The position numbers were made by a program, and so were the translations under genes. A DNA stretch of 59,191 nt, counting the filler. It is 5 parts of 5 records of this genome, joined end to end, with 100 filler letters (N's around TTAATTAATTAA, not from the genome) between each part and the next. Parts side by side here need not be neighbours in the genome. Positions count along the whole stretch, not along the records: positions 1 to 12,225 come from DRR723986_17953; 4 more parts are not named here. One strand, given 5' to 3'. Under the pieces are notes generated by a model. That model was not told the DNA's origin and searched no databases. It saw nothing but the letters and a program-made list of their open reading frames with translations. Below, one piece after another: positions 1 through 59,191 of this stretch; position 1 is the first letter of the stretch; each line of letters starts with the position of its first letter.

Positions 1-608
1 CCCGAAACCGGGTCCCCCACCCCCACCATCCAGCCTGCCATTTTTAACACCCAAACAGCGTCTACGCTTCACCTTTTCCGCACAAAAGATGACTCGGCTT
101 GTCCACTGCTTTTCTAAGCATATTTGTTAACACTTCTCCTTGCTCTCGTGAATAAACAAATTGTGCGGCTTTCTTTATTACAAGAAACGCACTTAAACTT
201 AAGTGTGCAAGCTGTATTTGTCCAACGGCCGGTAATCACGTGCAAACGGCCGGGATTTCAAGGTAAAGTGTCAACTCCTTTTGCTGCAAGCCTACAGACT
301 TGAAGACTTTGAGTTGAGTATTGACAATCGTATTGCAGTGAACTGTTAATTGAACACGCTCATTATCTATTAAAGTAAATGATTGCGGGAAACAATGCTG
401 AAGTAGATGTGCCTGTTTAAAGTGCTTGTTACGATAAGAGGGTCTCAAAGCTTGAGCGTCGAACTTAAATGCTGGAGTTCTTCAATTGTTTGACTTGTGG
501 TTTATATGTGTGGCAGATTGGCTGTAACAATCAGATTGAATCTGTATTCATGCCTCGAACTTCTGAATTGTCGCTGCAACAAACTCAAGAGCGGCAGGCA
601 TAAGGGAA

Positions 609-1169
609 ATGATTATCACGAAAGGGTTGAAAATGAAGTACTGTAAAGTTGAACGCACTATCGCCTCGATGACGGCAGTTATGTTCTTCGGTTTAAGTGC
701 TATGGCTTGTGACAGTGAATCGGACAACATTCTAAGTAGTCTTTCAGACGCAGACCGTGGCAAAATTGAACAGGCGCTGGCAGCGTTTACTGAGGGAACA
801 ATACTCTCAATAGAAGAAGAAACTGAAGATGGTGAGAACAGCGTGGAAGTTGAGTGGCAAACACCCGGCGGCGCGACCATCGAAGTTGAGTTGGACCGCA
901 ATAACAACTGCGCTCTGCTTGAAGCCGAAGCCGAAGGTGGTCCGTTTAACTACGACTTTGACCCAGGGATGGGTCTGATCAAACTTAGTACTGCTACCGC
1001 CAATGCGCTGGATTCCCAAGCCGGAACACTCGAAAAATGGGAACTGGAGCAAGACGACTCCAGCAATAGCTGGATCTATGAATTTGAAATTGAAGACGCC
1101 GCAGGCGATGACTGGGACATTGAAATTGATGCCACAGACGGAGCAGTCCTAAGCGCCGAAAAATCCTGA
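609..1169 (+). CDS. Acidic lipoprotein with two PepSY-like domains
   Basis: Lipobox AMA-C. Two repeats of the PepSY pattern (ALAAFTEGTILSIEEE...EVE; ALDSQAGTLEKWELE...YEFEI...IEIDATDGAVL). Alternative ATG at 633. Confidence 0.75.
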   Translation: MIITKGLKMKYCKVERTIASMTAVMFFGLSAMACDSESDNILSSLSDADRGKIEQALAAFTEGTILSIEEETEDGENSVEVEWQTPGGATIEVELDRNNNCALLEAEAEGGPFNYDFDPGMGLIKLSTATANALDSQAGTLEKWELEQDDSSNSWIYEFEIEDAAGDDWDIEIDATDGAVLSAEKS

Positions 1170-1196
1170 CCTTACACTCTACTCGGTAACACACAC

Positions 1197-2471
1197 ATGA
1201 ATACCTGCAAACACATTCCGATGTGGCGGGCGATAGCCCCTGCTCTGTTAGCGCTTATTATGATTGCCTGTTCCAATGAAGACCAGGGATCGCCCGTGGC
1301 AGACAATGGTGGTGACCCAAACACCGCCAGCGACGGAGCGCTGCACCTTACACCCGCCAGCTCTTCAATCACAGTGGGTGAAAGCCTGCAATTTCTGGCG
1401 CGACATGATCATGATCCCTCAGCAACGTTTGCATGGAGCGTGAGCGAAGGGCCCGGTTCAATTGATGAGCGTGGGATCTTCCTGGCACCGACGAGTCTGC
1501 CCGAGCGCTCAGTTAACAGCATTGTCAAAGTCGAAGTTGTTGGAGAGCCGCAACTGCAGGTCTTTGGCAAAATCACGATCACTACAAATGCGCCGCAGCG
1601 CGACACGAGTGATTCCAGCAGCGGCAAATTGCACAGACTGCGGGTTGAGCCGCAGTTGGCCGAAATCTACCGTGGGGCAAGCCAGGTGTTTGTTCTGCTG
1701 GATGAAGAAGGGTTTGAGGTTGATGGCGCTGTTTGGTCATTAATAGATGGCGCCGGCAGCATTGACGTGAACGGGCGTTTTATGGCACCGGACCCGATGC
1801 AGTCGCCCCGAGCGAGCACAACGGTTAGCGCCGACCTTGACGGCCAGAGTTTTCTGGCACGCGTCACGTATTTTGACACTGCACCCGACGAGGTGTGTTT
1901 TAGCCGTGAGGTGTTACCTATTCTACTTTCCAACTGCGCCAACAGCGGTTGCCATGATGCGGAAACACGCTACGACGGCATTGAACTCACGTCATACGCT
2001 ACGATGATGGCCTCTGATGATGAGTTGGTGCGTCCGGGGCGTGCTTCAAGAAGTGAGTTGTATGAAGTGCTGGTGGAAACCGATCCAGATGATCTGATGC
2101 CACCGCCGGACCGGCGCCAGCTGACGGCTGCACAAATCGAACTTATTCGGCGCTGGATCAACGAAGGTGCACGCAACAGCGAATGCCCCGACCCAGATGG
2201 CCCAACATGTGATACAGAAAACTTGAGCTACGAACTACATGTGCAGCCGATCATATTAACACATTGTGCGGGGTGCCACGGCGGCTCCAGTCCAGATGGA
2301 AATATTGACTACAACACTCCTGCGGGAGTGCGGGAAACGGCTTTGGACGGAAGTTTGCTCGGTTCTGTTCTGCATGAGGCAGGTTACGAGGCAATGCCGC
2401 CAAACATAAAACTTTCCGATTGTGACATCAGTAAAATTCGGGCCTGGGTGGAACTGGGCGCTCCATTGTAA
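1197..2471 (+). CDS. Lipoprotein with Ig-like repeats and two c-type cytochrome domains (Planctomycete cytochrome c-like)
   Basis: Lipobox MIA-C. Two repeats of WS...GxGSIDxxGxFxAP. Heme motifs CANSGCH (CX4CH) and CAGCH, each followed by MPP and WI/WVxxGA. Confidence 0.8.
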   Translation: MNTCKHIPMWRAIAPALLALIMIACSNEDQGSPVADNGGDPNTASDGALHLTPASSSITVGESLQFLARHDHDPSATFAWSVSEGPGSIDERGIFLAPTSLPERSVNSIVKVEVVGEPQLQVFGKITITTNAPQRDTSDSSSGKLHRLRVEPQLAEIYRGASQVFVLLDEEGFEVDGAVWSLIDGAGSIDVNGRFMAPDPMQSPRASTTVSADLDGQSFLARVTYFDTAPDEVCFSREVLPILLSNCANSGCHDAETRYDGIELTSYATMMASDDELVRPGRASRSELYEVLVETDPDDLMPPPDRRQLTAAQIELIRRWINEGARNSECPDPDGPTCDTENLSYELHVQPIILTHCAGCHGGSSPDGNIDYNTPAGVRETALDGSLLGSVLHEAGYEAMPPNIKLSDCDISKIRAWVELGAPL

Positions 2472-2524
2472 CAAACGTTATCCAAAAAGCTGGTGGGTGT
2501 TTTGCGCCAGGTTCGTCTTATCAT

Positions 2525-2560
2525 ACCGGCAGTTCGATTCTATGAAATCGGGCTGCCGGT
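2525..2560 (+). terminator. Hairpin downstream of the cytochrome lipoprotein, probable terminator
   Basis: ACCGGCAGTTCGATT...AATCGGGCTGCCGGT stem with G-U pairs. Weak U tract. Confidence 0.45.
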
Positions 2561-2765
2561 TGCTGTTTAGAAGCGAATTCTGATTTTTGAAGGACCGGCC
2601 TGGGATGAATGCAGGCAATGTGAGTCCAAAATGTTTGAAGCGGGAAATTGAATGCCCGTAGTTTGAGGCTGGAAATTGACTTTGCTTGGTTTTGTGCGAT
2701 CTTTGTCGGCTCATTCTTGTGCTGTACTGCTGCACACACTTCTATTGACTGACCGGAGAGACCAG

Positions 2766-3284
2766 ATGTGGGGAGATACGACAGGCTCAGCGCGTTCCAA
2801 GCGCCTTGGAATTCTTGCCCTGGGCTTGTTTGGTGTAATGCAGTTTTTTCTGCCGGAGCGCACAAATCCACCCGTGCTGAAAGATCTGGCGGGACCGGAC
2901 AACGTCCGTCCGATTCTTGAGCGTGCCTGTTACGACTGCCATTCCAATCAGACCGATTGGCCTTGGTATGCATATGTTGCACCTGTCTCCTGGCTGGTGG
3001 CGGATCACGTGAATGAGGCACGCCGGCATTTGAACTTTTCCAGTTGGCGAACCTTGAACGCCGCCGAGCGTAAAACCATGCGTGAGGCGATTTACGAGAT
3101 GACTTCCGAAAGCCACATGCCACCCGGCGATTACGCTCTGCTGCATTCGGAGGCCGCTCTAAGCGCTGCGGATCTGGACGTACTGCGCGACTGGAGTCTA
3201 AGTTCGATCAGCGACAAACCAAAAATCAAAACGGCGCCGCAGCTGCGGCAAGCCGATCCAAAAACACCCGGCTCACAAGAATAA
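2766..3284 (+). CDS. Haem-binding domain protein (Haem_bd family)
   Basis: CYDCHS...WPWY...PVSW...HV.EAR..LNFS...MPP pattern with an N-terminal TM. GGAGAG upstream of ATG 2766; the ORF track starts at TTG 2676. Confidence 0.8.
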   Translation: MWGDTTGSARSKRLGILALGLFGVMQFFLPERTNPPVLKDLAGPDNVRPILERACYDCHSNQTDWPWYAYVAPVSWLVADHVNEARRHLNFSSWRTLNAAERKTMREAIYEMTSESHMPPGDYALLHSEAALSAADLDVLRDWSLSSISDKPKIKTAPQLRQADPKTPGSQE

Positions 3285-3437
3285 TATGCTTGCGGTGCGA
3301 GCGGCAGTAAGCACGAGAATGCCAGCCAAATCGAAAGCACCCCTGCCGGAGCACTAAAGCCTGAGTATCCGCGTTTGTGAGGAAGTTCAAACTAGCTTCG
3401 ATACACCTGGGAAGATCCGCCCTGCGGGAAATGAGAC

Positions 3438-5099
3438 ATGGAAAAACCTGTAATTATGGCAGTGGACGATGATCCACATGTGCTGAAATCGATTACGCGT
3501 GACCTGCGCAAAGAATTCCGCAAAGACTATAAAATTGTGGCGACGACTTCGGCGAATGAAGCGCTGGACGCGATCAAGACGATGACGGTGAAAGGGGATG
3601 CGGTGGCGCTGCTGATTTCTGATCAGCGAATGCCGGAAATGGGTGGTGTTGACTACCTGGAGCAGGCAAAACAGATGCTGCCCGAAGCCAAACGCGTGCT
3701 GCTGACGGCCTATTCGGACACGGATGCGGCGATCAAGGCGATAAATGACGTGCAGCTGGATTACTACCTGATGAAGCCATGGGATCCGCCGGAGGAACGC
3801 ATGTATCCCGTGTTGAACGATCTGCTGCACGACTGGCAGGCGGCCTACAGACCGGCATTTGCCGGCATTCGCGTTTTGGGTTACCAATGGTCTCCGGCTT
3901 CGCATGCGTTAAAAGATTTTTTGGCCGGGAATCTAATCCCCTACCTCTGGCTGGATATTGAGACTTCTGATGACGCCAAGCGTTTGCTGGAGGCGAGTGG
4001 TGCAGATGCAAAAGATGTGCCGCTGGTATTTTTTGAGGATGGCAGCCACCTGGTAAGTCCTACGCCGGAATTGCTAGCGGACAAGCTGGGGCTGACGACG
4101 GAAGCAAGTGACACGATTTACGATGTTGTAATTGTAGGAGCCGGTCCGGCGGGACTGGCCGGCGCGGTGTACGGCGCATCGGAAGGCTTGAATACGCTGC
4201 TGATTGAGCGGCGTGCGCCCGGTGGACAGGCAGGCACAAGTTCGCGAATTGAAAATTACCTGGGATTTCCGACCGGACTGAGTGGTTCGCAGCTCACACA
4301 GCGTGCAACTACACAGGCGACGCGTCTGGGAGCGCGTCTGCTCTTGCCACGTCAGGTTAAAGGAATCCGTTTACAGGACAGCTACAAGACTATTATGCTG
4401 ACGGACGGCAGTGAGATTAATACGCGGGCAGTGATAATCACGACGGGTGTTGATTACCGCAGGTTGGCGACTGAAGGACTCGAGAAATTCACGGGAGCGG
4501 GCGTTTACTATGGCGCGGCGAATACAGAGGCCGGAGCCTGTAAAAATGAGGACGTTTACATTGTTGGCGGCGGAAATTCAGCCGGACAGGCGGCGATGTA
4601 TCTCTCAAAGTTTGCGGCGAACGTCAATATCGTGATTCGGCGTGACTCACTCAAGAACTCGATGTCACATTACCTGATTGAGCAGATTGACAAGTCGGAA
4701 AACATCCATGTGTTGCCGTTTACTGAGGTGACGGCAGGCCGGGGAGAAGAGCGGCTGACCGAGTTGGATTTGGTGGACAACCAGACAAAGGAAACGCGGA
4801 CGGTACCTGCGGCGGCGCTGTTCATATTCATTGGTGCGCGGCCATATACCGAGTGGCTGGGTGAAGATGTGATTAAGAACGAGCGTGGCTTCATAGAAAC
4901 GGGCCGCGATTTGGCGGGCTATGCCCAGTTCAAATCGGTCTGGAAGCAGGACCGCGAGCCCTTTATGCTGGAAACGAGCGTACCTGGAATTCTGGCAGCC
5001 GGCGATGTGCGTGCCGGAGCGATGAATCGCGTGGCTTCGGCTGTAGGCGAAGGATCGATGGCAATTAAGTTCGTGCATGAATATCTGGCGCAGTCTTGA
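3438..5099 (+). CDS. Response-regulator receiver / glutaredoxin-like / thioredoxin-reductase-like FAD oxidoreductase fusion
   Basis: REC domain (VDDD...LISDQRMP...LLTAY...KPW), then GAGPAG FAD motif, GGGNSAG NADPH motif, ETSVPGILAAGDV and RVASAVGEG. Confidence 0.9.
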   Translation: MEKPVIMAVDDDPHVLKSITRDLRKEFRKDYKIVATTSANEALDAIKTMTVKGDAVALLISDQRMPEMGGVDYLEQAKQMLPEAKRVLLTAYSDTDAAIKAINDVQLDYYLMKPWDPPEERMYPVLNDLLHDWQAAYRPAFAGIRVLGYQWSPASHALKDFLAGNLIPYLWLDIETSDDAKRLLEASGADAKDVPLVFFEDGSHLVSPTPELLADKLGLTTEASDTIYDVVIVGAGPAGLAGAVYGASEGLNTLLIERRAPGGQAGTSSRIENYLGFPTGLSGSQLTQRATTQATRLGARLLLPRQVKGIRLQDSYKTIMLTDGSEINTRAVIITTGVDYRRLATEGLEKFTGAGVYYGAANTEAGACKNEDVYIVGGGNSAGQAAMYLSKFAANVNIVIRRDSLKNSMSHYLIEQIDKSENIHVLPFTEVTAGRGEERLTELDLVDNQTKETRTVPAAALFIFIGARPYTEWLGEDVIKNERGFIETGRDLAGYAQFKSVWKQDREPFMLETSVPGILAAGDVRAGAMNRVASAVGEGSMAIKFVHEYLAQS

Positions 5100-5313
5100 T
5101 TCGCGCTTTTGTGTTCGTGGGGAATTTTAGTTCCGGGCAAGTGGTTTAGGCGCCTGACCTGGCTTATTCTCTGGCGACGAGTCCAATTGTGCTTTGTCGG
5201 TTCTATTTGCAGGTTTGTGTTTGTTCGCCTTTGAGCCGGGAACCGGCGTTCTGGGGCTTGTTGAATGTGCTTTGGCAACTCTACTACAATAATTTCACTT
5301 TGGGAAGAAGATC

Positions 5314-5748
5314 ATGAGTATAGTACAGAAATTTACGGCTCCGATGGGGACCGGTCCACAGGACACGATGGGCAGCCTGGGCATGTTGATTATTCGCCTG
5401 ATTGCGGGTGTTGCAATGGCGGCTGCGCATGGCTGGGGTAAGTTCAGCAATTTTGGAGAGCTTTCGACCAAGTTTGCCGATCCCATCGGATTGGGGTCTG
5501 AGTTCGCACTTTTCCTGGCCGTGTTTGCTGAGCTGGCATGTGCGGTGCTTGTGGCAATAGGATTAACGACGCGGCTGGCGGCTATTCCACTGATTATCAC
5601 GATGCTTGTGGCTGTGTTCGTGATTCACGGTGGAGATCCCTTTGCGAAGCAGGAATTGGCACTTATGTATCTGGCGGCATATGCGGCGATACTGTTTGTG
5701 GGGCCTGGAAAGTTTTCGCTTGACGCGATGTTAAACAAAGGCAAGTGA
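5314..5748 (+). CDS. DoxX family membrane protein
   Basis: R...G..M..HGWGK, E...L..IGL.TRLAA, G.GKFSLD. About four TM segments. Confidence 0.9.
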   Translation: MSIVQKFTAPMGTGPQDTMGSLGMLIIRLIAGVAMAAAHGWGKFSNFGELSTKFADPIGLGSEFALFLAVFAELACAVLVAIGLTTRLAAIPLIITMLVAVFVIHGGDPFAKQELALMYLAAYAAILFVGPGKFSLDAMLNKGK

Positions 5749-5761
5749 GCAAGGATATTTG

Positions 5762-5805
5762 CATGCGTGCCCCGGCGGATTTGCGCTGGGCACGCGTGGT
5801 GTTTT
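5762..5805 (+). terminator. Intrinsic terminator after doxX-family gene
   Basis: CATGCGTGCCC...GGGCACGCGTG stem followed by GTGTTTT. Confidence 0.55.
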
Positions 5806-5955
5806 AGAAGCTTCAGCGTTTCCCCACCGGTGAACGCTGTTGTGTTCATTTAGTCTATTTGCGATTCGAGCCTGTCCCTTTGGGTGTTGAGAATCTCACC
5901 TTATAATCTGATTTTGACGAGTATCTTCTCTCGGCGCGCAAGTCCTGAAGTACGG

Positions 5956-6303
5956 TCACTTCGTGTCGAGCACTTCAGCCTGAGCTCCAAGCCGTAAAGC
6001 ACTCCTATGGTGCTCGTCAACTTTTAGCAGTAGCTCAGTGAAGCGGGAGTCAAGTTTTTCAAGAGTTTTGGTGTTAAACTCCAGCTGTTTAAGTGCTTGT
6101 GACTGGTTTTTGATCAGCGCTAGTTGATTTCCGCGGATTTCCTTGGTTTCGGCCTTTACTTCCTGTACATCCAAACGCAGAAGACGCAGTTCTGTAAGAA
6201 GACGGCCCCTGTTTTGACCATCGCCATAGATTCCACTGCCAATGACAATTAGTAAACTCGCAAATGCAATCAGAACGGGAAATAGCTCTCTAACCCACAT
6301 CAT
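5956..6303 (-). CDS. Hypothetical protein, one TM plus coiled coil
   Basis: Hydrophobic N-terminus (LFPVLIAFASLLIVIGSGI) followed by a heptad-like amphipathic helix. Confidence 0.55.
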   Translation of the reverse strand: MMWVRELFPVLIAFASLLIVIGSGIYGDGQNRGRLLTELRLLRLDVQEVKAETKEIRGNQLALIKNQSQALKQLEFNTKTLEKLDSRFTELLLKVDEHHRSALRLGAQAEVLDTK

Positions 6304-6746
6304 TATTGTTCCGAAATTATTACTTGATTTCTTCTCTTGGACCTGCTCAAATTTAACAGCCTCCGCTTATATGTGATGATTTATTTGACGGAATCAAAGC
6401 ACTAAAAATTAACATTTATCATCCCGCCGGCTCTCTATTTACCTTTATGATACCAGCCTTGATACCTGAAAACAATCACAGAAAATTGAACGGGCAGTGA
6501 TAGATGTTAAACGGCATGTTAACGGTGGTATACGGACTTGAAAGTTCAAATCCGCCGGCTACTGAATTGGCAAAACTTTTTTTCAGAAGTCGGGATGTTG
6601 CGCTTTTAGTAAAGTGTGCGGCAAATGGAGTTAAGCGGTCATTAATCGTGGATAAGCGGTAGGTGTTTAAACATAAACGGTCACCCAGAGCATGTCTGGG
6701 CGACCGTTCGAAATCTCGACGAATTATTCTGAAGTCATGCAAGCTC

Positions 6747-8711
6747 TTAACTATTCGGCACCATCTCAATCACAACCGTACGATTGTAAAAGCGGCCTTC
6801 CGGCAAGTCGTTCGGGAACAGAGTGCGTGATTCACCTTCACCAAAACCAAGTGCATTAAACGGTGCGCGTACGCCGCGTTTAGTCGTCTGGTCTTTCAGG
6901 ATGTCACGTACTTCGTTGGCGCGCTGAACCGAGAGGCGGTAGTTGAGGTCCGAGTTGCCAATCACATCAGTGAAGCCATACACAAGAACCTTATCCGTAG
7001 ATTCAACAGCTGGGCTGACGGTCTCACGCAAAAACTTCTCGTACAACTTAACAGCGTCTTTTTTGCCGTATGGGAACACGATTGAATAACGCGTACCTTT
7101 CTGAACCGAATCCGTGCGGACTACCAACTCAAAGTCTTTGCGTTCGCGGATAACACCGCCGTCGCGCGTGTTGATCACAACTTCGGCTGTGTAGCTACCC
7201 TCTTCCAGATCAGAGATAAGTTGGGCGGGATTGATACGCTGGCTGGCGCGGCGGAATGGCCCGTAGGTCAAATCGCGGTCTTCACCAGTTACACGTACGC
7301 GCCAGGCGTCAACTTCTACATCTGCGCCAAGGTCAAGCACCAGGTCATTGTCAATCGGCTGGCGCATGGTGCGCGAAATCAGCACGGGAGCCAACATGTC
7401 TGAAGTACCATCGCCTGGCAGGATTTCTACGCGGCGATTCTCACGCTCAGCCAGGTGTTTGTCTTCTTCCGGCGTGCGTGCTGATCCAGATGGATTAGCA
7501 GGACGGCGCGTAGAACGCACTTTGATGCGACTATCGTCAATACCAAAAACGTCCATCAGGTAGGCTTTAACTGTATTGGCCATCTCGGTTCCATCATCAA
7601 CATAGTTACCGGAACCAGCCAGGGTAATCGTTTCAGTGGGATTGTCACGCATACGCGCACCCACAATATTGAGCACGTTGTAGTACGTGTTCAGCTGGCT
7701 ATTGGCGCGTTCGCGTGCACTCAGATTTCCAATGTCGTCCGGATCAAGCAGGTCCGACTCTTTGAAGGTCTGAGCATCATCTGAATCAAGTGTGTTGTAG
7801 CGCGATGGAATTTGCGTCGAAGCACTGTCAAAGAAGACATTCGGCACGATTGGAAAGTATTCTTCCAGTTCGCGGTAACGCACCAGACCACCCGTCGGCT
7901 GCGCCAAAGAAAAGTTGAGTGGGCTGTCGCCGGTGACTTCTACCAAGTCAACAGGGCGGTCGCCAAACAGGAACTTCACGCCACCACGCACCGAAACAGT
8001 ACTCCAGATATCATCGAAAGAGTTCTGATCCAATTCCGGGAAGCTCGCCCCGCGTTGGTTCATCGCCCAGCTCAACTCTGCAAATGGCGAGAGGTAGAGC
8101 CAGGTGTCTTCGGAACGATCGGAGAGGAGGATATCATAACCGAGACCGGCTGAAATTCCATATGTCAAGCTGCTCAGTTCCGGAATCTCGCCACCGGCTA
8201 CAGCCGGACGCAGTGAGCCTTCTGGTGGAGTGTAATCATACTCTCCGCTCAGATTAATTCCAATCATTGGGCCGGCCGTAAAATGCAGGCCCGGTGTAAT
8301 TTCCGGATAAAAGCGGAAGAGTGGCTCAATGCTCAAATACGTAAAGTTGACGTCGTACTCGCCCGCTGGAGTTGTCGTTGGGTCATCGACCGTTGCACTG
8401 CGATCGTCGTAGCTGACGCGCAACTGTACGCCCCACAGTTCATCGGCATTGTATTCAGCCATCAAACCAACGTAGGGGCCGATGCCATTACCGTCGTTCA
8501 CGACCAGTGGAACAAATGCAGGTCCGCCCGGTGCCAGATCTTGATATCCCGGCGCCGAGAAGTTGAAGTTCAATCCGGCATTTAAGCCGAATTTCCACGT
8601 CGGCTGCAGATATTGATTTTGCGCAGAAAGTGTGGCAAAGCTGGTAGCACAAAAAACAGCAAGTAACATTAGTCGCATTGACGGCTTCACGGCGTTCAAC
8701 AACGATTTCAT
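6747..8711 (-). CDS. Outer-membrane beta-barrel plus OmpA-like peptidoglycan-binding domain protein
   Basis: Signal peptide and alternating beta-strands (FGLNAGLNFN, GVQLRVSY). OmpA motifs ENRRVEI and GFTDVIG...N..LS..RA..V...GRFYNRTV. Confidence 0.85.
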   Translation of the reverse strand: MKSLLNAVKPSMRLMLLAVFCATSFATLSAQNQYLQPTWKFGLNAGLNFNFSAPGYQDLAPGGPAFVPLVVNDGNGIGPYVGLMAEYNADELWGVQLRVSYDDRSATVDDPTTTPAGEYDVNFTYLSIEPLFRFYPEITPGLHFTAGPMIGINLSGEYDYTPPEGSLRPAVAGGEIPELSSLTYGISAGLGYDILLSDRSEDTWLYLSPFAELSWAMNQRGASFPELDQNSFDDIWSTVSVRGGVKFLFGDRPVDLVEVTGDSPLNFSLAQPTGGLVRYRELEEYFPIVPNVFFDSASTQIPSRYNTLDSDDAQTFKESDLLDPDDIGNLSARERANSQLNTYYNVLNIVGARMRDNPTETITLAGSGNYVDDGTEMANTVKAYLMDVFGIDDSRIKVRSTRRPANPSGSARTPEEDKHLAERENRRVEILPGDGTSDMLAPVLISRTMRQPIDNDLVLDLGADVEVDAWRVRVTGEDRDLTYGPFRRASQRINPAQLISDLEEGSYTAEVVINTRDGGVIRERKDFELVVRTDSVQKGTRYSIVFPYGKKDAVKLYEKFLRETVSPAVESTDKVLVYGFTDVIGNSDLNYRLSVQRANEVRDILKDQTTKRGVRAPFNALGFGEGESRTLFPNDLPEGRFYNRTVVIEMVPNS

Positions 8712-8943
8712 CCTTGGGGGACTCCTGGAAATTCAGAATGCACAAAGCGATTAGGTGAACAACCATTTATTGATCGCCACCAGGAATTGGGATGTGATAA
8801 TATGAGTACAACGGAATGCATCCGGCACATACAGTCCGGCAAATTCAGCCACAAAACGAAAGAGATTTGTGTGGGCTTTACGTTTTGCTTCCGCAAAAAT
8901 ACGCAAAATTTGGCTTGAGCACACCAATTATTCAGTAAACAGC

Positions 8944-10830
8944 CTAGGGCCGCCTAACCTGCGGCGCTATCATCTTCTGCGGATCCAGCAGACTGTCAAG
9001 CGTATCCTGCGAGAGCAAACCCTTCTCCAACACCAACTCGTAAATCCCACGCTTGCTCTCCAGGGCTTCCTGAGCCAAAGCCGAAGATTGCTCATACCCC
9101 AGGATGGGATTTAACGCAGTGACTAGACTTGAGCTGTTGTGAACATAGGACAGACAGATGTCCTCGTTTGCTGTAATGCCCTTGACACAGCGATGTGCCA
9201 GGGTGTTCATTCCGTTCTTCAGCATCTGAACAGACTCAAAGATGCAGGCCCCTATTACAGGCACCATCACATTAAGTTGGAGCTGACCGGCCTCAGATGC
9301 AATGGTGACAGTCAAATTGTTGCCAATAACCTTAAACGCAATTTGATTTACAACCTCGGGAATGACCGGATTAACCTTACCGGGCATGATCGATGAACCC
9401 GGCTGCATTTTTGGCAAATTTATCTCATTGAAGCCCGCAGTCGGCCCGGATGAAAGCAGGCGTAGGTCATTACTGATCTTGGAAAGTTTGGACGCCAGGT
9501 GTTTCAGAGTCGAAGAATACATCACAAACCCGCTCGTATCCTGCGTAGCTTCAATCAGATTTCGCGAGCGGCGCACATTAATTCCACTGATTTCGCGCAA
9601 GTAAGCGATAGCCTTTTCCGTAAAACCTTCCGGTGCATTCAGGCCGGTACCGATGGCCGTGCCTCCAAGGTTTACAGCCAGCAAATAATCGGCATTTGTA
9701 TTCAAATGGTCAATCTCGTCTTCGAGCGTCACAGCAAAAGCTTCAAACTCCTGCCCCAGCGTCATCGGAACTGCATCCTGTAGCTGCGTACGCCCCAGCT
9801 TCAGCACTCCCGCAAATTCTACGGCCTTCTCCCGGAAGACGGCAATCAGATTTTCCAGCGTCTTGACCATCTCGCGATTACTGTAGATAATCGCAACCTT
9901 GAGTGCTGAGGGAATCGCGTCATTCGTCGATTGTGAGCGGTTTACATGGTTCAGCGGATGGCAGTATTTGTACTCTCCACGCGCCTTGCCCATGATTTCA
10001 AGCGCGCGATTCGCCAGGACTTCATTCGCGTTCATATTGATCGAAGTACCGGCGCCACCCTGGATCATATCAAGAATAAACTGGTGATGCAGTTTGCCGT
10101 TGATGATCTCACTGCCCGCTTCCCAGATCGCATCGGCCACCTCCTGGTCAATCAGTCCCAGGTCGGCGTTGGCACGTGCGGCAGACATTTTTACCATCGC
10201 TAGCGCATCAATCAGCCGCGGATAATGTGAAAGCGGAACACCCGTTATGTGGAAGTTTTCCTTGCCGCGCATCGTCTGCACACCATAGTATGCTTCCCAC
10301 GGCACCTTGCGCTCACCCAGTAAATCGTGCTCCGTACGTGTACGGCCGGACACATACTGCGCCGCCTCACGCACCAGATTTGTCGTCGCCTCCTGCATCC
10401 GCCGGGCGATCACCTGCACCAACCGTGGCATCATCTTGAGCTGGATATTGCTGTGCTCGCGGCAGAGCTGCTCAAAACGCTGGCGTGAAAACCATGCTAT
10501 CGTGACTTCGTCCACGGCACGTGCCGTAGTTGCGTGCGGTGATTCATCAAATAAGGCGCCCTCACCCAGGAAGTCACCCTTGCTGAAAGTGATGATCCGT
10601 TCGCTATTGCCAAATGCATTGTTTTTGATCAGCTCAATCCGGCCGTCAATAATTGCGATAAATCGCCGGCGCGCCTCGTTTTCGCGAAACAAATATGACC
10701 CTGCCGGAACGCTCTCAATGCTCATCGCAATTGCAATCTGAGTGTGTTCCTGTCTGCTCAGATCTTGAAACAATTCAATTGCGCTGATGATGTCAATGAT
10801 TCTGGATCCCGGCATGGGCGACTCCAACAA
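8944..10830 (-). CDS. aspA: Aspartate ammonia-lyase with an N-terminal cNMP-binding (Crp-like) domain
   Basis: RTEHDLLG, YYGVQTMR, GGAGTSINMNANEV, GRTQLQDAVP (AspA-type Q) and GSSIMPGKVNP. The first ~150 aa have a cNMP-domain pattern (LFRENE...GDFLGEGAL). Alternative start at ATG 10815. Confidence 0.9.
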   Translation of the reverse strand: MLESPMPGSRIIDIISAIELFQDLSRQEHTQIAIAMSIESVPAGSYLFRENEARRRFIAIIDGRIELIKNNAFGNSERIITFSKGDFLGEGALFDESPHATTARAVDEVTIAWFSRQRFEQLCREHSNIQLKMMPRLVQVIARRMQEATTNLVREAAQYVSGRTRTEHDLLGERKVPWEAYYGVQTMRGKENFHITGVPLSHYPRLIDALAMVKMSAARANADLGLIDQEVADAIWEAGSEIINGKLHHQFILDMIQGGAGTSINMNANEVLANRALEIMGKARGEYKYCHPLNHVNRSQSTNDAIPSALKVAIIYSNREMVKTLENLIAVFREKAVEFAGVLKLGRTQLQDAVPMTLGQEFEAFAVTLEDEIDHLNTNADYLLAVNLGGTAIGTGLNAPEGFTEKAIAYLREISGINVRRSRNLIEATQDTSGFVMYSSTLKHLASKLSKISNDLRLLSSGPTAGFNEINLPKMQPGSSIMPGKVNPVIPEVVNQIAFKVIGNNLTVTIASEAGQLQLNVMVPVIGACIFESVQMLKNGMNTLAHRCVKGITANEDICLSYVHNSSSLVTALNPILGYEQSSALAQEALESKRGIYELVLEKGLLSQDTLDSLLDPQKMIAPQVRRP

Positions 10831-11115
10831 AACCTCAAAGCAATAAAATTCGGCCAGTTTGGCCTGTTTGTGGCATGTAATTTAACATTCATTATCCGAG
10901 CAGCCCGCGTTCAGATAAAAAAAAATTGTCGCTAACGCGCTAAAATCCGCAAAACACCACAAGCGCCGGACGGTAATTTCCCATCCGGCGCTCTGTTTTA
11001 GACTCAAATTGAATCTCCTGTTGACCCTGGTATTCAGCTACATTCCTGGCGGGATTTTCAATCACTTGCTCAGCAGCAAGCGGGTGACTTTGCCTTCCAG
11101 CTGAACGCTCTATCC

Positions 11116-11160
11116 AAAAAACGAAAGGGGGCCACCGCAAATCACGGCCACCCCCATTTC
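11116..11160 (-). terminator. Intrinsic terminator closing the candidate ncRNA
   Basis: Minus strand GAAATGGGGGTGGCCGTG-ATT-TGCGGTGGCCCCCTTTC-GTTTTTT. Confidence 0.7.
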
Positions 11161-11597
11161 CACGTCACTCACATTATCTAAGGCCATCAATCTTGCCGCG
11201 CGCTACTATGCAGTGCAATTCCTATTTCAGCGTCCGGTGGTAAACATCTCCCCAGCCTTCTCCACATCGCCGTCCTTCAGCGCTTTGTCCTGAACGCTTC
11301 ATCCTCAAGGCTTGGTTCTCAAGGTTGCACCGTGGCGTGCGTTCACCATCTCACGACTCTCATATCTCGCGGCAAGTTGGCAAGGAACTCTTGACGATCT
11401 ACACTTCATGCTCCAGGATTAGCCCCCGGGTGTAACAGCTACCGACTGCCTGGTTACGGCTTGCCGGGAGTGACGTCATGGTTCACATCCGGCAGTGAAG
11501 TCTCGCGTAATTTATGTGTTAATGTTCAAGCTTCACTGCTCTGGATGTCTCGTTGAGCAAGACTTTGATTCTTCTGCTATCTCTCGTCTCACTCAAC
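11116..11597 (-). ncRNA. Candidate large structured non-coding RNA (~480 nt), family not recognised
   Basis: No credible ORF. Nested helices: 11586-11597/11552-11563, 11531-11548/11485-11500, 11468-11476/11162-11170, 11460-11465/11379-11384, 11368-11376/11192-11200, 11341-11348/11238-11245. G-U wobbles fit the minus strand. Ends in a terminator. Confidence 0.6.
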
Positions 11598-11890
11598 AGC
11601 AAAATAGCACTTAAACAGCAACTGTTTTATGACGGTTCTCAGCTTTAAAGCTGTTTTTTATCCATGTACTCAGGGGGCATTTCCAATGTGTTAACAGTGA
11701 TTTACAGGTGATTTAGATGCTGAACGCGGCTCATCTGCATTGGCCGCTTTTGAATTTTTTTGTTAGTCACTGCGCTGGAAATCTACAGCAGTGCAGTACG
11801 CTAAAATTCCGCTAGTTGACCGGCCGCAATGCTGGTCTTTACAGGCTCAGTTCAGCGGCAATTGTGTGATGCCTGATCTTTTGTCTGGGC

Positions 11891-11938
11891 GGGTTTTGGT
11901 CCAGGTTTTAGTACAGATTTTAGCATGGGTTTTGGTCC
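11891..11938. repeat. Four degenerate 12-nt tandem units
   Basis: GGGTTTTGGTCC / AGGTTTTAGTAC / AGATTTTAGCAT / GGGTTTTGGTCC. Confidence 0.6.
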
Positions 11939-11973
11939 AAAGATTAACCGAGATATTTAGGGTCGGCTAATTG

Positions 11974-12012
11974 CAGAGCAGCCGCCTGCAAGTCATGCAG
12001 GCGGCTGCTCTG
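11974..12012. repeat. Perfect 17-bp inverted repeat (terminator-like or REP-like hairpin)
   Basis: CAGAGCAGCCGCCTGCA-AGTCA-TGCAGGCGGCTGCTCTG, followed by TTT on the plus strand. Confidence 0.75.
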
Positions 12013-12225
12013 TTTAAGTATAGTGTGAGATCAGCGGTCTGCCTCAGCGGACTAACTTCTGTCATAGCGCCGCCGGAGGTGATGGTCTAGTGGGTAAAGA
12101 GCGAAATTCGGTAACGAACAATTGCATCTTGTATCGTAACGATGTGCATACGGCCTACGTCGATAATTCAGTTAATCGCGCATGGGGTTTGTAGCCCAGT
12201 CATAGAGACTTGGGACTAGAACCAT

Positions 12226-12325
12226 NNNNNNNNNNNNNNNNNNNNNNNNNNNNNNNNNNNNNNNNNNNNTTAATTAATTAANNNNNNNNNNNNNNNNNNN
12301 NNNNNNNNNNNNNNNNNNNNNNNNN
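12226..12325. other. Artificial contig linker
   Basis: N44-TTAATTAATTAA-N44, with stops in all six frames. Confidence 0.98.
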
Positions 12326-13314
12326 GCCACCTTACTGGTAGAAAAGCGGATATACATAATATTTTATTTTGGTTTGTGGACTTGAAAATAGTTAAAGGCA
12401 AATTTTTAGCCAGCTTGAAAAATTGCACTGCAGCGACATTTTAGCCCATTGATGATACTCTGCGGGTCAAATACTGCTTAATATGTTGCTAAATATCCCA
12501 CAATCTCTTTTCTCTACCGGAAGGGCAGCTAACAACAAATTGATTAGACCAAGCGATAGAGTAGCTTGGACTTTACCCCGACTAAGCGTAGAAAGGCCTT
12601 GAGCTCACTAGGTTTAGATTATATCTATACCTATCCAATCCAATTTTTAATTGGTCACCTAGATCAAAATCAATTACAATTCGAAAAGTACAGTTGGGTG
12701 AAGTTGCATCTAGAAATTATTTGGATGCACCCAGCCGATATTACATTCATCCTATTTAACCTTGGCCAATTTGAGCATAGTAAGATTACATCATAGTTGA
12801 ATCTCACATCTACCTTCAGAAGGCAATTAATTACCTTCTGAGGATAACTTTTTAATCGAGTAGCAAAGAAAGGATCCTTGTGAAGAGAACAAGTTTTGCT
12901 TTTTACATAATTAATTCTCCTCCGAATGTAATTTTTCAAGAAAAAATACTTTTTATTTTAAAGAAGTAATACCCTAGAATCCGGCGTTTTTCTGGCAAAA
13001 GCTTAAATCTATCCAAAAAATTATTTAAAAGGCCAAAAGAGGTTAAATAAATATTTTATGTAAGTACTATTTTTTATCTTCAATCTTAAGGTAATATTAA
13101 GATTTAACACAACCATTGACTTAATTTTTTACGTAAACCACTTCCATAGACTAGTTCTTTTGAGATAAGTCCTGAAAAGTTGGCGTGATTTTGGTTTTAG
13201 TATGCATGCATCCTTTTTATAGAAAATTGCATCTACCTAAATAGGAAGCCTTAGAAAGCCAACAACCGGAAAGAAATACCAAACCAATATTATTTACACC
13301 TAAACCCACTAAAT

Positions 13315-14736
13315 ATGAAAACGCTACAAGTACCAAACTGGATGAGAAACTTGATGATGGGCTTTGTCGCTTTGCTTTGGCTTAGCCCATCTGATGCCTC
13401 AGCTGATGACATGAACGGTGTCTCATTTCAAGTATTCTATGACGAACTGATGCCTTATGGTGATTGGGTCAAAGATGGCCGTTATGGCTACGTATGGTTA
13501 CCTGCTGTGTACGATGATTTCCATCCTTATGGAACTAACGGGCACTGGGTAATGACGGAATATGGAAATACCTGGGTTTCGGATTACGATTGGGGTTGGG
13601 CGACATTTCACTACGGTAGATGGTATTATGATGACAATTTCCGTAGCTGGGCTTGGATTCCTGATTATGACTGGGGGCCAGCCTGGGTGGACTGGAGAAC
13701 TGGTGGCGGATATTACGGATGGGCACCTATGGGCCCTGGATTCTCTGTCAGCGTGAGAGTGAACATTCCTTCCCTTTACTGGATCTTTGTGCCACAAAAT
13801 AGATTTGCCTACCGTAATGTGTACAATTACTATGTGCCTTATGCTAAAAGAGTCAAAATCTATAACAATACCACAATCATTAATAACACGGTAGTTTATA
13901 ATAACAACCGATACTATGCAGGACCTTCAAGAAGAGAGATCCAGCGCGTAACTAGATCAACCTATCCTGTACACAGAGTGCAGTCTGCAAGAGCTGCAGG
14001 GAGAAATACTGTAGCCAGAAATACTGTTAATGTATATAGACCAGACTTAAACAGCGGCGGAAGAACAACCACTGCAGCTAGACCTTCTAGAGTACTTGCT
14101 AACGGACAAAGCAGAACGCAACCTGCGTCCGTACCATCCAGAGGAAATAGCAGAACAGAAACTGTATCCGGAAGATCAGCTACTACTCCTGCAGGAACCA
14201 GATCTAGCGAAAGAACTTCCTCTTCCCGTTCTAGCAACTCAGAAGTGAGAACCACTACCCCATCGTCTAGCCGTGGTGGAAGTTTTGAGACAAAGCCGTA
14301 CTCCGGACCTCAAACTAGAACCGCTACGCCTAGCAACTCTAGAAGTAGTGAAACTAGAACTTCTACTCCGTCAAGCAGAGAGTCCCAGACTAGATCTAAT
14401 CCTACGAGAACACAAAGTTCTGCTCCTGCTCAACGATCTAATGAATCTAGAACTCAGCCAGCTCCTACTCAGCGTTCGACTCAGCCAAGAACTCAATCTG
14501 CTCCTGCGCAGCGTTCGACTCAATCTAGGACACAGCCAAGTAGCTCTTCTAGACCTGTAGTAAAGTCTAGTGCACCTACGAGATCAACTCAGTCCAGAAC
14601 TCAGTCTTCCTCGAGTAGATCAACTCCTCAGGTAAAAAGCGCGCCTTCAAGGTCTTCTACCCCTACCAAGAGTTCAAGTAGAACAACTACTAGTTCTTCT
14701 TCAAGAACCACTTCAAAAACAAGAGGAAATAATTAA
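13315..14736 (+). CDS. DUF6600-like secreted protein with a Ser/Arg/Thr-rich disordered tail
   Basis: Signal peptide. PYGDW...YGYVWLP...PY..NGHW...WGWATFHYGRW...WGPAWVDWR..GGYYGWAP. Low-complexity C-terminal half. Confidence 0.8.
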   Translation: MKTLQVPNWMRNLMMGFVALLWLSPSDASADDMNGVSFQVFYDELMPYGDWVKDGRYGYVWLPAVYDDFHPYGTNGHWVMTEYGNTWVSDYDWGWATFHYGRWYYDDNFRSWAWIPDYDWGPAWVDWRTGGGYYGWAPMGPGFSVSVRVNIPSLYWIFVPQNRFAYRNVYNYYVPYAKRVKIYNNTTIINNTVVYNNNRYYAGPSRREIQRVTRSTYPVHRVQSARAAGRNTVARNTVNVYRPDLNSGGRTTTAARPSRVLANGQSRTQPASVPSRGNSRTETVSGRSATTPAGTRSSERTSSSRSSNSEVRTTTPSSSRGGSFETKPYSGPQTRTATPSNSRSSETRTSTPSSRESQTRSNPTRTQSSAPAQRSNESRTQPAPTQRSTQPRTQSAPAQRSTQSRTQPSSSSRPVVKSSAPTRSTQSRTQSSSSRSTPQVKSAPSRSSTPTKSSSRTTTSSSSRTTSKTRGNN

Positions 14737-14755
14737 ACCCAGTTAAACCAAAGTG

Positions 14756-14787
14756 AAAAGGATAGCCAAATGGCTATCCTTTTTTTT
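14756..14787 (+). terminator. Intrinsic terminator
   Basis: AAAAGGATAGCCA-AA-TGGCTATCCTTTTTTTT. Confidence 0.85.
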
Positions 14788-14832
14788 AGCCTACAAGCGT
14801 ACTTAGAAAAGTCCATTTTATGAAATAGGAAA

Positions 14833-14858
14833 GTCCCTTAGGGACGAAATATGGGTAG
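14833..14858. repeat. REP-like palindromic element
   Basis: GTCCCTTAGGGAC-GAAATATGGGTAG. Same architecture as 17014-17039. Confidence 0.6.
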
Positions 14859-15087
14859 AAAAAGGGGAATATTTATTTTTTGCTTTTTGGCAGAAAAGGA
14901 GTGAATTAAGAAGAAGATTTTTCGCCAAAAACAGTTGATGTATGATAAAGGAAATGAAATAAGCATCGCTCTTCAAGGGCTCATATTATGATTTAATAAA
15001 TTTGTCCAACAAGCTATTGGACTTGCACCTTATCTTCTTGCTTACCTAAAAGTAGAACAGCATTCAACGGAGGACACTACTCAAACA

Positions 15088-15151
15088 GATTGCTTCAGGG
15101 CAAAATCATTATTGAATTAAATAAACTCTTCGTATGCCCTTCGCAATGACG
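15088..15151. repeat. CGTC-type REP-like palindrome with an expanded loop
   Basis: GATTGCTTC-AGGGCA...TGCCCT-TCGCAATGACG, resembling the gattgcttc...cgcaatgac repeats common in Bacteroidota. Confidence 0.5.
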
Positions 15152-15243
15152 AAAACCAAAACAAACAAAAGAATCCAGTCTTTGATTAAAGCGACACAAC
15201 AAACCCATCTTACCAAATAAAATTTCGAATTGCAGTTTTTGTC

Positions 15244-15251
15244 TATCTTTG
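15244..15251 (+). promoter_or_regulatory. Bacteroidota-type -7 promoter element upstream of sulP
   Basis: TATCTTTG matches TAnnTTTG. No well-spaced -33 element seen. Confidence 0.5.
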
Positions 15252-15300
15252 CAGCTTGTTTTCAACACACGCGACCTCAGTCGTCAAACCTATTCACACC

Positions 15301-16830
15301 TTGAAACAATACTTCAACTTATTCGACTTCAGTCAAAAGGTAGATTACAAAACCGAAGTTCTCTCTGGACTTACGGTTGCCATGGCGCTTATTCCTGAGG
15401 CAGTTGCCTTTGCATTGATTGCCGGACTTTCCCCATTGACTGGCTTATATGCCGCATTTATGATGGGATTGGTCACTTCCATTTTGGGAGGTCGTCCAGG
15501 AATGATCTCTGGTGCTACCGGCGCTGTAGCTGTGGTAATCGTCACATTGGCAGCTACCCACGGCGTAGAATATGTATTCGCTGCAGTTGTACTTGCAGGC
15601 ATTCTTCAGGTTTCTGCTGGAGCTTTGAAACTAGGAAAACTCATGCGCCTGGTGCCACATCCGGTGATTTTTGGATTTGTTAATGGCCTTGCCATTATCA
15701 TTTTTATGTCCCAATTGGATCAGTTCAAAGATGCTAGCGGTGCTTGGCTGACAGGTTCTTCACTTTATATTTTGCTTGGCTTTGTGCTGTTGACTATGTT
15801 GATCATATGGGGATTACCAAAGCTAACCAAAGCTGTTCCTGCTTCCTTGACAGCCATTTTGGTTGTTTTCGGACTAGTAACTGTCTTAAATATCGACACC
15901 AAAACCGTAGGTGATATTGCCGCTATCAAAGGTGGCTTCCCTCCTTTTCACCTTCCTGCTGTACCATTGACATGGGAGACCTTACAGATCATTTTCCCGT
16001 ATGCTGCAATTGTAGCAGGTGTAGGTTTGATCGAAAGTTTATTGACTTTGAATATCATTGACGAAATCACCGAAACCCGTGGACGTGGAAACAAAGAAGC
16101 AGTAGCTCAAGGCGTAGCAAATATGCTTTCCGGTGTATTCTCTGGAATGGGTGGTTGTGCTATGATTGGTCAGAGTTTGATCAATATTTCATCCGGTGCA
16201 AGGGCGAGACTTTCGGGCATAGTTGCTTCTGTGATGCTATTGGTATTCATCATGTTTGGATCCAGCTTGATCGAGCAGATGCCAATGGCAGCATTGACAG
16301 GACTGATGATCATGGTATCCATTGGAACATTTGAATGGGCTAGCTTGAGAACCTTCACCAAAATGCCAAAATCAGATGTTTTCCTGATGGTTTTGGTAAC
16401 GCTAATTACTGCGTTTCTACACAATTTGGCATTGGCAGTACTGGTAGGCGTGATCTTAGCAGCCTTGTTTTTCGCTTGGGATAACGCCAAAAGAATCCGT
16501 GCAAGAAAGAATATCGATGCCAACGGAGTGAAGCACTACGAAATGTTTGGCCCATTATTCTTTGGATCAATCGCTGCTTTCAATGAGAAATTTGACGTGC
16601 TCAATGATCCGGCAGAAGTGATCATAGACTTTCAGGAAAGTCGTGTAGTTGATATGTCAGCCATTGAAGCCTTGAATAAATTGACGGAGCGCTATCACAA
16701 GGTTGGTAAAAAAGTACACTTGAAGCACCTAAGTCCTGACTGTAGAAGACTGCTGGAAAACGCAGATGAACTCATCGATATTAATGTAATCGAAGACCCT
16801 ACGTATAAATTGGCGGTGGATAAGGTTTGA
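15301..16830 (+). CDS. sulP: SulP family anion transporter with STAS domain
   Basis: ALIPEAVAFALIAG, GGRPGMISGATG, GMGGCAMIGQS and a C-terminal STAS (GPLFFGS...D.SAIEAL). TTG start; the ORF track starts at 15256. Confidence 0.93.
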   Translation: MKQYFNLFDFSQKVDYKTEVLSGLTVAMALIPEAVAFALIAGLSPLTGLYAAFMMGLVTSILGGRPGMISGATGAVAVVIVTLAATHGVEYVFAAVVLAGILQVSAGALKLGKLMRLVPHPVIFGFVNGLAIIIFMSQLDQFKDASGAWLTGSSLYILLGFVLLTMLIIWGLPKLTKAVPASLTAILVVFGLVTVLNIDTKTVGDIAAIKGGFPPFHLPAVPLTWETLQIIFPYAAIVAGVGLIESLLTLNIIDEITETRGRGNKEAVAQGVANMLSGVFSGMGGCAMIGQSLINISSGARARLSGIVASVMLLVFIMFGSSLIEQMPMAALTGLMIMVSIGTFEWASLRTFTKMPKSDVFLMVLVTLITAFLHNLALAVLVGVILAALFFAWDNAKRIRARKNIDANGVKHYEMFGPLFFGSIAAFNEKFDVLNDPAEVIIDFQESRVVDMSAIEALNKLTERYHKVGKKVHLKHLSPDCRRLLENADELIDINVIEDPTYKLAVDKV

Positions 16831-16900
16831 TTTTTAACCGCAAAGATTCGCAGAGGACACGGATAAAACCGCCCTCAGCTCAATAAGATATATTAAACTG

Positions 16901-16929
16901 AAAAGGGAAGTTGATCGACTTCCCTTTTT
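16901..16929 (+). terminator. Intrinsic terminator, probably bidirectional
   Basis: AAAAGGGAAGT-TGATCG-ACTTCCCTTTTT. Confidence 0.85.
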
Positions 16930-17013
16930 GTATTTCATCATAGATCAATCCTATTTTCCCCAATGAGTATAATTCATCGCTGGCGATCTCTCGCGACTTT
17001 AGGAAGTAACACT

Positions 17014-17170
17014 GCCCCGTCGGGGCAAACTATGGGTAGCTTTTGAATGATTTAATATAATGCTGTGCCTTTAGGTACAGCTTTAAAATTGTTAATACAG
17101 GCCCGTACCTAAAGGCTCTGCTGGTTTTCTCTTTTCTATTTTTCTATCCACAGCTAGTCCCTGACCGGAC
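17014..17170. repeat. Composite inverted REP doublet (REPIN/BIME-like)
   Basis: 17014-17039 GCCCCGTCGGGGC-AAACTATGGGTAG, a degenerate inverted copy at 17144-17170, and an inner perfect 12-bp inverted repeat at 17067-17078/17105-17116. Confidence 0.6.
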
Positions 17171-17269
17171 AACTGTATGGTAGATTTTTAGCCGCTCAGC
17201 TTAGCCTCAATTCGTCTCTCACGAAAGAATTTAGAATAAAAACCTATTCTCGAATCTCAAACCAGCCCA

Positions 17270-18562
17270 TTATTCAATCGCAGAGAAAACCATTTGTCTA
17301 AATTTCCAAGCGGACTCATCGCCTGTTCCTCCCTGGGTTTGCTTCATTAAGATTCCAATCGTGTTTGTAACTGGATCAGCGAAATACTGAGTATTGAAAT
17401 ATCCTCCCCAATCGAAGGTACCCAAACTTCCAAGTCCCCCTTGTGCTACTCCTTTTTCATCCACCAAACCAAAAGCTAATCCATAATCCTTTCCTCCATC
17501 TCCTAACATATCGCCAACTTGATTACTCATCATAGTTTTTATCGTTGTTGGACTGAGGAATCGAGTTCCATTATACGCTCCTCCATTCAGGTACATTTGA
17601 AGGAATTTAGCATAGTCTTCGGCAGTAGAAGAAAGGCCTGCACCACCGGAGAAAAATGTCTTTGCGCCAGTTTTAGGATAATCAGGATCATAGAAAGTTA
17701 CAGGAAAGGACTCCCATTGGTTGTTTACTTTTCTATGAATTGTTACCAGCTTTTTCCCTTGAGCCTCATTCAGATAAAATCCTGTATTACTCATTCCCAT
17801 AGGATCAAAAATTCGCGTTTTCAGAAACTGGTCAAATGGCATTCCTGAAACAACTTCTATAAAATATCCCAACACATCTAACCCTTCGCTATAAGTATAT
17901 TTCGTGCCTGGTTCGTGGTGAAGTGGTAGCTGTGCAAGCTTTTTAATGTTATCGCTGATCTTCACGGGTTCGGAAGTGAACAAATCCACAATCCCTGCTT
18001 TTTGGTAGATCATTTTCATCTGCTCATTTCCATCTATCACCCCATAACCTATCCCAGAAGTATGGGTAATAAGATGTCTAATGGTGATTTCCCTAGGTGA
18101 AGGTCTGGAAGAATAAGAAGAATCCGCATATCGAAATCCAGACAAAATCCTAGGATTAGCAAACTCTGGAATGTACTTGGAGATGGGATCATCCAACTTA
18201 AATTTCCCCTCCTCCCAAAGCATCATTACGGCAGTAGAAGTAATTGCCTTGGACTGAGAAGCAATCCTAAAAATCTGATCTTTAGCCATTTTAGTACCGG
18301 AAGGCACATCAGCTAATCCTTTAGCTTCGTGATAGACTATTTTACCATCTTTCACGATCAATGCCACTAGGCCGGGAACCTGATTATCAGCCAGGGTTTG
18401 ATCCAGCATCTGGTCAATTCTCTCTAAACGTGCAGAAGAAATACCTTGAAGGGGTTGTTTTCCTGTAGGTGCAAGGACGGTTGATGGACTTTGAGCTTGT
18501 GTATTAACGCTTAATACTAGCAGAAAAACTAGGCTTCCGAGCGAGCCGAGGTACTTTTTCAT
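17270..18562 (-). CDS. Serine hydrolase, beta-lactamase class C/AmpC-like fold
   Basis: Signal peptide, FRIASQSK (SxxK), HLITHTSG, PGTKYTYS, FDWGGY. Confidence 0.9.
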   Translation of the reverse strand: MKKYLGSLGSLVFLLVLSVNTQAQSPSTVLAPTGKQPLQGISSARLERIDQMLDQTLADNQVPGLVALIVKDGKIVYHEAKGLADVPSGTKMAKDQIFRIASQSKAITSTAVMMLWEEGKFKLDDPISKYIPEFANPRILSGFRYADSSYSSRPSPREITIRHLITHTSGIGYGVIDGNEQMKMIYQKAGIVDLFTSEPVKISDNIKKLAQLPLHHEPGTKYTYSEGLDVLGYFIEVVSGMPFDQFLKTRIFDPMGMSNTGFYLNEAQGKKLVTIHRKVNNQWESFPVTFYDPDYPKTGAKTFFSGGAGLSSTAEDYAKFLQMYLNGGAYNGTRFLSPTTIKTMMSNQVGDMLGDGGKDYGLAFGLVDEKGVAQGGLGSLGTFDWGGYFNTQYFADPVTNTIGILMKQTQGGTGDESAWKFRQMVFSAIE

Positions 18563-18739
18563 TGGTTGTATGGGTTTGATTGAAAAGTAAAGTAGTTAAT
18601 CTCACTAAGAAATCTATCCCGCTGGAAAAAATGGCAGGAAAACTGGAGAAAATGAGAATTTAATAAGAATGGGAGCCAGTCATTTGTCAATGTTATCAGC
18701 AACCTTAAACGGCACATAAAGCAGTCAAAAAAGTGTAAC

Positions 18740-18774
18740 AAAAAAAAACAGGCCGATGAAAATTCATCGGCCTG
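18740..18774 (-). terminator. Intrinsic terminator after degP
   Basis: Minus strand CAGGCCGATGAA-TT-TTCATCGGCCTG-TTTTTTTTT. Confidence 0.85.
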
Positions 18775-18799
18775 CCTAATGTAGACGCTCAGTTGTATA

Positions 18800-20302
18800 T
18801 CAATTCAATTCAAAATAATATTCTGTTCCGTCTTGGAACATACCAAGTACTACGATATCGTCACCCTGAGTATCTTCTAATACACTTAGTAAGTTGTCAA
18901 CTCCGGATATTTTGACTCTACCACTTTCTGTGATGATAGAAGTGATAATAAAGCCCTCTCTTGCTCCAGCTTCTCTCCATTTTTGACCATTGACAGAAGC
19001 AATCAGTGCGCCACCGGATAACTCAAGCGACCTTTTGATTTGATCAGGAACTTCTTCAAAATTGACACCCTGAAACTCAAAGGTTTTTGGGATTACTTTT
19101 TCTACTATATCAGTTGTTCCTGAGAAGTTTTTCAATGTAGCTTTCGCTTTGTAGGTTTTTCCATCGCGGATATATTCCACTTCCACCTTATCACCTGGTC
19201 TCTTTCTAGCAACCATTTCTTGTAGATTAGCGACATTATTTGTCACTCTACCATCTACACTGATAATGATATCTCCTGGCTTCAGGCCTGCTTCTTCTCC
19301 CGCACTATTTTCGTTGACACCACCTATATACACACCCTGCTCTACAGGGAATTCGGTATCCAGGTAATCTGCTAGCTCAGGGCTGACATTTTGGATGTTA
19401 ACTCCCAATAAGGCGCGCTGTGCGGTACCGTATTGCATGAGATCATCCATTACTTTTTTCACCAAGGTGCTTGGTACAGCAAATGAATAGCCATTGAAAG
19501 TACCTGTTCTACTTGCGATGGCAGTGTTGATACCGATTAGTTCTCCTGCTAAATTAACCAGCGCTCCACCGGAATTCCCAGGGTTCACTACAGCGTCAGT
19601 CTGAAGGAAAGCCTCTACGGAAAGGTTATTCTCAACGTTTTCCAGAATTCTGATATTTCTGGCTTTTGCTGAAATAATACCTGCAGTAACTGTAGAGTTC
19701 AAATCGAAAGGATTACCCACAGCAAGCACCCATTCACCAATTTGAGTTTTGTCTGAATCACCGAATCTCACGAAAGGCAGGTTTTCTCCGTCAATTTTCA
19801 ACAACGCTAAATCAGTGGTAGGATCTGTCCCGATAACTTTGGCTACATAACGCTTATTGTTGTCAAGAGAGATTTCTAATCTATTGGCATTTTCAACCAC
19901 GTGATTATTGGTAACTATATAGCCATCAGGAGAGATGATTACCCCGGAGCCGGAACTCATCATAGTTCTACCTTCTCCACCTCTATTTTGGTCTTCTCTA
20001 GGCGGGATTCCAAAAAACTCCTGTAAAGGATCTCTTCTGCTTCTGCTATTTCCAGTATAGGTCATCTGACTTTTGACGTGAACAACAGCAGGAACAACTG
20101 CCTCCGCAGAAGCTACAAAATTGATCCCGTCAGGCACGGTAAAGTCTTCCCCCGAAAGTAAGTTTGCAAAGCTAGCCGGCTGCTTATCATCGAAGCTTGC
20201 TGCATTTTGTGGTTGTACTAGAAAGCTGACGCCCGCTAAGGCAACTATGCCTCCGATCAAAGAGGCAAGAAGCATTCCCAGAAAGAATTGTCTTTTGCTC
20301 AT
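18800..20302 (-). CDS. degP: DegP/HtrA (Do-type) serine protease with PDZ domains
   Basis: GSGVIIS, VTNNHVV, DLALLK, NPGNSGG and a PDZ region (AGLKPGDII). Confidence 0.93.
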   Translation of the reverse strand: MSKRQFFLGMLLASLIGGIVALAGVSFLVQPQNAASFDDKQPASFANLLSGEDFTVPDGINFVASAEAVVPAVVHVKSQMTYTGNSRSRRDPLQEFFGIPPREDQNRGGEGRTMMSSGSGVIISPDGYIVTNNHVVENANRLEISLDNNKRYVAKVIGTDPTTDLALLKIDGENLPFVRFGDSDKTQIGEWVLAVGNPFDLNSTVTAGIISAKARNIRILENVENNLSVEAFLQTDAVVNPGNSGGALVNLAGELIGINTAIASRTGTFNGYSFAVPSTLVKKVMDDLMQYGTAQRALLGVNIQNVSPELADYLDTEFPVEQGVYIGGVNENSAGEEAGLKPGDIIISVDGRVTNNVANLQEMVARKRPGDKVEVEYIRDGKTYKAKATLKNFSGTTDIVEKVIPKTFEFQGVNFEEVPDQIKRSLELSGGALIASVNGQKWREAGAREGFIITSIITESGRVKISGVDNLLSVLEDTQGDDIVVLGMFQDGTEYYFELN

Positions 20303-20658
20303 ATTTTTAAATTTTAATAATTAATGTTATTAGGGTAATACTCGAAAAGAACCAAATATTACACCTGAAAAAGCGGCTAGATCTCCAAATTAACAGGAAT
20401 TAACCAATTTCTTCAGATATTAATTAATATTATGCTTTAAGGCTCTATTTGCTTGCCAAATCTGAAATGACTGACACTTTCAAACAAAATTCTGAAATTT
20501 TGACAGGAAATCGCAGTTGATTTCTGACTGATGGTTTTCAGAAATTGAATTAAAGTTTCAGCACCTATTACAGTTATTAACTCATTCTAGCATCATCTTG
20601 TTTTGGTCCCTAACTACTGCTGTTTTTTTATTTACTTTAAATTTTCATATTGAGAATT

Positions 20659-23223
20659 ATGTACAAAATTCTGGTAGCCTTTCTTTTATCCCTGCAGGTA
20701 ATTCAATCAGCATCTGCTCAAGGTACAACTGCGGAAGGCAATTCAACAGAGGAAGGAACAGGTATAGAACTTATTGACAGCCTTTTTATTTTCTCCGATT
20801 CGGTAGATCTCACACCTACCAAACCTAAGACTGGCGGAGCGATATTAACTCAGTTGATCAATAAGGCACAGCGATATGCCTACGATCTGAGTGAACTTAA
20901 CGTAGAACTAGCGGAGAGCCTTGATACCACCACAATGTCTGAAAGGCTGAGGATAATTAACATTGTGGCCAAGAGAGTCAAAGCCAAAACGGAGGAAGAT
21001 GCCGGAAATCTAAACCACCGGTATCTGATTGGTATGGAAAATCTGGTCTCAACGGTGGCTGATGAAAACATAGGTATACAGAAAAAGATCCAAGAAAGAG
21101 TTGATAAACTATCGGCTGCCGGGAATAAACTAAATTCCATAAAGTCTGACTCACTATTTGCAATGACTCTTCGTGACACCTCATTGGTTCCTGCTATCAA
21201 TAGAGAGCTTAGACTCCTCAAGGAATCATTGAAAAATATAGACAGCATATATTTGGAGCAAGAGATTCTCACTGCAAAATTGCAGGCAAAGGTTTCTGAA
21301 AATGCAATGGCATTTCTTTCGTTGAAACAATACCTCAACCAGACCAAGAAAAAACTTGACAGGCAGTATTGGACAAAAGAAATCAACTACGCATGGGAAC
21401 CGGCTAACTACCGAAAATTTAGCGACTTACCTACTAGAGCAAAAAGGTCTATTGACCTCAACATTGACCTAATGAAAGCCTATGCAGAGCGGAATTTATA
21501 TACTTTTTTAATCTGTGCTATACTCTTCGGGCTATTGTACTGGAAAATCAAATCCACAATCAAAGAGATTAGTAATCAGAAGGATTTTGCCTCGCTCATT
21601 CTAGATAGGGTTAAGTATTTCAACAAACACACCTTCTTTTCCACCCTCATAATTCTTATTCCCATCTTTTTCATAATATTCAGTAAGCCACCTCTGGTTT
21701 TTATTTCCATTTTATCTTTATGCCTAGTCATTGCCTCTAGTTTTCTAATCAAAGAGCAATTCGGCCAAAAGCTCAATAAAATATGGCTTGTCTTCCTCAC
21801 ACCTTACATCGCACTGGCTATTAGTGGTTTAAATTGGATAGTAATCTATCAGGAGCGATGGTACATTTTACTCTCATCACTGACATTTGTAGTGATGGGA
21901 ATTGTAGTTTTAAAAGAAGTCTTAACCAATAAGGAAAAACAATTTACTTTTTTAAAATACCTTGCCATATTCCTTATTATCATTGAAACTTTTGCTTTTT
22001 TCAGCAATATTTTAGGGCGATTCAGTCTTTCCAAAACCTATTCTATCACTGGTGTAATACTATTTTATCGAGGCATAGGTTTATTCCTATTTGTCAATGT
22101 TTTCCTTGAAGCTATTTATCTATTCATAGAACATAGTAAAAAAGAGAGTGACGTATTCACCTCCTATTTTGATTTCCAGGATTTGCAAAAAAGGATGAAA
22201 GGAATCCTTTACGTTTTTGCGGCTGCAATCTGGGTTTATGGCTTGGTTTGGCATTTAGGTTTCTTTGATAAAGCGTACAATACTGTGCAGGAGTTTCTGC
22301 TCAAAGACCGCACACTGGGCGACACTGTATTTCAATATGGCAGCATTCTCCTATTCATTATTGTTCTCTATATCTCTACTTTTCTTGCGAATAACATCGC
22401 TTATTTCGCGTCAGTCAAAGATCAAAAAACAGCAGCTTCAAGAAAACAGCGCCTAGGCAGCTCTATACTTCTGATCAGGTTAGCTGTTTTGTCGATAGGT
22501 TTTTTGATCGGAATGACCGCCGCCAAAATTCCTTTTGACAAAATAGCCATTGTTCTTGGGGCGTTATCGGTAGGTATTGGCTTTGGTCTGCAAACCATCA
22601 TCAACAACCTGGTCTCGGGGATAATTCTAGCCTTCGAGCGCCCTATTCAGATAGGAGATGAAATTCAAGTGGGGATGAATGCCGGTACAGTAAAAGACGT
22701 GGGTATCCGAGCAAGCAAAATCCAAGCTTACGACGGTTCCGAAATCGTTGTTCCAAACGGTGACTTGCTATCGCAAAGCTTAATTAACTGGACGCTTTCT
22801 GACAAAAAACGCAGGGTGGAACTGATCATAGGCGTGGGCTACGGATCAGATATGAAGCTGGTAAAATCAGTGCTTGAAGAGGTAATGAAAGGCGAGCGCA
22901 TCCTGAAAGCTCCCGCTCCCCGTGTTTATATGCAGACCTTCAATGATAGCTCAGTAGACTTCAGGGTGCTTTTTTGGGTAGAAAGTATGGATATTTGGAT
23001 TGATGTGAGAGGCGAGGTAATGAGTACCATATTTGAAAAATTTGCTGAGCATGACATCGAAATTCCATTCCCGAAGAGAGACCTCTATCTAAAATCCGTG
23101 CCATCCAACTGGCAGGAAAAAATATCCAAGCCTGGAGAAGATATCAGCCCAAAGGCTATAGATGTTAAACCTAAAGATGATTTATCAGATATGGATAAAA
23201 ACAAAAAAGCCCCTGAAGAATAA
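20659..23223 (+). CDS. Large mechanosensitive channel of the MscS family (MscK-like)
   Basis: Signal peptide, periplasmic coiled coil, many TMs and the MscS core GALSVGIGFGLQ...NNLVSG...ERPIQIGD...IPFP. Confidence 0.9.
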   Translation: MYKILVAFLLSLQVIQSASAQGTTAEGNSTEEGTGIELIDSLFIFSDSVDLTPTKPKTGGAILTQLINKAQRYAYDLSELNVELAESLDTTTMSERLRIINIVAKRVKAKTEEDAGNLNHRYLIGMENLVSTVADENIGIQKKIQERVDKLSAAGNKLNSIKSDSLFAMTLRDTSLVPAINRELRLLKESLKNIDSIYLEQEILTAKLQAKVSENAMAFLSLKQYLNQTKKKLDRQYWTKEINYAWEPANYRKFSDLPTRAKRSIDLNIDLMKAYAERNLYTFLICAILFGLLYWKIKSTIKEISNQKDFASLILDRVKYFNKHTFFSTLIILIPIFFIIFSKPPLVFISILSLCLVIASSFLIKEQFGQKLNKIWLVFLTPYIALAISGLNWIVIYQERWYILLSSLTFVVMGIVVLKEVLTNKEKQFTFLKYLAIFLIIIETFAFFSNILGRFSLSKTYSITGVILFYRGIGLFLFVNVFLEAIYLFIEHSKKESDVFTSYFDFQDLQKRMKGILYVFAAAIWVYGLVWHLGFFDKAYNTVQEFLLKDRTLGDTVFQYGSILLFIIVLYISTFLANNIAYFASVKDQKTAASRKQRLGSSILLIRLAVLSIGFLIGMTAAKIPFDKIAIVLGALSVGIGFGLQTIINNLVSGIILAFERPIQIGDEIQVGMNAGTVKDVGIRASKIQAYDGSEIVVPNGDLLSQSLINWTLSDKKRRVELIIGVGYGSDMKLVKSVLEEVMKGERILKAPAPRVYMQTFNDSSVDFRVLFWVESMDIWIDVRGEVMSTIFEKFAEHDIEIPFPKRDLYLKSVPSNWQEKISKPGEDISPKAIDVKPKDDLSDMDKNKKAPEE

Positions 23224-23233
23224 TCTTCAGGGG
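23203..23233 (-). terminator. Terminator between the convergent cold-shock and mscS genes, overlapping the mscS stop
   Basis: AAAAAAG-CCCCTGAAGA-ATAA-TCTTCAGGGG. Confidence 0.75.
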
Positions 23234-23263
23234 AAAGTTTTTCGCTAACAAAAAAGATATTGA

Positions 23264-23455
23264 TTAAGCTCTTTTGACATTGACAGCGTTAGGACCTTTT
23301 TTGCCATCTTTGATGTCATAGGTTACTTTGTCATTCTGTGCGACTTGATCCACCAAACCGGTTGCGTGTACGAATACTTCGCTTTGAGACTCATCGTCAA
23401 CGATAAATCCGAACCCTTTGGCTTCATTGTAAAATTTTACTGTTCCGGTAAACAT
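23264..23455 (-). CDS. cspA: Cold-shock protein
   Basis: GTVKFYNEAKGFGFI (RNP1), VFVH (RNP2), GKKGPNAVNV. Confidence 0.95.
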   Translation of the reverse strand: MFTGTVKFYNEAKGFGFIVDDESQSEVFVHATGLVDQVAQNDKVTYDIKDGKKGPNAVNVKRA

Positions 23456-23489
23456 AATAATTTGTGATAAATTGGAATTGAAAGAGCGC

Positions 23490-23520
23490 TAAAAGTAAAT
23501 ATTCAATTAAAAAAAACAAA
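23490..23520 (-). promoter_or_regulatory. Bacteroidota-type promoter for the cold-shock gene
   Basis: Minus strand TTTG-N19-TACTTTTA, close to the TTTG/TAnnTTTG consensus. Confidence 0.5.
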
Positions 23521-23543
23521 ATAATCATTCTTATTTTCAAGAA

Positions 23544-24029
23544 ATGAAGAAAATAATTTTGATCAGACACGGAAAATCAGATTGGAACAACCCTAATCTG
23601 ACAGATCACGACAGACCCTTGGCTCTGCGTGGGTTGAATGATGTGCCTGAAATGAGCTTGCGTCTGAAAGAAAAAGGAATTTTTCCAGACCTTATTTTAA
23701 GCTCTACAGCCCTTCGTGCGATGCAGACCGCAGAAATAGTAGCCGAAGTTCTGCACATTCCCAAAGCTAGTTTGGCTTTCGAAAAAAACCTCTACCATGC
23801 TTCCTATGGTATGATTTTGAAAAGCATCCAAAGACAAGATGATTCGAACAAACTAATCTTCATAGTTGGCCACAACCCAGGAATGAATGATTTTATAGAA
23901 TTTATGGGTGGAAATTTAGATAACCTGCCAACCTCAGGGCAGTACGCCTTTATAGTCGACACAGATCATTGGATCCAACTACGCCCAGATAATGTTAAAA
24001 CCTGGTTTGTTGATTACCCGAAGAAATGA
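23544..24029 (+). CDS. sixA: SixA-like histidine phosphatase
   Basis: RHGKS, DRPL..RG, SSTA.RA.QTA, VGHNPG. Confidence 0.9.
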   Translation: MKKIILIRHGKSDWNNPNLTDHDRPLALRGLNDVPEMSLRLKEKGIFPDLILSSTALRAMQTAEIVAEVLHIPKASLAFEKNLYHASYGMILKSIQRQDDSNKLIFIVGHNPGMNDFIEFMGGNLDNLPTSGQYAFIVDTDHWIQLRPDNVKTWFVDYPKK

Positions 24030-24151
24030 TTGTTCAGTGTAGCTAGTGCCCAGTCTCAGGTATCAGTATTCAGTCTCATTTCTCAAACACGTCAATCTAC
24101 CATAAGGTGACTAAAGAATTTTATGATTATCCGCAAAGATGCCAGTCACCT

Positions 24152-24251
24152 NNNNNNNNNNNNNNNNNNNNNNNNNNNNNNNNNNNNNNNNNNNNTTAAT
24201 TAATTAANNNNNNNNNNNNNNNNNNNNNNNNNNNNNNNNNNNNNNNNNNNN
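24152..24251. other. Artificial contig linker
   Basis: N44-TTAATTAATTAA-N44. Confidence 0.98.
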
Positions 24252-24254
24252 GTC

Positions 24255-24929
24255 TTACTCTGCCGGTTTCTTTTTTGTTAATGGTAACTTATACGTTAAT
24301 CCTATCGAAGGTGAGAACATCCATAAATTAATAGGTATATAACTACCGGTAATAGAGTACCTTTCTTTTGCAAAAGCATAACTTTGAGCTAAAGTTAAAC
24401 TTGCTGAAAGATTGTCCCAAAAATTATATTCATAGGTCAAGTTTAGGCCCAATTGCCATTTATATAAAATTCTAAAATCAAACTCAAGTGAAGTATTAGG
24501 AAATACTGGACACTCTATGCAGTTGTACTCATTTATCTGACCCGTATTGAAGTTCTCATAATAGTAATAGTGATTAAGTAAAAAAAACTTCTCTATTTGA
24601 AAACCAGTAAAGAACGAGTGTCTATTAAATTTAAATAACCTGAATTCACCCTGAACACCAAACCTACTAAACTTATCATTCATGATTCTAGTTCGCTGAG
24701 AAGTTTTTAATTCATAGTGGTCAATAAAGTTATAACCGCCCGACAATCCAACGGAAAACCAATCTTTCTCGAATTGTAAAACGCATCTAATTCCGTTATC
24801 ACCTTTTAACGCAGGAAAGTTTAGCTTACTGTAGCTAGCAGAGAATGATAAAAAAGTACTGGGCTCTTGACTGAAAGAGCTAATACCTATCAGAAAAATG
24901 CTTAAATATGTTAAAACATGCTTTATCAT
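24255..24929 (-). CDS. Putative outer-membrane beta-barrel protein
   Basis: Signal peptide ending ISSFS-Q and amphipathic strands (VGLSGGY, LGLNLTYEY, SIGLTYKL). Confidence 0.65.
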   Translation of the reverse strand: MIKHVLTYLSIFLIGISSFSQEPSTFLSFSASYSKLNFPALKGDNGIRCVLQFEKDWFSVGLSGGYNFIDHYELKTSQRTRIMNDKFSRFGVQGEFRLFKFNRHSFFTGFQIEKFFLLNHYYYYENFNTGQINEYNCIECPVFPNTSLEFDFRILYKWQLGLNLTYEYNFWDNLSASLTLAQSYAFAKERYSITGSYIPINLWMFSPSIGLTYKLPLTKKKPAE

Positions 24930-25007
24930 TGTTTAAAGGGATATTCTGCTCAGTGTTTGATAAAGTTAAGATAAGAAAAATGTTGTTAGTGCCCCGCAGG
25001 AGCTCAG

Positions 25008-25070
25008 CTACTGCGGAGCGGAGCTTGCGAAAAAGGCAATTAAAATTGATATGGATATGCAGCGTTTCAA
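25008..25070 (-). pseudogene. Truncated fourth lipoprotein copy (B'), signal-peptide remnant only
   Basis: Reads (L)KRCISISILIAFFAS-SAPQ*. 25022-25056 matches 26020-26054 at 34/35 nt and breaks at the lipobox Cys, next to a GC-rich palindrome. Confidence 0.75.
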
Positions 25071-25077
25071 GTTGGCT

Positions 25078-25554
25078 TTACTGTTTGGTGAAATAGCTCA
25101 AATAGTCTTCACAACCAGAATCATAATTTTCGTAGAGAAAACCATTGGTAATAATCAAAGTGTCATTTTTTATGCATCCGGCTATCTGGTGTTCAATATC
25201 ATTATTTAACCAAATACTAAATAGGTCATAGCTCCCTAAATGATCACAAGCAGATATTTCCCCAAAGGTGTAGAAATAAATGCCAAAATCATTTTGTGTT
25301 GTGCCACTTTTAATATGCCTCATTAGTCCATTTGGAGAAAATATAAGCTCATTGGTCATATTAGAAGATGCCGGGGTAATAACCTCATTTAGAACCTGGT
25401 TCTGACAATATCCATATCCATGTTCAGAGTATTGCCATAGCCATGAACCCGCAAATACCGAGGTATCTCCTGTAAGCAAATCTGGTTGTTCAACTGGTGG
25501 GTCTTTTTTGCAGCTGAACAAGGACGCTAAAAATAGAAATACTAAAACTCTCAT
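25078..25554 (-). CDS. Lipoprotein, array copy A'
   Basis: MRVLVFLFLASLFS-CKKD lipobox, GSWxWxxS motif and conserved Cys. Paralog of 26075-26551. The ORF track starts at 25560. Confidence 0.85.
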   Translation of the reverse strand: MRVLVFLFLASLFSCKKDPPVEQPDLLTGDTSVFAGSWLWQYSEHGYGYCQNQVLNEVITPASSNMTNELIFSPNGLMRHIKSGTTQNDFGIYFYTFGEISACDHLGSYDLFSIWLNNDIEHQIAGCIKNDTLIITNGFLYENYDSGCEDYLSYFTKQ

Positions 25555-25585
25555 CATCAATTCTACCTATGCAAACACCTATATA

Positions 25586-26068
25586 TTATAGTTTTATAAA
25601 GGAACACACATATGTTTCACAAAAATCGTCATAATCTTCATATATATATCCACTACCTAAAAATAAGCTGTCTTTTGAAACGCAACCATATAACTGTTTG
25701 GTATTATCATTATTAAGATTTGCGGTAAATACTCTTGCGTCTCCTGATAAATTACAACTACTTGAAGTTCTATAATCAATGAAATACAAACTGTTCTGCA
25801 CAATTAACGTGTCATTTCTGTAATGCTGCACCCATCCATTAGGATAAAATATCAGTATACTGTTATTTCCTGATGATGCTGGTGTTATTTGTTCCGAGTA
25901 ATTTAGATTGTTGCAAGGGCCATAATTATGGCTAGATTTTTCCCATTGCCATGCTCCAACAAAAAAAGATGTATCACCAGTAAGAAAATCTGGCTCTTCA
26001 ACCGGTGCGTCTTTTTTGCAGCTTGCGAATAAGGCAATTAAAATTGATATGGATGTTACATGTTTCAG
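25586..26068 (-). CDS. Lipoprotein, array copy B (160 aa; only the C-terminal half is in the ORF track)
   Basis: Frame is open from CTG 26068: (L)KHVTSISILIALFAS-CKKDAPVEEPDFLTGDTSFFVGAWQWEKSSHNYGPC...ITPASSG...YPNG...LYGCVSKDSL. Aligns with A and A' over its full length. Confidence 0.8.
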   Translation of the reverse strand: MKHVTSISILIALFASCKKDAPVEEPDFLTGDTSFFVGAWQWEKSSHNYGPCNNLNYSEQITPASSGNNSILIFYPNGWVQHYRNDTLIVQNSLYFIDYRTSSSCNLSGDARVFTANLNNDNTKQLYGCVSKDSLFLGSGYIYEDYDDFCETYVCSFIKL

Positions 26069-26074
26069 TTTCCG

Positions 26075-26551
26075 CTATTCAGATTTAGTAAAATATGAAT
26101 TATAAGCTTCACAACCTTCATTATAATCATCAAATAAAAAGCCGCTACCTATTAACATAGTATCTTCAGATATGCATCCATAAAGTTTACTGTTTGAATT
26201 ATTTAAGTCTATGGAATAACTATTATTAGATGCCCCTAGTAAACAGGCTCCTGTAACATAAAAATCTGTGAAGAACAACTCGTAATCTTGGTTAAACTCA
26301 TTATTAACAATGTGTCTTAACAAACCATTAGGAGAAAAAACCAATTGATGAGAAGAACCTGAATTCGCCGGTGTAACCTGTTCAAAAAAGCTCTGATTAT
26401 CGCATCCTCCGAACCAATGATCAGAGTACTGCCAATCCCATGAACCAATAAAAATTGCTTTTTCATCTTTTAAAAAATCTGGCTGTTCAATTGGTGGGTC
26501 TTTTTTGCAGCTGAACAAGGTCGCTAAAAATAGAAATACTAAAACTCTCAT
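26075..26551 (-). CDS. Lipoprotein, array copy A
   Basis: MRVLVFLFLATLFS-CKKD lipobox; GSWDWQYS, FSPNG, YGCISEDT, GCE.YxSYFTK. Confidence 0.85.
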   Translation of the reverse strand: MRVLVFLFLATLFSCKKDPPIEQPDFLKDEKAIFIGSWDWQYSDHWFGGCDNQSFFEQVTPANSGSSHQLVFSPNGLLRHIVNNEFNQDYELFFTDFYVTGACLLGASNNSYSIDLNNSNSKLYGCISEDTMLIGSGFLFDDYNEGCEAYNSYFTKSE

Positions 26552-26553
26552 AT

Positions 26554-29247
26554 TTACAATTTAATCAATTTAGTTTTATACTGTCGATCATCATAATGAA
26601 TATACAGATAATAGATTCCTCGTTCAAAGGTAGACAGATTGATTTGTCCAGCGTTTCCTTTCAAATTTTTTCTTTCAAGAATAACACCGGTATTAGATAT
26701 TAATTGATAGTCAAATTCTCTGCAATTACCAATATTTATATTGATAACATCTTTCGTTGGATTAGGAAATATAGAAATTTCGTTCTCAATTTCTTCGATC
26801 TTGTCTGCCTTTTCTTTTGTCTCGCTTATCTCCTCAGTTGAAATTGCACTTTTTACCGATAAACCTTCAGGATAAACGGCGAATAAAAAAATCGGTGAAA
26901 AATAATCTCCCGTTAATATTGTAGGATATTCTAATTCAATTGAATCACCCGATATACCGGTTAGCGTTACATCATTTGTACCGATAAAAATGCCTGATAA
27001 ACCATCATACCATTCAATTTTATAATTGATGTAGGCACCCCCTTGTGGATTCAATTGACTAATAATATTAGGTATAAAAATACCAGAAGATAAATCCGAA
27101 TAATAAAAACCAAGACTCTGCTCATATTTTGGAGCAACGGGCCAATCTGAGCAAGGCAAAGAATCCGCCATAGTCCTATGATTAAATGTACGATTTGAAA
27201 TTGCACCTACAACTTTGGTTTCATTATACGAGCCCAACGGTTCAGTTTGCAAATACAAAACTTCAACTTGCTCGTTATTCACGGTAATTGGGGTTTTTGC
27301 TTCCCAGTTTTCTTCATCTAACAGGATACCTTGCATAAAATCATTTATCGTTTGCATATATTGCCATTGGATCAAGTTTTTTTCTCCCGGTCTTTGATAA
27401 TCCCAATGTAAACCAGTGGCTGCCAAACCGGTGAAGGGAGTTAACAAATAATTCTTCACATAATTGGTACCTCCATTACAAAAACCCGTCTGACCACCAG
27501 GCCCATATTCGCTGTGCATATACGGCCCTAGATGTTTAACTGTCTCAGTTTCTTCAAAATCTTTTACCATATTATCAGGAGATTCACGATAATAATTTCT
27601 TGTGTTCACATCAATATATGGTGAATAATAAGAAGAATCTCCCCAAGTTACGTTTATAGTATCACTGTAATTGACGGCAATCAATTGATTTGTGTGTCCT
27701 AAATCATTTTTAATATATTTCGCCATTTCTTCATGCCATTGATAAATTTTTGGCGGAAATGATGGGTCTGTTAAATATGGCTTCTGGGGAGTGCCTTGAA
27801 AATAACACTGACCAGAGCTATCTGCAGGGTAAGTGGGGTTAGCCGATATCGGCAAATCACGACCTGCATGTGGTATCTCACTAAACAATTCAAAAACAGC
27901 AATTTCAGGCGCATAACCCCAACGGGCAATAATGTAGCGCAGCCGTTTTTTATAATATGCTATTGCAGTAGGGTTCGTAAAAAAATCCTGCGGTCCTTGA
28001 ACTCCAGGTATAGAGCTGTAACAGTAGCCGTTATCATTTTGAGAAAAACAAGAAACACTAGAAGCAGGGGTATCACCAAATGCCGGCCAATCCCAATATG
28101 TAGCAAAGGTGTTAGGCGTTTCGAGTGTATAATGGACATTATTGTTGAAGTGAATTTTTAAATCCAGTGAATCGGCGTGTTTAATTATTTGATCTAATTC
28201 CCATGCATGTCCCATTCTGTCTGTGTAATTTCCTAATTCTTCAAACTCAATATCTGTTGACCAGGGGGCATTGACCATTCTAAAATAATTCCCTCCATAA
28301 TATTTTATTGTATCTATCATTTTATGATGTCGCTCATATCCAAACTTTGTCACTTGCGGGTAAGAAATAGTAGATCCGGCGGTATTATCAGGTAAAGGCC
28401 ATGCTAGGTTATGCCCTACAGGAAAAAACGGTTCATCTCCTACTTTAAAATAATGGCCATTGTCACCTACCCGCATAAAGTCTTCTTCAGTTGAAGGCAC
28501 ACAACCAAAATAAAAAGGTGCGGCATGATAAGTTCCATGTCCTGCAACAATTGCCGTAATTTGGCATTTATACGACCCTAGCTTTCTAGGTGTAAATCGG
28601 AATCTAAAATTGTGATCTACTTGAACTGGAGTGTGCCCTATTGGATTCCTTGTAACTTCTTCATAATAGAATCCATTTATTTTTTGGGCGGCTCCGTACC
28701 CCACGCCAGGTTCACTATAGAAAAAATGTGCATAAACATCAATCTCATCAGGGTTAAAAGGGTTCAATTTATTACCAGAAAGGTCATTGACAAAATTTAG
28801 AATTTCATCATTGATGGCATCTTCAAACTGAAGGCCTATTTCTAACTTTTCAAACTGGCCAACAGTTCCTGATTGAGAAGGGCCGTACCACGCCAAGTCA
28901 AAAGCAGATTGTTCAATATAAGCATGGTATTGATTTGAACTATTTGGTGCTAAATAAGCTCCTTCTTTAAAAGTAATATGGTCACCGGCCTTAACGGAAT
29001 AGCTCACCGTAGGGTCAAAATTTAATGTGCTAACCGTTTCTATACACTCTGGGTGGCTAATCCCACCACTATTGTACAGAATGTCAACTTCTGGTTGGTT
29101 TAAAATTAAACAGGGTAAAGGCTGTGGTTGTAAGACTTGACCAAATGAATGATAGGCTAATGATAGCAATAGTAAACAACTAAATAAATTTAGTACACAT
29201 TTTCTTAAGAACCTGACTTCGACAGGCTCAGTCTGACGAGTTCTCAT
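26554..29247 (-). CDS. T9SS type A-sorted protein with a GH5/DUF5060-like glycoside hydrolase barrel
   Basis: C-terminal IFPNPTKD...GIYYL...KLIK sorting domain. RYIIARWGY...FELFSE and HSEYG resemble clan GH-A acid/base and nucleophile contexts. KAGDHITFKEG small beta domain near the N-terminus. ATGA overlap with the upstream gene. Confidence 0.75.
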   Translation of the reverse strand: MRTRQTEPVEVRFLRKCVLNLFSCLLLLSLAYHSFGQVLQPQPLPCLILNQPEVDILYNSGGISHPECIETVSTLNFDPTVSYSVKAGDHITFKEGAYLAPNSSNQYHAYIEQSAFDLAWYGPSQSGTVGQFEKLEIGLQFEDAINDEILNFVNDLSGNKLNPFNPDEIDVYAHFFYSEPGVGYGAAQKINGFYYEEVTRNPIGHTPVQVDHNFRFRFTPRKLGSYKCQITAIVAGHGTYHAAPFYFGCVPSTEEDFMRVGDNGHYFKVGDEPFFPVGHNLAWPLPDNTAGSTISYPQVTKFGYERHHKMIDTIKYYGGNYFRMVNAPWSTDIEFEELGNYTDRMGHAWELDQIIKHADSLDLKIHFNNNVHYTLETPNTFATYWDWPAFGDTPASSVSCFSQNDNGYCYSSIPGVQGPQDFFTNPTAIAYYKKRLRYIIARWGYAPEIAVFELFSEIPHAGRDLPISANPTYPADSSGQCYFQGTPQKPYLTDPSFPPKIYQWHEEMAKYIKNDLGHTNQLIAVNYSDTINVTWGDSSYYSPYIDVNTRNYYRESPDNMVKDFEETETVKHLGPYMHSEYGPGGQTGFCNGGTNYVKNYLLTPFTGLAATGLHWDYQRPGEKNLIQWQYMQTINDFMQGILLDEENWEAKTPITVNNEQVEVLYLQTEPLGSYNETKVVGAISNRTFNHRTMADSLPCSDWPVAPKYEQSLGFYYSDLSSGIFIPNIISQLNPQGGAYINYKIEWYDGLSGIFIGTNDVTLTGISGDSIELEYPTILTGDYFSPIFLFAVYPEGLSVKSAISTEEISETKEKADKIEEIENEISIFPNPTKDVININIGNCREFDYQLISNTGVILERKNLKGNAGQINLSTFERGIYYLYIHYDDRQYKTKLIKL
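29215..29238 (-). repeat. CGTC-tagged REP-like element in frame inside the T9SS gene
   Basis: CGTCAGACTGAGCCTGTCGAAGTC, 24 nt, encodes RQTEPVEV (codons 4-11). Confidence 0.7.
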
Positions 29248-30455
29248 TTTGACGATTTTAAATTTCTATTCTCTTGTTCAAGGGCTGCAATTTTCTGCTC
29301 CATTTGATTCATTTTTTCATCCATTTGAATCATATACAAGGTCAACTCTTCAATTTTTTGCATGTGCAAGGTTTGCATCTCAGCTACGTTAATTCCTTCT
29401 TCAAGAATTTGTTTTTCTGATGGCATGCCAGGTAATCGGTGGTTTTTATTAATGAACTCATCAACCTCTTTTAACGAAGCCAATTCGTAATCGTCATCAA
29501 ATACATAGTCAGCCCATTGTGCTGCATCTACTCTAATCTCTCTTGCCCTGGTTAAACCATTATTTTCAATTTGAAAGATTTTTTGATTGTTGTTATCGTT
29601 AATAATTAATGCATGTTCATTACTATTATTGATCGTTAAACTTGCTTGAGAACCTACATTGGTAATCACTACTTCACCTTTATCTGAAATCGTGAATCGT
29701 TCTTCATAGGTGTTTTGACCCGGTATTTGATTTCCTAAATTCACTAAAGGAATTGATCCAGAAGAAATGTATGCGTTGATCAAGGCATTTTCAGGAGAGT
29801 TGGGATTTCCTGTTCCAATCTTAATTCTTGAAATGTAAGCTAAATCACGTACATCCAATCTGTAATTAGGATTGGCTGTTCCAATTCCGACATTTACTTG
29901 TGGACAATCGATAAACACTCTGTTTATAGCACTTGCCCACTGCGGATTCAGAATATCTCCATTAACATCACCTAGGCAAGCAAAACTGTTTGTTAAAACC
30001 CCAAAATATTGGTAAAGGTCATTGAGTAATACTTTTTTAACCTGTCCGTTATCTTTTACAATTAATAATTCAGTTGCATCAAGTGCGCCATTATAATTGC
30101 CAAGATTCTCCATCTTCACGTCTCCATTTAATTTTGAAGTTCCATCAACTCGCAAGTTATTATCAATTCTGCTTTCACCATTAACTCGCAAGTTGAGCTT
30201 CACCGTAGCGTCATCTTTAAACACTGCTTTGTCATCAACAACCAGCTTATCTTTAGCCCTAATTCTGCTTTCAACTACTAAGGAATCTTTAACCGTTAAA
30301 CAACTGTCAATCATTACCCTTCCGTTAACATCCAAGGCAGATCCCGGAGAAGCCGTTGCGGTTCCAATCGTTACTTGGCCGTTTGAAGGAAAATTGTTTT
30401 GAGCATAAGAGGTAAAAAAGGCCAATACGGCCATCATTGTGATGAATTTTTTCAT
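29244..30455 (-). CDS. Secreted fibre-like protein with a C-terminal WxDYVF...KIEELTLY (peptidase S74/chaperone-related) coiled-coil domain
   Basis: Signal peptide, VTIGT/VGIGT..P...LDV repeats, V-x-G beta repeats, then WADYVF...HRLPGMPS...KIEELTLY and a terminal coiled coil. Confidence 0.75.
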   Translation of the reverse strand: MKKFITMMAVLAFFTSYAQNNFPSNGQVTIGTATASPGSALDVNGRVMIDSCLTVKDSLVVESRIRAKDKLVVDDKAVFKDDATVKLNLRVNGESRIDNNLRVDGTSKLNGDVKMENLGNYNGALDATELLIVKDNGQVKKVLLNDLYQYFGVLTNSFACLGDVNGDILNPQWASAINRVFIDCPQVNVGIGTANPNYRLDVRDLAYISRIKIGTGNPNSPENALINAYISSGSIPLVNLGNQIPGQNTYEERFTISDKGEVVITNVGSQASLTINNSNEHALIINDNNNQKIFQIENNGLTRAREIRVDAAQWADYVFDDDYELASLKEVDEFINKNHRLPGMPSEKQILEEGINVAEMQTLHMQKIEELTLYMIQMDEKMNQMEQKIAALEQENRNLKSSK

Positions 30456-30613
30456 GATTTTAGAATTTTGAGGGAAGAAGATAGAATTTCTATATTAGAC
30501 TTCCTAGCTAAGAAACTGAAAATCAGAATAAATGCGTAGAAATACGTAAAATTATCTATAATTTTTTGCGTAGTTTCCGCAATTTGAATTGTTTGAAAAT
30601 AAAAAAGCCGACA

Positions 30614-30636
30614 GTCTCGGCTAAGCTCGACTACCG
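30614..30636. repeat. REP-like palindrome
   Basis: GTCTCGGCTAAGCTCGACTACCG, a similar hairpin class to 29215-29238. Confidence 0.5.
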
Positions 30637-30660
30637 GTTGTTTTGATAAACCGAAGCCCA

Positions 30661-31794
30661 CTACACCAAATTCAAAATTTTATTGGCATTCTTTTTATTC
30701 GAATAAATCGCATTGAACTTTTCGTCTCTGCTTGATTTCATTCGCTCAGTAAAATCAACCGCCATGAGCTCATCAATTTTTGTGGCAATGGCTTTAGAGT
30801 CGTCAATTACCTCACACATTTCTGCAAAAATCCCTGAATCATCCATCTTAGAATTAATGATGATATGTTTACCAGACTGCAAGGCATGTAGGAGTTTTAA
30901 CTTTATTCCGGTTTGCTGAAAAGTCATTAATAAATTGATATGTGCATCACGAATGAGGCCCTCCATCACTTCATGGGACGGGGTGTCAATCAATGCTACA
31001 TTGTTCTGTTGAGCAATAATTTTCTTTAAATATTTTGATGGATGCTTACCTGCAATTTTAAAGGTTTGCTGCGAATGCGGTGCTATGTTTTCTGCAATAT
31101 GCACTGCGGCATGCTCGTTTTCTTTAACAGAAAGATTACCCTGAAAAAGCACAAAACGCTTTTCATTTTCTTGACTTGCTTGAAAAACTGATTCAGCCGA
31201 ATCATTGAAAAAAGGTGGTAAATGAACAGTCTTCCCGTATTTCTCGAAATGCGGGATATCCATTTTGGCCACTGATAATATGGCATCCGTTTTTTTCAAT
31301 TCGGGTTCAAAGGCCCGCAATTTCTTCGCCTCTCTTTTTAAGTACAATTTTTTAAGGGGGTTTCGCTCCCAATTGGCCAGCCCTTCGTAATATTCATGTT
31401 CAATATTATTCGCACGAAAGATTAATCGTTGAGAACAAAAATCTTCATGCTGCAACCAATAAGCACATTGAATGCCGTCTATTAATACAGGTGCAGGGTC
31501 AGAAAGTGTTTTGATTAAAATCAAAGGGTCTTTTCTTGAGGCAACCACATAAGGCAAACGGCTAAAAAGTAAGCTGAATAAGCTTTTTTTACGCTCATAA
31601 TAATGCAACTCCTTACAGTATTTTTCTAACTCTTTTGTTGGTGGATTGTGCCCTTTATAATAATAACAGTGATAAATAATTTCGGCTCCAGCCTCGTGCA
31701 AACTTTTCAATTTGTAAAAAACATCTGCAATTCCACCATAGTTAGGCGGAAAAGGCACGTCAAAGGCAATGATATGTAGTTTTTTACCTGCCAT
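30661..31794 (-). CDS. GT-B fold glycosyltransferase
   Basis: FDVPFPPNYGG..DVF, NIEHEYY, FQGNLS, TGIKLKLLHAL. Confidence 0.85.
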   Translation of the reverse strand: MAGKKLHIIAFDVPFPPNYGGIADVFYKLKSLHEAGAEIIYHCYYYKGHNPPTKELEKYCKELHYYERKKSLFSLLFSRLPYVVASRKDPLILIKTLSDPAPVLIDGIQCAYWLQHEDFCSQRLIFRANNIEHEYYEGLANWERNPLKKLYLKREAKKLRAFEPELKKTDAILSVAKMDIPHFEKYGKTVHLPPFFNDSAESVFQASQENEKRFVLFQGNLSVKENEHAAVHIAENIAPHSQQTFKIAGKHPSKYLKKIIAQQNNVALIDTPSHEVMEGLIRDAHINLLMTFQQTGIKLKLLHALQSGKHIIINSKMDDSGIFAEMCEVIDDSKAIATKIDELMAVDFTERMKSSRDEKFNAIYSNKKNANKILNLV

Positions 31795-32913
31795 TTACAG
31801 ATAGATTTCTTTTAAAACTTCTGTCTCTTTTTTCCAATTCAATTCTTTGGCAGCGGTCAGTGTATTTTTTCTAAAAGTATCCAACTTCTCTTGATTTGAA
31901 AGTAATTCGTTGAGGCATTTTGCAATTTCAAGTGGATCATGTGATGGGCATATCACCCCTACCTCATAGCCTTCAACAATCTTTCTTATCTCTTTCAGGT
32001 CAGATACCATCAGTGGAATACCGGCATGAATGTAATCGAATATTTTATTGGGCAATGAAAATCGATAATTGATATTACTGTCTTTATCCATAGAAATCCC
32101 CACATCAGACAATGCGGTAAAATTCATTAATTCGTGATATGGCCTCTTGCCAAAAAACAGCACCTGATCTTCAATGCCCATTTGTTGGACATCCTCTTTT
32201 AATTGCGGAACCACATCTCCATCTCCAACAATAATCAATACTGCATTCTCAACATGTTGAATGGCCTCAATCATTTCTTCACCACCTCGGTCAATGTTGA
32301 TACCTGCCCCTTGCATAATCACGATCTTCTTGTTTTCTGGTAATCCTAAATCTTTTCTGGCGGCGGTTAATTCGGGAAAATTTGCATCCGTAATGTTTCT
32401 TACCACACGCACCTGTTTTTGATATTCAGAACGATACAAATCCGCAATAGATTCATTCACCGTGTACATGGCATCCACTTTAGGCAAGCACCTTTTTTCA
32501 ATCTTTCTCCAAAAATTTTGAACCTTAGGACGATTGACCAATTCAGGAGTACCACAATAATACTCGTGCGAATCGTAAATTAATTGACAGTTTTTTTTGA
32601 ATTTTCTCGCCCAATGATTGGCATACAAGGTATCAAGGTCATTTGATAACAATACATCTGCCTTTTTGAATAAGAGATAAAAAAATAATCTCAAATTGTA
32701 ATTGGCATAAAACAAAGGCCCTTTGGTAAACCACAATTTAAATCTTCTGGTTTTATAGGCAGTTGGCGGCATTTCTTGACTGTTCTTTAGTCTTCTGCCA
32801 ACTAGGGTGAGCTCAAAATTATTGGCCACTAAAAACTCACAAACCTTTCTGACGCGTTGATCAGTAAATAGGTCGTTCGTAACCGACACAATAATTTTCT
32901 TTTTAGAATTCAC
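31795..32913 (-). CDS. Glycosyltransferase family 4
   Basis: VTNDL.TDQRV.K, NDLDTL, YDSHE, SLPNKIFDYIHAGIP. GTG start. Confidence 0.9.
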   Translation of the reverse strand: MNSKKKIIVSVTNDLFTDQRVRKVCEFLVANNFELTLVGRRLKNSQEMPPTAYKTRRFKLWFTKGPLFYANYNLRLFFYLLFKKADVLLSNDLDTLYANHWARKFKKNCQLIYDSHEYYCGTPELVNRPKVQNFWRKIEKRCLPKVDAMYTVNESIADLYRSEYQKQVRVVRNITDANFPELTAARKDLGLPENKKIVIMQGAGINIDRGGEEMIEAIQHVENAVLIIVGDGDVVPQLKEDVQQMGIEDQVLFFGKRPYHELMNFTALSDVGISMDKDSNINYRFSLPNKIFDYIHAGIPLMVSDLKEIRKIVEGYEVGVICPSHDPLEIAKCLNELLSNQEKLDTFRKNTLTAAKELNWKKETEVLKEIYL

Positions 32914-32917
32914 GATT

Positions 32918-32952
32918 CAAATTTAACTGAATAAGCGATTATTTATTGCAAA
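32918..32952 (-). promoter_or_regulatory. Bacteroidota promoter directly ahead of the GT4 start
   Basis: Minus strand TTTG-N23-TAAATTTG, ending 4 nt before GTG 32913. Confidence 0.5.
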
Positions 32953-33062
32953 ACCCTTAATCCTGAAAAAATTATTCTCAAATCATTTATAACCCATTGA
33001 ACATTATATTGAGTTTTGAGTTGATTTTTCATGTAGATTTACTCTAGAAAAATTTGTGCATT

Positions 33063-34871
33063 ATGAATATGACTTTTTGGAAAACCTTTTGGGCTAGTTT
33101 ATTGGGTTCATTGGTTTCAGGACTTTTAATTATTGGGTTATTCTTTCTTTTATTAAACATCATGGTTTCAGGATTTGAAGACATGATGAAAGAGAAAAAA
33201 TTAAAAGTAGAGGACAATACCGTTTTGCACATGACCTTGAATTCCGAAATTGGAGATTACACTGCTGCAAGTTTTGATAAATCTACTTTTAGTTCTCATG
33301 AACAATTTGGTTTAATGGAGATACTTGACGGTATTGAAATTGCTAAAAATGACGATAAGATTAAAGGGATTTTCTTGAATTGTGATGGAGTATCAGGTGG
33401 AATGGCAACCATAAAAGAAATTCGATTGGCATTGGCAGATTTTCAAGAGAGTGGCAAATTCATTGTGTCTTACCATGAAAATTACAGCACTAAATCTTAT
33501 TACTTGTCATCTGTTGCTAAAGACTTATATGTTTTTCCTTCGGGGATGATTAACTGGCTTGGTCTAGGATCTGAAATCATATTTGTAAAAGGCGCATTGG
33601 AAAAACTTGACATTGAAATGCAGGTAATTAGAGGATCTAACAACAAATTCAAAAGTGCAGTTGAACCATTGCTGTACACTGAAATGTCGGAGGCGAATCG
33701 TTTGCAAACCCAAAAATTTCTGGATGCTTTATGGTCTGAAATTGTAACAGATGTGGCAGCCTCAAGAAATGTGAAACCAGCTTATTTGAACAAAGTTGCT
33801 GATAGTGTATTTGTACGTCAATCAGGAGATGCTGTAGATTATAAGATGGCAGACGCCGTAAAATACTATGACGAAGTGTTGGATATTTTAATTGAAAAAG
33901 CGGGGCCTAATGAAGATGGAGAAGTTGAATTATTATCCTTCAAAAAATATGCTTTGAAAAAAACGAAAGAGGCACGAACGCTTGATAAATTAGAAGATAA
34001 AAACATTGCGGTTGTATTTGCTGAAGGAGAAATTGTAGATGGATGGGGATCACCAACTCAGATTGGAGGAACAAGAGTGTCTCAAGATATTAGGGATGCC
34101 AGAGAAGATGACAATATCAAAGCTGTGGTTTTAAGAGTTAACTCACCAGGAGGATCTGCCTTGGCTTCAGACATCATTTGGAGAGAGGTAATCAAAACTA
34201 AAGAAGCTGGTAAACCAGTAATTGTTTCTATGGGTGATGTAGCTGCATCTGGCGGATATTATATTGCTTGTGCTGCAGATAAAATCTATGCTCAACCCAA
34301 TACCATTACTGGATCAATTGGAGTTTTTGGAATCATCCCTTATACTGGTAAAATGTTTGAAAACAAATTGGGAATAACCTTTGACCGTGTTCAAACCAAT
34401 GACCATGCGATATTATCAACCAACAGAAAGTTAGATGAGAGTGAATTGGCTATTGTTCAAGAAGGTGTAGATATTATTTATGATGACTTTATTTCAAAAG
34501 TAGCTGATGGTAGGGGGATGAAAAAAATGATGGTAGACAGCATTGGACAAGGAAGAGTTTGGGCCGGAACGGATGCAAAAGAAATTGGATTGGTGGATGA
34601 GTTTGGAGGAATTTATGATGCGATCTATTATGCGGCATCAGAAGCCGGCATCTCAAAAGATTCAATTCAACTTGATTTTTATCCTAAAAGAGACAATGAT
34701 CCTTTTGTTGAGTTTATCAATTTCATGGAGAATATGGATGATGAAGGTGATGACGATAAAAAATCACGACTTGAAGCTCAGGTACTAGACATCTATCAAT
34801 ACTTCAGAACTGTTGAACAATCAAGTGCAACTGTTCAGGCCAGATTACCTTATTTATTGTGGATAGAATAA
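33063..34871 (+). CDS. sppA: Signal peptide peptidase SppA (67K type)
   Basis: FKSAVEP, LRVNSPGGSALAS, SMGDVAASGGY, TITGSIGV, GQGRVWAG. Confidence 0.95.
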   Translation: MNMTFWKTFWASLLGSLVSGLLIIGLFFLLLNIMVSGFEDMMKEKKLKVEDNTVLHMTLNSEIGDYTAASFDKSTFSSHEQFGLMEILDGIEIAKNDDKIKGIFLNCDGVSGGMATIKEIRLALADFQESGKFIVSYHENYSTKSYYLSSVAKDLYVFPSGMINWLGLGSEIIFVKGALEKLDIEMQVIRGSNNKFKSAVEPLLYTEMSEANRLQTQKFLDALWSEIVTDVAASRNVKPAYLNKVADSVFVRQSGDAVDYKMADAVKYYDEVLDILIEKAGPNEDGEVELLSFKKYALKKTKEARTLDKLEDKNIAVVFAEGEIVDGWGSPTQIGGTRVSQDIRDAREDDNIKAVVLRVNSPGGSALASDIIWREVIKTKEAGKPVIVSMGDVAASGGYYIACAADKIYAQPNTITGSIGVFGIIPYTGKMFENKLGITFDRVQTNDHAILSTNRKLDESELAIVQEGVDIIYDDFISKVADGRGMKKMMVDSIGQGRVWAGTDAKEIGLVDEFGGIYDAIYYAASEAGISKDSIQLDFYPKRDNDPFVEFINFMENMDDEGDDDKKSRLEAQVLDIYQYFRTVEQSSATVQARLPYLLWIE

Positions 34872-35518
34872 TGAGGCGTAAATTCGCCATACCACTTCTT
34901 TTCTTGACTATTGCTTGCTCAGAACCAACGACAGTTGAACAATCTTCTGATCAGCTTGAAATGGAAGAGACTGTGCTGAGTGATACCGTTATTACTGAAG
35001 AAAGCTCAGAAATAATTACGAAAATAGCATTCCCGGCAGCCGTATTAGATGACCCTTGTTTGCCTTATCCAAGTGAAGAATTTTTGCACTATCTAGAGTT
35101 TGATTCTACTTTCCATGTTTATGGTGAAACCAACTTATTGCACAACTATTGTGTTGCGCATTTTGATAGCACAACACGTATTTCTCATGAAGTTGAGGAC
35201 GAATACGACATGGGGAAATATTACTGGGAGCAATCATTTTCAAACGGTATTAAATATGATGAATATTATGGCGGCGAAGGAGGATCAACCGCTACATTGT
35301 CTACTCAATGCACGAATAAAACCGCCCTCTTTTCAACTTTGAATGCCATGCTCAATTACGGCCGAGTTGTTCCTGAATGGGAATATGATGATAATGGCGT
35401 TTGGAACAGTGATTCAAGCGAATTTGCACCAAGTGATGGTGGAGTTGGTTGTTACTATACCATCATTAAAAATGACAGCACCGGATTTTATTCGGTAGAC
35501 AACTACTGTGGTTGTTAA
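34871..35518 (+). CDS. Acidic hypothetical lipoprotein
   Basis: TAATG overlap with the sppA stop, lipobox TIA-C, and a C-terminal GCYY...YCGC. Confidence 0.7.
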   Translation: MRRKFAIPLLFLTIACSEPTTVEQSSDQLEMEETVLSDTVITEESSEIITKIAFPAAVLDDPCLPYPSEEFLHYLEFDSTFHVYGETNLLHNYCVAHFDSTTRISHEVEDEYDMGKYYWEQSFSNGIKYDEYYGGEGGSTATLSTQCTNKTALFSTLNAMLNYGRVVPEWEYDDNGVWNSDSSEFAPSDGGVGCYYTIIKNDSTGFYSVDNYCGC

Positions 35519-36573
35519 GATTCAGCTGCTTTTGAATATTCTTTGATTTGTTGCTCGTCTTGCTTTTTAATCACCATAAGCGTGTCATTGGCCTCAACAA
35601 CTATGTAATCGTCTAGACCTTGCAACACCACTTTTTTACCTTGTGGTACATTCACAATGCAATTTTTTGAATCAAATAAATGGACTTTGTCTCCGATAAC
35701 AGCATTTCCATTTTCGTCTTGTTGAAGATGGGTGTACAATGACCCCCATGTTCCCAAATCAGACCATCCAAAATCAGATAATACGACACTCACATTAGTG
35801 GCTGGCTCTAACAAGGCGTAATCAATTGAAACACTCTCCACTTGTTTAAAAGCTTCATCTACAAAGGCCTGTTCATTTGAACTATTATAATCGTTGCCCT
35901 TTGAGCAAAACAGCTCATGAACGGCAGGTTTGAATTCTTTGATGCCATCAATAACAGTAGAGGCTTTCCAAATAAAAATTCCTGAATTCCAGTAATAATC
36001 ACCACTGGCTACAAACTCTTTAGCCTTATCATGATTTGGTTTTTCAGTGAATTGTTTCACTTCTTTCACGGCTCCCAATTCATTACCCGAACTGACATCA
36101 AAGTGAATATAACCGTATCCGGTATCAGGTCGTGAAGGCTTTATTCCTAAAGTGACAATTCTGTTATTTTGTGCTGTTTCAATTGCTCTATTGATGATGG
36201 ACACGAAGGCATTTTCATCCATGATTAAATGATCAGACGGTGCTACTATCAAATTCGCATTGGGATTGAGATCATGAATTTTGTGGGCGGCATACGCTAT
36301 GCAAGGGGCTGTGTTTTTTCGTTCTGGCTCACATAAAATTTGAGATGCATCTAAGCCAGTTTGCTCTGCTACCAAATCAGCATAGGACGTGTTAGTCATC
36401 ACAAATATTTGATTTCTTGGAGCAACTTTTGCAAGACGATCAACCGTCATTTGTATCAATGTTTTACCCGTTCCTAAAACATCTAAAAATTGCTTTGGCA
36501 TAGATTCTTGACTCATTGGCCAAAATCTACTCCCAATTCCACCTGCCATTATTACTCCAAAATTATCTTTCAT
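35515..36573 (-). CDS. manC: Mannose-1-phosphate guanylyltransferase
   Basis: IMAGGIGSRFWPMS..PKQF, NTAPCI, PSDH, TGYGYI, F.EKP, WNSG, SIDY, WSDLGTW. Confidence 0.95.
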   Translation of the reverse strand: MKDNFGVIMAGGIGSRFWPMSQESMPKQFLDVLGTGKTLIQMTVDRLAKVAPRNQIFVMTNTSYADLVAEQTGLDASQILCEPERKNTAPCIAYAAHKIHDLNPNANLIVAPSDHLIMDENAFVSIINRAIETAQNNRIVTLGIKPSRPDTGYGYIHFDVSSGNELGAVKEVKQFTEKPNHDKAKEFVASGDYYWNSGIFIWKASTVIDGIKEFKPAVHELFCSKGNDYNSSNEQAFVDEAFKQVESVSIDYALLEPATNVSVVLSDFGWSDLGTWGSLYTHLQQDENGNAVIGDKVHLFDSKNCIVNVPQGKKVVLQGLDDYIVVEANDTLMVIKKQDEQQIKEYSKAAES

Positions 36574-36574
36574 C

Positions 36575-37207
36575 TTAATTGTTCTCAATTATCTTATCAA
36601 CTTCTGCCAAACCTAACACACGATAGGTCTTATTTGTACCGTATTCCTTACACTCAAATCGCTTGCGTAATTTCCCACCCAGAACAAAAGTCTTTCCGCC
36701 CAGTTCAAAAATAGCACCTTGATTCAAATGCTCTACCAAAACTTTCTTCTTTTTATCATACCTTCTTAAAACACGATATAGACGCTCATCTGAACAAGAA
36801 GCAGCTCTTGCATTTTTTAGGTAGTTGTTTATGGCAAGTGTTATGTCTAAAGGTAAAATGTCTTTATCAATTATTGGCTGGAACAATTTCACAAACTCAT
36901 TCTTCCATTGTTCACCATGCGATTTTACGCGATTACCATACTTATTAAAGGTAGTCAAATGGGCCATTTCATGCACTGTCGTTACCAAAAAAGCGTATTG
37001 ATTTAAATTACCATTGACTGAAATTCTATGTGGCTTACCTTGCCAAGGTTGCCGGTAATCTCCCAGTTTAGTTTTTCGGGCTTTACTTATTGTAAAATCG
37101 CAATGCTGTTCAATTAAAAACTTGGCCACTAAATACTCTGTTCCTCCTGGTAAAAAGTCTCTTAGGGTTTCAGCAAATTTTACAATTTTTTCGGCTGATG
37201 CTGACAT
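36575..37207 (-). CDS. sprT: SprT-like zinc metalloprotease
   Basis: R.TKLGDYR, HRISVN..LN, HEMAH (HExxH), HGEQWK. Confidence 0.9.
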   Translation of the reverse strand: MSASAEKIVKFAETLRDFLPGGTEYLVAKFLIEQHCDFTISKARKTKLGDYRQPWQGKPHRISVNGNLNQYAFLVTTVHEMAHLTTFNKYGNRVKSHGEQWKNEFVKLFQPIIDKDILPLDITLAINNYLKNARAASCSDERLYRVLRRYDKKKKVLVEHLNQGAIFELGGKTFVLGGKLRKRFECKEYGTNKTYRVLGLAEVDKIIENN

Positions 37208-38121
37208 TAAAAATCGGCTTTATCAATTAGTTTTCTTAAACCTTTATTTAATTTAATTGCTTTGAGGTAATAGCGTTTCTCCTTTTTAGCGTGGATACTT
37301 GCCAAAGTCAATTGCCTTATCAATTCATTGTTTTGTTCGTTATTGATCAAATATAAAAACTTGAATAAATCAGTTGGTCCATAGGTATACCTCAACTCAT
37401 TGAACTTAACATAATGATGCTCACGATAATAATTCTCTAACCAATTCAGGTAAGATCCAAAACTGTAATAATCCGATAATTTCGATTCGATTTCCGTGGT
37501 ATTTAAAAACGAAGAAGTGTTCTGACTAATGAGTCCTTCATACCCTGTTCTGTGTTGAAAAACTGATTTCGTCTCATCTACATACCATGCGTATCTTTCA
37601 ATTTTGGCTCGAACAGAATCAGTAATCTCTTGCGAAAACCAGTTGAACTCGTTATCGATACTTTTTACGATCTGCTTATTGATCCAGTAACCCGAAGAAT
37701 CTAAAAACCATCCTTTTTGCTCAGCAATTATTTCTAAGGTATCGTCTTTATTAAAATCGCCACCTTCTTCAAAATCAAAACTTGGGCCAATCCTTCCTGG
37801 AGAATCGTGTTTTAATATTCCGTATGAATGAAACTCAGAGTTCTGTCTTTTTAACAGCCAAGTCAACAAGTAATCACATCCCTCTGCTCGTAAAGAATCA
37901 TGTTGGTAAGCCAGTTCATACGTTTCGAGATCTTTCTCCAAGTCAATTTGAACAATTTCCATATAATGTTCTTTCAATTGTTTGACCTGATTATCGTCTC
38001 GCACGCCATCTATCCATAAAGCGATAAGAAAGCCCAAAATAAATATGCTGAGTTCTATCGCCTTGTCAATAACCCAAGTGCGATCAAAATTGAATTTTTT
38101 CTTTTCCTTCGATTTCTCCAT
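37207..38121 (-). CDS. Membrane-anchored hypothetical protein (DUF6090-like N-terminus) with an SH3-like insert
   Basis: E..I..LG.LIAL.ID TM motif followed by a coiled coil. Internal RIGPS...DTLEIIAEQKGW...YWI. Confidence 0.6.
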   Translation of the reverse strand: MEKSKEKKKFNFDRTWVIDKAIELSIFILGFLIALWIDGVRDDNQVKQLKEHYMEIVQIDLEKDLETYELAYQHDSLRAEGCDYLLTWLLKRQNSEFHSYGILKHDSPGRIGPSFDFEEGGDFNKDDTLEIIAEQKGWFLDSSGYWINKQIVKSIDNEFNWFSQEITDSVRAKIERYAWYVDETKSVFQHRTGYEGLISQNTSSFLNTTEIESKLSDYYSFGSYLNWLENYYREHHYVKFNELRYTYGPTDLFKFLYLINNEQNNELIRQLTLASIHAKKEKRYYLKAIKLNKGLRKLIDKADF

Positions 38122-38157
38122 TCTTTGTTCTGGCCTATAAACTTAACCATTTTCAAC

Positions 38158-38191
38158 AAAAAAGCCTTCTTGGAATTTCCAAGAAGGCTTT
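38158..38191 (-). terminator. Intrinsic terminator
   Basis: AAAAAAGCCTTCTTGGAA-T-TTCCAAGAAGGCTTT. Confidence 0.85.
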
Positions 38192-38215
38192 GTCAAAATT
38201 AAACGTTTACGATTA

Positions 38216-39028
38216 TTAACGCTTGATAAATCTTTCTGTATGTCGGACATGTTGATCATCTCCCGTTATCGTCATCAAATAAATTCCTGGATGCATACCA
38301 GACACATCAACGTTAATCAGATTATCCATGTTTTCAATATTATCAGAATAAACTAATCTTCCACTTGCATCATAAATTTCAATTCGGTGTGCAACAGATC
38401 CAGATAGGATATTGATGAATAAGTCATTCTCAACTGGGTTAGGATAAACATTTATTTCCATTTCGTTGGTCAATTCATCTTGTCCAGCTGTTAAAGGATC
38501 TACCAAGAAGCAAGTTGAATCATAACAATTCCACGCAGAATCGAAAACCGTTAAACAGGCGTAAGTAATTCCACTATCCAAATAGAATACAGGGTTTTCT
38601 AAAGATGAACTTTGTCCACCGTACCACCAATCATAATTTGCTCCAGCAGGCTCATTCGTTGACGTATTCGTAAAATAAACCAACCCTGAATCAATGGTGA
38701 AAGTAAAGTCTGCAATTAAATTACATGATGCGAAACCTGGAATAAATACACAAGTTGAATCATAACAATTCCAAGTTGAATCGTAAACCGTCAAGCATGC
38801 ATAACCATCAGTTGGTTCTTGTGTAAAAATCGGATCCTCAAGATTTGATGATTGACCATGGAAAGTCCATGAATACATTGCCCCTGAAGGTTCGTTTGTC
38901 GAAGTGTTTGTGAAAAATATAGATGCTCCACCAACGGTGTGTGTGAATGAAGCCACCAAATTACATCCACCCGTTGAATCGGGATAAACTGGTCCACAGA
39001 TTGAATCTTCGCATGTTCCTAAAGGATC
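38216..39028 (-). CDS. PKD-repeat protein with a T9SS type A sorting domain (5'-partial)
   Basis: Two 80-aa PKD-like repeats (FTNTSTNEP...W...SS.LE.P...ACLTV.D..WNCYDSTC). CTD VYPNPVEN...GIY...RFIK. Frame is open to the contig edge. Confidence 0.85.
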   Translation of the reverse strand, partial: DPLGTCEDSICGPVYPDSTGGCNLVASFTHTVGGASIFFTNTSTNEPSGAMYSWTFHGQSSNLEDPIFTQEPTDGYACLTVYDSTWNCYDSTCVFIPGFASCNLIADFTFTIDSGLVYFTNTSTNEPAGANYDWWYGGQSSSLENPVFYLDSGITYACLTVFDSAWNCYDSTCFLVDPLTAGQDELTNEMEINVYPNPVENDLFINILSGSVAHRIEIYDASGRLVYSDNIENMDNLINVDVSGMHPGIYLMTITGDDQHVRHTERFIKR

Positions 39029-39029
39029 T

Positions 39030-39129
39030 NNNNNNNNNNNNNNNNNNNNNNNNNNNNNNNNNNNNNNNNNNNNTTAATTAATTAANNNNNNNNNNNNNNN
39101 NNNNNNNNNNNNNNNNNNNNNNNNNNNNN
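39030..39129. other. Artificial contig linker
   Basis: N44-TTAATTAATTAA-N44. Confidence 0.98.
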
Positions 39130-39313
39130 CACACCTAGCAGTCGCCAATCAACCATAGTTGGGTTAACTTGGTTTTTGCGCAAACTCCCTTTGGGCACAC
39201 GATGGCTCTTTGGCAACGGTCTATGGCCTTAGTACAAACTCGCGGTGCTCAGTCATCGTTCGATTCGCTCAGGGCGGTGTGGTAAACAAGCTCTGTTATT
39301 GGTCAAAAAGTGG

Positions 39314-40024
39314 ATGAAATACGGCGTCCTATTTTCAGCATTGTCAGTACTGCTCGCCCTCTACGCGTTTATGTCGGGTGGCTATTCCCTGCTGCTTGCT
39401 TGGCCCGCGATTAGCGTTGGCGTCATCGGCCTAGCTTACCTAAGTCTGGGGCACCGCGTCTTCGGTAAACGTTCTGATGGATCGATGGCGTTTGCTTCAA
39501 TTGTGCTACTGCTACCTTACTTGCTTTACCTTTGGATCGTATGGCATATCATTCGTCTAGTGTCCCACGAACCCGCGTACAACAAACTGACTGATGGTGT
39601 TTTCGTTGGTCGTCGCCTGCTTTCGACAGAACTTCCATCTGACATTCAAACTGTCATTGACCTCACGTCTGAATTTCCAGAACCCTCAGCACTGCGATCC
39701 GTTTCCAACTATGTCGCTGCACCGATGTTGGACGCTTCGGTCCTATCGCCCGGTTTGTTGGCGGATTTAGCCTCTCAGATGGCAGCGGCGGAAAGGCCGA
39801 TGTACATTCATTGTGCACAGGGGCACGGTCGCACCGCATTGGTGGCCGCACTTTTTCTTCTTGCCCGTGGCGATACAGACGACCCGGATACTGCGATTGA
39901 ATTGACTAAATTGTCGCGCCCATTGGTCAGCCTGAATAAGACTCAGCGTGCTGCTCTGTTCGCGGCGTCAGACCTGCTGCAGTCTAGTTCGTTTCGACCG
40001 ACATCACGGGGCCTCCCGCTTTAG
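39314..40024 (+). CDS. Membrane-anchored dual-specificity phosphatase
   Basis: Three N-terminal TMs, FGKR.DG, IDLT.EF and the HCAQGHGRT (CX5R) active site. Confidence 0.85.
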   Translation: MKYGVLFSALSVLLALYAFMSGGYSLLLAWPAISVGVIGLAYLSLGHRVFGKRSDGSMAFASIVLLLPYLLYLWIVWHIIRLVSHEPAYNKLTDGVFVGRRLLSTELPSDIQTVIDLTSEFPEPSALRSVSNYVAAPMLDASVLSPGLLADLASQMAAAERPMYIHCAQGHGRTALVAALFLLARGDTDDPDTAIELTKLSRPLVSLNKTQRAALFAASDLLQSSSFRPTSRGLPL

Positions 40025-40040
40025 CGAAGAGCAAATCAGA

Positions 40041-40547
40041 TTGCAAAACCCTTTCGAACCGCCGCATGCGTCTGAATCCTCATACTATCCGACGCGCGGT
40101 GTGAATCGGTTGTATGTCGTGTGGGTGTGGCTTGTCGTCGCCGTCTTGGGCTCACTATTGACGACACCAGTCGACCCTTTCTCAATCGTCCTATGCCTTT
40201 ACTTTGCGATCGCATGCTTCGCGTGTGGCGCGTTCTCTTACAAAGCGTCAAGCGTTTCGCGAGTTCTGTGTGTCATGTCGTTCGCTGCCGCAACGGCATT
40301 GTGGAGTTCTATATGGGAGCCGTCGCTAGACGCTATCGCTGTTGCGTCGTTCGCATACGCTGGGACTAGCGTCTTCCTCGGCTACAAGGCGTCAGCGATG
40401 CTGCCAATCGGCCGCCAAGTTGTTCTGCCTCCGTTTGGCATTGCCTTCTCGCTTGGCGCTGTACTTGGGCCGCTCGGTTGCGTGAGTCTTTCCGTCCCCA
40501 CCGTACTCGTCGCAAATCGATATGCCTATTCACACCGTGAAGACTGA
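40041..40547 (+). CDS. Hypothetical membrane protein with an N-terminal NPFxPP motif
   Basis: TTG start giving QNPFEPP, then several TMs and TPVDPFS. The ORF track starts at 39948. Confidence 0.6.
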   Translation: MQNPFEPPHASESSYYPTRGVNRLYVVWVWLVVAVLGSLLTTPVDPFSIVLCLYFAIACFACGAFSYKASSVSRVLCVMSFAAATALWSSIWEPSLDAIAVASFAYAGTSVFLGYKASAMLPIGRQVVLPPFGIAFSLGAVLGPLGCVSLSVPTVLVANRYAYSHRED

Positions 40548-40766
40548 GTAAACAGGTGCACATCCATGTTCTTTCGTTGATTGAGAGAAATTAGCAGAAA
40601 AGGGTGGCTTGATCGACGCCATGACAATCGCAGCTCCGGTTTGCTTGCGCGGAAAAGCGGACTTTGGCAGTAAGTTGCACACTTTTGCTACAATCCTGTT
40701 TTCGGCGATATGCAGTGACATTCGGGCAGACACAGATACCTATCCATGAGGTGTTCAAAAACTACG

Positions 40767-41177
40767 ATGGTGTTACCAGCTATTGCTTCTGCTCATCTTC
40801 GTATCGCTCGGCCAACGGACCAACTCGATCGGGTCGTGGCATTCTACATAGAAGCTCTAGGCTTCGCCGAACTTGGTCGCTTTAACGACCATGATGGATT
40901 TGATGGTGTCATGCTCGGTCACCGGAACGCAAGCTATCATCTTGAGTTTACGCACGCTCGTGGCCATCATGCCGGTCGCGCACCGACCACCGACAACCTG
41001 CTCGTTTTCTACCTTCCAGATGCAGCGGCTTGGCACGAGGCTATTGAGCGTGTTGAAGAATCGGGGGTTAAACCGGTCAAGTCCTTTAATCCATATTGGG
41101 ATCTCAACGGCAGGACCTACGAAGACCCAGATGGTTACCGCGTAGTGCTGCAGAATGCGGCCTGGCCCGTTGAGTAG
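40767..41177 (+). CDS. VOC/glyoxalase family protein (YycE-like)
   Basis: LRIARPT, F.DHDGFDGVMLG, HLEFT, DNLLVFY, NPYW...G.TYEDPDGYRVV. Confidence 0.9.
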   Translation: MVLPAIASAHLRIARPTDQLDRVVAFYIEALGFAELGRFNDHDGFDGVMLGHRNASYHLEFTHARGHHAGRAPTTDNLLVFYLPDAAAWHEAIERVEESGVKPVKSFNPYWDLNGRTYEDPDGYRVVLQNAAWPVE

Positions 41178-41381
41178 GAACGTGATGATGGTCGCCTAGT
41201 GAAATTGTGGCTGCAATGCGCACTGGTGCCCATCTCGACACAGATTTATGAATTTGTTGCTGAGTTTGGTACAGTCTTCATGTAGTTTGATGCTGCTGGC
41301 GTGCATTAGTGTCCCGGGTAGCTCGCACTACACTCGGGCGTGACACGCCGTCATTTGAATCAAGCGGGGCGCTCCACGAAC

Positions 41382-41780
41382 ATGCGACAACTTGGCAACG
41401 GCCTCGGTTGGGGAAAGGCGGACAAAGTGCGTTTTTCATTGCGACGCGTTGCAATTGCGACATTGGTTGCATCCTTTTGTGCAAGTGTGTTTTCTAGTAC
41501 ACCGCTTGCGGTCTTCTTGACGGCACTACCGCTTGGGTTGGCGACGTTGCTGCTTCGACGGTCAGACATGCTGAGAATTGCGTGTTTGGTTGTTTGTGCA
41601 CCGATTGGGATATTCTTTTTTGCCTACAATTTGGGTCCAGAACCACATGTTGGTTCATGCCTTTTCGGCGCAGTGATGGGTTGTGTAATCGGAATTGGGG
41701 CTAGCAGATTTCTCACGTGGTGCTTCGCTGCACCAGTTGATGGTGGCAAACAATTGTTAGAGCATGAGTCCCGCGTCTAG
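41382..41780 (+). CDS. Hypothetical membrane protein with an RFSLR motif
   Basis: RFSLRRVAIATLVASF followed by about four TMs. Confidence 0.55.
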   Translation: MRQLGNGLGWGKADKVRFSLRRVAIATLVASFCASVFSSTPLAVFLTALPLGLATLLLRRSDMLRIACLVVCAPIGIFFFAYNLGPEPHVGSCLFGAVMGCVIGIGASRFLTWCFAAPVDGGKQLLEHESRV

Positions 41781-41806
41781 GCCAATTCGACTCAGCAATC
41801 GCGATC

Positions 41807-43111
41807 TCAACCATGCTTTGCAATTCGACGGAGCTTCCGTCGAATGTGAACGCGTTTGTTCTGTTGCTCTTGAGAAAAAACGCTCTTGATCAGGCCAACA
41901 AACGCTTGTTGCAGTTCCTGCGGCTGCAGATGGCTTGGTTGATAGACGACATCAAATAGTGTGTAACGAGAGAAATCTTCGTACAGCAACCGACCATCGC
42001 GCAGGAGAGACTTGTAAAGGCTGGTGCCCGGAAAGGGCGTTTGCAAAGTAAGCTGCAGCTCGGAAAACTCGGAGGCTAGCAGGAACTCTTTAAGCCGCTC
42101 GATAGAGGCCCGCGTTTCTCCTTCGGCACCGACGATGAAACACGCATTGACGGCGATGCCATGGTCCTGAATGACTTGGATTGCTTCGGTTATCTCTGCA
42201 AGCTCAGCGGCCTTTTTCCCCATTCCTGGATACCGAAAAACCGTCGATTCGACGCCGACAAGGATTTGCCTGCATCCAGCCCGCGCAATGGACCGCAGCA
42301 ACTCAGGCTTTCGAGCTATCCGCCAGTCCGACTCGGTGAACCAACGTGCACCACTTTGGCGCAGCGACTCAAGCACCGGTGCATAGTCTCGATCGAAGGC
42401 GAACGTGTTGTCGTCCGCCAATTCTAACCACGGCCTCTTCTGCTGAGCGGTAATTGCGTGAAGCTCTTCCGCGATACGTCGGTCGCTTTTCTGGCGGGCC
42501 GCTCCCAGCAGACGACTGGCCCCGCAGAAGTTGCACGCCCAGGGACATCCCCGTTCGGTCTGCAGGGTGAAACGCGGCGGTCTGTCCTTGAGAAGATCCC
42601 AGCGTGGAATCGGTGATTCGGAAATATCGAATCGCCCGTCGTCGCGGTAACGCTTCTGCAAACGGTCTTGTTCCCAATCGGCCAAAACTTGGGGCAACAA
42701 TCGTTCACCATCGCCAACCGCGACCACATCGAATCGGGTTTCGCACCACTCTGGAATCGCCGTTGCATGCAATCCGCCGACAATGGTCGTGACGCCTCGT
42801 TCTCTTAGTTGCTGACTAATGGCGGCAGCGCGATCGGCAGATGGAGTCAACGCTGAAAATGCGACCACATCAGGCTCAGCACTCAGGATCGCGTCTACGG
42901 TCGATTCCAGCGGCTCGGTGCCAGAGTCACTGACGAGATCCATGTACCAGTTGTCTGGCACGGTGCCGGCAATGGTCAACAAACCAAGCGGCGGCAACTG
43001 CGAAAGGGCATCGGCGCGTTGTTTCAATCCTGGGAGCTGCATCCCAGCCTCGAGAACCGCGTCACATCCAACTCGCAATCCGCTCATCGAAACGAGCGTC
43101 AGTCTGCCCAT
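41807..43111 (-). CDS. B12-binding domain radical SAM protein
   Basis: PPLGLLTIA, GGLHAT, GDGE, RGCPWACNFC (CxxxCxxC), DDN, TPFPGT. The ORF track starts at 43180. Confidence 0.9.
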   Translation of the reverse strand: MGRLTLVSMSGLRVGCDAVLEAGMQLPGLKQRADALSQLPPLGLLTIAGTVPDNWYMDLVSDSGTEPLESTVDAILSAEPDVVAFSALTPSADRAAAISQQLRERGVTTIVGGLHATAIPEWCETRFDVVAVGDGERLLPQVLADWEQDRLQKRYRDDGRFDISESPIPRWDLLKDRPPRFTLQTERGCPWACNFCGASRLLGAARQKSDRRIAEELHAITAQQKRPWLELADDNTFAFDRDYAPVLESLRQSGARWFTESDWRIARKPELLRSIARAGCRQILVGVESTVFRYPGMGKKAAELAEITEAIQVIQDHGIAVNACFIVGAEGETRASIERLKEFLLASEFSELQLTLQTPFPGTSLYKSLLRDGRLLYEDFSRYTLFDVVYQPSHLQPQELQQAFVGLIKSVFSQEQQNKRVHIRRKLRRIAKHG

Positions 43112-43228
43112 GATGGAAACACCACTGCTATGATGAATAGAAAGGGCGCCTGCCCAATGAGTTGTGTGGGGGAATGACACATCTTAACATAACACCCGAC
43201 TACACTTGACCAATATGGAAAACCGGCG

Positions 43229-44446
43229 ATGAACATAGGCCGCTTTGTGCACGGAACGACTCGATTGGTTCTATTGATTTGGGCTGGCATCAGTTTACCA
43301 ACATTGCAGGCTGAAGAAACGCGGTCAAAAACGCAGTTCATCAATGGCAGCCCGCAGAAACTGGATGTGTTTTGGCTCAACGATGAAGGCGACCTTCGCA
43401 AGACCGTTTCGATCGAACCCGGCCGCCGGAAGAGTATCACTTCCACAGTTGGTCATATTCATGTGGTGAAGGACAACAGTGGCAAGGAACTTACGCGGTT
43501 TCGTACGACACTTCCGGTGCAGGGATTTTACTTCAAGCGGGCGGGCCAGGTACGCTTAGCGGATATTGTCAGCACGCTGCCTCAGAACGAGGTGATTGCG
43601 ATGCCCGACGATGTAAACGTTCACGATTTCTATTCCAAATTGATGATAGCGAACGGATACCCTGTCATCGCTTCGAGTGCAGTGAACGATTACGCGCTCC
43701 TGGAAGCCGGATTTCTGCTCAACAAACTTCTCGATAGTCGCCCGAAGGTCCGCGAGGCGATGGTGGAAAGTGGTTCGAGAATGGTAATCATGTCGCAGGA
43801 TGAATTCACTACAGATCTGCCTGAGTTTCGATGGCTGGCAAAGCAGTCGCCTATTCCTGGTGTCGACGGCCGCGAGTACTGGGACGCTCGCGCGAGGGGC
43901 CTTGGTGGCAGCGAGACGGACCCTTACTGTTCTGTCGGCGAAGAGAACCTGCTGGGCTACCGCGGAGATCCTTATTCAACCGAGAACATTCTGATTCACG
44001 AGTTTGCACACAACCTACATTTACGTGGACTCTTGAATGTTGACCCAACCTTTGATCGGCGGCTGAAAGACACCTACAAAAAGGCGATGGCGGCAGGCCT
44101 GTGGGCTGGCAAATATGCTTCCGTCAATCACCACGAGTATTTTGCGGAGGGTGTACAGTCCTGGTTCGATGACAACCGGGAAAATGATCACGATCACAAT
44201 CACGTAAACACTCGCCAAGAGCTGGTCGAGTACGACGAGGGGCTTGCTAGTATGTGCAAGGAAGTGTTCTTGGATACGGAGCTCAAGTATACGAAACCCA
44301 TTCAGCGGTTGACTGATCATATGACCGGCTACAAGCCGGGTGAAGCTCCTGTTTTTCGATGGCCGCCGAGATTGCAGCAAGCTAAGAGAGCGATTCACAA
44401 GAAGGTTCAACAACGGGCTGAAGCCGCCGAGAAGAAGGACAGCTAG
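43229..44446 (+). CDS. Secreted zinc metallopeptidase-like protein with an N-terminal VHL beta-like domain
   Basis: Signal peptide, F.N.S...LDVFWL..EG...IEPG...TSTVGH, then ARGLGG, HEFAH and EYFAEG. Confidence 0.75.
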   Translation: MNIGRFVHGTTRLVLLIWAGISLPTLQAEETRSKTQFINGSPQKLDVFWLNDEGDLRKTVSIEPGRRKSITSTVGHIHVVKDNSGKELTRFRTTLPVQGFYFKRAGQVRLADIVSTLPQNEVIAMPDDVNVHDFYSKLMIANGYPVIASSAVNDYALLEAGFLLNKLLDSRPKVREAMVESGSRMVIMSQDEFTTDLPEFRWLAKQSPIPGVDGREYWDARARGLGGSETDPYCSVGEENLLGYRGDPYSTENILIHEFAHNLHLRGLLNVDPTFDRRLKDTYKKAMAAGLWAGKYASVNHHEYFAEGVQSWFDDNRENDHDHNHVNTRQELVEYDEGLASMCKEVFLDTELKYTKPIQRLTDHMTGYKPGEAPVFRWPPRLQQAKRAIHKKVQQRAEAAEKKDS

Positions 44447-44500
44447 AAGGCTCAGGCTCGCGCCGTTTCTATCGCGGGACATTGCATCAAGGAAGATCAC

Positions 44501-45754
44501 GTGAATGCAAACAGAACGGAAGCCCTCGTTGAATCACCATTGATTCCCATTCGATCATCTTCCCTTACGGATTGGGCGACCTCGATTCGGGGCTTATGCA
44601 TTTGTAGTATCCTTGTCGCTATCTATGCCATTGCGATCCGAGATCTGGCTGCATTGCAAGATCGTCAGGTGTGGTACTACCTGACGTCTGGGGGCCAATG
44701 GACCGCCACGGTTGTCCGTTATGCCGCGATTGTGTGGCTGGCCATAGCCGACTTCCGCTGGTCTCGAATTGGCGTGGCGTGCATTCTAGTGACGCCGGGC
44801 TTAGTACTCGATTGGTGGAATGCAAGTCTCCGATGGGATACCTTGGTAGCGGAACCAATCGTTTTCGTATTCGCATGGAGCACCTGCGCAATCACAGGCG
44901 CAAGGGTTGTTCGGGACCGTCCATCAGGAATTCGATTCCTTGTGGTTCGCTACTCTGTCTTTGCAGCCACGCTGTACGCTGGTTGCCTATGCTTGGGCAC
45001 CCGCTGGGCAGAATCGTTGGTCGAAGGTGCTTACTTGATTGTGCCTTGCATTTACTTTGCGCTGGTGTTTGTTTCAGCGTGGTATTTAGTTTCCCGGCGC
45101 GCTGCTGCGGTCCTGTGCATGCTGGCCCCTTTCGTGGGCTATTTGTTCCTCGGCACACTTTCCATCGCTTTGGAAGCTCCGGAACTGTTAGTAAGTGAAG
45201 GTCATGTCACGACACTGCACCTGCTCATTGAAGGCCTGCAAGTTGTCGCGGCTGCGTCGATCGTGGGAGTCGCTGCAGCCCTCCACGGAGACTGCGTTCA
45301 TCCGCACCGTCGCTTTGCAGGTCTCTCGATTCGGCGGCTAGTTCGACCTCTACCGGTGTGTACGCTGATCGCGGCCATTGTGATTGCCGTTTTAGGGCCT
45401 AAGTTTAATGTTGAGCTGCACCGAAGTATTGGTTGTGGGACATTTCGGTGCAACACAGTCCTTTTTGAGGGTAGCTCAGGAACGATAAACGAAACGCCAA
45501 CGACCATCGTGTTCGATCTAAACTGTGACTTCAAAGGTAACGCCTTCGAGCTAGAAGCCTTTCGAAAGAACCTGATCGGGGACAGAAAAGCGTTTGAGCG
45601 AGCCCTAGCTGCAAAACTTCGTTCGCAGTCTCGGACTCTCACAGTAAATATAGTCTTATCCCCCAACCGTTTTCGCCAGACGATTCGCGACTTGCTGCCT
45701 GTTCAAGTACAACGCATCCAGTTGCCACGTTACCGCGTAGCGAACTCTGGCTAG
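44501..45754 (+). CDS. Hypothetical polytopic membrane protein
   Basis: 417-aa ORF with about 9 hydrophobic segments and a soluble C-terminal region. Confidence 0.6.
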   Translation: MNANRTEALVESPLIPIRSSSLTDWATSIRGLCICSILVAIYAIAIRDLAALQDRQVWYYLTSGGQWTATVVRYAAIVWLAIADFRWSRIGVACILVTPGLVLDWWNASLRWDTLVAEPIVFVFAWSTCAITGARVVRDRPSGIRFLVVRYSVFAATLYAGCLCLGTRWAESLVEGAYLIVPCIYFALVFVSAWYLVSRRAAAVLCMLAPFVGYLFLGTLSIALEAPELLVSEGHVTTLHLLIEGLQVVAAASIVGVAAALHGDCVHPHRRFAGLSIRRLVRPLPVCTLIAAIVIAVLGPKFNVELHRSIGCGTFRCNTVLFEGSSGTINETPTTIVFDLNCDFKGNAFELEAFRKNLIGDRKAFERALAAKLRSQSRTLTVNIVLSPNRFRQTIRDLLPVQVQRIQLPRYRVANSG

Positions 45755-45929
45755 CGGTCACCAGGCATGCTAGCAAGGCAGTTCGAAACCTTGTCCTACA
45801 ACGTGCTGGTGCATCCAAGCGAATCGAAAGGCAATCGTGTAGACTGAACTCAGCGGGTCGGATCGACAAGGCGTGCGGTCCGGGAATTAGCGGCCACGGT
45901 GGAGACGCGATAATCTTTGCGTTGAGAAA

Positions 45930-46760
45930 ATGGCAAGTTCCGAGTCTATTTCAATCAGGAACGCTACCGAAGTACCTGCCGCCAGTGGTGCAGGATGGGC
46001 GCGCGTTTGGATGCAGGCGGTCGTCAGCTTGTTCGTCTTTGAATTTGCCTGCTTCCTAACATACGCCAACGGTTCCCCTACGCTAGTCACTGTTAGCGAA
46101 GCGTTTGCTAGCACGCTGTTAATGCAAGCTGTTGCTCTGGCGTGGCTCAGTTCGAGTCCACTGGCAGTCAGGTTCGCGCAGTGCACGATGGTTGCCAGCA
46201 CTGTCTTCGCATCGATGTACTTTCTACTGGCAGATTCATTTGCTTCCTGGTGTGAGGTTGCCATTTGGTTTGTGCCGCTAACCTCGCTCTGGTCGGCTGT
46301 ACTAACGTTAAACGGATGGCGTCTGGATTTCTGTGCGGTACCGAGCGACAACGTTGGGCGGTTTTCTATTCGAGCCATTTTTCTGGCTTCGGTCGTCGTT
46401 GCAATTGTCCTAACACTAACCAGAGAACTCGGATCGCTGCGCAAAGAGCGAGATGTCTTCGATATGCTTTGGCTGATCGACGCGCTCGTGCTTGTGGTGC
46501 CAGTATCATTGCTTGGTGTTTCATTGACATGGGCAACATTGAGATTTCGCGCGGTCTATGTGATCGCTTTACTGGTTCTAGCTCCCGCCTCAGGTGTTGC
46601 AATCTGCAAAATTTATGGATGGTCAGATATGAGTTCAACCGTCGTGTTCACAAGCCTGACTGCCCTGCTCGTTACCGTCAGTTCGGCAACATTCGCCGCA
46701 AACGGGCTCAGGTGCGTCGTGGCAACCGACTTGCAGAGCTCACGAAGTAGTCGCGATTGA
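45930..46760 (+). CDS. Hypothetical polytopic membrane protein with an RFSIR motif
   Basis: About 8 TMs, GWRL...RFSIRAIFLASVVVAIV and a C-terminal GLRC. Confidence 0.65.
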   Translation: MASSESISIRNATEVPAASGAGWARVWMQAVVSLFVFEFACFLTYANGSPTLVTVSEAFASTLLMQAVALAWLSSSPLAVRFAQCTMVASTVFASMYFLLADSFASWCEVAIWFVPLTSLWSAVLTLNGWRLDFCAVPSDNVGRFSIRAIFLASVVVAIVLTLTRELGSLRKERDVFDMLWLIDALVLVVPVSLLGVSLTWATLRFRAVYVIALLVLAPASGVAICKIYGWSDMSSTVVFTSLTALLVTVSSATFAANGLRCVVATDLQSSRSSRD

Positions 46761-48002
46761 CTACCGTGCGGTGGGGCGAACACTTTGGTTAACCCAGAAG
46801 AAAGCTATGGCAAGGATGGGAGCGTAGGCGAGGCCGATGTACCAGAACAGATTCACGTCGACGGAGTAAGCTGCACCGCCCAGGATTGGTGCAAAGACCC
46901 AGCCAAGTGAAAATGTCGCGGTCACGTAGGACAAATTCTTGCTTCGATCTTTGGGGCGAGATGTTTCGCTCACCCAAGTCGACAGAATTGGCATCGATAG
47001 CATTTCCCCCACGGTCCAGATGCAGACCGTCGCAAATATGAAGACGCCGCCAGAACCCAACGGAAGGATGCCAAATCCCAAGAGTATCAAGACCGCTCCA
47101 AATGCAATCACGGGCACTCGAGGCAGGCCGTCGATGGCACGAATCAACACCATTTCGAACAGCACAATTAATCCCGTGTTGACGCTGAACAGTAGACCAA
47201 TCTGCGCCTCGGTCAATTGATGCTCCTCGCGCAGATAGATCGGGAACGTCCCAATCAACTGCAGGAAGAACAACATTGCGGAACCGAACAACGCCAAGAC
47301 CGCAACGAGCTGCCACTTGGAAACTGTTGCACTTGATGCGACTTCGGCTTGCGGCCGTCTATTTGACGCGGCTGAGCAGAACGATTGCTTCAACGGAAAC
47401 AACCACGCAATCAACAACGCGGCGATAAGGCATGTTGCTGCGTCGAAAACGAAGATTAGTTCAAAGTGGTTCGCGTACAGCAGTCCTGCCATGGCCGGGC
47501 CGATGGACATGCCCAAGTTGATTGCCAACCGCGTGAGCGCGAATGCGCGACTCAAGTCCTTCGCATCGCATAACTCCGTGGTCGCCGTCATCCCAGCAGG
47601 ACGAACCATGTCGCCGATCACTGCTAACGCAAAGATACTTGCCGCAGCAGACGCAAGCGACTTTGCAAACAGGAGCAGAATGAATATCGGCGTAGTGAAG
47701 AGCAATGCCGCAGCCATCATGGGCAACGCACCATATCTTGCCGTCAGCCTCCCGCCGAGAATTGCACCAAGGACACTGCCTACGCCGTAGACGCTCATCA
47801 ATTGTGCAGCCACAGGGCCTGAGGTCCCCAAATGGTCTTTCAAATGAAGAGCTAGAAAAGGCAGCACCATCGTGCCGCTGCGGTGCACGAGCAGCACAAA
47901 CGCCAATGTCCAAACAGCAGTCGGCAGTCCTGCAAACGCATCGCGATAGAGTCTCCAAGCCATCACAGGCGGTGATTGTCGTTTGGCTGAAGAATGGCTC
48001 AT
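46761..48002 (-). CDS. MFS transporter
   Basis: About 12 TMs, G.MVLPFL.L.L, GGRLTARYG (motif A), AINLGMSIGP, WTVGEM. Confidence 0.92.
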   Translation of the reverse strand: MSHSSAKRQSPPVMAWRLYRDAFAGLPTAVWTLAFVLLVHRSGTMVLPFLALHLKDHLGTSGPVAAQLMSVYGVGSVLGAILGGRLTARYGALPMMAAALLFTTPIFILLLFAKSLASAAASIFALAVIGDMVRPAGMTATTELCDAKDLSRAFALTRLAINLGMSIGPAMAGLLYANHFELIFVFDAATCLIAALLIAWLFPLKQSFCSAASNRRPQAEVASSATVSKWQLVAVLALFGSAMLFFLQLIGTFPIYLREEHQLTEAQIGLLFSVNTGLIVLFEMVLIRAIDGLPRVPVIAFGAVLILLGFGILPLGSGGVFIFATVCIWTVGEMLSMPILSTWVSETSRPKDRSKNLSYVTATFSLGWVFAPILGGAAYSVDVNLFWYIGLAYAPILAIAFFWVNQSVRPTAR

Positions 48003-48228
48003 CGGTAATGCGGACTCATCGGGCTATATCATAAGGATGGCACGAGCAGCAAACGGGAATCGAGGCGGGACGCCTACCTAAGCCCGTTGTCGAATACGAC
48101 GCAGCTAGGTCGGGTCGGGTTCACGTCAAGCTAGTTCCGCGAAGCAACTTGCCCCACGCAGCTTGGCCCATCGATTAAACTGTGCCCAGTTGTTCCGTTT
48201 CAGTCGATTCTCAACAAAGTTGACCGCC

Positions 48229-49185
48229 ATGAAAGCCCACCTGCTCGTTCTTTGCTTGTTGACGTTCTGTGCTCCTGTTCTCGCAGATGACTCTCCGTAC
48301 AACATCAAGAGGACCGAAAGCGGCGTTGAAGTTCATTTCGATGGTAAGTTGGTTGCGGGCTATGTAACCAAGAGCAAGAGTAAGCCGATTCTCTGGCCAG
48401 TGATTGGCCCTGGCGGAGCCGATATGACTCGAGGCTATCCGATGAAGGAAGCTTCTGCGACTGAGCGAGACGACCACCCTCACCACCGATCTTTCTGGTT
48501 CACTCACGGCATTGTCAACGGTACCGATTTCTGGCTAGAAGGCGACAAGGGCGGAATCACAGAGCATCAGAAATTCACAGAGCTATCCACCGGTGAAAAG
48601 TCTGCGACAGTTGCGGCACGTAATATTTGGAAGACTCCGGCTGGCGAACCAGTTCTGACCGAACATCGCGAATACACTTTTTCGGTCGACGACGACGCGG
48701 TCAAAATTGACTGCAAGTTTGTTGTTGAAGCAACTCACGGGAAGGTCAATTTCGGTGACACCAAGGAAGGCACCTTTGGAATCCGTATTCCAGGCACCAT
48801 GAAAGTCGACGCCAAGAATGGTGGCCTAATTACTAGCAGCAATGGCGACACCAACAAAGATGCTTGGGGCAAGAAAGCTGCCTGGGTCGACTACACTGGC
48901 CCCGTGGCCGCATCAGACGGCAATACACAGCAGATGGGCATTGCGATCCTGTGTCACCCAGAATGCTTCAACTACCCGAATCGTTGGCACGTTCGAACCT
49001 ACGGCTTATTCGCTGCCAATCCCTTCGGAGTTCACCACTTCGTTGGCGACAAGACTCCCACTGCTGGAGTCGACTTGGAGAGCGGCGAGTCGATGGCGTT
49101 TCGATACCAAGTCATCTTGCACAATGACAGCATTAAGACGGAAGACATAGCGGACCATTTCAAGCAATATGCTGAATCTGAGTAG
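48229..49185 (+). CDS. PmoA-like (DUF6807) secreted protein
   Basis: Signal peptide, KPILWPV, TRGYP, DHPHHRSFWF.HG, DTKEG, WVDY.G, WHVRTYGLFAANPFG. Confidence 0.85.
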   Translation: MKAHLLVLCLLTFCAPVLADDSPYNIKRTESGVEVHFDGKLVAGYVTKSKSKPILWPVIGPGGADMTRGYPMKEASATERDDHPHHRSFWFTHGIVNGTDFWLEGDKGGITEHQKFTELSTGEKSATVAARNIWKTPAGEPVLTEHREYTFSVDDDAVKIDCKFVVEATHGKVNFGDTKEGTFGIRIPGTMKVDAKNGGLITSSNGDTNKDAWGKKAAWVDYTGPVAASDGNTQQMGIAILCHPECFNYPNRWHVRTYGLFAANPFGVHHFVGDKTPTAGVDLESGESMAFRYQVILHNDSIKTEDIADHFKQYAESE

Positions 49186-49247
49186 GCATATTGCAGTCGC
49201 TAGCCTCCTACGTCTTTCTATAACAGCCAGCCAACCAAGGGCCCAAT

Positions 49248-50966
49248 ATGCTCTCGCGATCCGTATCGATTGTCGCCGTAATTCTCACACTGTCATTTGT
49301 TGGCGAGCAAGTTCGCGGCCAATCTTCAGTGGTGCAGCAGTACATCGAACAGTTTAGCGCCGATGTGAAGACGCTCGACTACCGTTACCGCGTGCCTCTG
49401 GATACGGATCACTTCAAGCGACGAAGTGAACATTTTGCGTCGTGGCTCAAACGTCTCACGGCACTGCCCTTTGAGCGACTCGACCGAGATGCTCAAATCG
49501 ATTACATCTTGTTGCGAAGCGAGTTGGAGTATCGACAAGATCTACTCGAGCTCAACCACAATCGTGATCTGGCGGCCAAGACACATCTGCCTTACGCGGA
49601 TGCCATTATCGACTTCTGCATAAAGCGCGAAGAGGTTGAACCGATCTCGGCTGACGAGTTGGCTGGAAAGCTGGACCAAATCGCCGCCTCAGCTGAGGAA
49701 ATGTCGACCAAACTGCGTCAGCGTTCGGGCGATGTTGCCACGAAGACCAAAATCAGCGTCCTTCGAACTTGTGAGCTGATCGCTGAGCTTCGGCGTTCGC
49801 TGTCTGAAGCTGACCGCTTTTACAAAGGGTACAACCCGGAGTACACATGGTGGGCAGAGAAGCCAATGCAACGGCTGCAATCTGCACTCGCCGAACATCG
49901 CAAGCTCCTGCGAGAAAAGATCGTTGGTGTGCCGGATTCGGACAAGGAGACCATTATCGGCCTTCCGATCGGTCGCGAGGGCTTGGCATTGGAACTGGCG
50001 CACGAATGGATCGCACATGACCCCGCCGAGCTGGTTGAACTCGCTCGCCGTGAATTCGCCTGGTGCGATGCCGCGATGGACAAAGCGTCGAAGGAGCTGG
50101 GATTCGGCAGCGATTGGCGAGCCGCGATGGAACATGTGAAGTCGAAACACGTCGCTCCGGGCAAACAGCCGCAGATGATCAAGGACCTGGCTTGGGAGGC
50201 GATCCATTTCTTAGAATCGCATGACCTCGTTACCGTTCCTCCGATGGCCGCAAACGGCTGGCGTATGACCATGATGTCCCCCGAAGCGCAGCGGGTGAAC
50301 CCCTACTTCCTCGGTGGCGATCAAATCATCGTGTCATTTCCGACGAACACTATGACTCATCAAGAAAAGCTGATGAGTATGCGGAGCAACAACGAACACT
50401 TTTCGCGGGCAACGGTTCACCACGAGTTGATCCCAGGTCATCACCTGCAGTACTACATGTTGCCTCGCCACCGCCCGTATCGGGAAATCTTCAAGACTCC
50501 GTTCTGGATCGAAGGCTGGGCTCTGTACTGGGAGATGCTCCTGTGGGATTTGGATTTTGCCCAGAGTGCCGAAGATCGTGTTGGCATGTTGTTTTGGAGA
50601 AAACACCGCTGTGCGAGAATTATCTTTTCGCTCAGCTATCACTTGGGCGAGATGACGCCCGAAGAATGCATCGATTACTTAGTCGAACGAGTTGGGCATG
50701 AACGATCCGCGGCTACGGCCGAGGTGCGCCGTTCAATCATGGGCGGATACAGCGCTCTGTACCAAGCGGCCTACATGCTCGGAGGTCTGCAAATTCGGAA
50801 AATGCACGAGGAGACCGTCCAAGGTGGGCAAATGACTAATCGTGAATTCCACGATGCGATTCTGCACCAACACGCCATGCCCATCGAAGTGCTTCGACTC
50901 GCGCTGGGTGACCAACCGCTGACGCCAACCATGAAAGCCTCTTGGCGGTTTGCGGACCACGAATAA
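49248..50966 (+). CDS. DUF885 family protein (metallopeptidase-like)
   Basis: Signal peptide, HHELIPGHHLQ, EGWALY.E, EVRR, YMLG, FHDAIL. Confidence 0.9.
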   Translation: MLSRSVSIVAVILTLSFVGEQVRGQSSVVQQYIEQFSADVKTLDYRYRVPLDTDHFKRRSEHFASWLKRLTALPFERLDRDAQIDYILLRSELEYRQDLLELNHNRDLAAKTHLPYADAIIDFCIKREEVEPISADELAGKLDQIAASAEEMSTKLRQRSGDVATKTKISVLRTCELIAELRRSLSEADRFYKGYNPEYTWWAEKPMQRLQSALAEHRKLLREKIVGVPDSDKETIIGLPIGREGLALELAHEWIAHDPAELVELARREFAWCDAAMDKASKELGFGSDWRAAMEHVKSKHVAPGKQPQMIKDLAWEAIHFLESHDLVTVPPMAANGWRMTMMSPEAQRVNPYFLGGDQIIVSFPTNTMTHQEKLMSMRSNNEHFSRATVHHELIPGHHLQYYMLPRHRPYREIFKTPFWIEGWALYWEMLLWDLDFAQSAEDRVGMLFWRKHRCARIIFSLSYHLGEMTPEECIDYLVERVGHERSAATAEVRRSIMGGYSALYQAAYMLGGLQIRKMHEETVQGGQMTNREFHDAILHQHAMPIEVLRLALGDQPLTPTMKASWRFADHE

Positions 50967-51065
50967 CACTAGCAGGTTACGGCGCCTCCACTTTCAGAAA
51001 CTGAACGGCATCGGCAATGACATGCCCATCACTGCCCTCGTTGGAAAGTGTTACCGTGCAATTGC

Positions 51066-51165
51066 NNNNNNNNNNNNNNNNNNNNNNNNNNNNNNNNNNN
51101 NNNNNNNNNTTAATTAATTAANNNNNNNNNNNNNNNNNNNNNNNNNNNNNNNNNNNNNNNNNNNN
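51066..51165. other. Artificial contig linker
   Basis: N44-TTAATTAATTAA-N44. Confidence 0.98.
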
Positions 51166-51237
51166 TGCTGCCACAGTGATGAACAAAAAGAAAAAGCCAG
51201 CTACGAAGCCATTCATAATGGAAGAGGAGCGCAGCGC

Positions 51238-51948
51238 TCAGCGGCTTTCCCCCATCAACTTAAACCCAATCCCGTGAACATTCAGGATGCGTAAAGACTC
51301 GTCGTCTTTGAGGTGTTTACGCAGTTTAGTGATATAGACATCCATGCTGCGCGCATTAAAATACGTATTCTCACCCCAGATCTGCACCAGGGCATCCTCG
51401 CGCTTAACAGTCGAGTTCATCGCCGAACAGAGCATAGTTAACAGTGCGGACTCCTTGGCGCTGATCATACGCACTTCGTCGTCGAGTTTTAACTCACGCG
51501 ATTCACTGTCGAATTCGTAACGGCCGATCTGGAAGAGTAGTTTTTCGTTTTCCTGGGGAGCAAAAGTCCGGCTACGCCGCAAAATGGCGTGCACACGCAG
51601 GAGCAGTTCTTCAATGCTAAATGGTTTAGTGATATAGTCGTCCGCGCCAATCGTAAAACCTTCAACTTTATCTTCTTTCATGGCTTTGGCCGTCAGAAAA
51701 ATCAGAGGGACAGTTGCATTTTCAGCGCGGATGCGGCGTGCAAGGCCAAACCCATCCTCACGCGGCAGCATAACATCAAGGACACAAAGGTCATAATTTG
51801 CTAAACGGAAAGCCTCCCAGCCGGCAAGGCCATCCTTAAACAAATCAACGTTAAAACCTTTTAACTCCATGAACTCGCGCAGGACTTCCCCCAAATTTGG
51901 GTCATCCTCCACCAGCAGAATCCGTGCGGCATTGTTCTCAGCTTGCAT
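51238..51948 (-). CDS. OmpR/PhoB-family response regulator (RprY-like)
   Basis: LLVEDD, LDVMLP, FLTAK, GADDYITKPF and a winged helix RSMDVYITKLRK. Confidence 0.93.
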   Translation of the reverse strand: MQAENNAARILLVEDDPNLGEVLREFMELKGFNVDLFKDGLAGWEAFRLANYDLCVLDVMLPREDGFGLARRIRAENATVPLIFLTAKAMKEDKVEGFTIGADDYITKPFSIEELLLRVHAILRRSRTFAPQENEKLLFQIGRYEFDSESRELKLDDEVRMISAKESALLTMLCSAMNSTVKREDALVQIWGENTYFNARSMDVYITKLRKHLKDDESLRILNVHGIGFKLMGESR

Positions 51949-53939
51949 TAAACTTCCTCCTGCTGTGAATTTGGCGATGATGACGTTTGTGGCGTGGCAT
52001 CTTCTCGCTCACCTGCCCCTGTGGAATTCTGGTATTTGTTTAATGGCAACATCACGGTAAACGTGGCGCCCTGCCCCAGCTCACTGCTCACGTCTACACT
52101 TCCGGAGTGCGCCTTAACAATGTCATGTACATAACTGAGCCCCAGCCCAAAACCTTTAACATCATGTACATTACCCGTCGGCACGCGATAAAACTTATCA
52201 AAGATGCGCCGGCGTGCTTCGCGACTTAAACCCAGTCCTTTATCGCTGACTTCAAGATAAAACTTATCATTGCGCGAATATGTACGCACGGAAATCTGCG
52301 GAGCTTTATCTGAGTATTTTTCGGCATTATCCAGCAAGTTATGGATCACGTTTTCCAGATGCACTTCGTCGCCCGGCAAGGTAGCTTTGGATGATTCCAG
52401 CTTAACGTCGAGTGTCCCACCAAGGGGCTCCAGACGCACACGCAGGGTATCGGCCGCAGCCGCGATCAAAGCGTGAACATCAACTGACTGAAGCTGAAGT
52501 TCAAGTTGACCGCGGTCCATCAATGCGGCCTGCAGAGCACGCTCCACCTGATGTTCCAGGCGCTTGTTTTCAGCGTAAATCACGTTGGCAAAACGCTTAA
52601 CACGTTTGCCGCTGTCAACGACTGCCGGCTCCAGCAAAGCCTCACTTGCCAGCGATATTGTTGAAATTGGTGTCTTAAACTCATGCGTCATATTGTTAAT
52701 AAAATCGGTTTTGATGTCCGAGATTTTCTTCTGCTGCACTAAGGCGTAGAGAGTGAAAGCAAAGCAGCCGATTAACAGAAGAAGAAACAAGAGCGAAGCC
52801 CCCAGGTTAAGTCCCATCGAAAGCAGGATGTGCTGTTGCTGGTCCGGAAACTCCAGCATCAGCTGTTCGCTCGCACGAACGATGTCGGAGGGGAATAGAA
52901 CCGTCCTGTAGACTCGTTCACTCTTCTCCGCGTTTGGCAGAGCCATGTCAGGAGCAGCCGGGCCAGAAATCGTCTGAGTGTTAAGTGCAATGTTTTTATG
53001 GGGAGTTTCAATCGCCATATTAAAGGGCGCTTTAATACCGCGATTGTTAAGCTCGGCACGCAATTGTTGGCGCAGCACATTTGTATCAATGCGTTCATAT
53101 ACGGGCACGGCTGCGGCGCTTAACTCCTGCAGAAGTTTATCGGAGCTTCTGGCGTAAGCGCGCACGCGTTGGGACTGGTAATCGCTCTGCGGCACGTTAA
53201 CCATGCTGTCCGGCATTCCAATCACCATTTTAAAGCCGGAGTCTCCCGAAGTGAATTCCTGAATAATTGTCAATCCACTTTGCGCATGCGCCCCGTCATG
53301 CGCTAAACCATTTTGATGGTCATCTGAATGGTCGTCCATTTGCTGATGCCACTCCAGGTCGGCGTCCAAATGCACGTGATTGTCAATTTCCTGGGGACGG
53401 ACAACGCGGATTTCACGCAACTGCACATTGGATGTATCCGCATCTGACACAAGCAGTTCAGAGTTGATGTTGAGCTGATCTGCCGCGATACTCTGGTGGA
53501 CAACGAGGCTATCGCGCCGGATGTCCTGATAAACCTCAAACTGCACACTTTCCTGCAGTGAGTCAGTTGCGGACATGCCATCAAATTCCGCCCGGACTTC
53601 CTCCAGGCGTGTAGAGAGAATGCGCAGCACCTGAAGCGCCGTCCGGGACGAGCTGTCGCGCAGGATTGCGCCATCCTGGCTACGCACGACGTTAACATCC
53701 ACGTCATTGCCTGGAACAAAGACGGTGGAGTCGCCGCTGATGACCTCGGCAATCTTGGCGGCCATTTCCAGCTGCTCGGTATTTTCCACAACGCGCTGCA
53801 TCGCCCCCTGCACACGCTGGGAGAAACGCGACTGCTCCAGCTCTACGGCAGCGTTAATCCAGGTGAGCTGCATGAGGATCAAGCCTAGCAGCGCCACGGC
53901 GGCCAGCCCGATGATCCAGGGAAAGGTGCGTTTTGACAT
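51948..53939 (-). CDS. Sensor histidine kinase (RprX-like) with a large periplasmic domain
   Basis: Two TMs, FINNMTHEFKTP (H box), NLLDNAEKY, D.GLG, FDKFYR, GFGLGLS. TAATG coupling to the regulator. The ORF track starts at 53975. Confidence 0.92.
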   Translation of the reverse strand: MSKRTFPWIIGLAAVALLGLILMQLTWINAAVELEQSRFSQRVQGAMQRVVENTEQLEMAAKIAEVISGDSTVFVPGNDVDVNVVRSQDGAILRDSSSRTALQVLRILSTRLEEVRAEFDGMSATDSLQESVQFEVYQDIRRDSLVVHQSIAADQLNINSELLVSDADTSNVQLREIRVVRPQEIDNHVHLDADLEWHQQMDDHSDDHQNGLAHDGAHAQSGLTIIQEFTSGDSGFKMVIGMPDSMVNVPQSDYQSQRVRAYARSSDKLLQELSAAAVPVYERIDTNVLRQQLRAELNNRGIKAPFNMAIETPHKNIALNTQTISGPAAPDMALPNAEKSERVYRTVLFPSDIVRASEQLMLEFPDQQQHILLSMGLNLGASLLFLLLLIGCFAFTLYALVQQKKISDIKTDFINNMTHEFKTPISTISLASEALLEPAVVDSGKRVKRFANVIYAENKRLEHQVERALQAALMDRGQLELQLQSVDVHALIAAAADTLRVRLEPLGGTLDVKLESSKATLPGDEVHLENVIHNLLDNAEKYSDKAPQISVRTYSRNDKFYLEVSDKGLGLSREARRRIFDKFYRVPTGNVHDVKGFGLGLSYVHDIVKAHSGSVDVSSELGQGATFTVMLPLNKYQNSTGAGEREDATPQTSSSPNSQQEEV

Positions 53940-54237
53940 AGTTTTGAACTCCAGCAGACCCGTAGCCCGGCCCAAAATGGGAGATGCTTAGAGATCTGTT
54001 GCCGCTAGATACGCAGTAATGCGCAAAAATGTGCGTCCCGGCGCGTGAATTAACAATTTTTAACAGTAGGTGCCGGTGATTTGCGCGCCGTGCAGATTCA
54101 TTGTATTTTTCCGTTTGGTTTGCTTTAGCTCGTTTCTACAGTAGACCAGCCCGTCGCAATGGTTGAGGCACGATCAGATTGCGGCACAGATTTTGAGTGC
54201 GGGCCGGTAGGCTCGTTTCTAAGGCAGTACATTATTT

Positions 54238-55434
54238 ATGTCGAACGCTCCCAAGCGCCTCACAGTTTTACTGGTAGATGATGAGGCTGAGATTCTTGAC
54301 GTCACAGCCGAGATACTGGCTGATGAGTTTGACGTTCGCACTGCGAGCGACGGAGTTTCGGCACTTGGAATCCTGCAGCGCGATCCTATCGACATAATTA
54401 TCAGCGACCAGCGCATGCCTGGGATGAGCGGCATTGAACTGCTTAAAGAAAGTTTGACGGCGGCACCGGATGCTGAACGCATTGTGCTGACGGCTTACGC
54501 GGAACTACAGCTGGTGATTGACTGCATCAATTTGGCTCGCGTCAGCCACATTCTGACCAAACCGGTAAAACCTGAGCAAATCCTGTTAACGACCCGCAAT
54601 TCTTCTGAGGCATTGCGCCTGCGCCGCGAAAACCGCAAGCTGCTGCAATCCCTGCAGGAGCACAATCAAGATTTACAGCGCGCCGTAGAGAATCGTACAA
54701 GTGAGTTAAGCGAAGCCAACAACGCACTGCAGCACTTGCAGGAAGCTCGCGAGCAGATGATCAGGATCACGGTCCACGATCTCAAGAACCCACTCTCAAA
54801 TTTGCGCCTGGCACTCGGTGCGCTTGTACAGTCCGACGACCGCGCCGAACGCGAAGAGTTCAATGAACTGGCCAACGACTCGATCAAGTCGATGGACGCA
54901 CTGGTGAGTGACCTGCTGAGCATCGCTGAACTGGAGCGCGGCAGCGAGAATCTGGCGCATCGCGAGACCTTGCAGCTGGCCGACCTGGTTAACGCCAGTG
55001 TACAGGCCTTCCAGAGCGCCTCAAGCCGCAAAGACATTCAGCTGGACCTGGCACTGCCCGAATCAATGCCATATGTGCATGTGAATGAGGCGCGCATGCG
55101 CGAAGTCTTCGATAATTTGATCAGCAATGCCATAAAGTATACTCCGAGCGGTGGGAACGTTAAAGTCACGGGTGCCGTCAATAATGGATCGGTAGAATTT
55201 GAGATCAAAGATAACGGCCTGGGCATGACAGAGGATGATTTGCAGAAGGCCTTTGGCGAATTTCAACGCCTGTCCGCACGGCCCACAAATGGCGAAAGCA
55301 GTACAGGACTCGGTCTGTTTATTGTCAAACGGATTCTTGACATGCATGCCGGCGAAATCAGTATCGAGAGTCAAGGCCGCGACCAGGGAACCTGTTTTAA
55401 TATCAGCCTGCCCACCGCAAACAGCACAGATTGA
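54238..55434 (+). CDS. Cytoplasmic hybrid receiver-histidine kinase
   Basis: REC (LVDDE, ISDQRMP), coiled coil, HDLKNP, NLISNAIKY, D.GLG, STGLGL. Confidence 0.92.
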   Translation: MSNAPKRLTVLLVDDEAEILDVTAEILADEFDVRTASDGVSALGILQRDPIDIIISDQRMPGMSGIELLKESLTAAPDAERIVLTAYAELQLVIDCINLARVSHILTKPVKPEQILLTTRNSSEALRLRRENRKLLQSLQEHNQDLQRAVENRTSELSEANNALQHLQEAREQMIRITVHDLKNPLSNLRLALGALVQSDDRAEREEFNELANDSIKSMDALVSDLLSIAELERGSENLAHRETLQLADLVNASVQAFQSASSRKDIQLDLALPESMPYVHVNEARMREVFDNLISNAIKYTPSGGNVKVTGAVNNGSVEFEIKDNGLGMTEDDLQKAFGEFQRLSARPTNGESSTGLGLFIVKRILDMHAGEISIESQGRDQGTCFNISLPTANSTD

Positions 55435-55569
55435 TATTTGTTGTGGCTCCGCCCCCCAGATGATTGTTTTTGGCGCGTTTTTTTAGTACATATCCCCACG
55501 GCTGCGACCATCCGGTATGATGGCCTGTAGCTCCCTCCCAATTCATCCAGGCAACATCGCAAGGATCCC

Positions 55570-56214
55570 ATGGCAGCACAGATTTTTGATATTCATCCAG
55601 AAACGCCTCAGCAATTCCGAATTACCAAAATTGCGCATGACATACGCGAAGGCGCAGTAGTCCTCTACCCCACCGATACCGGCTGGGCGCTGGGCTGCAA
55701 TCTCTCCAACAAACAAGCCATCAAACGCGTACGTGACATTCGCAATATCACAGAAAAACATCCGCTGACTTTTTTGTGCGAGTCGCTTACTAATGTCTCC
55801 GAATTCGCCAAAGTATCGAATGCGGTTTACCGGGGAATGAAACGCCTGATACCCGGACCTTACACTTTTATTCTGCCGGCCACACGTAATGTGCCGCGTT
55901 TTGCACAAGACCCGAAGCGCAAAACCTCCGGGATTCGCGTGCCGGATGCCACGATTGCCATGGCAATCCTCAAGGAACTTGGCCATCCTCTCATCTCGAT
56001 CAGCGCCAAACTTGGTGACGAAGTCATCGATGACCACGATGAGCTGATCAGTAAAATGGAGTCGCGCGTTGATATCATTGTTACGACGCGTTCATATGTG
56101 TTCAAAGGAGAGTCCACAGTTGTGGACATGACAACGGATGACTTTGAAATCATGCGTGCTGGTGCCGGTGTCGATGATGTTGTCGAACAGCTTGGCCTGG
56201 CAATGCCGGTCTAG
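55570..56214 (+). CDS. yciO: YciO/Sua5/TsaC family protein
   Basis: IHPETPQ, YPTDT..ALGC, PGPYTFIL, RKT.GIRVP, STVVD. Confidence 0.85.
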   Translation: MAAQIFDIHPETPQQFRITKIAHDIREGAVVLYPTDTGWALGCNLSNKQAIKRVRDIRNITEKHPLTFLCESLTNVSEFAKVSNAVYRGMKRLIPGPYTFILPATRNVPRFAQDPKRKTSGIRVPDATIAMAILKELGHPLISISAKLGDEVIDDHDELISKMESRVDIIVTTRSYVFKGESTVVDMTTDDFEIMRAGAGVDDVVEQLGLAMPV

Positions 56215-56416
56215 GACTCACGGCGACCTGTGCTTCAGCAAACAGGCTGCGCGAGACCAGACCAAGCAGCAGCGCATTTGGCCTTAGGTTCGGCGGCGGG
56301 GCTGTTAGGCCGGCGAACTAAACTGTGCAGCTGTACGTCTGCGAGCGTCAATAGCGGATGTACATGTCGTATGTCGTCCGATTTCTACCATCTACATTCT
56401 GGAAAGAATACCTCCG

Positions 56417-56794
56417 ATGAAGAAACTTCTGACTCTCGGACTGGGCATTGTAACCATGTCCCTTTCGATCTCCGCTTGCAGCCAGGAAGGCGCCAAGCCT
56501 GAAAACGAAGCACCGGCAACTGAGCAAACTTCGTCCGCAGTCGAAAACGCAGAAACACCTGCAGTTCACGCTGCTGATGCAAAAACAGTCAAAGTCTCGA
56601 TTGACGGCATGACTTGTACTTCCTGCGTTGGTCGTGTTGATGAAGCATTAGCAGGTCTTGAGGGTGTTTCCAGCAAGAACGTCAGCCTTGAAGACAATCA
56701 GTGTACGGTAACTTACGATCCGGCTCAAACGGACGAGAAGCAGATCGTAGCTGCTATTGAGAAGCTCGAATACAAAGCCGAGCTGATCAATTGA
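56417..56794 (+). CDS. Lipoprotein with a heavy-metal-associated (HMA) domain
   Basis: Lipobox ISA-C, an Ala/Glu/Pro linker and the GMTCTSC metal-binding loop. Confidence 0.9.
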   Translation: MKKLLTLGLGIVTMSLSISACSQEGAKPENEAPATEQTSSAVENAETPAVHAADAKTVKVSIDGMTCTSCVGRVDEALAGLEGVSSKNVSLEDNQCTVTYDPAQTDEKQIVAAIEKLEYKAELIN

Positions 56795-56869
56795 TTTGCG
56801 TTCCATTTTCGATCAAATCGGCAGCTGCAGTATTTGATTGAATTTGAAGGTCCCGAACGTCACAAATAG

Positions 56870-56905
56870 AAAAAGACCGCCTCCAAAAGGAAGCGGTCTT
56901 TTTTT
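56870..56905. terminator. Bidirectional intrinsic terminator
   Basis: AAAAAGACCGC-CTCCAAAAGGAA-GCGGTCTTTTTTT between convergent genes. Confidence 0.85.
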
Positions 56906-56972
56906 GTTCATTTTTTACCAAGAGCCGTCAGAATATGCCCGGCAGTATCTAAGTCCGGCCGGGCAAGTTCAA

Positions 56973-58037
56973 TTATTTGATTGTCAGCGTCTCAAGTGCT
57001 TTGTTGAAGACCGGGCTCCACTTGGCGGCTTCAGGCTCGTAGTAGTACACACTTACGCGGTACATGTTCTCACCTTTGATTGCAAAGTAGATTGTGCCTT
57101 TGACTTGGTTGGCACGAATGGCACCGCGTGAATCTGTGATTTTGCGCGCGTCCAGACCGGCGAGCTTGGCAGGCTGGATACTTGCGGCTTTGTACAGATT
57201 CTGGTTTTCAGCAGCAATTTTGTCGAGGTCTTTTTGTTTGGAAGCATCAAAGACTTCAACCTGCATGTAACAATCGCTTGGTGCATTTTCACCATCGCCA
57301 ATAAACTTGGCGCCCTGTTTGGCGCTGGCACTGCGTTGTTTGCTGCTCTTGAAGTTGGCAGGTAACATCATGCTGTAGCCATTGCCACCCATACGCTTGC
57401 TTTCGGCTGCGATTTCAAACACGTCACCACCTTCAAAGATGGTATCAACGCGTGCCACGAAGGGCGAATCGTAGGCCAGCTCTACGGATTTCAGCATCTC
57501 ATTAAACTGGGGCTCAAGGCTTGCAAAGGTGCCGCCAAAAGCCAGCATCTCAACCATAGTCACAACCGTGTCATCTTTAACGCCAAAGTAACGACGTCCG
57601 CGATACTCACCGTCAGGATAGGTTGGGAAGGCAACTTCAAACATTTTGCCGGTGTCACCCTGCGCAAAGATGTGCTGCGTCACAGGTGTGTACAGGCTTG
57701 CATCGTCAAATTCTTTAGTGTTTTCGATCAACTCATCAATTGATTCAGTTGTATCGAGGTCAAAAACGCGGATGGCAACTTTGGCACCGGGCTCACCTTC
57801 ACCGAAGCGTGTAAAACGGCCGACGACGGATTCAGATGAATAGAAGTTGGCCTGATCGCCGACTTTACGACGTTCAACCCACTTGCCAGGCACCTTCATT
57901 TTGAAGTTCATAGCGCCATCTTCAAATGAGGCCAAAGAATCGATCGTAACTTTGGGTTTCGGTTTTTCAGAGCCACAGGAAGACAGAATCAGGACCATGC
58001 ACGCCATGGCGAGAATGGGCACGCTGCGAACAGTCAT
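56973..58037 (-). CDS. Lipoprotein with two putative PsbP/DcrB-like domains
   Basis: Lipobox LSS-C and two repeats of the F/Y-x-M-x-x-P-x-x-W/F...F..ML.S/T pattern. Confidence 0.6.
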   Translation of the reverse strand: MTVRSVPILAMACMVLILSSCGSEKPKPKVTIDSLASFEDGAMNFKMKVPGKWVERRKVGDQANFYSSESVVGRFTRFGEGEPGAKVAIRVFDLDTTESIDELIENTKEFDDASLYTPVTQHIFAQGDTGKMFEVAFPTYPDGEYRGRRYFGVKDDTVVTMVEMLAFGGTFASLEPQFNEMLKSVELAYDSPFVARVDTIFEGGDVFEIAAESKRMGGNGYSMMLPANFKSSKQRSASAKQGAKFIGDGENAPSDCYMQVEVFDASKQKDLDKIAAENQNLYKAASIQPAKLAGLDARKITDSRGAIRANQVKGTIYFAIKGENMYRVSVYYYEPEAAKWSPVFNKALETLTIK

Positions 58038-58277
58038 ACGGAGTTCCCGAGAAGTTGATAAGCAGAATAGAATAATTTTGACAGGACAAGATAAAAATTA
58101 CGCAAGCTGCAGAGAGTAGACAAACCTTTTTGTAGCGAACCGGCGCTGAGCGCGTCTCAGCCGTACTTCGGCGTATAATTTTTTGCGTCTTTTAGCACCT
58201 GCCGGCGGCGTAAAATTGCACAAAAGCCACATGGAATGTGCGCTCAGATCAGCAAAATTGCGTACCGAAACAGCGGC

Positions 58278-58757
58278 TCATTTTGCACTTGCCAGGCGTT
58301 TAATTGCAGGCGATTCCATGCGGTATAGGAACCACTCATCCATTTTGAAGGCCCCAATCGATTCATAGAAATCGATTGCCGACTTATTCCAATCGAGCAC
58401 GACCCACTCAAAGCGCGTGCAATCATTTTCGGCGGCACACTGCGCCAGGTGTACCATCAGGGCTTTACCGATCCCTTTACCGCGGAAGGGCGGATGCACA
58501 AACAGGTCTTCCAGATATAAACTCGGCCGCCCTTCCCAAGTAGAAAAGGTGAAGTAGTACAGGGCAAAACCAACGGCACGTCCGTCCCACTCAGCGATAA
58601 AACATTCAAAGCGGGGTTTGGCGCCAAAACCATGTTTACGGACATCTTCGGCTTTGACGTGCACTTTTTCGGGCGCACGTTCATACTCCCCAAGATCCTG
58701 AATCAGTTCCACAATCAGTTCGGCATCGGCTTCGGTAGCAAGGCGAATATTGAGCAT
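58278..58757 (-). CDS. GNAT N-acetyltransferase (SSAT/diamine acetyltransferase-like)
   Basis: IRLAT, FSTWEG..LYLEDLFV, RGKGIG, VLDWN..AIDFY. Confidence 0.92.
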   Translation of the reverse strand: MLNIRLATEADAELIVELIQDLGEYERAPEKVHVKAEDVRKHGFGAKPRFECFIAEWDGRAVGFALYYFTFSTWEGRPSLYLEDLFVHPPFRGKGIGKALMVHLAQCAAENDCTRFEWVVLDWNKSAIDFYESIGAFKMDEWFLYRMESPAIKRLASAK

Positions 58758-59191
58758 AGTATGTCAGTTTTGAATAGTAGCACTAATAATGGGATCAGCA
58801 GGAATCACTGTTGGCATGGACTTCCCACCGCAGTTTTCATACTTGCGGGCAATCTACGAATAAATGCAATCGCGGATGGCGTCAGCTCCCCCTTTGGCAG
58901 ATTGTTGGTTTGGTTCGGGTTTGTGGCTTGTGGTCTCATCTGATTTCTGAGCGCTGCGCCTCTGCACCTGCGGTTTGGCGGCTGGCTGTTTCTTTTTGTT
59001 TGTCTTTGCGTCAGCAGGCGCAGGAGTTTGAGCGGCATCCGCGGGAGTTTGGGGTGTTGGTGGGAGCTGGTGATAGGCTGAGGTGGAACGCCTTGGCAAT
59101 CGGATTTGGGTGAGGGAGATTGCGGCCCGGGAGGTGCTGCGATTTTGGGGCTGGTGGGGTGAATGGATTGGCCGATTAGCTCGAATTCTGG

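What the first reader, a model, noticed from the sequence alone, without database searches (positions are those of the whole stretch)
11116..11597. Orphan ~480-nt ornate structured RNA with its own terminator, upstream of the cNMP-aspartase
Seen, 5' to 3' on the minus strand: a 12-bp hairpin (GTTGAGTGAGAC/GTCTTGCTCAAC, 2 G-U); a ~16-bp hairpin (ACATCCAGAGCAGTGAAG/CTTCACTGCCGGATGT); then a ~315-nt multibranch domain closed by a perfect 9-bp helix (ACGTCACTC/GAGTGACGT). That domain holds two subdomains closed by GGCAAG/CTTGCC and CTTGCCGCG/CGCGGCAAG. The second has an inner TGGTGAAC/GTTTACCA junction carrying three small hairpins (GCAC/GTGC, CCTTGAG/CTTGAGG, TTCAG/CTGAA), preceded by a GTGA (GNRA) tetraloop. 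A GC stem and U tract follow. All helices nest, wobbles agree on one strand, and there is no credible ORF. I do not see hallmark motifs of RNase P, tmRNA, SRP, 6S, group I/II introns, T-boxes or common riboswitches. Inference: either a stand-alone large ncRNA of a possibly undescribed class or a long attenuator leader of aspA, which starts about 290 nt past the terminator on the same strand. The repeated GGCAAG/CTTGCC segments permit alternative pairings (11460-11466 with 11370-11376), which could be a switch.
Basis: partly seen in the sequence, partly recalled or inferred. Interest (0 to 1): 0.85.

Follow-up and report, generated by a model that had tools for sequence, protein, structure and literature searches.

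The report
Clade-restricted two-hairpin RNA upstream of aspartase
A real but narrowly distributed noncoding element sits in front of an aspartase gene: its two 5' hairpins and its terminators are conserved in two related genomes, whereas the large "ornate" middle domain that drew attention is not conserved and folds no better than shuffled sequence.

Summary
No Rfam family matches. The whole 482 nt folds better than shuffles (z -3.84), but that signal comes from the two 5' hairpins (P1+P2, z -6.87) and the terminator. The 319-nt multibranch domain alone is ordinary (z -0.42).

The RNA is not an orphan. Two related genomes (G093, G091; aspartase 82% identical) carry a homologous element in the same place, just upstream of the same cNMP-domain aspartase. 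These parts are conserved:
- a promoter-like block;
- P1, with an invariant 11-nt loop segment;
- P2, with a compensatory A-U/G-C change and a re-written outer stem;
- a 14-nt block next to terminator hairpin T1;
- a second terminator, T2.

The middle domain is 160 nt shorter in the homologs, and its identity to the window equals that of shuffled sequence (0.38). The 5' strand of the 9-bp closing helix is absent there.

Covariance-model searches of several hundred related genomes and 100 of the 160 aspartase loci found no further credible member.

Best reading: a clade-specific, independently transcribed regulatory RNA with a two-hairpin core. A long aspA leader remains a serious rival. No expression data could be obtained.

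The parts
11725..11751 (-). Conserved upstream block with a short inverted repeat (GCGGC...GCCGC), about 150 nt before P1. It may be an operator, or part of the transcript if the start lies further upstream.
   Evidence: Aligned and largely invariant in window, G093 and G091. The stretch from this block to P1 is 0.65 identical between window and G093, against 0.38-0.45 for non-conserved spacers.
11599..11618 (-). Promoter-like block ending in TAnTTTGC just before P1.
   Evidence: Conserved in all three sequences. The likeness to a Bacteroidota-type -7 element is recalled and was not tested. The sigma-70 scan found no site here.
11552..11597 (-). P1 hairpin: 12 bp in the window and 9 bp in the homologs. 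An 11-nt segment of the loop, GAAGAAUCAAA, is invariant.
   Evidence: Folds. Pair counts: 11 pairs, of which 7 are invariant, 3 change on one side (the window's U-G and G-U become C-G and G-C) and 1 changes on both sides.
11485..11548 (-). P2 hairpin. The inner stem is conserved (GUGAAGCUYG / CGRGACUUCAC), the apical loop is A/U-rich, and the outer stem has a different sequence in the homologs but still pairs.
   Evidence: 11 inner pairs are 100% paired, with one A-U to G-C double change. The homologs fold into the same hairpin architecture.
11173..11484 (-). Variable middle domain.
   Evidence: Folding z -0.42. It is 322 nt in the window against 157 nt in G093 and G091, with identity 0.38 equal to the shuffled mean of 0.383. 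A single-sequence model of the subdomain found nothing credible in 86 genomes or in L001.
11159..11172 (-). Invariant 14-nt block GUGAGUGACGUGGA just 5' of T1. In the window it forms the 3' strand of the 9-bp closing helix.
   Evidence: Identical in all three sequences. Its pairing partner ACGUCACUC is present only in the window.
11116..11158 (-). T1: a GC-rich hairpin. A U tract follows it in the window only.
   Evidence: The hairpin is conserved in the homologs, with its G5/C5 base invariant and its top re-written, but no U tract follows it there.
10942..10993 (-). T2: a second terminator hairpin of 13-15 bp followed by U-rich tracts, conserved in all three genomes.
   Evidence: Segment identity between window and G093 is 0.74.
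10876..10893 (-). Conserved block (AATGAATGTTAAATTACA in the window) between T2 and the aspartase start. It may be the aspartase gene's own promoter or operator.
   Evidence: Conserved in the three sequences. It is absent from the 107-nt upstream region of the aspartase gene in G001/L001. Its function is inferred only.
8944..10815 (-). cNMP-binding-domain aspartate ammonia-lyase, the downstream neighbour.
   Evidence: Pfam finds cNMP_binding, Lyase_1 and FumaraseC_C. It is 82% identical (509 of 622) to the G093 orthologue, aligned from the shared MPGSR start.

Best explanation
**What it is.** I read this as a clade-specific, independently transcribed noncoding RNA gene next to the cNMP-aspartase gene. 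The transcript would start near 11597, or possibly further upstream. It would end at T1 (11116) and/or T2 (about 10950).

**How it is built.** The functional core is a 5' module of two hairpins. P1 presents an invariant purine-rich 11-nt loop segment. P2 presents a conserved inner stem and apical region. A 14-nt invariant block sits beside the T1 hairpin. The 150-320 nt between them is a fast-evolving spacer, not a conserved ornate fold.

**How it most likely works.** The conserved single-stranded loop segments would act as contact sites for a target mRNA or a protein, in the manner of a trans-acting bacterial sRNA.

**Shown:** the sequence features, their conservation, limited covariation and the terminator signals.

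**Inferred:** transcription itself, the ends, the independence from aspA and the mode of action.
For: **Homologs in the same place**
- G093 and G091 were the only long matches among 151 relatives of G001 searched with the RNA as DNA: 110 nt at 73% (E 9e-6) and 124 nt at 69% (E 7e-4).
- In both, the element lies directly upstream of the orthologous aspartase on the same strand.

**Selective conservation, window against G093**
- P1-P2 0.70, 14-nt block plus T1 0.75, T2 0.74.
- Middle domain 0.38 and T1-T2 spacer 0.46, both equal to shuffled sequence. aspA four-fold sites are at 0.40.
- In the close pair G093/G091, P1-P2 is 105/108 identical, against 283/322 at four-fold sites.

**Pairing in P1 and P2**
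- 98.7% of cells are paired and 4 of 25 pairs change on both sides. Slid controls give 29-45% paired.
- G-U pairs in the window's P1 and in the P2 inner stem fit this strand.

**Independence from aspA**
- Two terminator hairpins lie between the RNA and aspA. T2 has a U-rich tail in all three genomes.
- A conserved block follows T2, ahead of aspA.

**Not coding, not a known family**
- No ORF and no Pfam signal.
- No Rfam match.
Against: - No expression data: no sequencing run could be listed.
- There are only three sequences, effectively two lineages. The structure was derived from them, so the covariation evidence is thin.
- Folding energy does not fix the strand. The G093 antisense strand folds at -51.5 kcal/mol (z -3.02) against -44.8 (z -2.21) for the sense strand. 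The window's antisense P1-P2 has z -4.63.
- T1 has no U tract in G093 and G091, so the 3' end is uncertain.
- The element always sits in front of aspA on the same strand, which fits a leader equally well.
- Conservation extends about 150 nt upstream of the proposed start, so the 5' end is uncertain.
- No target or binding protein is identified.
Confidence: 0.45

Rival explanations
1. A long 5' leader of the aspartase gene. Transcription would start before P1. The P1-P2 module would bind a protein or small molecule and set read-through of the tandem terminators T1 and T2 into aspA.
For: - The element is on the same strand as the cNMP-aspartase and immediately upstream of it in 3 of 3 genomes that carry it.
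- Two terminator hairpins stand in series before the gene.
- The 14-nt invariant block abuts the 5' side of T1, where an anti-terminator strand would be expected.
- In 5 of 5 other relatives tested there was no fused aspartase, so RNA and fused gene may travel together within this clade.
Against: - I found no conserved alternative (anti-terminator) pairing. The only strong partner of the 14-nt block, ACGUCACUC, exists in the window alone.
- The leader would be about 780 nt long with an unconserved core.
- A conserved block after T2 could be aspA's own promoter.
- None of the 160 other cNMP-aspartase loci has a sequence match (nhmmer), and 0 of the 100 tested with the P1-P2 model match.
- The syntenic relative G001 has only 107 nt and no such element before the gene.
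- The three carriers are close kin, so the shared position may be plain synteny.
Confidence: 0.3
2. There is no functional RNA. The conserved pieces would be DNA-level signals, namely operators and promoters for aspA or for the upstream gene, plus ordinary terminators. The helices of the middle domain would be chance.
For: - The middle domain folds like shuffled sequence and is not conserved.
- A perfect 9-bp long-range helix is not rare by chance in 480 nt. My own rough estimate is about 0.4 expected perfect Watson-Crick 9-mers; this was not computed by a tool.
- Conservation reaches about 150 nt upstream of P1 and includes an inverted repeat typical of protein-binding DNA.
- Both strands of P1-P2 fold well.
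Against: - The window's P1 and the P2 inner stem use G-U pairs, which would be mismatches in a DNA palindrome.
- The P2 outer stem is re-written but still pairs.
- 4 of 25 pairs change on both sides.
- P1-P2 is more conserved than four-fold sites in the close pair, 0.97 against 0.88.
- P1 and P2 are long stems with large conserved loops, which is unusual for operators.
Confidence: 0.2
3. The window-specific extra ~160-185 nt (subdomain 11192-11376, bounded by the inverted repeat CUUGCCGCG/CGCGGCAAG) is an inserted element or a lineage-specific expansion inside an older, shorter RNA. This is compatible with any of the readings above.
For: - The distance from P1 to the 14-nt block is 423 nt in the window against 263 nt in G093 and G091.
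- The subdomain is bounded by inverted-repeat arms of 14 nt at 86% complementarity, with a 9-bp perfect core.
- On its own it folds somewhat better than shuffles: z -2.30, 2 of 200.
Against: - There is no second copy in the 59-kb window.
- There is no match in phage or plasmid collections or in the 151 relatives searched by DNA.
- I saw no target-site duplication on reading the flanks.
- The rest of the middle domain is also unalignable, so a single clean insertion cannot be demonstrated.
Confidence: 0.3

Closest known systems
Trans-acting bacterial sRNA genes with their own promoter and intrinsic terminator (general kind)
   Same: - A promoter-like block, conserved hairpins with invariant single-stranded loop segments and terminator hairpins with U tracts.
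- No coding potential.
- A narrow phylogenetic range.
   Different: - It is much longer than typical sRNAs: about 480-650 nt in the window and about 310-480 nt in the homologs.
- It has a large unconserved middle.
- No target or chaperone is known, and expression is not shown.
Chlorobi-1 RNA motif (Rfam RF01696). Its architecture of two stem-loops followed by a terminator, in a neighbouring lineage, is recalled from memory.
   Same: The overall layout of two 5' hairpins followed by a terminator, with unknown function, in the Chlorobi/Ignavibacteria/Kapabacteria neighbourhood.
   Different: - No Rfam model, this one included, matched the window's 10500-13500 region or the G093 locus anywhere near its gathering score at E up to 10.
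- The sizes differ.
- It is not a member.
Large 'ornate' bacterial RNAs (OLE, GOLLD, ROOL, HEARO, raiA), all Rfam families
   Same: Length of several hundred nucleotides, and a many-helix fold predicted from the single sequence.
   Different: - No Rfam match.
- The many-helix domain is neither thermodynamically unusual nor conserved. The defining property of those classes is a conserved, covarying multi-stem architecture.
Terminator/anti-terminator leaders (riboswitches, T-boxes, protein-dependent attenuators)
   Same: The position upstream of a metabolic gene on the same strand, a conserved 5' structured module and downstream terminator hairpins.
   Different: - No conserved mutually exclusive pairing was found.
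- There are two terminators and a possible promoter before the gene.
- No known aptamer or T-box signature was found by Rfam.

Membership tests
Any Rfam 15 family | Covariance-model score at or above the family's gathering threshold. | tested here: not met
   - 0 matches in the whole window at gathering thresholds.
- At E up to 10 in 10500-13500 there are 2 matches, neither within 11116-11597 and both far below threshold.
- The G093 locus gives 6 matches at E up to 10, the best at 21.4 bits against a threshold of 45.
Intrinsic (Rho-independent) terminator | A GC-rich hairpin directly followed by a U tract on the transcribed strand. | tested here: met
   - T1 in the window: hairpin plus UUUCGUUUUUU.
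- T2 has U-rich tails in all three genomes.
- T1 in G093 and G091 keeps the hairpin but has no U tract, so the feature is not met there.
Conserved structured ncRNA (a new family in the Rfam sense) | Homologs in several lineages with covariation that supports the helices. | tested here: inconclusive
   - There are 3 sequences, effectively 2 lineages.
- P1 and P2: 4 of 25 pairs change on both sides and 98.7% of cells are paired.
- No further credible member was found in 151 relatives, 151 genomes of the class or 151 of the order. These sets overlap.
- The middle domain has no support.
Large ornate RNA classes (OLE/GOLLD/ROOL-like) | A multi-stem architecture conserved across homologs. | tested here: not met
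   - The middle domain is 322 nt against 157 nt in the homologs.
- Its identity of 0.38 equals the shuffled mean of 0.383.
- The 5' strand of the closing helix is absent in the homologs.
- Folding z is -0.42.
Riboswitch or attenuator leader of aspA | A conserved alternative pairing that excludes the terminator, and no promoter between the element and the gene. | tested here: inconclusive
   - I saw no conserved anti-terminator pairing in the alignments.
- A conserved block after T2 may be a promoter, but these tools cannot test for a promoter there.
CsrB/RsmZ-type CsrA sponge RNA | Enrichment of GGA motifs, typically in hairpin loops. | tested here: not met
   - GGA count is 10 against a shuffled mean of 11.1 in the 482 nt, 16 against 14.7 when counted out to T2, and 9 against 8.3 in G093.
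- CsrA itself is encoded in 3 of 3 genomes tested: G091, G093 and G001.
Small-protein gene or leader peptide | An ORF conserved in frame between homologs. | tested here: not met
   - All frames are broken.
- A short frame across P1-P2 shares only the residues encoded by the invariant loop nucleotides, and the frames across T2 differ between window and G093. I read both.
- No Pfam signal.
MITE-like insertion (subdomain 11192-11376) | Terminal inverted repeats, a target-site duplication and multiple copies. | tested here: inconclusive
   - Inverted-repeat arms are present.
- I saw no duplication in the flanks.
- No other copy lies in the 59-kb window. The whole genome is not available.

The most novel reading that the evidence does not exclude
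The two-hairpin module would be the sensor of a previously undescribed class of cis-regulatory RNA. Through the invariant 14-nt block beside T1 and the tandem terminators, it would set expression of the sensor-domain-fused aspartase. That would give this unstudied enzyme a second, RNA-level layer of signal control. The window's enlarged middle domain would be a lineage-specific structural expansion of that RNA.
Probability: 0.15. Interest if true: 0.6.

Novelty: new member of a known kind. Interest (0 to 1): 0.3.

Why it matters
If it is expressed, this is an undescribed noncoding RNA family in a poorly studied, uncultured branch near the Kapabacteria. It is tied by position to an unstudied aspartase that carries a CRP-like sensor domain, so it could mark a regulatory circuit for aspartate and fumarate metabolism in these sediment bacteria.

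The check also gives a practical warning. An impressive many-helix fold read from one sequence can be thermodynamically ordinary and evolutionarily unconstrained. Here the conserved signal sits in two plain hairpins and the terminators.

The narrow range of three genomes and the lack of any expression or functional evidence limit the importance for now.

Tried and rejected
**Known families.** Rfam was negative at gathering and at E up to 10 on the window, and at E up to 10 on the G093 locus. ARAGORN found no tRNA or tmRNA in the window.

**Expression.** No RNA holder was listed, and no sequencing run of any kind was listed. This is no evidence either way.

**Homologs beside other cNMP-aspartase genes**
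- nhmmer found 0 hits in 80 genome loci and 0 in all 160 genome and metagenome loci.
- A permissive blastn gave 4 weak hits (E 0.78-5.6). The two I inspected, L029 and L008, lie inside a coding region.
- The P1-P2 model found 0 hits in L001-L100. L101-L160 were not searched with it.

**Other collections**
- Phages and plasmids: no match.
- Viral contigs: two motif scans gave 1 and 9 stretches. None is a model match; the best is 13.4 bits at E 0.074 over 20 nt.

**Model of the 190-nt subdomain**
- 2 of 86 genomes in the phylum of G002 matched at E 0.33 and 1.0, which is not credible.
- Nothing credible in L001.

**Weak P1-P2 model hits, rejected**
- G232 (E 0.058) lies inside a 600-aa ORF.
- G322 (E 3.9e-4) overlaps the end of a beta-lactamase-family ORF and is not near an aspartase.

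**Other readings tested**
- Pseudogene or small protein: rejected.
- CsrA sponge: rejected, because GGA motifs are not enriched.
- Second copies in the window: none.
- The two G093 copies are one 4.5-kb stretch assembled twice, 100% identical, so they count once.
- A sigma-54 promoter, and pairing between the conserved loops and the aspA start region, were considered by eye only and dropped.

**Earlier notes of this scan.** No note exists on this place or on this RNA sequence.

**Literature.** Two full-text searches were run: 'aspA' + 'riboswitch' + 'aspartate ammonia-lyase', and 'Kapabacteria' + 'noncoding RNA'. They gave 9 and 0 papers. I read passages of one, PMC3543383; its hits were on 'asparagine' and unrelated riboswitches. 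The other 8 I saw only as listings. None concerns such an RNA by title or abstract start. Supplementary files were not consulted.

Full report
**1. The observation**

On the minus strand the listed helices are present:
- P1, 11597-11552, 12 bp with two G-U pairs.
- P2, 11548-11485.
- A perfect 9-bp long-range helix, 11476-11468 with 11170-11162.
- The helix CUUGCCGCG/CGCGGCAAG, 11376-11368 with 11200-11192, around an inner junction with three small hairpins.
- A GC-rich hairpin with a U tract ending at 11116.

The minimum-energy and centroid folds reproduce all of these except the GGCAAG/CUUGCC helix.

Folding energies split the element in two:

| Stretch | Result |
|---|---|
| Whole 482 nt, minus strand | -172.4 kcal/mol, z -3.84, 0 of 100 shuffles as good |
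| Whole 482 nt, plus strand | z -1.15 |
| P1+P2 alone | z -6.87, 0 of 200 |
| 319-nt multibranch domain | z -0.42, 31 of 100 shuffles as good |
| 190-nt second subdomain | z -2.30, 2 of 200 |

So the signal comes from the hairpins at the two ends.

**2. Context**

- The window is a chain of contigs joined by N-runs around TTAATTAATTAA at 12270, 24196, 39074 and 51110. The RNA's contig therefore ends at 12225, and the ORF-free gap up to 13315 is artificial.
- From 10815 to 12225 all six frames are broken. The ten longest stop-free stretches have no Pfam match better than E 0.11.
- Downstream on the same strand lies an aspartate ammonia-lyase with an N-terminal cNMP-binding domain. Earlier notes of this scan describe this fusion in other genomes.
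- A second terminator-like hairpin, T2 (10993-10961, 13 pairs, then a U-rich tail), lies between the RNA and the gene.
- No whole genome is held for the window.

**3. Known families**

- Rfam 15 gives no match at gathering thresholds in the whole window.
- At E up to 10 in 10500-13500 nothing falls within the element.
- ARAGORN finds nothing in the window.

**4. Homologs**

*Where none were found*
- I fetched 160 loci around the closest cNMP-aspartase genes from genome and metagenome collections. The best was 65% identical. None holds the RNA by nhmmer.
- L001, labelled Candidatus Kapaibacterium, is the one locus that shares the downstream synteny of OmpA-like, DoxX and response-regulator/oxidoreductase genes. 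It has a DUF1684 gene 107 nt before its aspartase gene and no such element.

*Where they were found*
- I searched the RNA as DNA in 151 whole genomes related to that MAG. This gave two long matches, G093 (110 nt, 73%, E 9e-6) and G091 (124 nt, 69%, E 7e-4). The other 18 genomes with E up to 0.1 have 18-35-nt matches.
- In both genomes the match lies directly upstream of an aspartase that begins MPGSR like the window's. The G093 protein is 82% identical, 509 of 622.
- G093's two copies are one stretch assembled twice.
- G091 and G093 are about 90% identical to each other across the region.

*Searches with the P1-P2 covariance model*
- The three members score 125-164 bits.
- It found no further credible member in 151 relatives (3 of 151 at E up to 0.1; the third, G232, lies inside a 600-aa ORF).
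- It found none in 151 genomes of the class (G322, E 3.9e-4, overlaps the end of a beta-lactamase-family ORF).
- It found none in 151 genomes of the order. These three sets overlap.
- It found none in aspartase loci L001-L100 or in ten viral contigs picked by motif.
- Five other relatives have only unfused aspartase or fumarase homologs.
- The element was therefore found in the window plus 2 genomes of those searched, always beside the fused aspartase.

**5. What is conserved**

Anchored alignments and segment identities, window against G093:

| Segment | Identity, window vs G093 |
|---|---|
| Upstream block to P1 | 0.65 |
| P1-P2 | 0.70 |
| Middle domain | 0.38 (shuffled mean 0.383, sd 0.011) |
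| 14-nt block plus T1 | 0.75 |
| T1-T2 spacer | 0.46 (shuffled mean 0.451) |
| T2 | 0.74 |
| T2 to start codon | 0.55 |
| aspA four-fold sites | 0.40 (102 of 254) |

- In the close pair G093/G091, P1-P2 is 105/108 identical against 283/322 at four-fold sites. The middle domain, at 0.91, is near the neutral level.
- The distance from P1 to the 14-nt block is 423 nt in the window and 263 nt in both homologs.
- The 14-nt block GUGAGUGACGUGGA is invariant. Its partner in the window's 9-bp closing helix has no counterpart in the homologs.
- The multibranch domain, including the proposed GGCAAG/CUUGCC switch, is thus not a conserved structure. It is either a free-evolving spacer or, in part, a window-specific insertion or expansion. 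The 185-nt subdomain is bounded by inverted-repeat arms, but I found no other copy.

**6. Support for P1, P2, T1 and T2 as RNA structures**

- On the three-sequence alignment, 25 chosen pairs are 98.7% paired. Four change on both sides and several change from G-U to G-C. Slid controls give 29-45% paired.
- The homologs fold into the same two-hairpin architecture, although the P2 outer stem has a different sequence.
- The P1 loop keeps an invariant 11-nt segment, GAAGAAUCAAA. The P2 inner stem and apical region are nearly invariant.
- T1 keeps its G5/C5 base with a re-written top, but a U tract follows it only in the window. T2 is kept with U-rich tails in all three.
- Caveats:
  - There are effectively two lineages, and the structure was derived from these sequences.
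  - Energy does not settle the strand, because the G093 antisense strand folds better than the sense strand.
  - The strand assignment rests on the G-U pairs, the U tracts and the promoter-like block TAnTTTGC conserved just before P1. The likeness of that block to a Bacteroidota -7 element is recalled, not tested.

**7. Mechanism**

- I rank highest (0.45) an independently transcribed, clade-specific regulatory RNA. Its working parts would be the P1 and P2 loops and the 14-nt block, and it would end at T1 and/or T2. Two terminators and a conserved block (10893-10876) stand between it and aspA, which suggests the gene has its own promoter.
- A long aspA leader with tandem attenuators (0.30) fits the constant position and the placement of the invariant block against T1. 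It lacks any conserved anti-terminator pairing and needs a leader of about 780 nt with an unconstrained core.
- A purely DNA-level explanation (0.20) fits the ordinary middle domain and the conservation upstream of P1. It fits the G-U pairs and double changes poorly.
- A CsrA-sponge reading is rejected, since GGA is not enriched, although CsrA is encoded in these genomes.
- A conserved peptide is rejected (and my reading).

**8. Comparison and novelty**

- It works most like an ordinary promoter-to-terminator sRNA gene, or else a leader.
- By layout it recalls the Chlorobi-1 motif of two hairpins plus a terminator. That likeness is from memory, and no Rfam model matches.
- It does not meet the defining feature of the large ornate RNA classes, which is a conserved multi-stem architecture.
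- Two literature searches found nothing on such an RNA. No sequencing run could be listed, so expression is untested.
- I file it as a new member of a known kind, with modest interest (0.3). What remains is a candidate small family of three sequences and unknown function, not a large new structured-RNA class.

Noticed in passing
window 12226-12325, 24196, 39074, 51110: The window is a chain of separate contigs joined by runs of N around the six-frame stop linker TTAATTAATTAA. Neighbourhood arguments must not cross these joints.
   Followed up: yes
window 11974-12012: A perfect 17-bp inverted repeat with a 5-nt loop lies about 380 nt upstream of P1. The 150-nt windows that cover it fold with z -6 to -8 on the minus strand and -4 to -6 on the plus strand. 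It may be the terminator of a gene lost beyond the contig end.
   Followed up: no
window about 11890-11935 (minus strand); L177:3960-4015: Short direct repeats lie upstream of the element: GGACCAAAACCC twice in the window and GTTCACCCAAAAC four times in G093, in the same relative place. G091 lacks them. They could be protein-binding repeats or slippage products.
   Followed up: partly
window 8944-10815 (minus strand): An aspartate ammonia-lyase is fused to an N-terminal cNMP-binding domain. Earlier notes of this scan describe the same fusion in other genomes. The start conserved with G093 is the ATG at 10815 rather than the upstream TTG at 10830.
   Followed up: partly
G093:C16:138000-142500 and G093:C41:2190-6690 (L176, L177): The same 4.5 kb is present twice in this assembly on two contigs at 100% identity. 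This is assembly or binning redundancy, so copy counts from this genome should be halved.
   Followed up: yes
L177:2315-3928: In G093 the gene upstream of the element encodes a fusion of a pseudouridine synthase domain and a SAM-dependent methyltransferase domain. The window's contig ends before the corresponding position.
   Followed up: no
window 12030-12225: The last 200 nt of the contig are noncoding and have no Rfam or tRNA match. The contig break here may mark a repeat or a mobile element.
   Followed up: no
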